Of a stretch of DNA of 64,000 nucleotides, positions 1-64,000 are shown in pieces. Every line of letters starts with the position of its first letter. The first letter of the stretch is position 1. The stretch is from the NCBI RefSeq assembly GCF_963853765.1, contig NC_088855.1, positions 58,342,001 to 58,406,000 on the forward strand, read 5' to 3'. Source of the DNA: Magallana gigas. Lineage: Eukaryota. Below the pieces are notes generated by a model that made no database searches, was not told where the DNA came from, and saw only the letters and a program-made list of their open reading frames with translations. The translations under genes and the position numbers were made by a program.

Positions 1-14182: not shown

Positions 14183-14907
14183 ATAGCATGGTTTGTATAG
14201 TCAAAATATGAGATCTTGTTGTTGCGTTACCATATAGTGCCTCTTCGAATTCAGATAAACAAAATTGGATATACACAATAAGTCAATAGCTTTTAATAGC
14301 GATATTTCTCATTTTGTTGGACAAGCGTCCATTCTTCTGTCATGTTGTAAATTTTGATGTTACCGGATGGCAGTAAATTCAAAATATACAACATGGCACT
14401 TCACAGTATGCATTGATTTAGCAGACGTTATAAATGTTGGCAAACTTAAAAAAAAATACTAGTAACAAACTCAGCGACATATGAACATGTACTACTTACT
14501 TGTACTTGCGTTTGATTGATTTTCTTGAACAGTGTACAGATAATGGATTTCTGTGTCCGGTGGATAAAGTGTTTGAATTGATAGCTTTTATTGAGCTTTG
14601 GTAATATTTTATTTTTCCTTTCGCATGATAGATGTCATTAACATATTTACTCACATATTTGTTGTAAACAGGACACGGAAAAATACCCAGTTATCAACAA
14701 TATTATAAGTGATCAATATCACCCCTGTGAATGGTATTGTCATATATATATAAATTTAGCCCACGTGTTTTTATTTGACCGTTTCAGTTTGAAAGTAAAA
14801 ACCGTGCCTCGTGTTTTCCTAGAGACTAGGTACTTGTAGTCATTTTAAACTTAATATTCATTGTTTGGAGGATAAAATGAGTTCTAGAAATAAATGTGAC
14901 AATATAA

Positions 14908-15645
14908 AAATAGTGCCTGTTTGGGAGGGTAACAGTTGAAATTGACACCCCGAGATAACCATTGTCAACCGACGCGAAGCGGAGGTTGACAATGGTTTTC
15001 GAGGGGTGTCAATTTCAACTGTTATCCTCCCAAACAGGCACTATTTATTTTGTTATACTGAATGTCTTAATTTTTAAGAAAATTTTACTGCTTTTATATA
15101 GGAATAACGTGAATTCTACAGCGAACCGTACGCGCATAATTTTCGCGCATGTAACATTTTTTAATGTTACCCGTTGCTAAGTGCGTTACTAACGCTGAGG
15201 GTAATAGAAAATATTATTAACTGCGTCTTAACCAATCAGATTTTAGTATTTAACATGAAAGTATAACAATATATAAATAGTGCCTGTTTGAGAGGGTAAC
15301 AGTTGAAATTGACACCCCGAGGAAACCATTGTCAACCGACGCGAAGCGGAGGTTGACAATGGTTTTCGAGGGGTGTCAATTTCAACTGTTATCCTACCAA
15401 ACAGGCACTATTTATTTTATTATACTGAATGTCTTAATTTTAGAGATTTTTTTACTTTTACTGATTTTATATATAGAAATGACGTGAATTCCACGGCGAA
15501 CCGTACGCGCATAATTTACGCGCATGTAACAATTCGTTGTGTTACCCGTTGCTTAGTGTGTTGCTAACGCTGAGGGTAATAGAACGGATTATCAACTGCG
15601 TCCAAACCAATCAGATATCAGTATATAACATGAAAGTATGATAAT
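14908..15645. mobile_element. Two tandem ~367-bp units, each with a ~135-bp hairpin (Crypton-like non-autonomous element)
   Basis: Arms atagtgcctgtttgggagggtaacagttgaaattgacaccccgag..aaccattgtcaacc / its reverse complement around loop gacgcgaagcgga at 14910-15044 and 15277-15411; both units end in aaccaatcaga...catgaaagtat. Crypton assignment is inference. Confidence 0.65.
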
Positions 15646-17390
15646 AGAAAATGCAGTTTTTTTCTGCTATTGCAACAATTAACATGTTTAGTAGCGATCC
15701 CTCCTAATGATTAATTTTCCATCCGCGCATGACCTAGTACTATAGTAATAGCATCAATAGTGAAACAGCCAATATATTTTATGCAAAATGTTTCTTGAAA
15801 ATGGCTCGATATACTAAGTTTTAATACGAAACAGACACCCATTCATTTTTTAAAAAGCATGGTATTGCACACCAAAAGCAGCAAACATGGCTATGAATTT
15901 ATTTAGCAACCCAAGGTTGATACTTTTAACCACGTGTAGAGTGGTTGAACACGAACAATAACTCTGTTCTTAATGTCATTGTTTAGTTTATATAACCGCT
16001 AGATGATGAAATAAGACATATATCTTAATAGATTTCAATGTTTTAACGATACGGTTCGCTTCTTCCACGGAACGGTATGGTTTGGTTTAGAGGTGTAGTA
16101 GCACGTTTCGAGGTCTATACAAGCCTTTGTCCTACCTTAATTACAAGAACGTCGGACCGTAGGAAAATCCACAATATTTATAACCACATCAAAGGAAGGA
16201 GTGATGTATAGCCCTACGTCCCATGCATGTATATGGTTCAAACTGTAGGAAGACTCACAACACACAGCTACGTCAATGGAACAAAGACAGGATTGGCAGC
16301 TCTATCTAAAGCCTTTTATTTAAAAAAAAAGTTTCTTAGTACTAGTATGTCATATAAAAGTCAAATTTTAAAAGTATGAAGCTTGAATCCGAAATTTCAC
16401 TTTCTGGTCTCTGTAAATCCTCTGGGGCATCATTTTGATTTCTAGTGTTTAACATTCTACCAAGAACAAAATTTAGTATAACATAAATGTAAAGTCAATG
16501 TTGAAACCTATTTTATTGCTGCATTAAATTTTCATGCTCAAGTAATAGTTCAATGATTTATTTAAGTTCAGAACTCTCATTTATAAGTGTACAAAAAATG
16601 TATATCATTATTCCAACAAACAGACCGGAACATCACAAAGTTTGTTGTCTGCTGATCTCGAGGTACTTATTATTTACTCTAGGCTGTAGCGTGTTGATCA
16701 GCGTCCGATCACCGACTTCCGCTGCAGCGCCACCTTTATACTGCTCATCCTTGACCTCCTAAGGCCCGCCGCGGACACTTATCACCACTAACTTATCACG
16801 AGTTTTTAACGTCTAGATGAACATATCTGCTTCAATGATTTCAAATATTTACATTTTTGCTTGTGAATATGAACCTTTTATGGAGCAAAAATATATTTTC
16901 CATAGTTTCTCTTTCTTACACAACAAAGATATATGTATATATCAGTTCACAGAAATATAAAAATCAGCCGATCATCAAGTTCACACCCCGTACACATTTT
17001 AACGATCTCCATTGTATTGATAAATCGTCACTTGATTAACAAGTACATCCATGTACATTGTAGACACAATTGTGTTTACAATGAAATTACTATTATGTCA
17101 CAGTCGACAATATAAATAACATTTAGAGGAAGTAAAAGTCTACTGTCGAAAGATCAGTCCTTATACCGAAGCATGCAAACAACTATAATTTTGTAAAATT
17201 ATAAATTGGAGACCGAAAACCATGCTTATTTTTAAAACATTGTGTAAGAAAAGGTCCAATAGAAGCCCGAGATCGGCCCGTGCAGACCCATTGTGCTCGT
17301 GATCTCAGTGTTGCTCTAATTTCGATCAATCAAAATATCGTTCACGCAAAGTCAATAGCAAAGAAGACATCAAAGAGACGATGTTAAAAC

Positions 17391-17731
17391 TAGAACCATT
17401 TTAACAAGAGTTTGGACTTTTGGTAGTTGTGTTACATTAAAAGTTTAAAATTGAAGATTTCTAAACTTATCTATAACAAAACAATAGATAAGTTTAGAAA
17501 TCTTCAATTTTAAACTTTTAATGTAACAGTTGTGTTAAACAGCAATGTGACGCATGTCTGTCTATTTCATTGTCAGCCACTCAGCCATTGCTCTCTGAAA
17601 TCAACGAGATTTGTCTGGCATTTAAGCTAAGACTGCGCAATCGGTGCATACTAGTATTTCGCTTGAAACCGCGTCACTTTTAACTTGTTTTGACGCAACT
17701 GAAAGTCCAAGGCCTTGTTAAAACGATTCTA
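17391..17731. mobile_element. TAG...CTA-ended ~245-bp MITE carrying a nested Ginger-like MITE
   Basis: TIR tagaaccattttaacaag / cttgttaaaacgattcta; homologous to copies at 44273 and 44662; interrupted at 17430-17528. Confidence 0.75.
17430..17528. mobile_element. 99-bp palindromic MITE, TGT...ACA termini, 4-bp TSD (Ginger-like), second copy
   Basis: Same TIR as 14096-14182; TSD gttg on both sides. Confidence 0.8.
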
Positions 17732-18077
17732 TTTGATATAGCCACTTAACGCCGACATGAAATTGGTTAACCTCTAACACTGCATCTAAAGGCAGTCTTT
17801 AAAAAAGTCATAGGAATGCGTATAACCATAACGTTGACACATGGTTCACTGGATTGCGAAAATCTCAGCCTCATCAATTTAGATCTCTATGTTGTACAAT
17901 CATTTTTTTTTAGAAATAGAGGAAAAATACATCGTGGATATAAAAATATAAACATGTGCATCACTTCCTGTACGTCGAATATTTGATCGTGAAAATTATT
18001 ATCAATTTTTGTCTTCTTTTCTTTTAAGATAGTGCTGGTATTATGCGATATGCTGTCCTTAGATATTAATCAGTCCA

Positions 18078-21000
18078 TTAAGCAAACGAATCAAAAATTG
18101 CCTGTACTTGCATCAGATCGACATGGTGGAGAAGGATATGACGTAAGAGATTTAGAACATCCATTTTCGCAGACGATATTGGAAAGAGTCTTGAGGTATC
18201 TGTACTTCGAAAATTCAAAAAGTCTCTGATAGTATCGAAAGTATCTGATTCAAACGTTTCACACAATATTTTTGTAATAGAGCTTATCGCCGGTGAATCG
18301 TTTGTTAACTCTATGGTTTCATTGTATAACTTCTTAAGACAAGAGGCATAACCTCTCTGGCGAGAGGTCGTTTCGAAAAAATTAACAGCATTGTGTCTAT
18401 TTTCGTAACCAAGCTCCACTTCAAAACCAGGTAATCTTCCACTGATTTTGTAACCTTCGATGCAATGATGGAATAACGAATCGCGTTTGTGCCAACCTTC
18501 CTGTGCAATCAAATCAATATCGGGAAATCCACAGAATGCTGAAAACTCCACAAAGTTGTAACTGTCCACAAGCTTCTCAATTTTTTTGAGAGATTGTGTT
18601 AGGTCGGGGTTCCTTTGACACAGCTTAGAAACCACGGAATGACCCCCAATCCACAGAAGGTGTCTAATCACGTCCGGGGAGGAGCAGACGGACTCGACGT
18701 CCTCCGGGAAACAAAACAGGGCCCTCTCTATGACGTAACTCCCGAAACCCGTGGAAGTTAAAAGGTAATCGATGTTCTCCTTGCCGAAGAATTTGTGTAA
18801 GCCGATGAAGTTCTTTTCGCTCAAAAATTTACCTGATTGAAAAAAATCCTTCATATCAAAAACCAAATCGATGCTCCCTCTGTTGCCAGCTAGGAGACAC
18901 TTGACAAAAGAGTTGAGGTCTGCGACAGTTGAACCACAAAACTTTAACAGAAGAAATCTCGCTAAATCCAACTGGTTTGAGATACATGCCTCCAAAATTA
19001 TTGTTATCAAATCCTCTTCGTTCAAATTTACTATCTTATCTGAAATAATTTCCTGAACAATATCGGCTTTTCCTGCTTCTGTTGCATCTATGATGATTTT
19101 TAACATGGTCTTCTTGAACGTCCAAGCGTCAGTTTTTGAGCGATAATCTTTGATTAAGCCCCTGATGATGTTTACGTGATGAGCTTTAGTTGATCGGACT
19201 ATTCCTTCTTGAATCCGATCAACATCTTGGACTATACCGTTGTCGATCATAGCAAAAACAACATCATTGCACCCAAAGCTACACGCCTGTAGAAAATACG
19301 GATCGAACTTTACTGTAGCGCACGCAGTTGACAGAAAAACAACAACGTTAGCTCGGTTGCTGTAACTTGCATCGTTAAGTGCTGTCTCAAAAACATCCTG
19401 GGGAAATTTAAAAGAAAGACACGCTTTTACTGTGTTGAGTTGACCCAACTTTGAAGACTCTATTAAGCAGGCATGACTAACTTCCGGCGGCGTTTCTTCA
19501 GCGGATACAAATGAACTAAGACGAGCGAGAAACTGTTGGCAAAAGCCACTGTCTTCCATGACAGGGTGATGTAACACATGGGGTATCACTTCGAGGTTTG
19601 TGCTGATTTCGTTCAGGAAGCGTGATATCAATTTATAATAATACTCCTCATCTAACTTTAATACAAGTTCACCCTCTCCTTCCTCGTAATTCTCAGTTCG
19701 AATCAATTCAAATAATGTGTTTTTGCTACAGTGTTCAATCACTAACACTGGAAATACTTCTCCACAAGAGAGTATCGTCGCCTCCAAGATGGATTGGTGC
19801 ACAAATTCATACGTCTCCTTACCAATCTCTCTGAAGTACTCGTCCTTCAGATCCTCTATAGCATCCCGCACCATGACTTTGACTGCATTACTTCCTTTGA
19901 AGTGGTCGAGTTCCAACGAGTCACAAATCATAGCCATGCAAGCTTTGTCGAGCTTGCGAAGACTGACATTGTTTCCGGATATTGCACAATAAGACAGCAC
20001 AGCATACTTCTTTCGTTCTTTCAATACCCGACTTTTCCTACATTCATCAATAGTCTTTACAAAGGTGTCCCTTGTGTGTTCAAAGAATTTTTGCCCAAGA
20101 TGAATATTTTTTGATCTGGTGAACAACATGCACAGAAGTGGGAAGTTGAAAGGAGTTGTGCCAGAAATCGCGTCAACCGTAAATTGATCAATCACGAGCT
20201 TACTGCTCTCAGCTGCTTTCTTTTTTGTGCTCATAATTTCGATCTCACGCCTCTCTAAATGGTTTAATAGTATAGATTTCTTCTCTTTAGTGGACATTTG
20301 GTGTTCCTCATTGGTTAAGTCTATAATATAATCGGGTTCAAATATATTCGACGATGTTTCTACCAGTTGGTCTCGCCATCTTTCGAAAATGGATTTTCGA
20401 ACAGTTAAAATAACTTTTGTTTTGTTTTGCTTAATACATGCATAGATTGAGCCGAAGTAACCTTTCAGTTCTGTCAACTTCGTTGAGTCTAGGTTCGATT
20501 CTCCCAAGAAATCGTCAATAAAGACAAAATACCCAAGACTTGAATTGACTAACTCGTTCCAGAGGTTGACTTTATCAATTTTAAGCACTATCTGGTCCTT
20601 TGAGTGCATTTGGCACATGACCTCTTTCCCGATGTAAGATTTTCCGCTCCCTGGATACCCAACAATGATAGCGATACCATGTTGTTCCAAAGTGTTGACA
20701 ACCATGTCCACCACTTTGAGCGGCGAAAACAACTTCTCCTCCATGTGTTGTTCAACTTCACATTTCGTAGTCTCTACAAAACAAAATATTCTTTCTTTTA
20801 TCAATTCAATTATCATGCTTTGGTACATTACTTGAGTGAAGAGTAGGCAATTCTTCTTGTTCAACACTCCTAGACATTTTACCTATGTATCTGGTCAGCA
20901 GGTCCCTGAACATGTAGCTGTAGATATCATCAGCTTCTTTACATATCTGTTGTCTAAGTTCTTCATCATTGATAACGTCACACAGTGATGTCTTGCCCTT

Positions 21001-21486
21001 TCTCCAAAGAAGTTCAAACTCATCTTGATCTAGTGGCGAAGGGTTGTGTACAAATTCGTTACGGTGTAACTGTAAGGCCTTAATGCTCTCCTTGTTTATC
21101 GAGTCACATATATTCCGGAGAAGGACGCAAGCAAGGGAAAAATCCACTCTGTCCACGGTAAGGCATTGCCGTGCTTTGTAGGTATGGTAGCAGTTCTGTT
21201 GATTTCGAGGACACTGAATGGAACTTGTACATGTGGTAAATAAGTAGTTCCACTGATCTTTATATAAAACCCCATATTCCTTTTTGTTACAGCAGCATCT
21301 TATCCCTCTCAAGTGGAACAAAGTTTCTGCGTTATTGTTAAGAAAATCAACAAAATTGCCGACATTTTGTTTGTCTATTTCTTGCTGTAGTAGTTTGTGA
21401 AGAGCCCTTGAACACAACATGTATAAATGTAACAGTTTTGTGGAGTAGATACATAACGGAGACTCTTTCTTTTCCTCTTCCATCAT
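18078..21486 (-). CDS. DZIP3-like HEPN - nSTAND3 NTPase - winged helix - ankyrin-like repeat protein (~1099 aa, two coding exons)
   Basis: Exon 21486-20883 encodes a Cys-rich HEPN-like domain (LFHL..RCCC...QWNYLF...DFSLACVLLRN...RNEFVH = RxxxxH). A 109-nt phase-1 GT-AG intron at 20774-20882 joins it in frame to exon 20773-18078, which has Walker A GYPGSGKS, Walker B FVFIDDFLG, VILTVR sensor-like motif, YEFVHQSI and ~6 degenerate ankyrin-like helix pairs. Total 3300 nt including stop. An upstream acceptor at 21564 suggests 5' UTR exon(s). Confidence 0.85.
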
Positions 21487-21588
21487 ACACAGATAGGTAA
21501 ATGGCAGTCTTAGAACGACTCTTCACTAATTTTGCTGTCCTGATGAGAGTCGTATACATCTAACTACAAAAGATAATAGTTAAATAAC

Positions 21589-21853
21589 CAGGCACGTAGA
21601 ATCGTTTTTAAAAGGGGGGGGGGGGGGGGAGACTCATCCAAAAAATCTTGACAAGCAATTTCATTATTTCCAATTTTCCAATTCAATTTTTTACATGGTC
21701 CCATAAAAGTTGGGGGGGGGGGGAGGTGGCAACTCCATGTTAATTCAACTTTTTGTGTGTTAATTTAAGAAAAAATCTTCGGTGCACAAAAAGTGGGGGA
21801 GGGGGGGGGGGCAGCTGATGACCCCCCCCCCCCCCCCCGATGCTACGTGCCTG
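21589..21853. mobile_element. Poly-G MITE with CAGG...CCTG termini and 5-bp TSD, second copy
   Basis: caggcacgtagaatc / gatgctacgtgcctg; TSD ataac; shares atccaaaaaatcttgacaagcaa with the 12858 copy. Confidence 0.8.
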
Positions 21854-23029
21854 ATAACTATCATTGAATGTAAGAATTCAGATCAAATACTGAGTTTGTT
21901 TTTTGGTGTAGTGTAACCAAACAGTCATGCTGTGACCTTGATAAATATTTTTAAATATTATATGTGCTGGTATGACGAATCGGTCATGGATTACATATTG
22001 ATTATATATTGCACTATAATTATTTTACTGCAAAGCGTTGATATATACTTTGTTACTGAACAATGAATTTATTTTTGTACAGCCAATTATTACTGCAAAA
22101 TAATGATAATAGTATTTAACTTTTTGTGTTGTTTTTTATCAAGATGCAGATATGGAGCAGGAGGAATTAGTAAAAAGGTTTCCATTGGACGTCACATTCG
22201 GCGACCCCGTGTCCGCATCGCATCTTATACATGTAGCTCTGGTACCGCATTATTACTAATGAACGCGTATAATGCATGTTTCTATCTAGCCTTTTATAAC
22301 CTTTAAAATCATGTACCTATGTATATGTCAATATTTGACCTTTCAAATTGCACGCAAGCTATGGTACATAACCAGAACCGGAGGCTCCGGACCTGCAATC
22401 CCGGCTTTATGATGGACAGTTTCCACGAATCTGTTAGCCTTCTGTATTTAGATAGAGAATGTAACTTTAGAATATAAGCATTATTTGTTCACTTTTAAAA
22501 AAAACACAGATAGGTAGAAATTATCGAAACTGTTAGTTATGGACTAATGTATGTAGACTCGTGTTTGTCATGGACTAATGTATGTACACTCGTGTAAATT
22601 GATATTCGCTTCAGATTGTTTTAGAGATTTTAGATTCTGATTGAATTTATATTTGACTTCTATAATTGTGAAACTTCAGTGTTTGTGAGATCACGCCAAA
22701 ATAAAAAACATAAATTTTACAAAGTACATTAAATTGGACTTAATCATTTCCTGGACGAAGTCTCAAAGAAAATAGGACTCTTTACAGCTTACAGTAGCCG
22801 ATTGGCTTGTTCGATCTCCGAAATTTTGAGACTTGCCAGTAAGATTGCAAATTGACAAGAAAATATCTGATACAAAGATCTTTCTGCATATCTGTTCACT
22901 GACCTGGAAACAGCTGAGTAACAGTGTCACTCTGACTGGAGCAGCCATCTGAAGTAAAAAAGTCACTATTAACAATAAATATACCTTCTGGTTACAATCA
23001 ATAAATGTACTGAAATAACCCATATGAAC

Positions 23030-23990
23030 AAGTACAGATATTACCACAGTGAACAATTAAGTACAAAAATTACCATAATGTACAAGTACAAAAATTACCC
23101 CAGTGTACAAGTACAGATATAATTGCAATATAAAATTAAGACAAAAATCATTCCAATGTACAAGTACAAAAATTACCCCAATGTACAAGTACAGATATTA
23201 CCCCAGTGTACAGTTTAAGACAAAAATATTTCCAATGTACAAGTACAGATATAATTAAGCCCAATGTACAAGTACAGATATTAACCCAATGTACAAGTAC
23301 AGATATTACCACACTGAACAAGTACAGAAATTACCCCAATGTACAACTACAGATATTATTATTATGTATAAGTAAGGACAAAAATTATTCAAGTGTACAA
23401 GTACAGATAATACACCAATGTACAAGTACAGAAATTACCCCAATGTACAAGTACAGAAATTACTTCAATGTAAAAATACAGATATTACCCCAGTGTACAA
23501 TTTAAGACAAAAATAATTCCAATGTACAAGTACAGATATTACCCCAATGAACAAGTACATATATTACCCCTATGTATTACTACAGATATTACCCCAATGT
23601 ACAAGTACAGATTTAACCCCAATTTATAACTACAGTTATTACCCCAATGTACAAGTACAGATATTACCCCAATGTACAAGTACAGAAATTACCTCAATGT
23701 AAAAATACAGATATTACCCCAGTGTACAATTTAAGACAAAAATAATTCCAATGTACAAGTACAGATATTACCCCAATGAACAAGTACATATATTACCCCT
23801 ATGTATTAGTACAGATTTAATCCCAATTTATAACTACAGTTATTACCCCAATGTACAAGTATAGATTTTACTTTAAGCACAAGTAGACTTCACTCAATTT
23901 TCATGTGGATATATTACCCCAATGTACAAGTTTTACTGCAGTATAGAAATTACCACAAATTATCTCAATGTTAAAGTAATGAAATTACAA
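23030..23990. repeat. 25-bp minisatellite (aatgtacaagtacagatattacccc), ~38 degenerate copies
   Basis: Direct inspection; variant blocks recur ~229 bp apart. Confidence 0.92.
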
Positions 23991-24721
23991 CAATTTACAG
24001 GCCCAAAACTAACCACTATCCATAAGTACAGAAATAAAAACATTCTACATGCAAGGTCAAACTTACATGTAGCATAATCTATAATCATAATCACACAGTA
24101 TCAACTACGATTAGAAAGAACCCCGAACATATAGTATGATACAACCAAGACTGAGCACAAAACAAACGACAAGAAGAAACTATACTTACAGTTTAATTGT
24201 ACCAAATGTAGACCACAGACACTCACGGGTGGGGCGGATTGATATTGTACGATAGTATCATCAGATACATGATATATACTTTATCAGTATTTACATGTAC
24301 CTGCTTTATTCTTCCTTTCTAAAGTCCGCTCTATACCATAACAGGACAAATTCCATGGTGTTTTCCTTTCTAATAATAGCGCATGGATTTTTAATTCTAT
24401 GAATAGATTTTCAGACTCGAAATCACACATTGTGATGCCTAAAGGCCGGTAAGTGAGGTGGTGGTTGTGGTGTGTGTGAGGTGGTTCCGATGCCCATTTT
24501 CGGTAACCTTGCGTGCGATTTAAATAAGTTTATTCATTTAATAAGGATCACTGAATGCACTTATCCAATCTATCAACAGATCAAGACATCGTGTTCATGG
24601 TGTTACAAAATCTCAACTGCCAATCAAGATGAAGAAACTTTGACTTTAGATCCCAAGAACCACCATTTCAAATATAATTAAATATGTAAACATATACAAT
24701 TATCATGTATGTATCTTTTCC

Positions 24722-24881
24722 AACAATGAAATGCTTTCTTTGGTGATTCATGTGGGTTTTGGTGTTGGCGACATTGCAGAAAAAATAAATAACCCGCGTT
24801 AGCGAGTTATGTTACCTTTTTTCTGCAACGATTGCTACCTTCATAACCCGCATGAATCATCAAAGAAAGCATTTCATTGTT
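24722..24881. mobile_element. ~160-bp palindromic MITE
   Basis: aacaatgaaatgctttctttggtgattcatg ... catgaatcatcaaagaaagcatttcattgtt, with central aacccgcgttagcgagtt. Confidence 0.7.
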
Positions 24882-26532
24882 CATATTTACATAATTTAAT
24901 TGTAAAAAGTAAAGCTAAAATTAATTAAATTACTGTTAATGTATATTAGTACGTTAGCTAAAAGAAAAGCCAAATTGTCTTCTATAGGAATTTGAGTCTG
25001 ACATCATCATAATTATTTCGTGCAGTCCGTAATTTTTCTTAGGTCGCTGTAGGTTTCGACCAATCGATAAGCAGGGCGTGTAGATTTCAGTCCTGTCAGT
25101 TTTTACAGAACTGTGAATTACAATTAGTTTCCATAAGAAATAGAGGAAATCATACTCGTTAGATGTAAATATTTCATCAATATTCAATTCTTACTTTAGT
25201 GATTCATACGGGTATGAAGGTACATGTAGCTAGCATTGTAGAAAACATACATAACCAATGGACATGTCAATGATAATGAAGTCTACTGGAAGTGTTGTTA
25301 CTTTGTTTTTATTTCATTTATATCACAGATTTCAACATCAAGACAAGTACAGTACACTAACATATCTTTCTCTCACAGAAAATCTACAAAACAAGATTGT
25401 TCTAAATAATGGTGACCCATTCATAAAACACTTAATATGCTGACCGATGAAACCTCAGACTACACAGTGCTGGGGTCTCTATTGCACCAAGTGTAAACTT
25501 ACTAAGTAAAACAGGCACGTAGCCAAAACAGGGGCTGGACCCTCTTTTTTCAAATATGGAATAATCCTTTAAATCTTTATATCCCCTCCTACTGTCTATT
25601 AAGAATTTGAAGGTTGGCCACGTGTGATTTAATGCTTGCTTGTCAAGATGTTCCCGACAATCCACCTTCTTTACCCCTGGACAGAAATGGTGCTATGTGC
25701 CTGTAAACCAATGAATGTCATTTGTGCTCACTGATGAAAGTTTGGAATGTTAAAAAAAAATGAATCACAACCGTCTCAAATTGACTAGATCTCACAGAAA
25801 TTTGTGTGTGACGGAACGTGGGGGAAACAAGGTACCCCGATTTCTAAATGTGACTCTACGTAAGTCAGTGGAACTCTATGTAACTTAATGTAAATATGAC
25901 TATGTAACCCAACGTAATTCTACACATAACTCTATGTAACTATGGCTATGTAACTTTATGTATCTCCAGCCTACTGTATTTTAGATGCAGTCTTAAAATC
26001 AAATTTTAAGTTATCTCTTCACAACAGTTTTCTTCCTCTTCTGAATAAAGCTTGAAGCTTTCATATTGCATTTCTTTCATGTCTTTTGGCAAGAAATATT
26101 TCTTGAAAATAAATGAAAATCAGACAGACCCTACATGTAAAGATTGTCAATGCCTAGAGTAACTATGGAGTGTACAACTACAGAGATTCTTTGCTTCCAG
26201 TTTCAGATACATTACAATACATGCACACCATTCCAAACACTGTAATGTAAGTAATGAATGTAATGAGTCCTTGATAAGGAATGTCTTGGGTAATGCTAAT
26301 TGATTGTATAATGTAATGACTGCAACTGTTTGTACTAAAAGCTTGTATAAGATTCACAACTGGATAATTTATCCACGGAGTGACCCCCAATCTGGAAGTA
26401 TCTGATAATTGTGAAAATATTTTAAATTTTGTGTTCAAGTGATATCAAGATGCAATAACAATCATCCTCAACACAAATACACAGAAACACCGCTGACTTT
26501 TCCAACATAAAACACACATTGCAGTAGGTGGC

Positions 26533-29500
26533 CTAGCTCTTGACTCCGACTAACACAAAGATGAGGATGACGATCAGACACGTCAGGACGATGATGATCA
26601 GCATTTTGCGGTTTTTCTTCTGGTATTTCTCGGCCTTCTGTAGCTGCTTCAGTCCTTTCTCCACTTGCACACTGGCGTGTTCTACGTTATAGTCTATGCG
26701 GTCCAGTATTGTTCCCTGGTCGACCACCATTTGCGACAGGTCGCGGAAAATGTCGTTTAAATCATGTATGGATTTCACGATTTGCGTGATTTCTTTTTCG
26801 CGGTGGCGAACTGCTGTTGTGTTTTCCTCCACCATCTGGACCTGAGCTTTTGAAAAACTCTGCAAGAAAATGGTGATACCTCAAGTACCTGGGTAAACCA
26901 TGCATATAAAAATCGTGACAATCCATGTCTATGCTTTTGAAAATACTCTGTAAGAAAATATGCTCTGTTTTTAGAAGAAATGCATGGAGAATCTATATCT
27001 GTGTTTCTGTGAACTTAAGCTGCTGGTCTTAAGTACTATTCAACATGTTAAAGCATTTTAAGTTCTCAAAACCTTGCATGTTTACTCTGTCTCTGTGATT
27101 CTGTCACACCATGAGAGAGTGGACATGAACACATTGATCATCTGTACACTATCAATGATGTGGTGAAATAGTTGATAAAATTCATAATACATTGTATCTG
27201 CTTCTTAGTAAGGTTTGTAAAACATCAAAATTAGATCATTAAAGTCCACATCTGTGGTTTTCTGCTAAATAAAACCTATCTAGAACAGAAAAGCAAACTA
27301 TCTGTAATAAAGCATGTGTATGATATAGCATAATTAGCATCACAGTTTCGGATACATGAGATAATAATAGTCAGTCAAAGTCAGTCTGAAGACAAGTATA
27401 TTAGACACTGGAAAATATCCTTTTAAGGTACAATGATAAAAATATCTGCAAATTACATTTAGAGTAGAATATATGCATATCTATGAAATAAATATTGTGA
27501 CAATGCATTTTAAAGCAGGACACTTTTAGTTTTGCTGAAATAGCTCTTATTAACAAATGCTAAAAAACTGTCCCAACAAAACTTTGGGGGCATGGAGATC
27601 AGCAGCAATCAATTAAACACCCCTCCCTCATTAGTAATTTGACAGACATGATTAATCCTGAATCATGTTGTTAGCTAAAGCAACATTGGTTCCTCCACAG
27701 TAGTTATTCTGCGAGTTGTCATGCACTTGGTCATAGAGTGGTAAGTAGAACTCAGACCTAGGACTAGTCAAGCTATCAGACACCATGCCGAGGATTCTTC
27801 CATCAGATTAACTAAGATTAATTTAAGATTATCTGGCAGAACAGATATGTGAACTGTCAATGCAGAACATATAATAGCAGAGAAACATTACCTCCATTTC
27901 CAAACCCTGTTTATAGACAGAATATCATTTACCACATAATGAATTAAATATACATTTAAATGAACAACAATTTTTAAAACACAAATGCAAATACTTAATA
28001 CAAAATAGAAAAAATAAATAAATAAAAAATGTGACTTTCATTCATAAATAAGGATAATTACATTGAAAAGTAAATCTCCCAAAAGGAATGTATATATAAA
28101 ATTGGATCATTTTGAGACAGAGTTCCTACTGAAGTCTAGTTACCTTGTCGTAGTGCTCGGTGAAGGGGTCCGACTCCTGCATCAGTGCCGAGTCTGGTCC
28201 TATACTGGAGTCAAAAAACTCACGCGACCTCTCCTCCCGAGACTTTATTTCTAAATCAAAGCATATTAGTATTAAATTCAGTAACTACAAGTAAATGTTA
28301 ATTAAATATTTATATCAACACAAATAATGAAAGTATGTGGGAATGTAATAGAACACAAAGTTGACAATAAACAGTTCCAAAAACAGCTGTATTCGTGAGT
28401 CTTTGATTACTAAACGGAGGAATCTTAAAAGGAGGGACAATATGTTTTACCTGAATAATAATCAATCTTGTATTCAGCAGTATCTACACTTTTGTGTTCA
28501 ACTACACTATCATGATGGTCAATAACTCTGTTCAATTCACTGATATGTTAGGAAAAGCATAAAAACAGATTTTTGAAAATCCCTTGAACAGCATTCTGCA
28601 TGTCAGAATCCCTGACCAACTAATCTCATGCAAGAGTTAAGCCCCCCTGATCTGACAATTACATGTATGCTGGTCTAGTCAAAATAACATATATAGGTAT
28701 CTAAACACATGGTTATTTCACTTTTACAGTTAATACTTTAACATAACCCCACCTGTGAAATATTTTGCTTTGTCAATAAGTTTGAAGTGACTTAGTATTT
28801 AAAAAGAGGTAACTACTGTGGTTTCATTAATTTTCGTGGGTATCAATTTTCGTGGATTTTCTGAAAACCACAGTTTCAAGGATACGTAATTTCGTGGCCA
28901 ATGATCCTATCAATACAAAATGTTAGTTGAAATTGAACTTCAATAAACATTTAATTTCATGGATCAACTTAACAATGAAATCCACGAAATTTGGTATTCA
29001 ACGAATATTGATGAAACCACAGTATATTTTTTGAGTTGGACCACTATTGACAATGAGGGCAAATTAGACCAAAAATAAAACAAGGATGAAAAAGTCCTGG
29101 TATACACTGTATATATGTATTACATACTTTTTAAGTCCTGGTATATACAGGTTATATTTATTACGTACTTTTTAAGCCCTGGTATATACATGTACTGTAC
29201 ATTAATATATATGTATTAAATACTTTTTAAGTCCTGGTATATAAAGGTTATATGTATAATGTACCGGTACTTTTTAAGTCCTGGTATATACCGTATATAT
29301 GTATTACATACTTTTTAAGTATACTGATTGGCTTTTCCTGAAGTTGGTGGACATTTCCTGCAGTGAGCGTACTAGAGAGGAGACGATGTTTGTAGATAGT
29401 CGCTTTTCCTGCTCTGTGCCATGGAAACTTCGACTATTTATCTGTTGGACCAGTCTCTGACATCTGGTGAACATCTAAAAAACAAAACAGAAAATCTCTT

Positions 29501-30711
29501 TTAATACTTAGATTAATATCTTATTCAAAAACTTAACATGAAATCCCCAAAATGAACTCAAATATTTCAAAACTAAAAATTAAGTAGATATACATGTAAT
29601 GTAATTTTCAAAGAAGTAATCAGAATCTCTGGACTGGCTCTATAAAATAAATATTGTCTACAATGTAAATTTAAGCCTGCACTCTTTATTATTTAATATA
29701 ATACTCATATCATGAACAAATATGCTTGGTGTACATTAAAAACTTAACAGTTTGATAATGAATTGTTATTAATCAAAGTATCAAGCAAATCTCAACTCTT
29801 GTTCAAATTTTTGATTTTCATGAAATTTACTTGTGTGATTTCTTGGGTCATAATTTCTATGGTGTGTTCCTCTTGTATACTGTCATCTAGAGTAGGACGA
29901 TTTAAATGTCGGTCATGAAGAGTTGCAAGCTCTTTCACTAAAAAATATGAGAGAAAGATGAAATATGTTATCACTTCACAACAGCTATTAATATTTATCA
30001 TATCTGAATGGTTTTGACATATAATACAGAGTCAGAGACACTATCTCAGATTATTTACAATGATTTTTTGTCCTGTTTGGTATACGGCTGTGAACAAAAA
30101 CTCACTTTTCTGTTTGATTTTAGACATTTCAAACTGGACCTCCTCCACTCCATCTACCCTGCAACACAAAGTGAACAAAAAATAAAATCAATAACCAATC
30201 CAATATACACACCTTTTTGACTATCATTTGTCAAGTAGTTACATTTCTCTCTTTGGGAAGGGAAGAGACTAAAAGCTTGAGCTTAGGATTCACGATCAAA
30301 ATATCTGCCATCTCATACTCACCATTCTGGAGGAAGCCGAGAGGCCTTGGTGCTGGCGGTGCCGTGCTCGAGATCAACATGACAACTGGACATCAGAGCC
30401 ATCCGGTCATCTGCCAGCTTAAATCATTTCCATGTTTTAATGTTTTAATTTCAGAAATATTTTGGGCATAAATCATAAATGATTGATCTATCAATAAAGA
30501 ATTCTTAATGTCTTTCCTTTAAAGTATTTCATTCTAGAACGATTTTGTTGAATATCAATTTTTGTTTATCGCAAATAAAGACATAAAGCTCTGAACATAT
30601 CATTAATTAACTACATGTAGGTTTACCAACCTGTTCTGAAAACATGTTTCTACTTTGTAGAGCATTGTTTCGCATTAAAATGAATACTTCCGTTAGACTC
30701 CGGGTAGCCAT
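26533..30711 (-). CDS. STX16: Syntaxin-16 (Qa-SNARE)
   Basis: Exons (-): 30631-30711 ([19 protein letters not shown]), 30323-30417 (..RLPPEW), 30106-30158, 29831-29937 ([13 protein letters not shown]), 29312-29474, 28144-28250, 26533-26859 (SNARE helix [22 protein letters not shown]...[10 protein letters not shown] plus C-terminal TM). All GT-AG and in frame. Confidence 0.97.
28816..29022. mobile_element. TA-flanked MITE (Tc1/mariner-like) in STX16 intron 5
   Basis: ta|ctgtggtttcat ... atgaaaccacag|ta, with repeated ttcgtgg subterminal motifs. Confidence 0.8.
29090..29320 (-). repeat. Five degenerate 41-55-bp tandem units spanning the STX16 exon 5 donor
   Basis: Each unit reads CTTAAAAA|GTA on the minus strand; GT positions are 29311 (true donor), 29270, 29223, 29168 and 29127. 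Confidence 0.85.
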
Positions 30712-31949
30712 TTCACATACACTTAATTACAGACAATTATTTCTTTTAAAAGTTGATTAGATTAAGTTTTCAATGATCATGTTGTCATTTTCATCTAGTT
30801 TCGTGTACACAACAGGAAGTGAAGGGGCATTTCGGTTTAGCGTCGTACGTCAAATGTTTCGGATTCTTTTGGTGGGAGTGGTATTAGATTGCAGTAAATC
30901 GTAATATGTTTTTTGTGCAAAAATATTGGACAAAGTTTGTGTGAATCTACTCCATAGGTCTTTTTTTCCCCCAAGTGGTTATAAAATATGCCAATGTGCC
31001 TATATTTAATTATAGTTCATCTTTGAAAAAAAAAACTTGGTAAACCGTTTCCGTAAATTTTGATGTTTGGTATTGTTAGATTGAAGTTTAAAATCAAATG
31101 AATCTGACTTACCCCAGTCACTGGGATTTGATATACTGATCTGTTGCAAAGACATTCAACCAGATAGTCGTTCGATCATGCAGTTGACGACACTGTAGGC
31201 AGTTCAGTAGAGCAGTTATATCATGATCACTATTTCTATATTTTTTTAAATTTAATTTCAGTACTTTTAGACTGCTTCTGGTATACATAAATCAAAACAC
31301 GAATGCTTTAAATCTCTTTTCGCATGTCCAGCTTTTCGGCGGTTGCATGTTCATAGACTTATAACGTTATAGCGCTGAAGAACATGCACCATGCACATAA
31401 CCAACAACAAATCGTCTGGGTTTTTTTTTTTTTTTTGTTAACTTTATTTAGGTCATAAAAGTCTCATCCTATTTTTCTTTTAAAATAGAGCATAGTCTTT
31501 TGGTCGTCTTTTAGTGAAAACTTACTAAGAAACGAATACGCCAACTTTGACGTAAATGTTAAAATATTTTAAACATTAACCGGCGACATCACATTGAGTG
31601 TGCCGTTTGGAACATTCTGTACCTTTGGAACTATTCCGTTTTGAAACACAATGTAATATTTTTCATTTGAATGTAGAATTACAGCAGTGCAAAGAGATAT
31701 GGCGTCTTTTCCCATTATTTCGCCTTCTCCCGTGTTTGAACAGTGAGTACCTGTTACTTTATCTGTTTATAGAATAAATACATGTACTTGTCGCTTTAGG
31801 AAACATAGATACTGTATGATTTTAAATTAATGGTGTCTGAAACCATTGATTTGTCATAAATTCAGGAAACCTGAATAGAGAAATGAATTAGTAGAACTCT
31901 TTGTATAATTTGTATTTTGACCGTGATTACTTCCAGCAAAATGAAATTA

Positions 31950-32205
31950 ACGTAAACTTGTGTAAACAGAGTGTAATGTTAATGAAGGGATTTTAAAAAT
32001 GAGGAAAAATCCAGCAGAGTAGATACTCTCTATTGGCACGAGCATTATTTACATAAAAAAAATAAGAATTATGAGCTCTGTAACTTGCTTATAACTCTGT
32101 GATTGGCACTCAAATTTTGGTTGATCATTAGAAATGCATTATCAAAGCATTGTAATAAATAAAAACGCCAAATTAGATTTTTACCAAAACCATGACCATG
32201 CCCCT
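31950..32205. mobile_element. Kolobok-like MITE fragment (one end)
   Basis: Ends ...catgaccatgcccct|ttaa; internal ctctgtaacttgctt..taactc...tcaaatttt is shared with the 57940 element. Confidence 0.5.
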
Positions 32206-32674
32206 TTAAAGGGGTTCCTTATTTAAACAACAGTTTTCTGTGATTCCCCTTGGTTAAAATTGGCTTTGTGGTTCTATAGAAGATATCTAAGCTGTAACCG
32301 CATAGAGAAGTTGTGAAAACAAAATAATGGAAGAATCCATAAAATATTACGTATGTTACGTATTCACAATGTCTGTATTCGGGGAAAATCGTAATCCATG
32401 CAATATATCTTTCAGATTCCAATTGATTTATGTTCATGTTGATAGTTAGTCTTTATATTACTATCAACAGAAATTGTTGGGTTTTTAAGGTTTCCCATTC
32501 ATATCAAATATACAGAGGGCTGGGTGGTCATTTGTACATTATAATTATCTTCTTAACATGAAGAGCTCTACGTAAAGGTATAGGAAAATACTAAAAATTT
32601 AAAGTTAAAATATTTGAAATCTTTATTTACTTAATTATGGTTTACGGCCAAAACTAGAATCTATGAAATTTTAA

Positions 32675-33017
32675 GGTACCTCACAAATTACACTTATACT
32701 TTTTAAGACACTACGTCATAAGATGGCGATTTAAATGTTTTGTTAAACTGTTTGTATCGTTCAGTTGGGATGATATCGCCGTAGCTCGATGGCTGAAGTA
32801 TTGGGCTTTTGAACCGCAGATCACGAGTTCGAATCCGCCTGGAGCTTTTGTTCATGTTAACTGAATTAAATTTTTGAAAATGAATTTTTCATCCAAATTT
32901 GCTCATTTTTTTTTTTTGCCTATAAGACTTAAATACTTCTTATCCATTATGATATCTCTCATAATCAAGTAATTTTCTGCTGATTTGAAAAAATATTTCA
33001 CGGTGTAGTGAGCCACC
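32675..33017. mobile_element. TTAA-flanked Kolobok-like MITE containing a tRNA-like segment
   Basis: ttaa|ggtacctcac...acac and gtgtagtgagccacc|ttaa; internal A-box tagctcgatgg and B-box gttcgaatcc at 32778-32845. Confidence 0.65.
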
Positions 33018-33517
33018 TTAAGGTAGATCTGATGGTTAAATTGTTGACCATCCTGATCCAGCCTCCTTAAAAATCAACAAACACACAATAAATGTTTTAT
33101 ATACAAATGATACACATAAAAACAACCATGATAAAAAAATGTACGATTTACAAATAAACATAAATGGGTCAAACAAATAATTTGACTAACAAAGGTGCTG
33201 TGCAAGACTGTAATTGGCATTCATTTTTCCTTTATGAAGCATGCAAATGTACCGAAACAAATAAATTGGTTCTTTAAAAAATTAGCTTAATATGTTTTCA
33301 AAGAGAAATGTTATAACTTAACTTGCTTTTTTTCAAAATTTACTTATTATTTATTTGTTTATTTTAAAAATATTCATTCATTTTGTTTTTGCAAATCTTG
33401 TATTTGTTGTGTTTATATCATGAAAAAATCTTTTTATCAAATTTACCCTGTAAAATGTAACATATTTTGTTCTTCTTCCATGACTTAACAAAGCGTAATC
33501 AACAAATAATTCTTGTT

Positions 33518-34993
33518 CTATAGGCAAGTTGTTTCCAATGATGTGTCTCTGTGGGGAGCTAAACTTCCGGAACTTTCACAGGAAGCAAATCCGGTTTTCC
33601 AGACCTGAGCAATGTCGGTAAGATCAGCCGGAAACTGATAGAACTTGGACGGAAGTAGATGAGATGGGGTGCTGATGTGCGCGCGGTAGTAGTGGATGAC
33701 GGGCGATCGGCTGGCGCCGCTCCCGCGCCGTTGGTTGGGTTTTGTGACAATATCCGTGGCCGGGTCTTTACAGGTTCCACTCTCTTTGACCTTCAGATTG
33801 TACGTAATGTCACCAAAAATAAGTTTAGGAACGCTCGGTTTAATAAAATGGAACTTAAAAGTAAACTCTGACATTGTTCCGCTACTGAAGGAAGGATTGC
33901 AGGTTTGGGTCGAGACAGTCTTAGTGCCCCGGTTGATGGTAAAACATTCCACTTCCTGTAGAACACCGGAACTGTCGGGCTCCCACACGACGAACTTTGT
34001 TTTAGCGGGCTCGTCATAAGACAGCTTGAAAGTCTTGTCAGCTTTGTTTCGGATATCGTAGATGCTGATCAGACGAATGAAATCCACCTCAGAGTTCCCC
34101 GTGTTCAGATCGAATACCGGGTGATTGAGGTAAATACTGACGTTATCGAAATATTTCTCCTCGTGGAATTTCCCTTCGAACGCGGTTTTGGGTGTATTGA
34201 ATTGAATATTTCCATCTGGATGTCTCTCAAACTGCGTTAACATGAACACAGCAACCGACCCCGCCAAAATGCACATCAGCCCAAACATGATGAAGACTCG
34301 ATAGGCCACGTGACGCCTGGATTTGGGTGTCTTTTTCTTGGCCTCCTCCAGGTACTTCTTTGAGCAGTACTTGACCAGGGACACGATGATTCTGATCACT
34401 ACCCCCACGATCAGTACGGACGCCTTGACGAGCTGGAAGTAGCTGATGGCCTCCTCCCTACACAACACAATCAGAACGTTTATCACGATCTGGGGCACGT
34501 CTTCTATCCAGATGGTGATGCAGGAGGCGAAGTCAGAGTCTACCCAGGGGTTGTCCCGGAAAATCTCCCACCAAAGATTGACCACCTCAAATATGAAAGT
34601 AAAAGTACCGAGGATGGAAAAGGCAAGCAATGCATAGGTCAGCGCATCGTCCGGGGGTCCATACACGAGCCCCTCCTGTGTCACAAACACATCCCTGAAC
34701 AGCAGCCAATCAGAGAACAGATCGGCGGCGTCAAGCGTCAGAACCACCAAGAATACAAACACTTTGAAGCTGGTCTTGTCCCGGACCTTGACGCAGCAGT
34801 GGATGTCCTCCATCACTTCCTCTACAGCGTCTACAATGTTGTGATGTCTCTGCGGGGAATTCGCCTCCTTCACGGAGACCTTGCTGGATTTTCCATTTTC
34901 TTCATGTTTTTCGCTATTTTTGGTCACTGCCGTCATTTCTAGGCTCGAATCACCCACTTTTGAAGTGCGCCGCCTCTCTTTGCCCGCGCTCAT
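33518..34993 (-). CDS. Uncharacterised 491-aa multipass membrane protein (intronless CDS)
   Basis: Clean GC-richer ORF. Charged N-terminus, ~5 hydrophobic helices (FKVFVFLVVL..SDWLLF; LLAFSILGTFTFIFEV; ITIWIEDVPQIVINVLIVL; KASVLIVGVVIRIIVSLV; VFIMFGLMCILAGSVAVFML), then a ~240-aa Cys-containing C-terminal domain. Confidence 0.85.
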   Translation of the reverse strand: MSAGKERRRTSKVGDSSLEMTAVTKNSEKHEENGKSSKVSVKEANSPQRHHNIVDAVEEVMEDIHCCVKVRDKTSFKVFVFLVVLTLDAADLFSDWLLFRDVFVTQEGLVYGPPDDALTYALLAFSILGTFTFIFEVVNLWWEIFRDNPWVDSDFASCITIWIEDVPQIVINVLIVLCREEAISYFQLVKASVLIVGVVIRIIVSLVKYCSKKYLEEAKKKTPKSRRHVAYRVFIMFGLMCILAGSVAVFMLTQFERHPDGNIQFNTPKTAFEGKFHEEKYFDNVSIYLNHPVFDLNTGNSEVDFIRLISIYDIRNKADKTFKLSYDEPAKTKFVVWEPDSSGVLQEVECFTINRGTKTVSTQTCNPSFSSGTMSEFTFKFHFIKPSVPKLIFGDITYNLKVKESGTCKDPATDIVTKPNQRRGSGASRSPVIHYYRAHISTPSHLLPSKFYQFPADLTDIAQVWKTGFASCESSGSLAPHRDTSLETTCL

Positions 34994-36397
34994 GATATCA
35001 AAGCTTTGAAATAAGAATTTATTACAATGTAGATCTCTTTATCTCCAACAAATTGGATAGATTTATTGAGGCAAATATTGAAAGCAGAGCACTAATCCTT
35101 TGTACATATGGTCATATTTTAGAAATCTTGTAATCGAGAATGCATGATATATGTTATCAAGTTCCAAAACTGTTCAAAAAGTCAACAATTGTTCAATAAT
35201 TGATCTCAAAACATTAAAATGCAGCAAAAAAAAAAGAATAAATAAACTTACTACGACCTCCAGGCAACTGTTATCTCATATGATTAATGTTGATTTTTTT
35301 TCTTATCGCAACATGCATTTGTACAGGGTAGATTGTTCCCGGTCCTTGAAATTGCAGGTTTTCAGATACGTCCTGTCTGCCGTCGCCCGTTCATATATGC
35401 CTTGATTGATCACCCTAATCAGTTTCTGTGGTCGACCCAGATTTGGAGGGGACCGTTTGTTTTGACTCCGCCTAATGTTGATAAGACACCCAGGAATTCG
35501 TAACGATTTTAATTCTCTGTGTCATATGTGTATTGGTTTTGTGTGTCAATTGTGACATTTCTTTTCCCCGTTTTCTGTATATCTTTTGTATCGCGACGTT
35601 TTTTTTCCTGGAACCACTTCACCTTTATCTATAAAGTTTATTCAATATCCCTTTATTATGAATAAACTCGATATATAAAGGTATAGTGGGGCTGACACAT
35701 GCCGAGACAACTCACTTTGACTGTAATGACCGCACTGTTTATTCAACACATGTTTTAATATACGTTATTGTATTATACATGGTACATTTTTTTTGTTTTA
35801 ATTCACATTATAATATTATATGGTCTGCAAAGTTTGATTCATCAAAGGGCTAAAGATATTAATACTGAAAATGGCGTGACATTATATACTCCTACCTATG
35901 TTTTAACTTTACTTCCGTACAAGTTACATTTTGTGATACACAATGTACAAGGACGTGTACCTAACACCTCTCTGTACATCAATCGATGGATTCACGTCCG
36001 GAAGTTGTACTCTTTAAACCATAATAAAGTTGTCATATATTTTGAATTCAAAAATCTACTTTATATGTATTTTTAGGATTACTTTTTTTTGTATTTTTAG
36101 TATAAAACTATTGATAACTTAAGATATCGATTTTGATTTTCAGACTTGTCCACTTTAGTTTTATCTAATCTTCCGACCATATATGTCAATGAAATATATT
36201 TTACATTTGACAAATACATATACAATATACCTACCAAACAACCATGCAGTCTCATTACCAATGAAACAATTCAAATCTACTTTATGTTGACTTTTATTTC
36301 CTGATTTAACTGAAGGACAAACATAAAAAATAATGCAGTTACTCTGTAGTAGAATTCAACAAAGTGCGCTCTCTGAAATCTCTTTGTTCTCTTCGAT

Positions 36398-39300
36398 TCA
36401 CTGTTCGCTGATGCGCACGTTGAGTGCACAGAGTACTTTGGCCACCAGTTCCGGTTTCTTATCTTTACTTTTACACTGTAAACCTCTGCTCTTCAACCAC
36501 GCCATTAGTGTTACACTGTTTACTTTACTAAGCTGTAAATAAAACCTCATTCTGATATAGATTCTCTCAATTTCAATCTTTTGTAGATTTATTGCGATTC
36601 TCTATAATTAACTCACCTGAACAAAAGTTTTAGAATCCGTTCTTATATACTATCCTTGTTTCCCCTTTTCTTTATGGTAAGATGCTTTTTAAATTCCATC
36701 TAATCTAGATATCCTGTCCCCCTATAATATAACACCCCCCCCCCCCCCCCCGTAACACAGACCCTCCGATTTTGTAATACATTACACGTATTTGCCCCCA
36801 ACCTCGTGTATTAATACAATAACCCCCCTTAACATACAACAACCCCCCCCCCCCCCCCCCCCCTTCTGTACTACATCACATTACACGTACTTCCTGTTAA
36901 CCCCTAGTCATACAATAACTCCCCCTTAATGCATAATACATTACCTGTCCCTCTCTGGCTAGCCCCTCCACATCGACGTCCTGTACCGAGGGCTTGGTCC
37001 GAGGCTTTTTGGCCGGTGTGGGACCACTGCATTGTTGCTGCTGAACAAAACATATCAGATTTTTAAATTTTGTACTGCCTTGTCACAGGCACCTGACATT
37101 ACAAATTTTTCCCATAATAAAAATAAACACCCTATGTCTAATGCTGCATATAGATATAGGGTATATATTTTTATCATAAGAAAAATATATAAAGTCAGGT
37201 GCCTGTGTGCCTGGTTGTTGCTGAACACAACATGGAAGATTTTTTGTTTTAATTTTGTAAGATTTTATAAGATTAGAAATATGAAACCAGCAAATATTAA
37301 AGACTGACAAATCAGCCAAATCTAGAGTGATAAATGATGTTGTTGAAACTAATAAACAATGGATTATAAACATTTGTTTGATTATATTTCTTACCAGTTA
37401 CATTAAGATAATGCATTTATACATTACCTCGTTCATGCTTGTCTTTTTTGTGGACAGACTCGGTGACGTCATTAAATCGTCATCAGACTCCACGGCTGTC
37501 GGCCCGGGGGTCGGTCTCTGACTCGGACAGTCATTAAATCCCCGCCTGTTACCGTTCTGTGACGTGGTCGCGATCGCTATAGGCGTGGTGCGACACGAAG
37601 AGCTTCCTCGGGCGACTGTGGGGGTTCTGATGATAGACGTCGCTCTGTGGACGGGTGTTAGTGAGGTGTGAGGGAGGGTGGGCCGGGGGACAGACGGGGG
37701 AACCAGCGATGATTGGTGGACGGATCCCGGTGTATCTGACCACGAGTCTGTAAAACACAAATCTCTTCTGTTATATTGAGTTACAAGTTATGTTTATGGT
37801 AATGAATAAAAGAGGCGATCCATTATAACCCAAACCTTGGAGTGAGCCAGGAGCTGGTGGTAGGGGTTTACCCAATGATGACACCGGCGTCGTCTGAAAT
37901 GTTAAAAGACAAGGTGGAAATTTTAATGCATTTATAAATACTTACATAAATGTATAAGGAAAACAAAGAAGCGGTTTATCAAATAATAGACACGTTCCAT
38001 ATTCATTCACCGTTTAAAGTATACAAAAACATACACTTGGTTGGGTACAGCTGGGGGTTTCTGTACTAGAGCTCGCCAGACCTGACCCATCACGCTGTTT
38101 CCTCTGTCCGCCGCTCGTCCTTGCTTTGAACACCGGAACAACTGGAGGTGTCACTGACCCTGGATTGGAGCTCGGTCTTGTAAAAGTATTGCTGGACTTT
38201 TTGGCGAGGAACTTCGGGATAATCCTCGGTTCCTGACTGTTACTGGAACTGACTGTCTGGGAAGGCTCAAGCAGGCGTCTGTTGATATTGCACGATGTCT
38301 GTGACGTAGCTGGTTCCTGATCTGCAGGACTCTGTCTCGGTGTGTTGGGAGGGAAGGGGTTTGGATAGGCGCTATCCCTGAGCTGGGTTGAGATCTTGTT
38401 TTGCTGGATGTTCCCGGGTTGTGACTGGACGGACAGTGTCTGAGAGCAGCTGTTATTCTGCTCGGTGTGTTGGGGCGGAATTGGAAAGTTTCTGTAGATG
38501 ACTTTCTTGGATGCAGTGTTTCTTATACTTAAATTGCTAGAATCAGACTTCTCCTTCTGTCAAAAAATCCATATGATTTCTTCCTTCTTAATTAAACCTT
38601 TCAATCACAGACAGGCAAACTAACAACAGCAGATAGAAGATCAAATCATTTGTTCTGCTTCTTTCTTAAAAGTTGATAATTATTTTTTCAAGTCCCAAAC
38701 AGAGAAACATGTATGTATATATGTTAATATGGTGCATAACTCAACAGCACGACTCTGTGACTTGGTGACAGAGCCAATACCTTGGTGTCAGAGCTGTAAC
38801 CTGGGTGACAGAGCTGTTACCTGGGTGAGAGAGCTGTTACCTGGGTGACAGAGAGGATACCAGGGTGACAGAGCTGTTACCTGGGTGACAGAGCAGTTAC
38901 CAGGGTGACAGAGCTGTTACCTGGGTTACAGAGCAGTTACCTGGGTGACAGAGCTGAGCTCGGTCAGGAGGTAGTTGGCCCGGGACTGGAGCTGTAGAAG
39001 GTGACCACACAGCGTGGACATCTTGGCCTTCAGGTCCTGGAGGAAGGTCACAAGGATCGGTCGGGGGTCCACCCGGGGGAGAGCTAGGATGTCCCGTGAC
39101 CGGAGACACACATCAGGGTAGGTAAACAAGGTCAAGGACAGTATAGCACACACGTCCTTGTAAATTCATATCTACATAGGCACTCACTACTCCATGTACA
39201 CTAACACCTACATGTACACTCACACCTACATGTAAAATTACACATACCCGTACACTTTCGCCTTCAAGTGCATGTTCACTCACACTTGTAGTTTTGATTT

Positions 39301-41415
39301 TAAACGAAAAGTTGTTTTCGGTGCTAGTATTGTTAAAAAGTGTGGATCTGCAACTTGTTGTTTGAATAAGGATATGTAAATATTCTTGGCCCTAGAGGTC
39401 TGAAATTAATCTGGTAGTAAATTCTGTCATCATCATTATCGGGCAGTCGATAACCATACTGAAAAATGAAAGCACCAACAGAACATTACCTAGATATAAT
39501 TTTGTTAATTTTTGTTCACTAATGACTTTAGAAGTTATCAATAGCATAGAGCTTATTAATTTGTATATTTTCAAGAATTTTAGAGTCATTAAAAGTAGTA
39601 ACTCAAACTATGGATATCTTTGTCATAGGTTACAGATAACTGTTCCACTCACGGAGTTTTTCCAATATCTCTTGATGTCTTTGTAGGACCGGAAGGGGCC
39701 GTCGGCCGGAAGTTGACGACTGATGCCCACAATCTCACCCCTCTTCATACTGAGTTAACAAAATTCTTACAGACAAAAGATCGACAAGAACATTGGTTCG
39801 TCATCTTGTTAATTTGTAACATATACCTGGGTAGGACGTGGCACCACGGCGAGCCGATGGACTCCCCCCGTATGGCAAAGTCGGGATCCTGTAGGAACTT
39901 CTGATGACTTCTCGCTAGGACTTCTATATCACACAGCTAAATTTGCACAAAATCAAGAGGAATCCTTTATTTATTACAGGTATCTGTGTGCTCAGAGTTA
40001 GGAGTCTGACGTACACCTGTGTTATGTACCTGTTATCTGGAATCTGAGGTACACCTATATGATGTACCTGTAGACTCACCTGGAGGGCGGGGAACCTGAC
40101 CGCGGACGCAGTGAGGGACAGGTGAATCTGTTCGTGGCTGACCACCAGCTCCATCTCTGTGTGAACAGGTAACCAGGTAAGATAACTGTGTATACCATTG
40201 TAGATTGGTGACAATTCAAAGAACGATAACTCTGACAGGAATTGTGGACTTACTGACGGCGTTCAGATATCCTTGATGGGACAGAAAATCTCGACCTGGT
40301 GGAATGCACAGATTACAGACTCTTAATGCAGATCATCATAAAGATACATAAAGCATCTGTACAAAATTATTATAAATATCAAGGTTGTAGATATTTGCCT
40401 TGTATGAGCCACTGTCCGGCTTTGTTCCAGGAGGGGGCGATCCTCGCCAGCAGGGTGTAGTGGAGACAGGACTGGAATAGGGCCGTGGTCACAGGCTGGG
40501 GGTCACCGGCCTGTAACATGGACAAGGACCACCAATCAGTGGCCATGAGTAAATATATTCTTGACTTGAAATTTTATTGTTATAAAAGTAGATATCAGTT
40601 AACTTCTTTTTTTAATTTATCAAACACAAACATGAAATGTTACCACTAGCCCTATTTTGGAGAATCTTGCTTGCAACTTTCCTGTGTTGTACAAAGTTTT
40701 CTGGAAAGAAGGTAAATTCAACCTCAGTTTATTCTGTAGAATTTAACAAAACTGATATTGACGGAATAGTGATCTGATCATTTCTTAGTTTCCAAAGTAA
40801 TACAGGAGAAACATACGGTGATTTTTAATACCTTCAGAACAACTTGGAAAGTGTTATCGGAATTGAAAGCTGGTGTTGCAATGATATCTGGCTCAGTGAA
40901 GATTAATTCTCTGTAAATGTATATATACAGTATATTCTTAGTGGAACAACGAATTTTGTGGCTCTTAAGCAAACAAAACACACAATACAAAGACTACTGG
41001 CAGTTAAATAGCCCGCTGCACAATGTGTTCACTGTTCAGACAAGAATTGAATAAAGAGTAACTGAAATTAAAGAAAATAAAGAATATGTATTATATTTAA
41101 CACTATAAAAGGGATTAAACAAATGTATATAATGTGAATTTTAAGAAGTCCAATAAGCACTCAGCTTTGTTGTAAAAATAAGTACCCAAGGTTGTGTAGA
41201 GAGTATTTTCTATAGAAAGATATGCAGTCATACAACGTTTTACTGTATGACATTATATATAATACTTGCCTGCATCTTATCACGTGAGGCTGAAAAGTGG
41301 ACGAAGTGTTATTGAGGCATTTAGTAATGCATATTGAAATTGTAAGCAGTTCCTCTAAAGGTGGACATTTGGCCAAAACAATGACAGGCGCTGTAGCATT
41401 TTCTTTACCGTACAT
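36398..41415 (-). CDS. C18orf63: C18orf63 / DUF4708-family protein (14 coding exons)
   Basis: Exons (-): 41270-41415, 40832-40910, 40644-40700, 40399-40510, 40254-40295, 40080-40156, 39827-39936, 39653-39749, 39376-39458, 38941-39121, 38035-38556, 37836-37893, 37428-37747, 36945-37040, 36398-36532 (15 listed including the first; the ATG is tentative). Translation [31 protein letters not shown]...WCHVLPSMKRG...YGYRLP...FTYPDVC...FLQDLKAK and C-terminal LSKVNSVTLMAWLKSRG match the family as I recall it. Confidence 0.88.
37082..37208. mobile_element. ~125-bp foldback MITE (second copy ~42290-42400)
   Basis: caggcacctgac ... gtcaggtgcctg with inverted cataataaa/ttttatcat(a)ag interior; the homologous hairpin at 42290-42400 ends in ggtcaggtgcctgtg. 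Confidence 0.55.
38755..38955 (-). repeat. 20-bp minisatellite x10 spanning a C18orf63 exon donor
   Basis: Unit ctgggtgacagagctgttac, in register at 38761, 38781 ... 38941; the last copy overlaps the exon end. Confidence 0.95.
39122..39375 (-). other. U12-type (minor spliceosome) AT-AC intron
   Basis: 5' site AC|ATATCCTT, branch site TCCTTGAC, 3' site ...cttgtttAC|C; restores the conserved FTYP reading frame. Confidence 0.9.
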
Positions 41416-41866
41416 TTTTTTTTCGGTAGTAAAAAGTCGTCTGCCAGCACTTTATGTTTTTGATCTATATTTCCAAAATCCCGAGCCCGATCTAACGATT
41501 CACCATTCGCAGTTTTTAAAAGTTTTGTGCATAAATTAAAAATAAATGAATTTAAAAAATGAAACGTATATTTAAATTTTATACTCTTTAGTCTGTAGGA
41601 TATATATAACCATTTTGTACAGTCACTAAATAACATACACATTCAGAGGCATAGCCTACAATTAGGGACAGGATATGCATACACATGTGATAGGCCTTAG
41701 GTGTGACGACACATGGCGGGAAGTCCCTTGACCGTGAATTGAGACAGGGGTGCTTTCATCAACAAAGGAAAATATGGCAGCTTCAGTAAGCAAGAGTAGA
41801 CGCAGCTACAGGTACACATGTGTAGGTAAGTCTGGGACACTGAAGCCACGTAGATGTATATATAAG

Positions 41867-42207
41867 CACTGGCGTCGGAAGCAAATTGAAAGTGAGTGGG
41901 GGGGGGGGGGGGCTAGACTAATCCTTCGAAATATTGAGAAAAAAGTAATTTCTAAATTCACGGAAATCCTAATCCGTGGGGGGGGGGGGGGGGGGGGGAG
42001 TATACCAAAAGACAAAAAATTTCTTACCCAAATTTTTTTCCCCAAAATCATGAAATTCCTAATCCGTGGGGGGGGGAGGGGGGGGGGGGAGATAGTATGC
42101 TTCTGAATCCAACTTCTCAATCTTTCAAGGTAAATTTAGGAACAATAATCTTTCCTGCGAGAAAAAGTGGGGGGGGGGGGGCTTAACCCTCTATCATGCT
42201 ATGTTTC
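41867..42207. mobile_element. Poly-G MITE related to the 12858/21589 family, with non-matching ends
   Basis: Left end cactggcgtcggaagc; internal aatcctaatccgtggggg and tgcgagaaaaagtggggg are shared with the family; right end catgctatgtttct is degenerate. Confidence 0.55.
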
Positions 42208-43817
42208 TAATGGTTAGGTATAACTTTGCACGTCCTTTAAAGTAACGACGTAGTTGCAGGTAAAGTATTATCCAGGTTAGGAACATATACACCTGACGTT
42301 ACATGTTTCTCTCATAATAAAGATATATACCATCTACCTCATAGTGTATTATCAGGTAGAGGGCATATATTTTTGTTATGAGAAAGGTCAGGTGCCTGTG
42401 TTATTCGCAATTTGTACACAGTAATGTAGAACGATTTAATATATATTCCAACTTTATCGTGATCTTTGTTTAACAGTTTACTAATTATGCAAATTTAGAA
42501 TGTCAATATAATGTAATGTGAGGTAGAAATCACTTGGTCCAGTTAAGGGAACTGGACGGTTGTGGCCATTCTTAGACTGTATTTATCTCTGTAATACGAA
42601 GAGCTCTGGATAAAGAAGTGATGATAATGGCAATAAAATATCTCAAAATCAAAACGTTAATGTGTATCTTAGCTGCAGGTCTGTACCTGCAGTTATGTGT
42701 ATGTATAATGGATACCCAATGGCTCTACATTGCTGACCACCCATTCTACTTAAATCACCAAAAAGAAGCGATCTCATTCGATGGTTTATAATTACAACAG
42801 CCAATGAAAAGTGACTTCCTATGGTAGAGCAAAGAAAGTGATCGTCATCTCAATTCACCAGCACACCAACTAGCGTAACATTTTTAGATATGAATTATAT
42901 TCTATTCAAATGTTGAATAAAATAACAGATTTCCGTAGATAATAATATTTGATAAATATTTCATAGACTCACAAGAATATATAAATTTATAATTCATACG
43001 GATTTTGTTAAGAATTCGCAAAAGCAAGTTTTAAATGGCAACGACTACGGTAAGTATTTATTTCTGTTAACATTCTGACTGTTTGGGTCTACTGTGGAAT
43101 CAATCTCCCTAACAGTATGGTTACAGAAATACTTGGGTTTTTTTACATACAGTATTTGAATGCGGATCTACAATTGTTTTGGCCCCACAAAAATCTGCAA
43201 TGCAAGCTACCTTCATACCAACATGAATATCCAATGAAAGCATTTTATTGTTTAAAGAAAATCAGATGACTATCACAGAAAATACATAGCAAACAAAACC
43301 TCTTTAAACAATGAACTACTGATATACGCAATTTGCTTCAATTAGAAATGTTGAAATGCATTAAAAATCTTTAATAGTGAAATTAAGCAATTTTGTTTAA
43401 AGGCAAAAAAAAATAAATGGCGACTGTCGATACTCGATATTTTTTCACACATGCTTTGACTTCCAAGGTTGATGAGTCAATGTACATTAAGTTGTAAATT
43501 GAAATTAACTTAATTCTATCTCTCAACTTCTCATACTTCGATAAAATACCGGAATGAGGGTAGTTATATTTCCTACAATTTACTCCAAATTACTCGCGCA
43601 GTCTTCCGTTTCTAAGATACTTCCCAATACACCATCTCCGTCGAATTCTTGTGCACACACTCGGACAATTCGCTATCTATCAGAACAGACAGATTCAAGA
43701 TTTGCGGGAATACATGTCACCTTCGCCTCTCCTCGAGCGAATGTTGATAAAGCTGACCCGTTATCTATCTTCAAATTAAACTTTTAAAGTTGTCGTTTAG
43801 CTGCAGAAAAAGTCGAC

Positions 43818-44987
43818 ATGTCCTCGCAAGAGAAACCGGAACCCAAAGAGGAAAAGTCCGGACCGTCCACCGCCGGAAAAATCGTCAAGACACTGTTCCT
43901 GGTCTCAGTGTGGATATGTCTGGTAAGTATTAAAACCGAGAAACTATTGCAATATATGGACCACGCAATAGATATTGCTTATACGCGCATGTCTGGTAAG
44001 GGGACATAGGTATTTGCACAACGTTACAAGGAATTATGTAGAAGAAGCTAATTCTGTTGTGTTCTGGTATATGGATATTACTGCAGTAGAATGTACAGTC
44101 ACTTTTGCAACCATTGAGTAGTTTGGCAAACCGAACGAAGATTCGGTAAAGTTAATGACAAAAGTTTATTTTTTCCAACTGTGTGGTAAAATTTCAGCAT
44201 CACTTATAACGTAGCCACGGTAAATCGTTTTGTGTTAAGCCAAACAAGTATTCCACGAAAGTGTATTTGAAATAGAACCATTTTAACAAGACCTTGGACT
44301 TTCGGTTAGACGTAGCTGTCTATATCTTGCGTCAAAACAAGTTTAAATGACACGGTTTCAGGCGAAATATGCACCGATTGCGTAGTCGTAGCTCAAAAGC
44401 CAGACAAACCTTGTTGATTTCAAAGAGCCACGGCTAAGTGGCCAGCAATCTTATAGACAGGCCTACGTCACATTGCTGTTTGACACAACTACCCAAACTC
44501 TTGTTAAAATGGTTCTAAACGTCCAACCTTTTCACTATTACATTATTAAATCGTTGTGGTAGCTATACAGTTACTTTGCAGACATACCGATTCCTATAGC
44601 TTAACGGTCTACTGCAGATAAACAAAAATCTGAACTTACAGGCGCAAGGACAGAAAACAAATAGAACCATTTTAACAAGAGCTTGGACTTTGGGTAGTTG
44701 TGTCAAACAGCAATGTTACATAGGCCTGTCTATTTCCTTGTAGGCCACTCAGCCATGGCTCTTTGAAATTAACAAGATTTGTCTGGCTTTTGAGTTAAAA
44801 CTACGCAATCGATACATATTTCGCTTGAAACCGCATCATTTTAAACTTGTTTTGACGCATGGAAAAGATAGCTACGCCCTACTGAAAGTCCAAGGTCTTG
44901 TTAAAAGGGTTCTATGTGCTCTATTTTTCAGATGTCAATCATTTTTTTTTATCTTTTTGTGTTTGTTACGTTAATACAACGTGAAGG

Positions 44988-45067
<80 letters not shown>

Positions 45068-46637
45068 ATGTACCTTACCAATTTATTTCTATTTTTCTTC
45101 CACTCCCTCTCCTCCCTTCTCTATATCCATCTATACTATAATTTCGTTGTTTTATCTGACTTTTTACAGGGTCTGTACCTGGAGATTACCGGCCCAACCC
45201 AGAAGGACCTGAAGCTCCGGGCTCACCTGGATTACGAGGAGGTGTCCCGGGCAATGTCGGGCCGCAGCATCGGCTTTTTCATTGGGGCCGCGATCGGGGG
45301 TTTCCTGGTGGACAAGCTGGACCCCTACTGTGACCTGATGGTGGCGGTGTGTCTCGACCTGGGCGCCACAGCGACCATTGTAGCGCCGCATGCGCAAGAG
45401 ATTGCTCTGCTGTGGTTCCTTTTTGTGATGCAAGGAACATTTGAAGGAATCATCAACATTGGTAAAATTCAGTTTCCATTTAATACTCCATCTTGTAGAC
45501 GAATTCGTGTGAAACCTCTAGAACAGACTACTGGTGACGTAATATTTTTTCTATCTTGCAGCTGGCCAGAAGCTTGTTTTAGAAATCTGGCAGGAGAAGG
45601 CCTCTTCTCCGTTGTTCCTTTTACATTTTGGATTTGGTATCGGTTCCTTTATCGTTCCACAGATAGCTAATCCCTTCTTGGCTATCCCAAAGCCGACCGC
45701 AGCGGCAAACTTCACCTATAATATGACCACTCTCCACCCCATTTCCACCACCGCCGCCCCGGTGACGGAGTACATCCGGGAATCTCGGATAGAGTGGGCC
45801 TACCTGATCGTGGCATTAATCACCATGAGCCTGTCTCTGGTCTTCTACTTCTACCAGTTCTGTGGTAAAGGGATGAGGAACACCCAGGTCGGAAAAACGC
45901 AAAAAGATAAGGACGAAGACCACACGAACATTCGCCGAATCATAGACCCTGCAACATGCGCCGGCGGCAAGCGATTGTTTGGAATCCAAGTTCTGGGCCT
46001 CCTGTTCCTGTTCTTTTTTGTCACTACTGGAGGTGAGCGGGTGTACGGTAAATTTATCCGCAGTTTCGCCATTGATTATTACAACATTGACGGCGACAGG
46101 GCGTCGCTCCTAAACAGCTCGTTCTGGATAAGTTTCGCTATCGGACGATTTGCTGGGTTCGTTGCCGCCAAGTGGATTCCTATTCGCATCATTCTGCTGA
46201 TAGAGACCACAGGGGCCATGACGTCAGCCATTTTGTTGAACATCTTCGCAGACGACAGCACCTTGGCGCTGTGGATCCTCACTCAGCCAATGGCGTTCTT
46301 TATTGCCCCCTGCTTCCCGTCGGGCGTCGGCTGGGGCGATTTCCACATTCACCTGTCTGGTCTGGGAATCACCTTTCTCCTGCTAGGGGGCGCTCTGGGT
46401 GGCGTGTGTTACATGTGGATCATTGGGTACTTTTACGAGGCGTACGGGCCCCTGTCTTTCTTCTACGTCATGCTCTCCTACGGCATTCCTCTGTGTACAT
46501 TGGCTTTCATTATGCATTTCTCCACTTGGGGGAAGGGCCACCGTTTTAAAGACGAGGAAAAGAAAGAGGAAGTGGTAGAAGTGAGTGGTATACAACTGAA
46601 GTTTTACAGCAAGTCGGACCAAGAAAAGTCGATGTAA
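43818..46637 (+). CDS. MFSD4: MFS transporter, MFSD4/NAGLT1 (sodium-dependent glucose transporter 1)-like
   Basis: Exons 43818-43922, 45170-45461 and 45562-46637, GT-AG and in frame. Motifs GLYLEITGPT..DL, GFFIGAAIGGFLVDK, LHFGFGIGSFIVPQIANPFL, GGERVYGKFIRSFA, FWISFAIGRFAG. Family-level call. Confidence 0.9.
44273..44517 (-). mobile_element. TAG...CTA MITE (reverse orientation) in MFS intron 1
   Basis: TIR tagaaccattttaacaag / cttgttaaaatggttcta; interior is the reverse complement of the 44662 copy. Confidence 0.85.
44662..44914 (+). mobile_element. TAG...CTA MITE in MFS intron 1
   Basis: Same TIRs; collinear with 17391-17731. Confidence 0.85.
44991..45065. repeat. (TC)n microsatellite
   Basis: ~37 units. 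Confidence 0.98.
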
Positions 46638-47613
46638 CAATGGTTAAAACCCCAACATTTACAATAGTACAGAACTGTGATAGTTTGAGTGTTAGATGAC
46701 TTGGTAGTTGGAGTTAGACTGTAGAATGGTAGTGACCACTTACTGCTAGGTTAACACGTGCACCACGTGGATATACTCTATAATATTGGAATCAGCACCA
46801 GCGTGATTAACCTTATTTCAATGTATTTGAGTTTATATCTATGAAATATATTATCTAGAAAAAGAAATGCGTAGTATGTTACAGTTGCAAAACTCTTTAT
46901 TTTTTTAACCGTATATAATTTACACCAACTCTAGTTTATTTGCAAATTTTCAAGAAATCGACCATCTGGTTCTTTTCAATGACCATCTCAAAATACAGGT
47001 ACATATACAATAAGAATATTTCAGAAATTATCATTTTCCGCGATTCGAAGCAGATAAGAAAAATACTTCAAAAGCTTTTTTTCTGATTATTTTCTACCTT
47101 ATAAATAAAAAAAAATTCTACCGTCTAGTTTTAGCGTGGGCCATCTCAAAATATCAAAATGCGGCATACATGTATTTTGCTATATATTTAGAGTATTACA
47201 AATGTAGATTGGTATAAAGGATTCCTTAAATATTAAGAAAAATATCCTCAAGGATAGCAATATTCTGTGTATAGATTTTCAATGGCGTACGATTTTTAGC
47301 CGCTGTAGGTAGGCAAATCGCCAATGTAACTATAAATAGCACAACTTCAAAAGTAAACAAAAAAACCAAAGAGAGTCACAGTAAAAAGCTTCCGCTATAC
47401 CAACTAGTTACACAAAGAGCCACGTTTTGTCAAAAGTGTTTGCATTTTGTTTTTGTTTTTTTATTTCGAGAGAATTGTTTATCTTTTTTAGTTTTCTTAT
47501 TAATAACGTGTTTAAAAACAAGACTATGCATTTTGACACATACATGTACAATGCGCATGAATTTCCATGAACTGCTTTGCTGCGCGTTGAAGAAATTGGG
47601 ATTGAATATACAA

Positions 47614-48845
47614 GCTTATCTTTTAAAAAGATTTTTGAGCTAGCGCTGTAGCCATCGTAAAACACAGACGCAGATTTCTAAAACATTGGTTTAAATTTCT
47701 GAATCGATTAATTAACAATAGGAAGGCACAGTGGTGTAGCCTACTGGAATTGTGCTGGAGTGGGGTCTCAATTTAGAATTGTGAATCTAGAGTGGACGTC
47801 ACATCGGCAATGGCATAGCTTATTGACTGTGCTTTAATCATTATGTAGCTACTGTAATTTCAATTTCATCATTATGTAGTTACTGTAATTTCAAGTTCGA
47901 GGTGAAAATTTTCAAAAACCATTGGTACTGTTTTTGTAGCAATCGTATCTTCTCGGGCCTTTCCGGCAAGCTCGGAAAACATATCCGAAGCTGTTTTCCG
48001 AGCTTGAAGGAATTAAAGATAAAGTAAGCTATCTATTATAATATTGAATATAACGCATAAGACCTTTAACTACTGTTACTCTTTGCTAGCGCTCTCGAGC
48101 GCTAGCAACTACGTTAGTCTTTTTCACTGGAATACGCATGCTCGACTCCATAGTAGGGGATTCTGGGAATACTGTACTACTGTAGATAAACTGTACCATT
48201 TGAATTTCGTTTTATCATTTTCACATGAAGTTTTGTGTTTTATTATAAATGTCAAAAGTAACAGTAGCTTAGGTCTTATAATGCAAAGTTATTTTCAATA
48301 TTATAATAAATAGCTAGCTTTATCTTAAATTTCTTCAAGCTCGGAAAACAACTTCGGATATGTTTTCCGAGCTTGCCGGAAAGGCCCGAGAAGATCGATA
48401 CGATTGCTACAAAACAGTACCAATGGTTCTTGAAAATTTACAAAATTACTGTAGATACTTAGTGATTAAGGCACAGTCAATGAGCTATGCCATGCCTCTA
48501 GATTCACAGTTCTAAATTGAGACCCCACTCCAGTACAATTCCAGTACACCACCGTGCCTACCTATATTTAATTAATTGATTTAGAAATATAAACCAATGT
48601 TTTCGAAATCTACTTCTGTGTTTTATGATGGCTACAGCGCTAGCTCACCAATCTTTTTAAAAGATAAGCCTGCTGACATTTACAATAAAGCACAAAACTT
48701 CATGTCAATATGATAAAACGAAATTCAAATGGTACAGTTTATCTACAGTAGTAAATTATTCCGAGAATCCCCCACTATGGAGTCGATCATGCGTATTCCA
48801 GTGAAAAGGACTAACGTAGTTGCTAACGCTCGAGGGCGCTAGCAA
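47614..48845. repeat. Composite inverted duplication of a hairpin-ended repetitive element (A-B-A'-B')
   Basis: 47614-48030 is the reverse complement of 48310-48669; 48085-48255 is the reverse complement of 48673-48845. Confidence 0.8.
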
Positions 48846-49841
48846 TAACGCTTGTTGCAAAATTCAAGGCAGCAACTGTTGAACTTTTTTCTACTAGACA
48901 GACATACTTTTGTTTATAGTCGCTTACAAAATTTGGTAGCTCTCTGACGCTTTGCCGACATTAAAAGCATGAGAGAGAGAAAGAGAGATTTTCAGTCTTT
49001 ACTACACAATATGCATTAAGACACACCAAGAGAGCCCGGCTTTCAGTACTTCAGTACTTTTTCTTTTATGTTATTTCTTATAACGCATACATACAAAGCT
49101 TCATTTTATCATAGCGTCATAAAAGCACAATAGCAACGATCAACTACCGTACAAGGGAAAAAATCGTTTAAAATATAAACATTTCCATAAATAATCTAAA
49201 TATTTATATTTCGATTTTGTTTATTGTGTTCAATTTTAAACGATATCGAAAAAAATGATTAAAAGTATACATAAACTGTATTTCATTAGAATGCGCAATG
49301 AAAACTTAAGTCAAACTCTTTAATTATGTCGTATAAGGGATTGTATGAAGAATTGCCGTTTACTTGCAATATTAATAACCAATCTCTATTCAATGCTTAT
49401 TAAGGTGGGTCTATTTAATATAATATACACAAATTAATGTCTATTGTAAGCCAAAACAAAAAACCAAAACAAACAAACACAATCTTTAACTTGCACTGAA
49501 TTCACGATTTAATTTCTCCGAATAAATGAGTCTTTAAAATGTACATACATATATGTAAACATGCGATAGTAAAATGAAAACTAAATGTAATTATATAATC
49601 CAGATCTACCCTGACTGTCAAGATTTGATTCCCAAGATAAAACAAAAATGATATACATGTATAACATTTCAGTATACATGAGTTATATCTTCTGAAGGTG
49701 ACGGAGACCCAAGCAGATGTCTAAATTTTCAATGGACATGCGTAGCAGTCACTTCCGTGAGCGGATACAATCTCCGATTATATCATCAGTTTATACAGTA
49801 CGGCGTAGACTAGAAGGCTGATATCACAGCGGGCCTCTGAT

Positions 49842-52800
49842 TCAGCCCGATTTACTGTCCAGTAGCATCAGCAGACGATCGCCCAGCGGGTCTTCCACCC
49901 GATCGGATTTCCTCTGGTTAAGCAGCGTCCGGGCCAGAACTTTGTGGTCGGGGTTAGAGGATTTAATGGCGGAATGGAGAAGGAGCTGGACAAACGTGTC
50001 TCTCTGTCAACAACAAAAATCTCCAATATATCAAAGACAGATCAGGTAAATCGCAAAAAAGACGTAGGCAAATAGGTGTGTGATAAGAACGAGGTCAAAA
50101 GTTCGATCTCAGTAGAAAGGCGTATTTATAAGCTTGCGCATTAAGTGGTATATTTACCAATACAAAGATATTATAATTGAATATTGTCAATTCATATCCT
50201 GACATTCTAAGTATTAGATAGATGAACCCGTTACCTGAGTTATGCTGTCCCCTATTTGGTTTAATTTACTAGTTACCTGAGCCCTGCTGTCCCCTATTTG
50301 GTTTAATTTACTAGTTACCTGAGCCCTGCTGTCCCCTATTTGGTTTAATTTACTAGTTACCTGAGCCCTGCTGTCCCCTATTTGGTGTAATTTGTTAGTA
50401 ACCTGAGCTCTGCTGTCCCCTATTTGGTTTAATTTACTAGTTACCTGAGCCCTGCTGTCCCCTATTTGGTTTAATTTACTAGTTACATGAGCCCTGCTGT
50501 CCCCTATTTGGTTTAATTTACTAGTTACCTGAGCCCTGCTGTCCCCTATTTGGTGTAATTTGTTAGTAACCTGAGCTCTGCTGTCCCCTATTTGGTGCAA
50601 TATGTTAGTTACCTGAGCTCTGCTGTCCCCTATTTGGTTTAATTTACTAGTTACCTGAGCCCTGCTGTCCCCTATTTGGTGTAATTTGTTAGTTACCTGA
50701 GCTCTGCTGTCCCCTATTTGGTGCAATATGTTAGTTACCTGAGCTCTGCTGTCCCCTATTTGGTTTAATTTACTAGTTACCTGAGCCCTGCTGTCCCCTA
50801 TTTGGTTTAATTTACTAGTTACCTGAGCCCTGCTGTCCCCTATTTGGTTTAATTTACTAGTTACCTGAGCCCTGCTGTCCCCTATTTGGTGTAATTTGTT
50901 AGTAACCTGAGCTCTGCTGTCCCCTATTTGGTGCAATATGTTAGTTACCTGAGCTCTGCTGTCCCCTATTTGGTTTAATTTACTAGTTACCTGAGCCCTG
51001 CTGTCCCCTATTTGGTGTAATTTGTTAGTTACCTGAGCTCTGCTGTCCCCTATTTGGTGCAATATGTTAGTTACCTGAGCTCTGCTGTCCCCTATTTGGT
51101 TTAATTTACTAGTTACCTGAGCCCTGCTGTCCCCTATTTGGTGTAATTTGTTAGTAACCTGAGCTCTGCTGTCCCCTATTTGGTGTAATTTACAAGTTTC
51201 CTGAGTCCTGAAGTACCCTATTTGGTGTAATTTACTAATTACCTGAGTTCTGCTGTCCCCTATTTGGTGTAATTTACAAGTTTCCTGAGTCCTGATGTCC
51301 CCTATTTGGTGTAATTTACTAATTACCTGAGTTCTGCTGTCCCCTATTTGGTGTAATTTACTAGTTACCTGAGCCCTGCTGTCCCCTATTTGGTGTATCT
51401 TGTTAGTAACCTGAGCCCTGCTGTCCCCTATTTGGTGTAATTTACAAGGTCCTGTGCTCTGCTGTCCCCTATTTTGTGTAATTTGTTAGTTACCTGAGCT
51501 CTGCTGTCCCTTATTTGGTGTAATTTGTTAGTTACCTGAGCTCTACTGTCCCCTATTTTGTGTAATTTGCTAGTTACCTGAGCTCTGCTGTCCCCTATTT
51601 GGTGTAATTTACTAGGTCCTGTGCTCTGCTGTCCCCTATTTTGTGTATTTTGTTAGTTACATGAGCTCTACTGTCCCCTATTTGGTGTAACTTGTTAGTT
51701 ACCTGAGCCCTGCTGTCCCCTATTTGGTGTAATTTATTAGGTCCTGTGCTCTGCTGTACCCTATTTGGTGTAATTTGCTAGTTACCTGAGCTCTGCTGTC
51801 CCCTATTTGGTGTAATTTGCTAGTTACCTGAGCCCTGCTTCCCCCTATTTGGTGTAATTTGCTAGTTAATTGAGCTCTGCTGTCCCCTATTTGGTTTAAT
51901 TTACTAGTTACCTGAGCCCTGCTGTCCCCTATTTGGTTTAATTAGCTAGTTACCTGAGCTGTACTGTCCCCTATTTTGTGTAATTTGCTAGTTATCTGAG
52001 CTCTGCTGTCCCTTATTTGGTGTAATTTGCTAGTTACCTGAGCTCTGCTGTCCCCTATTTGGTGTAATTTGTTAGTTACCTGAGCTCTGCTGTCCCCTTT
52101 TTGGTGCAATTTACTAGTTACCTGAGCCCTGCTGTCCCCCATTTGATGTAATTTGTTAGTTACCTGAGCTTTACTGTCCCCTTTTTTGTGTAATTTGTTA
52201 GTTACCTGAGCTCTGCTGTCCCCTATTTGGTGTAATTTGTTAGTGACCTGAGCTCTACTGTCCCCTATTTTGTGTAATTTGCTAGTTACCTGAGCTCTGC
52301 TGTCCCCTATTTGGTGTAATTTACTAGGTCCTGTGCTCTGCTGTCCCCTATTTTGTGTAATTTGTTAGTTACCTGAGCTCTGCTGTCCCCTATTTGGTGT
52401 AATTTGTTAGTTACCTGAGCTCTGCTGTCCCCTATTTTGTGTAATTAGTTAGTTACCTGAGCTCTGCTGTCCCCTATTTGGTGTAATGTGCTAGTTACCT
52501 GAGCTCTGCTGTCCCCTATTTGGTGTAATATGCTAGTTACCTGAGCTCTGCTGCCCCCTATTTGGTGTAACTTGTTAGTTACCTGAGCTCTGCTGCCCCC
52601 TATTTGGTGTAACTTGTTAGTTACCTGAGCTCTGCTGCCCCCTATTCGGTTTAGTTTGCTGTATACAGAGTTCAGACAGTTGGTGGCCGTCTCGTAGTGT
52701 CCTTCCTCAAACGCCGTTATTCCAGCACACAGGGGCATGCCCACATCATGCGTCACCTGAGCGTTTGTTCCAGTGTTATTCCTGGAAGCATCAATAAACA

Positions 52801-54537
52801 TTCATGGAAATACTTTAATACTTTTTAACAATTTTTTTTAACTCTCTTACTTACTTATCATAAAAAAGATTTAGAGTGCCGCCTTACGTGACGTATTCCT
52901 TGAGGCCCTCCAGAAGTTCATTAGCCCGCTCTTTCTCTCCGTTTCTGTACAGAGTAAACAGGATGTGTAGATCTGTGTACACCCACGTGTGATGCCCGCT
53001 AAATTTGTCAACTAGGTCCAGGACCCCCTTCCAACGCTGGGGCACGCGCACGTCTGTCCAAATCATATACCAGTAGATATAACTAAATGTGTACGTCTCT
53101 CAAACGTGCCTAACTAAATCTTACTTCTGTGACGATACCCAATACATAAGAATCATCCTCCGATTTTCTTACACCATTTAATATTATTTTAACATTGATT
53201 TGTTCAAAGTGCAATGTAATCCTGGATGTGAATTTTCTCTCATGAATAGTTTGGAATCGTTAACAGTGCGAGACATATTCTTTTCATTTTTGAGAATCTA
53301 TATATGTATGTTAATTGATTAATGATGACATAGTGGGGTAACATAGTGGAATAGAAGATACTATAATATTTAGACGTACCTTCGAATGCCAAACGGTACA
53401 GGAGGGAGGACGCATCATTAAAGTTCCCGCGCGCAATGATCTGAAAACGGTCAACTACTTAATATTTATCAAGAAATGTGGAGAATGAATATGAACACTT
53501 AACGATTGGTAGACGAAATCTTGCCTTTACTTTTTCATCAAACACCTTGACGGCAAGATCGAACTGTCCCTGAAAAAAAAAATAAAAAGGATTAAACACA
53601 AAAGTAAGTTTTAGTCTTCATGAGCGGATCATACAAGAGTGGAGTTGTCCAAAGTTTCATAAATATCAAACATGCATGCATGCAAACAGAAATTGGCCAA
53701 ATAAAACTCCGCTTTGACAATATGGTTCCCTCTTTTAAGTAAGTAAGTAGATATATAAGTAACTACAGCAGAAGTAAAGCAGCTTGCTTCTTAAAAAAAA
53801 CAAGAGTTTTTGCTAATTAAGTGGGTATGGACCAGTTCTAGAAGAATTCCAGATTCCACATCCGGTTTTTTGGGGGGTTTTTTCGGGGGGGGGGGGGTGT
53901 ACATTTATGTAACATCAATAAAAGTTTAAACACCCAATTTTATTCCATTTATGTAAATTCTCAAAAGGAAAAAAGTCAATAAATTTATAAAATTTTTATC
54001 CATTAAAACAAAGTATATTTATGGCATTTAGATAAAATGTCTTAGAGGGTTGTCTTAAATAGACAACCGGAAACGAGTGTCGACCAGACCCCGTATTCCA
54101 TTGTCCATCCCTCACAGACCGATTGTAAATGATACAGTTCTAGTATTACTTAACATCTAAAGACTACGTAATCAGATAGGTTTTGTGGACTCTTTGCTGT
54201 GAACACGAAGAGTTATCAGATGTAACTTTAACATAACGCCGTATCCTATAGCCTAACCTATCCTTGATCCTGCAGTAGAGGAAGTCACCGTCAAACTACC
54301 AGCATAGTTGTGGAACCACGCACATGCTATTAAGACGTCAATAAATTATCATCAGATTCTGAAAAGCCGCTAGATATATTACAGAAGAATCTTTTTAAGT
54401 ATGAAGACGTGAGCTTCTTTTATAGATATAGATAAACCTACCTTTTCAACATGGAATAAAGCCTCGTGCCATGCAATGTGACAGGCCAAGCTGCAGGACT
54501 GCAAAACAGGAAATAGATTGAGTTAATAACCATTTAT

Positions 54538-54611
<74 letters not shown>

Positions 54612-57547
54612 TACCGCCCAGTACTTTTCTTTACTCTGTAGAAACGCTAGTCCGGCATCGTGCATTCCTTTCTCCAGATGTACATGGGCCATTGTGTGGA
54701 TGGCAAAGGTTTCTCTGGGAGACGCAGCGAGGCTCTGTAAACCAGTAATTAATTGTACTCAGTTGTTAGGGTTCCCCTCTACTCTACATGCACTGTCACG
54801 ATGAAACTGTTCGTACACCAAAAAATCTTGAAAACAAAAATTTACAGAATTTGACATTGACCTTGTATGCGTTCTCTTCAGCTTCTGGAAGCTGCGAGTT
54901 TTCCTCATGAGCAAAGGCCTTCCATCCTAAAATAGTGCTGGAAGAGAAAATAACATACCTGGTGTGTCTCCCATTTACAGTGTCGCAATACTCTCAACAT
55001 TTGTACGAAGCACAGAGATGAACACATTGTAGCATTATCTGTATAACTATACTCATTACTCATGTAGCTGAATCACGCTATGTATTTTGAGTTTATTAAG
55101 GTCAGACGACACGTTCCTCGAGAATCTTTTTGGTATCTCCTCGTAATAAAGAGTTCCAATAAAAAATATTAATTTTATAATTACTTTAAAAAGGATCAAA
55201 ATTTACTTGGCTTTGGTTATGTGTGTGGATGGTCGAGTGGTTAGAACCGTGGCCGCTCACGGCCAGAGGCGTATAGGTTCTAGAGGTCGTGAGTTCAAAG
55301 CCCGCCCCGGCGAAGATATAGTTCTAATATAGTGAATTTCGCTGTGCTGTAGATGTATCTATTTTTATATCAGCAATCCAAGTGTATTTTCAAGAAGATT
55401 ATATAGGAAATTGCATACTCTAGTATTTTGCAGAAATGCCTGGTAAAGTACCCTAATTTTTTGCAAGAAAGCTTGTCAAAGTAGTAGTAAACGATTAACA
55501 AATTCCTGGAAAAAGTTATTTAAAATTGAGGAACGTGTCGTCTGACCTTAATAAACCAAATTGTACATATACACAATGATACCCAGTACACTGATTCAAA
55601 GAAGAAATATTGTAATAATTTCATCTGTTTCATAGCAGCCAAATGTAGGTCTGATGCATATATACATAAAATGGCCTTCATCTACATTTGCAAAATCAAT
55701 ATCCCACGTATACAAATTCAATTTACTCAAGTTCAATCCCGAGGATTGGTTTTAATGCAAAGCTTTGATTTTCTGGGCAGAAAATACGTTACAAATCATT
55801 CCTTAGTATTTTGTTTTCTTCATTTTATCTGAGTTTATTAATTTACGTCTTACCTTGTCAGGAAGTGTTATTGAAAATAAAATGGTTATTGTTCTGCCTT
55901 TCCCATTTTAATTAACAGTAGAAGTTTTTTTCAAAAATCAGTTTCTTCATCTGCTCTTGACAAGTACAAAATAATGAAATCACTTTTTCGTTCCATGTCT
56001 CCCCGTAAAGACTTGTTTACATTACAAGTAAGTGACACAAAGCCACGTGACCCGGTTACCTGTACCCCGGAGTTTCAGGTGTGTAAGCGTCAATCACAGA
56101 CGCCATCATGTCAAGCATTTCGTTGAACATGCCCAGCTCGTAGTATTTAAAGAAAGCCAATAGACAGGCCAGCAGGTCCGTGGGAGAATCCTTCAGTATG
56201 TTACGGTACACTTCTATAGCTTCCGTCAGTTTCCTAGCGTATACACATTTGTACACAAGATTAAAAAAAGATTAATGTCCAACCAATTATATCTTTATTC
56301 TAGTTTTAAAGTACTTAGGTTGCAAATTCAGTCATATGATATTGTAATTAACGTTATACACACCCTTCTGTAACGAGCTTTAGAGCAGTCACATGTTTAC
56401 TTTCTCTTTCAGTTACTTTCTGTTTGGCGGCTAGAGCTAAGATACTGTCTACTGTTTTAATGACTTCCTCTGTTTCTGTCTTCGATCCGCCAAATTTCAT
56501 GGAGTTAACAAAAACCTGTCCCATTACTTGGAAATGAAAACAAAAAAACATTTGTCATTCGACGTGACTACAGCCACTTCACAGGCTGATAACAGATGCA
56601 TGTACAATAGAACCATACAGACAGTATATCTGGAAGTAACAAAATAATCAATTTATCAGTTCAATCCAATATGAGAGGGAATTGATTTGAAACTAAAGCG
56701 CTAACGTTCGTTTTTCACGTGTCTGTTTTCTATCTTACCGAAATCTGGGTCAGCTTCCATCATATTCTTGAATGAGTTGCCCACCCCTCCCGCCTCTTCG
56801 TCGGCGTACATTGTTGTGATCTGACGGAGGATAAAAATTAAGGTATTCAATGTATAATGAAGGGATATTGAACAATTTTGATTGGTTTAAAACCAGTTAA
56901 ATATGTACTGCTAAAAAACAATGAAAGTTATAAGAAGCCGGTCATTTTGCACCTTAAAATATTTTTAAGAGTTTTCTCCCCTTATTGAAAAAAAGAAAAT
57001 TTTAATTTCGTCAGAATATCTGCGGTAAATGAGTCATTTTAATTCATATTTTAATAAAGAGAAAGTTTATGCATGTATTAACCAAGAGAATTTTACAAAT
57101 TTTAAGTTACTTTTTACATTATCGCATTAAAACATACGTTGCCCATAGACTTCAATACAAAATTCAAGGTGTATTTAGTTGGCCCATAATTAATATTTTG
57201 AAAATTCCTTTGGTGGAGTATTTTCATTTGATAACACCTTCAAAATGATACCATGATTAGGAATATCGGACCATTCATTTCTTAGGTACAAAATGTGGTC
57301 GTTATACATCGAATACCTTAAAACAGAAAAAATAAGTCTCTGTATGTGGGAAGAATTATCATTCCCATTCTGTACCAATATGTACAACTGGCATTAATTC
57401 TTACACAAAAAAATAAAAAGAAAACTAAAAAAAAACATAACACGATGCGATAATGACAAGCATATCAAGTGATATATGAATCAATTTTTTAAAAGCAAAT
57501 TTTCTCTGCAAAAAAGTCAAAGCAACAATCAAATATAATTCATAGTG

Positions 57548-57635
<88 letters not shown>

Positions 57636-59457
57636 GTAGGGAATATTTAAAAATAATAGCAATATAATTAATATTTCTGAGGTAAGCCTAAATTCTATCT
57701 GTCACATATACATACTTGAGTCAGAGAAGCATCAAACCACTTGCATGCGTCATCGTTAGATGACGTCATGGGGAGCTTGGAGTTCCTCCAACCCTGAAAC
57801 AGAAAGGCCAAGGATAAACAAACAACTGATGTGGCACAGATGCACCTAGGTTCAAACACAAAATAAGCAACCAAGTGTTTGAAGGAAAGCAATTACATAT
57901 GTGTATAATGTATACATATAAGGCGATATTAAATGTTAAAGGGACCTAGACACAATTGAAATGAAAATTTTAAAATAAATTTTTCTGTATTAAATGTTTT
58001 ATTTGTGTATTTTGAATAATTCACCAAAAGTCAATGCTAGAAATCAAGTTACAATAGATTTTGAGATATTGAGGAAAAAAGTCAGTGCTCGAGTCTTATA
58101 TTTGTTTACAAATAATGAACAGTGAAGAAATTATCATTTTTTTGACAAAATAACATGTGGCAACAAGATCAACTGATTAAATTTGTTCCTAAATACTTTT
58201 ATCAACAACAAAAAGCACATTAGAGTGAAACTTATGCCAATACAGTGCATATGTAAACAATAACAAAACTCGAGCTTTGTTTACAAAACAAAGAAATTAA
58301 ACCTCTGTAACTTGCTTTGTAACTCTATATTTGACTTTCAAATTTTGACAAAGCATATTAACCATTTTAGACAACAAAAATGAAATTATAAATTTTGAAA
58401 ATTTTGAGCTCAAATCGTGTCCATATCTACAGATTAAATGTGATAGGTGTCCCATACTACTTTACACAAGCTTAAAACAATTTTGTATTTCGGCATCGCG
58501 ATAACAAAGGTCGCAGTATTCTAAGTCTTTTTTGTCCAAGATTTTTCCGGTTTATTTTTTTCCACGTTTTTTGGTTTTTCATTTTATAACTTTATAAATC
58601 AATTTTACAAATGGATGTGTAGTGCAAAGTCTGGTTTAAATTTCTATCAAAACATGAAGAAGAAAAAAGATGAAATTATAGACAGATCTAGACGGATAGA
58701 CAAACTGACAGATATACAGACGGCATGGGCATATATATATACAAACTGATTTGATTTGATATTTAAGTTTGAACTTTTAAGTGGTATACAAGTGGTGTAA
58801 CTTATCACTACGAGTAATGACCTTGAGAGATAACTTCTCCGACCGTTTCCGCCTAGATTCAACTTTACTTGGTGAACAAACTACAACTATCTACACAAAA
58901 AAATTCATATTTTTCCATAACTATAAATAATCATGTCCAGAAATGGCTGAGTTGATATTTGTGTAGAACGCCCTAGCTAACAAATATCAATTAATTCGTA
59001 AGAGAGTATATATAATAACCATAATAAACATTTGCAGGATGAACTTTATGCGTAAAAAAGTTGTATTTAAATTTCAAACTAGTGATATCCTAAATACATT
59101 TAATTTGGCTTACACCAACGAATATCTCAGGGTATCAGAACTTATTGATTAAAAATAGCACACGTCACGAGCCACACGTGTATTTACGTATATATAAAAT
59201 AGCATACTTAAAGGTCCGGCTTCAACGACATTCGGTTGTTTCTCATTAGTTAGTTAAATTCTTATCCCCGTGACCTGTTGACCCTGAGATCACGACCCAA
59301 TAATGACCCATGTTGACCCAATCACTGCTTCACCCCTATTATAGGGGCTGTAGCGTACATTGATGGTCCGGCCGGGGGTCCATACATCATCTGAGAAGTT
59401 TATGTTTTTGTTAAAAACAAACACACTCACCTCACAGTCCCTCCACGCATCCTTCAT
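49842..59457 (-). CDS. TTC38: Tetratricopeptide repeat protein 38-like
   Basis: Exons (-): 59431-59457 (MKDAWRDCE), 57716-57793 (GWRNSKLPMTSSNDDACKWFDASLTQ), 56739-56820, 56364-56526, ~56063-56225 (ILKDSPTDLLA), ~54864-54938, ~54615-54737 (AIHTMAHVH), ~54441-54500 (LACHIAWHEAL), ~53529-53570, ~53380-53442, ~52887-53056, 52625-~52784 (DVGMPLCAG...IGGSRAQ), 49842-50003 (RDTFVQLLLHSA). Collinear with TTC38 as recalled. Confidence 0.92.
50229..52660 (-). repeat. 42-bp minisatellite, ~57 copies, built from the TTC38 exon end plus donor
   Basis: Unit ttacctgagccctgctgtcccctatttggtttaatttactag (some 39-bp variants); the copy at 52619-52660 overlaps the real exon end and donor. Confidence 0.97.
54544..54609. 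repeat. (TC)n microsatellite next to a TTC38 donor
   Basis: ~33 units. Confidence 0.98.
55100..55547. mobile_element. TTAA-flanked Kolobok-like MITE containing a tRNA-like segment
   Basis: ttaa|ggtcagacgacacgttcctc ... gaggaacgtgtcgtctgacc|ttaa (perfect 20-bp TIR); A-box tggtcgagtgg at 55230, B-box-like gagttcaaagcc at 55291. Confidence 0.88.
57550..57631. repeat. (TA)n microsatellite
   Basis: ~40 units. Confidence 0.98.
57940..58423. mobile_element. Kolobok-like MITE, right end eroded
   Basis: ttaa|agggacctagacacaatt ... aaatcgtgtcca. Confidence 0.6.
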
Positions 59458-60661
59458 CGTTATTGTGTTATTAGCCTCAGTTACCACAAACAGACTTCAA
59501 TGATGGGACAAGAAAAAAAGCTGGGATTTTTTTTATATCACGTGTGCACTCAGTTCGTTGCCACTTGCCCTAGATAACGCATATATATATATGTGCGCAG
59601 TGCGCTGCTTGCCGCTTTTGGTATTTAAAAAATAAGGAGGCTTAGAAAGGAGAAAAATCCCAAAAATTATTGCTTTAGTTAATTTTGTTTCTAATTTCTT
59701 TTTTTTCCAGATATTTATTTTCAATAGTACATGCTACAAAACAATGTGCACACGAATCGGAATTTGTAGTATTAAATATATGTGTATATAATAATAAAAG
59801 CAGTAACAGCACGCATAATAATAATAAATATATCAGTCAAAGTAGTATCTATAAATAGAAAATTACAAAAATATTTTATACATCGTCTGCCAAAGTCGTA
59901 GGGTTTTTTTTTCATCATGATAATAGTATTATTAATAATTGACTAAAATATTCTGAATAAAAAGAAGTGTACATAATTTCAGCTGTAACATTTTTACAAA
60001 AAAATGAAGTCAATACTTAGGTTGTCTGAAAGGCGTTTTTCTTTAAAGTAACACGACAGCGTCCACATGTTGCGTTCAGTCAAGTAGATGATATTACAGG
60101 CCGAATGTGTGTAGAGAGGTATGTCCATCGCCGTCACAGGGTCTATATTTTACCTCCCTATAACTGTGAAAAGCCATTGGCCATATCTCCCATGGCAACA
60201 TTATATTTGCTTCAATTCAACCAAGAGTATTTAAAGAATGAAGACTATCTAGTATTTCCGATACAAGGTAGAATTTCCAAGTATTTCTGAATGCATAGTT
60301 TCAAATCACATTAAATTCATTCTGGTGTTTCAAGAATATTTTCTAGTCTACAGAACATCTTATATTTGTAAATTTTTAATGCAACAAAAGATAAAAGTAA
60401 ATTATACATGACAGTGTTTTCATTTCTGGCAGAGAAAAAACAATAACTATGTGTTTTCATTTAACATCAAAACCCCAAAAATATCCAATTTCGACGCTTT
60501 TTGCTTCCTTAACTTTGAATATTGATATTCAAATGATCTTACAAAAATCGGCTGCATTCGATTTTTCTTTAAAATCTATTTTTCTTTAAATAATTTATCA
60601 CAAAAAATAACATAAAAAATGATATAAAATTAAAAAGTATAAGTGTCAGATGTCAAGTTTG

Positions 60662-61801
60662 AACAAGAGGTTCAGAGGCCACATCGCACACCTGAGCAAC
60701 ATTTGCCTTAACTCTGATCAAACTAGCATTACAGTATCAAAATAAATTATCTTGACAACTAAGTTCAGCAAATCTTGCTTAAAAAAATTAAAAATCTGCA
60801 GATTTTTATCCACATATTTTTATGGTAAATATCAAGTTCCTTTTGTAGTTGTACCTGTAAGAAGATTTTTTTCTATTCCTTTATAATACTCCCTCCACTT
60901 TATGGCCCCACTTTCTCTAGGGAATCATGGTTTGATCAAATTTTAATCTGCACAACCCGTGCTTTCACAAAAATTACTGCTTTCTGGACTGAAAACTTTC
61001 CAAGAAAAATTTTAAAGATTTCTCTATATATTCCTATGTAAAAATTCATCCCATATTGTGACCCCACCCTACCCCCAGGGACAATGATTTAAACAAACTT
61101 GAATCTACATTATCTGAGGATGCTTCCACTCTAATTTGAGCTTTTCTTGCCCATTAGTTTTTGAGAACAAAATCTTTAAAGATTTTCTCTATATATTTTT
61201 ATGTAAAAATTCATCCCCCAATTATGGCCCCGCCCTACGCCTGGGGACCATGATTTGAACAAACTTGAATCTTATCTGTCTGAGGATGTTTCCACACAAA
61301 TTGCAGCTTTTCTGGCCCAATAGTTTTTGAGAAAAAGATTTTTAAAGATTTTCTCTATAAATCCCCAGGTAAACCTTGATCCTCTTCATTGTGGCCACTC
61401 CCTACCCCTGGGGACCATGATTTGAACAAACTTGAATCTACACTTCCTGAGGATGCCTCCACACAAGTTTAAGCTTTTATGGCCAAATGGTTTTTGAGAA
61501 GATTTTCTCAATACATTCTTATGTAAATATTAATCCCCCCCCCCCATTTTGGTCCCACCCTACCCCTGGGGACCATGATTTTAACAAACTTGAATCTACA
61601 CTAACTGAGGATGCTTCCATACAAGTTACAGCTTTACTGGCCTAATAGTTTTTGAGAAGAAGATTTTTGAAAAATATTAACAACTTTTCAATAATTTCTA
61701 AATTATCTCCCCTTTAAAGTAGGTGTGGCCCTTCATTCGAATTAGCTTAAATTCCCTTCACCCTGTGTTGCTTTCTGTGGTTGAAATCTTCCCAGTGGTT
61801 T

Positions 61802-61834
<33 letters not shown>

Positions 61835-61860
61835 ACGACGACAACGCCAACGACGACAGA
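60662..61860. mobile_element. Non-autonomous Helentron carrying Cg170-type ~166-bp satellite units
   Basis: Starts aacaagaggttcagaggccacatcgcacacctgag; gattt(g/a)aacaaacttgaatct recurs at ~61086, 61253, 61421 and 61577; ends in (acg/aca)n gacgac repeats; the usual distal terminus is missing. Confidence 0.88.
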
Positions 61861-61864
61861 AAAC

Positions 61865-62990
61865 GAACTAGTTCGCCTCCACGTTGTTCTTGGTCGGCCT
61901 TTCCTCCTTTTCTGGGATCCGTCTTAGTGCCACTCTTATGATGTCGTTTGTTGGTTTTCTAAAGACATGTCTATTGACCTATTCCTCTCCAGTTGTATTT
62001 CCTAAGTAATGTCCTCATATCTGTTGTTTCATGTAGATTTTTGTTGTTAATTTTTGATGGCCAGAATTTTCTCAAGATCTTTTTAAGGCAGCCATTATGG
62101 AAACTTGATTGTTTATGTCCCTTTCTGTCATCCTCTGGCAGCATTCGGCACCATACATTAGGACAGATAGTACACTTGATCTTAGTGCGACTCTATTTGA
62201 TTTTCCATAAATTCTTAATTTTGAGAAAGGATCCTTTACCGAATCTTGCTACTATGTCCTTGTCAGCACCGCCCACTGATGTCAATACACTTCCATGCTA
62301 TGTAAATCTAATATTTTTACGATTTAGTTGAATTTTTTGGTGGGATTTTGTATTAAGAGACATCTTGGCCACAGCGGCTTTTTCCTTTTCTGAAGCCTGC
62401 CAGTTCTTGCTTTAGCTTGTTGTCGTCTGTTGTCTTAATTTTGTTGTAAACAGTTATTTTACTAAAGATCTTGGTTGGTGCAGATAGTAAAGTTATACCT
62501 CTCCAATGGTTTTAGTCTGTGAGATAACTGAGATTTCTTTTTTTTTTTATTAGTTTGACAAAGTTAACTTCAAACAATGTTGTTGATATCATATTTTTCT
62601 TTCATATCATGCAGAAAAGAGGATAAAGAATGTATGCTGCTAGGGTAGGGTCTGCTTTGAAGATTTCGGTTGGTAAGTTGCCATTCCTAGGGACTTTATC
62701 GTACTTCAAACTCTTGATTGCTGTGACTATTTCTAATGTTGATGGTTTGTCAGTATTGATCTCCAAGTCGGCGTTTTCTTCAGGTACTTAGTACGTCTGA
62801 TCTGTTGTTAGAGTCTGGGGGGTTCAATATCCCCTCAAAGTGTTCTTTCCATCTTTGATATTTCTCTTTTTCAGATGTCATCATTGTGCCCTGCTGAACT
62901 CTTATTGGCATACATGCATATCTTTTATGTCCGCAAATTTTTGTTTATCTAATAAGCATCAATCATCCTCTGCTTACATGCTGCTATCTC
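61865..62990 (-). mobile_element. Decayed RTE-clade LINE ORF2 fragments
   Basis: Minus-strand peptides QRWKEHFEGILN, EIVTAIKSLKYDKVPRNGNLPTEIFKADP, QELAGFRKGK, GSVLTSVGGADKDI, WPSKINNK and GHVFRKPTNDIIRVAL..RPTK, broken by stops, frameshifts and an internal deletion. Confidence 0.82.
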
Positions 62991-64000
62991 AGCTCCGTTT
63001 GCCATATTGTCAATGACGTATTTACTGTCACCTTTTGTGGCATTTTTTTTTTACTTTTTTTTTTAGATGGAGATGCCTTTGGAGAAGGTGTATGCAACAG
63101 TTTTGATCTAGTAAGAAATAGAAATAAAATTTGATCATGTCCGCGAAGGCTGAAGCTTTCTCCATTACAGTTTGATAATCAAATTTAATGAAAATCAAGT
63201 AAACGTTTGTTGTAAAGACACTGCAATGAGATGTGTTTGCTGACATGTATTTTCCCACGCAAGATATAACTGTATGCTCTTACAGCACAAATTGAATGTT
63301 AAACTGCTTTTAGTTACTTTAGTAATGCATTTATGAGTCGTCGCATCATGACACTCGATATACGGGTTTTTGTGCAATATAACAGCTGTCCTTGATGTTC
63401 AAATGAAACGAGTGATCCAAGGTTATCAATTTATCACTGCTGTATACTTGTCTCCATTAGCGAGAAATTCACCCATTAAGGGTGATTTTTAAGGACAAAT
63501 TAGGCTACCAGGGTGCAAATTTTTGTTTTTAACACCCATGCGATGCAAAGTGATTTTTAGATTAATTTTTGCCTGGTGATTTCAATATGACTGGTTTTTT
63601 TTCTTTAAATTCGAATAGCCATGCCTGTCTGTCCGTAAGTTCGTTCATGTAGGCCTATATATTCAGAAATCGATCTTTTAGACATTGTAGGACGTCACAG
63701 TCAGGGTTCACAAGCACTGTTTATTTTGGTTTAGATTTATTCCTCAGTTCCTCGTACAAAGTAATCAGTCACTAGAGGTAAACAGATTTATCCAAATTAA
63801 GGCTATCATTACTGTTGTTAATTTAGCCTGAACTTTCAAACTCAGAATTCTCTAATCCACAAAAAAAAACGGAGAATGCGCGAAATGCACTCAAATGTCA
63901 AAGGTCGACTTCAAAGTAAGGTGACTGAATCCTGATAAGGAAAATAAATTTTTTGTTTATTAATTTTTATTTCTCATTTCTACTTGTAAACGCTTTGTTT

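Follow-up and report, generated by a model that had tools for sequence, protein, structure and literature searches.

Fusions of DZIP3-type HEPN domains to STAND NTPases and ankyrin repeats, expanded in oysters, were described from comparative genomics in 2013 and 2022 (PMC3710099, Table 1; PMC9646362). HEPN-STAND fusions have been predicted to act as defence proteins (PMC3710099), and the HEPN_DZIP3-NACHT proteins of the pearl oyster have been placed in the same predicted role (PMC9646362). In bacteria, Avs5 has a SIR2-nSTAND3-TPR architecture that needs both its ATPase and its repeats and is triggered by a phage protein (PMC12931631). None of the papers found reports an experiment on an animal HEPN_DZIP3-STAND protein, in agreement with the remark in the initial annotation of the present locus that such architectures are not functionally characterised; the class is known from sequence prediction.

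Here we analyse one such gene in a 64,000-nt window of the Magallana gigas genome (contig NC_088855.1, positions 58,342,001 to 58,406,000; all positions below are those of the window, which has masked N runs at 3121-3250 and 5555-5716). Its architecture has already been described from sequence; the gene is a further member of the class and adds little as a sequence finding beyond the comparative genomics of 2013-2022. It does suit a test of the function of animal HEPN-STAND proteins, being single-copy, compact (two coding exons) and expressed, with its motifs intact. Full-length counterparts occur in at least three oyster genera, and oysters and cnidarians carry hundreds of HEPN-STAND proteins.

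A spliced and expressed gene with two coding exons

The interval 18078..21486 coincides exactly with the extent of two minus-strand ORFs, 20806..21486 (226 aa, starting with ATG) and 18078..20867 (929 aa). Joining exon A (21486..20883) to exon B (20773..18078) gives a predicted product of ~1,099 aa (Table 1). The intron opens with a GT donor (20882/20881) and closes with a polypyrimidine-AG acceptor whose last base is 20774; the junction codon (G in exon A, AG in exon B) encodes Glu, and the reading across the splice is ...TRYI-E-TTKCEV.... The homologues P0005, P0006, P0008 and P0009 have an identical junction, as does P0049, a natural full-length product (1,101 aa). The two exons were searched separately, and the joined product is represented only by this natural database protein.

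The spliced transcript on which the initial annotation depended exists: the joint from 20773 to 20883 is carried by RNA contigs of the runs X3 and X7, from two studies, and appears on the plus strand as 'skips 109, CT..AC'. Stranded polyA reads (X19 and X20) cover the exons only as first_mate_on+, indicating transcription from the minus strand only. The X3 contig, 4,041 nt long, is placed on 17565-20773 and 20883-21565; its colinear match ends at 21565, and a further 149 nt, a putative 5' exon, have no placement within 17300-22700. That the distal 3' UTR overlaps a repeat is indicated by a depth above 100 over 17300-17842. On the 5' side, an in-frame stop (21525-21523) lies upstream of the exon A start, and a second ATG at 21483 has a better Kozak context than ATG 21486, with A at -3 and G at +4. 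Exon B is a 100% match to P0001 and exon A is 82% identical to P0013, and a public collection contains 115 near-identical sequences. The gene is real, spliced and expressed. A chance ORF is excluded by the E-values given below and by the RNA evidence, and a transposon or viral gene was rejected, no such domains being present.

Table 1. Positions of gene parts, domains and motifs in the window
Feature	Position	Strand	Description and basis
Exon A, coding part	20883..21486	-	201 codons and first base of the junction codon; start ATG 21486; ORF
Intron	20774..20882	-	109 nt, GT..AG, phase 1; sequence and joint in RNA contigs X3 and X7
Exon B, coding	18078..20773	-	Two junction-codon nucleotides, 897 codons, stop 18080-18078; ORF, frame, junction
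5' UTR part of exon A	21487..21565	-	Behind an acceptor (ttttgtag) near 21566; X3 contig match ends at 21565
uORF	21559..21347	-	Upstream ATG 21559, 70 codons, out of frame, overlaps main start; ORF list
3' UTR	17565..18077	-	~513 nt, to the limit of RNA contig X3; distal part overlaps a multi-copy repeat
DZIP3-like HEPN domain (predicted)	20974..21459	-	aa ~10-171; AF2, hhalign, PF18738 matches of relatives, VIA
Cys/His-rich insert between HEPN helices 2 and 3	21142..21309	-	H58, C64-C66, C92, C99, H101; A1 conservation, model
Rx4H catalytic-type motif RNEFVH	21046..21063	-	aa 142-147 (R142, N143, H147); sequence, conservation, model position
nSTAND3 P-loop NTPase core	20253..20717	-	PF20720, motifs kept in all full-length homologues
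Walker A GYPGSGKS	20637-20660	-	Exon B aa 38-45
Walker B FVFIDDF	20508-20528	-	FVFIDD is exon B aa 82-87
Sensor-1-type ILTVR (putative)	20397-20411	-	Exon B aa 121-125
Helical / winged-helix-type region after NTPase	19512..20252	-	Exon B aa 174-420; homology and conservation; putative domain assignment
NFPLL, likely GxP-type motif	20133-20147	-	Within the helical / winged-helix-type region
Ankyrin-like helical-repeat solenoid, putative sensor	18567..19511	-	Exon B aa ~421-735; AF2, Foldseek, Ank_2 scores
C-terminal tail	18081..18566	-	Exon B aa 736-897; less regular helices (model), conserved patches

A DZIP3-like HEPN domain with a Cys/His-rich insert

On its own, exon A scores 24.8-25.6 bits (E 1-2e-5) against Pfam HEPN_DZIP3 (PF18738), for which the curated cut-off is 27, and the aligned part of the single sequence (aa 94-129) stops short of the Rx4H motif. 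Orthologues score 13-25 bits, and the nearest paralogue, L002, passes the cut-off with 28.8 bits. With the N-terminal region of P0006 as query, a word-based search for homologues gave four proteins only. Alignment A1 was made from this protein and 21 relatives (phmmer; exhaustive representative search with exon A), and 20 of its 22 members match PF18738, the best at 1.3e-10. We compared A1 with A3, an alignment of 16 canonical HEPN_DZIP3 exons from the same genome that each score 62-104 bits on PF18738. Over 113 columns, in which the two RN..H motifs fall on each other, hhalign gave a probability of 98.6% (E 9.2e-16).

R142, N143 and H147 are each at least 90% conserved in A1, and all nine of the nine close homologues keep the Rx4H motif. 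In the AF2 model of exon A (pLDDT 90, pTM 0.85), helix 1 spans residues 10-39, helix 2 residues 45-59, helix 3 residues 116-146 and helix 4 residues 154-171, with an insert at 60-115, and RNEFVH spans the junction of helix 132-146 with the loop that follows it. HEPN motifs are located where helix 3 ends and the loop to helix 4 begins (PMC3710099, section 7). With its four-helix up-down core, its motif position and an insert separating helix 2 from helix 3, this predicted model matches the published HEPN description. HEPN chains were enriched among the matches of the VIA structure search, making up at least 10 of the top 50 (Cas13, Swt1, 1wwp, AbiF, Csm6, sacsin, 2hsb, HepS, AbiA and SO_3166), with Z of 5.9-7.1, a range that is also reached by chance among helical bundles. 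Foldseek gave no match of the HEPN model to the PDB at E <= 0.001, and the subfamily profile gave nothing significant against PDB sequences, the best being N.BspD6I with E 0.024. A homodimer prediction for exon A paired with itself scored 0.02, where the mark is 0.32, and made no use of the alignment; it yielded no answer and speaks neither for nor against a dimer.

Taken together, the profile-profile comparison, the conservation of the motif and its position in the model establish the N-terminus of exon A as a predicted DZIP3-like HEPN domain. The initial annotation was right in this call and in its reading of RNEFVH as an intact HEPN motif, and wrong in taking the Cys clusters as typical of DZIP3-like HEPN domains: six canonical HEPN_DZIP3 exons of this genome lack the cluster (C64-66, C92, C99). 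H58, C64, C65, C66 and C99 are near-invariant in A1, and the AF2 model has a small hairpin (E83-85/E103-105) within the insert. Judged by these alignments, the Cys/His-rich insert is specific to this HEPN subfamily, of which it is a mark; it is possible that it forms a metal-binding knuckle.

An nSTAND3 NTPase followed by ankyrin-like repeats

Profile matching makes the nSTAND3 assignment of exon B clear-cut. Exon B scores 100.9 bits against PF20720 (cut-off 27.2; E 7.5e-29), the alignment running from position 5 to 154 of the 155-position model, and the homologues all lie at 91-105 bits. The Walker A, Walker B and ILTVR motifs are intact and conserved across all full-length homologues, and from the STAND consensus ILTVR would provide the sensor-1 Arg. 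Both the nSTAND3 call and the intact Walker motifs had been proposed at the outset and hold. Homology to at least 41 nSTAND3-like loci in the same genome spans about exon B aa 2-420, and no segment is better conserved between oyster genera than the helical / winged-helix-type region (55-58%). An NCBIfam search returned only noise.

The C-terminal half of exon B was modelled by AF2 with a pLDDT of 81 and a pTM of 0.70. In this predicted solenoid, helix pairs recur every 29-36 residues. Ankyrin-repeat proteins and DARPins make up nearly all of the PDB matches listed by Foldseek and every one of the 11 at E <= 0.001, the top ones being AnkB, ankyrin-1, DARPins, FEM1C and tankyrase (E from 2e-4, prob 1.00); from the low TM-scores (0.2-0.39), the curvature of the solenoid differs from that of the ankyrin matches. 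Pfam scores of this protein are 25.5 bits for Ank_2 (cut-off 27.3) and 17.8 for Ank_3 (cut-off 22.3). The orthologue P0009 is above the Ank cut-offs (Ank_2 29.3 bits, Ank_4 27.8), as is the paralogue L004 for Ank_2 (42.1 bits). The predicted structure, through its matches to ankyrin solenoids, supports an ankyrin-like C-terminus, in line with the divergent repeats and ankyrin-like sensor first suggested for this part. In the C-terminal tail, the patches FVEF.AFCGFPD and FET.SRQRGY consist of invariant and near-invariant columns in alignment A2. The tail has no Pfam match, and an Atlas search with the last 200 aa gave only leads below 0.9, which were ankyrin-like.

An expanded family and divergent variants of the locus

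The same genome contains at least 113 HEPN_DZIP3 (PF18738) loci besides the nSTAND3-like ones counted above, and in at least nine cases a HEPN_DZIP3 is followed by an nSTAND3 on the same strand within 2.5 kb. The paralogue L004 has nSTAND3 and canonical ankyrin repeats behind a HEPN_DZIP3 exon. These counts, with the oyster expansion reported earlier (PMC3710099; PMC9646362), agree with the view that the architecture is expanded in bivalves. In comparisons across oyster genera, divergence is greatest in the C-terminus (39-45% identity) and smallest in the NTPase/helical core (48-60%), the pattern expected for a sensor placed on a conserved switch.

Across the HEPN domain and the initial ~300 aa of exon B, the reference proteins LOC105328294 (Crassostrea gigas) and LOC128188272 (C. 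angulata) are only 60-76% identical to the window, but elsewhere, with the ankyrin-like half included, identity is 86-100%. In a third variant, P0049, the differences from the window are confined to the first ~100 aa. This genome has no second copy of the gene, and a literature search found no paper on LOC105328294. It is conceivable, though in our estimate doubtful, that the locus is maintained as deeply divergent mosaic haplotypes. If the variants are alleles, possibly shared across species, the half under diversifying selection would be that of effector and switch, not the sensor. For a STAND receptor this would be out of the ordinary, and it would suggest pathogen inhibitors that target the effector or the NTPase.

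Proposed function and alternative readings

On balance, we think that the gene probably encodes a cytosolic STAND-type surveillance protein, in which a HEPN effector, an nSTAND3 switch and an ankyrin-like sensor make up a ligand-gated RNase. The architecture suggests ligand gating, oligomerisation, RNase activity and an immune role as follows. The N-terminal HEPN domain, with its Rx4H site intact, is a predicted metal-independent endoRNase, the nSTAND3 P-loop NTPase with the helical/winged-helix module would be the switch, and the ankyrin-like solenoid with the conserved tail would be the sensor. At rest, the protein would be a closed, ADP-bound monomer. Binding of a ligand, such as a viral or stress-derived molecule, by the ankyrin/C-terminal region would permit nucleotide exchange. 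The NTPase module would then oligomerise and bring the N-terminal HEPN domains together; since HEPN active sites form across a dimer interface, such proximity would switch on RNA cleavage. The outcome may be translational arrest or death of the infected cell. An antiviral role, if true, would be relevant to the losses caused by OsHV-1 in aquaculture.

The same architecture could also serve a HEPN domain that acts as an RNA-binding or homotypic adaptor, recruiting factors or sequestering RNA without cleavage. Human DZIP3/hRUL138, the founding member and namesake, is reportedly an RNA-binding E3 ubiquitin ligase, and we know of no RNase activity described for it; by analogy, the oyster HEPN domain could bind RNA without cutting it. 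The Rx4-6H motif is only 'mostly conserved' in the DZIP3-like family (PMC3710099, Table 1), and the Cys-rich insert could be an interaction or metal module. A HEPN dimer had no support from the homodimer prediction, a weak argument, as that prediction gave no verdict. However, R-N-x3-H is kept in every close homologue and in 90% or more of the subfamily, which a pure adaptor would hardly explain, and Asn after Arg is the pattern tied to catalytic HEPN domains in the pearl-oyster work (PMC9646362). We regard a non-cleaving adaptor as unlikely.

Another possibility is a housekeeping or regulatory STAND protein for RNA processing, for instance regulated RNA decay in stress or development, that is conserved in Ostreidae as a single-copy gene and has no immune role. 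The nearest paralogue in this genome has 27-29% identity, full-length counterparts can be recognised in Ostrea and Saccostrea, with O. edulis LOC125676270 and S. echinata LOC133197594 as candidate orthologues, and expression is seen in polyA libraries that look unchallenged. The gene also stands outside any immune-gene cluster or tandem array, among neighbours that look like transporter or TPR genes. Yet the counterparts in the other genera are only 47-49% identical, strongly divergent mosaic variants occur in closely related oysters and the family is massively expanded in the genome, all of which points to conflict-type evolution. In addition, every characterised STAND protein with an enzymatic N-terminal effector acts, to our knowledge, in immunity or cell death. 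Avs5 is among them (PMC12931631). A housekeeping role is improbable in our view, and a functionally compromised gene in this haplotype, whether a uORF lowers its translation or it is a drifting copy of a presence/absence-variable family, is very improbable. ATG 21559 does open an ORF in another frame across the main start, and the corresponding upstream Met is in frame in the C. gigas and C. angulata reference proteins (P0056 and P0057). Against this reading, no stop interrupts the 1,099 codons of the two coding exons, every motif is intact, the RNA shows splicing and polyadenylation, the upstream ATG has a weak context compared with that of ATG 21483, and the near-identical sequences in the public collection number 115.

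Comparison with known systems

Compared with the systems already described, the putative surveillance protein is closest to the DZIP3/hRUL138-like HEPN proteins of oysters and cnidarians (PMC3710099; PMC9646362). They share its N-terminal HEPN family and are likewise fused to a STAND NTPase and superstructure-forming repeats, with ankyrin explicit in Table 1 of PMC3710099; an Rx4H motif with Asn after Arg, expansion in bivalves and a predicted status are also common to both. The pearl oyster proteins of Takeuchi et al. (2022, PMC9646362) join HEPN_DZIP3 to NACHT, in place of which the present gene has nSTAND3. Its HEPN domain differs from canonical HEPN_DZIP3 in having the Cys/His-rich insert and in missing the WG..P..D.S.SA segment, and represents a divergent subfamily. 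Unlike the expanded DZIP3-like HEPN family (Anantharaman et al. 2013, PMC3710099), it is a single copy outside an array.

The initial annotation also called the layout NLR- and Avs-like. With animal NLRs (NACHT-LRR), the protein shares the effector-switch-sensor logic and the STAND superfamily; its effector would be enzymatic and not a death-fold adaptor. NACHT (PF05729) and all LRR families are absent among the Pfam matches at E up to 1. Having neither, and with an nSTAND3 NTPase, the protein falls outside the NLRs as strictly defined, and membership was rejected. Bacterial HEPN-STAND(-TPR/S1/CSD) proteins, such as Npun_F6454 and the Bacillus cereus protein in section 16 of PMC3710099, have an N-terminal HEPN domain, a STAND module and C-terminal repeats or RNA-binding domains. 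They are predicted defence proteins, uncharacterised like the oyster protein, but are prokaryotic and belong to different HEPN and STAND clades (PMC3710099).

The likeness to Avs5 (AVAST type 5; SIR2-nSTAND3-TPR/Sel1/PPR) lies in the shared PF20720 and in the tripartite order of an N-terminal enzymatic effector, a STAND switch and C-terminal helical repeats (PMC12931631). 'Avs-like' is therefore fitting at the level of the NTPase family, but it does not extend to the PADLOC models: no Avs model was matched, the only hits being PDC-S73 (E 3.3e-11, in the NTPase region) and a weak mad8, and exon A gave nothing. Compared with Avs5, the effector is HEPN, predicted to act on RNA, in place of SIR2, directed at NAD+; the repeats are ankyrin-like and the host is an animal.

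RNase L, the 2-5A-dependent RNase of vertebrates, couples an ankyrin-repeat sensor to an RNase of the HEPN superfamily, the KEN domain. Ligand-induced dimerisation activates KEN, and the outcome is RNA decay with translational arrest or apoptosis. KEN itself has been classed as HEPN (PMC3710099). The oyster protein has its domains in the opposite order, a STAND NTPase as its switch where RNase L has a pseudokinase, and a DZIP3-like HEPN domain in place of KEN; a 2-5A-type ligand is not indicated. Should the protein be shown to be a ligand-gated RNase, it would link immunity of the bacterial Avs5 type and the logic of vertebrate RNase L to invertebrate antiviral defence.

Gene structure and transcripts

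The initial annotation had placed the gene at 18078-21486, which coincides with two overlapping ORFs on the minus strand. The donor between them has the consensus ATAG/GTAAAA and the acceptor is the polypyrimidine TTTTGTTTTGTAG/AG; excision of the intron keeps the frame, and the junction codon G/AG encodes Glu (...TRYI-E-TTKCEV...). Because an in-frame stop lies upstream, the ATG at 21486 is the first possible start within exon A. In searches with exon A and exon B queried separately, exactly the same exon A/exon B junction was seen in P0049, a natural 1,101-aa protein of a public transcript assembly, and it recurs in the full-length homologues P0005, P0006, P0008 and P0009.

The spliced transcript, on whose existence the proposal had been made to depend, does exist. 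RNA contigs from two separate studies, one of 4,041 nt from run X3 (aligned to 17565-20773 and 20883-21565) and one from run X7 (18716-20773 and 20883-21219), both skip 109 nt at a joint reading CT..AC on the plus strand and hence GT..AG on the minus. In two stranded polyA runs (X19 and X20, about 1% of each read), the exons are covered at low to moderate depth and solely by first mates on the plus strand, which fits minus-strand RNA. The X3 contig also carries 149 extra 5' nt from outside 17300-22700 and an acceptor-like TTTTGTAG precedes 21565, so at least one more 5' exon, probably non-coding, lies beyond exon A.

The ATG at 21559, which follows the exon A acceptor by a few bases, starts an upstream ORF (uORF) that is out of frame with the main ORF and overlaps its start. 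The equivalent Met (MYATFIRTA...) of the C. gigas and C. angulata reference proteins shares the main reading frame, and an indel polymorphism thus alters the start used. The MITE-like element in the intron directly upstream of exon A has terminal inverted repeats (CAGGCACGTAGAATCG... and ...CGATGCTACGTGCCTG) and long G and C runs; RNA-seq reads cover it very deeply on both strands, and its joints on 'opposite strands' indicate a multi-copy element. The stretch 17300-17842, at and beyond the distal 3' UTR of the gene, is a high-copy repeat: its contig depths are in the hundreds to thousands, and it shows many variant letters and joints.

Coordinates of the gene and of other features in the window
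Feature	Position	Strand	Remarks
Exon A ORF	20806..21486	-	226 aa, begins with ATG
In-frame stop	21525-21523	-	upstream of exon A start
Intron	20774-20882	-	109 nt, phase 1; donor GT at 20882-20881, acceptor AG ends at 20774
Exon B ORF	18078..20867	-	929 aa
uORF	21347-21559	-	70 codons
MITE-like element	21589-21853		about 265 bp
High-copy repeat	17300-17842
N runs (masked or gaps)	3121-3250; 5555-5716
Open frame	33518-34993	-	491 aa; no Pfam model matches at E <= 0.001
Two overlapping long open frames	44981-46637	+	weak Major Facilitator Superfamily matches, at 19.9 and 23.9 bits both short of the cut-off; probably encode a transporter or are a frameshifted transporter copy
Open frame	50214-51062	-	282 aa; low-complexity coiled-coil-like repeats matching many unrelated Pfam models

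The N-terminal HEPN domain

Exon A alone scores 24.8-25.6 bits against HEPN_DZIP3 (PF18738; cut-off 27), with the aligned stretch ending before the motif, and its putative orthologues likewise stay below the cut-off. Since the single-sequence score was sub-threshold, an exhaustive representative search was run with exon A, retrieving 30 proteins at E <= 0.001, chiefly exon-sized mollusc-type fragments. An alignment joining exon A and 21 of these proteins shows R142, N143, H147, H58, C64-66 and C99 at least 90% conserved, and 20 of its 22 members match PF18738 (best 1.3e-10). When this alignment was compared by hhalign with 16 undisputed HEPN_DZIP3 exons of the same genome (62-104 bits), the probability was 98.6% (E 9.2e-16), with D[FI][ST]L..LLRNIC and IR..RN...H....[DE]F...W in register. 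A language-model look-up agrees with this, returning mollusc clusters with PF18738 or DUF4559, then Swt1-like HEPN.

The AlphaFold2 model built on the exon A alignment is confident (pLDDT 90, pTM 0.85) and has long helices at 10-39, 45-59, 116-146 and 154-171, an extra helix at 175-200 and, separating the second long helix from the third, an insert of 55 residues. RNEFVH is at the end of helix 132-146 and the beginning of the next loop; in HEPN domains the Rx4-6H motif is placed where helix 3 ends, and inserts between helices 2 and 3 are characteristic (Anantharaman et al., PMC3710099). Foldseek gave no match for the model in the PDB. A Foldseek-independent structure search listed at least 10 HEPN-domain chains in its top 50 (Cas13, the Swt1 C-terminal domain, 1wwp, AbiF, Csm6, sacsin HEPN, 2hsb, HepS, AbiA and SO_3166), at Z 5.9-7.1, a range that the tool itself grades as non-decisive for helical bundles. 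The profile evidence is decisive in assigning exon A as a predicted HEPN_DZIP3-family member, and the fold evidence is consistent with it. The DZIP3-like HEPN N-terminus with RNEFVH thus stands as proposed. The Cys clusters, taken earlier as typical of DZIP3-like HEPN domains, do not: they are absent from six canonical exons of the genome, read back to the beginning of their open frames, and are unaligned in the hhalign comparison. The Cys/His-rich insert (H58, C64-66, C92, C99, C/H101) is specific to the exon A subfamily, which also occurs on a Pinctada NACHT protein (P0020). It forms a small hairpin in the predicted model and may bind metal.

The nSTAND3 NTPase and the ankyrin-like region

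Exon B covers the whole Pfam nSTAND3 model (PF20720; positions 5-154 of 155) at 100.9 bits (cut-off 27.2, E 7.5e-29). Walker A (GYPGSGKS) and Walker B (FVFIDD) are intact, as had been claimed, as is the sensor-1-type ILTVR, and all three are kept in all full-length homologues.

The divergent ankyrin-like repeats proposed for the C-terminal half are borne out chiefly by structure prediction. Pfam gives only sub-threshold ankyrin matches there (Ank_2 25.5 bits, cut-off 27.3); the putative orthologue P0009 and the paralogous locus L004 are above the cut-off. The model of exon B aa 400-897 (pLDDT 81, pTM 0.70) is all-helical, a predicted solenoid in which helix pairs recur at intervals of 29-36 residues from about aa 430 to 735. 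Its Foldseek matches are almost all ankyrin-repeat proteins (AnkB 24 repeats, ankyrin-1, DARPins, FEM1B/C and tankyrase ARCs; E from 2e-4, probability 1.00), with low TM-scores indicating a different curvature. The last ~160 aa are less regular, yet hold the most strictly conserved C-terminal patches; neither Pfam nor a further look-up matched them to a family.

Genomic distribution and mosaic variants

The oyster genome searched (564 Mb in 29 contigs, the window being C3:58,342,001-58,406,000) contains at least 113 PF18738 matches, all above cut-off, and at least 41 other nSTAND3-like loci, in agreement with the suggested expansion in bivalves. The latter are homologous to exon B across about aa 2-420, so that the homology takes in the NTPase and also the helical region that follows. 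Comparing the two locus lists by eye, we found at least nine same-strand pairs with the HEPN_DZIP3 exon 0.5-2.5 kb upstream of the nSTAND3 exon (among them C1:66462670 with 66464767 and C6:4881005 with 4883540). Together with the canonical ankyrin repeats of L004, the nearest NTPase paralogue, these pairs make HEPN_DZIP3-nSTAND3-ANK a recurring architecture in the genome. Elsewhere, four HEPN_DZIP3 exons about 3.1 kb apart, three of equal score, form a recent tandem array of HEPN genes (C9:41710159-41719910, plus strand).

The gene itself is single-copy, the next-best loci being 27-29% identical. Full-length counterparts occur in Ostrea edulis (LOC125676270, 49%) and Saccostrea echinata (LOC133197594, 47%), with identities of 46-47% in the HEPN domain, 48-60% in the NTPase, 55-58% in the helical region and 39-45% at the C-terminus. 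Relative to the window product, the reference proteins of C. gigas (P0057, LOC105328294) and C. angulata (P0056, LOC128188272) have 60-76% identity across the HEPN domain and the initial ~300 aa of exon B, and 86-100% across the remainder; for P0049 the identity is 68% in the first 100 aa and 90-100% afterwards. Judged by these identities, the public variants are mosaics of the window gene. No second copy was found in the genome. Either alleles under balancing selection or presence/absence paralogues that exchange sequence by gene conversion could account for the variants, which may be the more interesting lead.

Proposed mechanism

Altogether, the initial observation is confirmed and its interpretation partly supported. 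From the parts list and the motif conservation, which are what we have here, we lean slightly towards an RNase that is gated by a ligand and oligomerises. Sensing would fall to the ankyrin/C-terminal region, and the nSTAND3 module would serve as ADP/ATP switch and as the platform for oligomerisation. Induced proximity would activate the N-terminal HEPN domains, as the HEPN sites of RNase L, Csm6, Cas13 and HEPN toxins are composite, spanning a dimer. A HEPN domain that binds RNA without catalysis is unlikely, and a non-immune role in RNA processing somewhat more so. That the haplotype is compromised through its uORF seems very improbable.

Comparison with known systems

The DZIP3/hRUL138 HEPN family is fused to TPR, ankyrin, CARD, NACHT, Death and LRR modules, shows lineage-specific expansions in Nematostella and oyster, and has been likened in its fusions to bacterial HEPN-STAND proteins (Anantharaman et al. 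2013, PMC3710099). A diploid pearl oyster genome holds 202 HEPN_DZIP3 genes, with more than 50 NACHT fusions and Rx4H in 131, Asn usually following Arg; RNA degradation of viruses or transposons was the proposed role (Takeuchi et al. 2022, PMC9646362). HEPN, STAND and ankyrin modules were also described in Crassostrea expansions in the work that introduced the nSTAND clades (Kaur et al. 2021, PMC8195603). Our literature search found no paper joining nSTAND3 with HEPN in a mollusc, and none naming this gene. The window protein is thus a new, somewhat divergent HEPN-STAND-ankyrin protein of a kind already described. Among Avs proteins, Avs5 is SIR2-nSTAND3-TPR-like, needs its ATPase and repeats, and is triggered by an early jumbo-phage protein (PMC12931631). 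With neither NACHT nor LRR by Pfam, and with no Avs model matching, the window protein belongs to neither the NLRs nor the Avs proteins; of the NLR/Avs-like label, the likeness in architecture stands.
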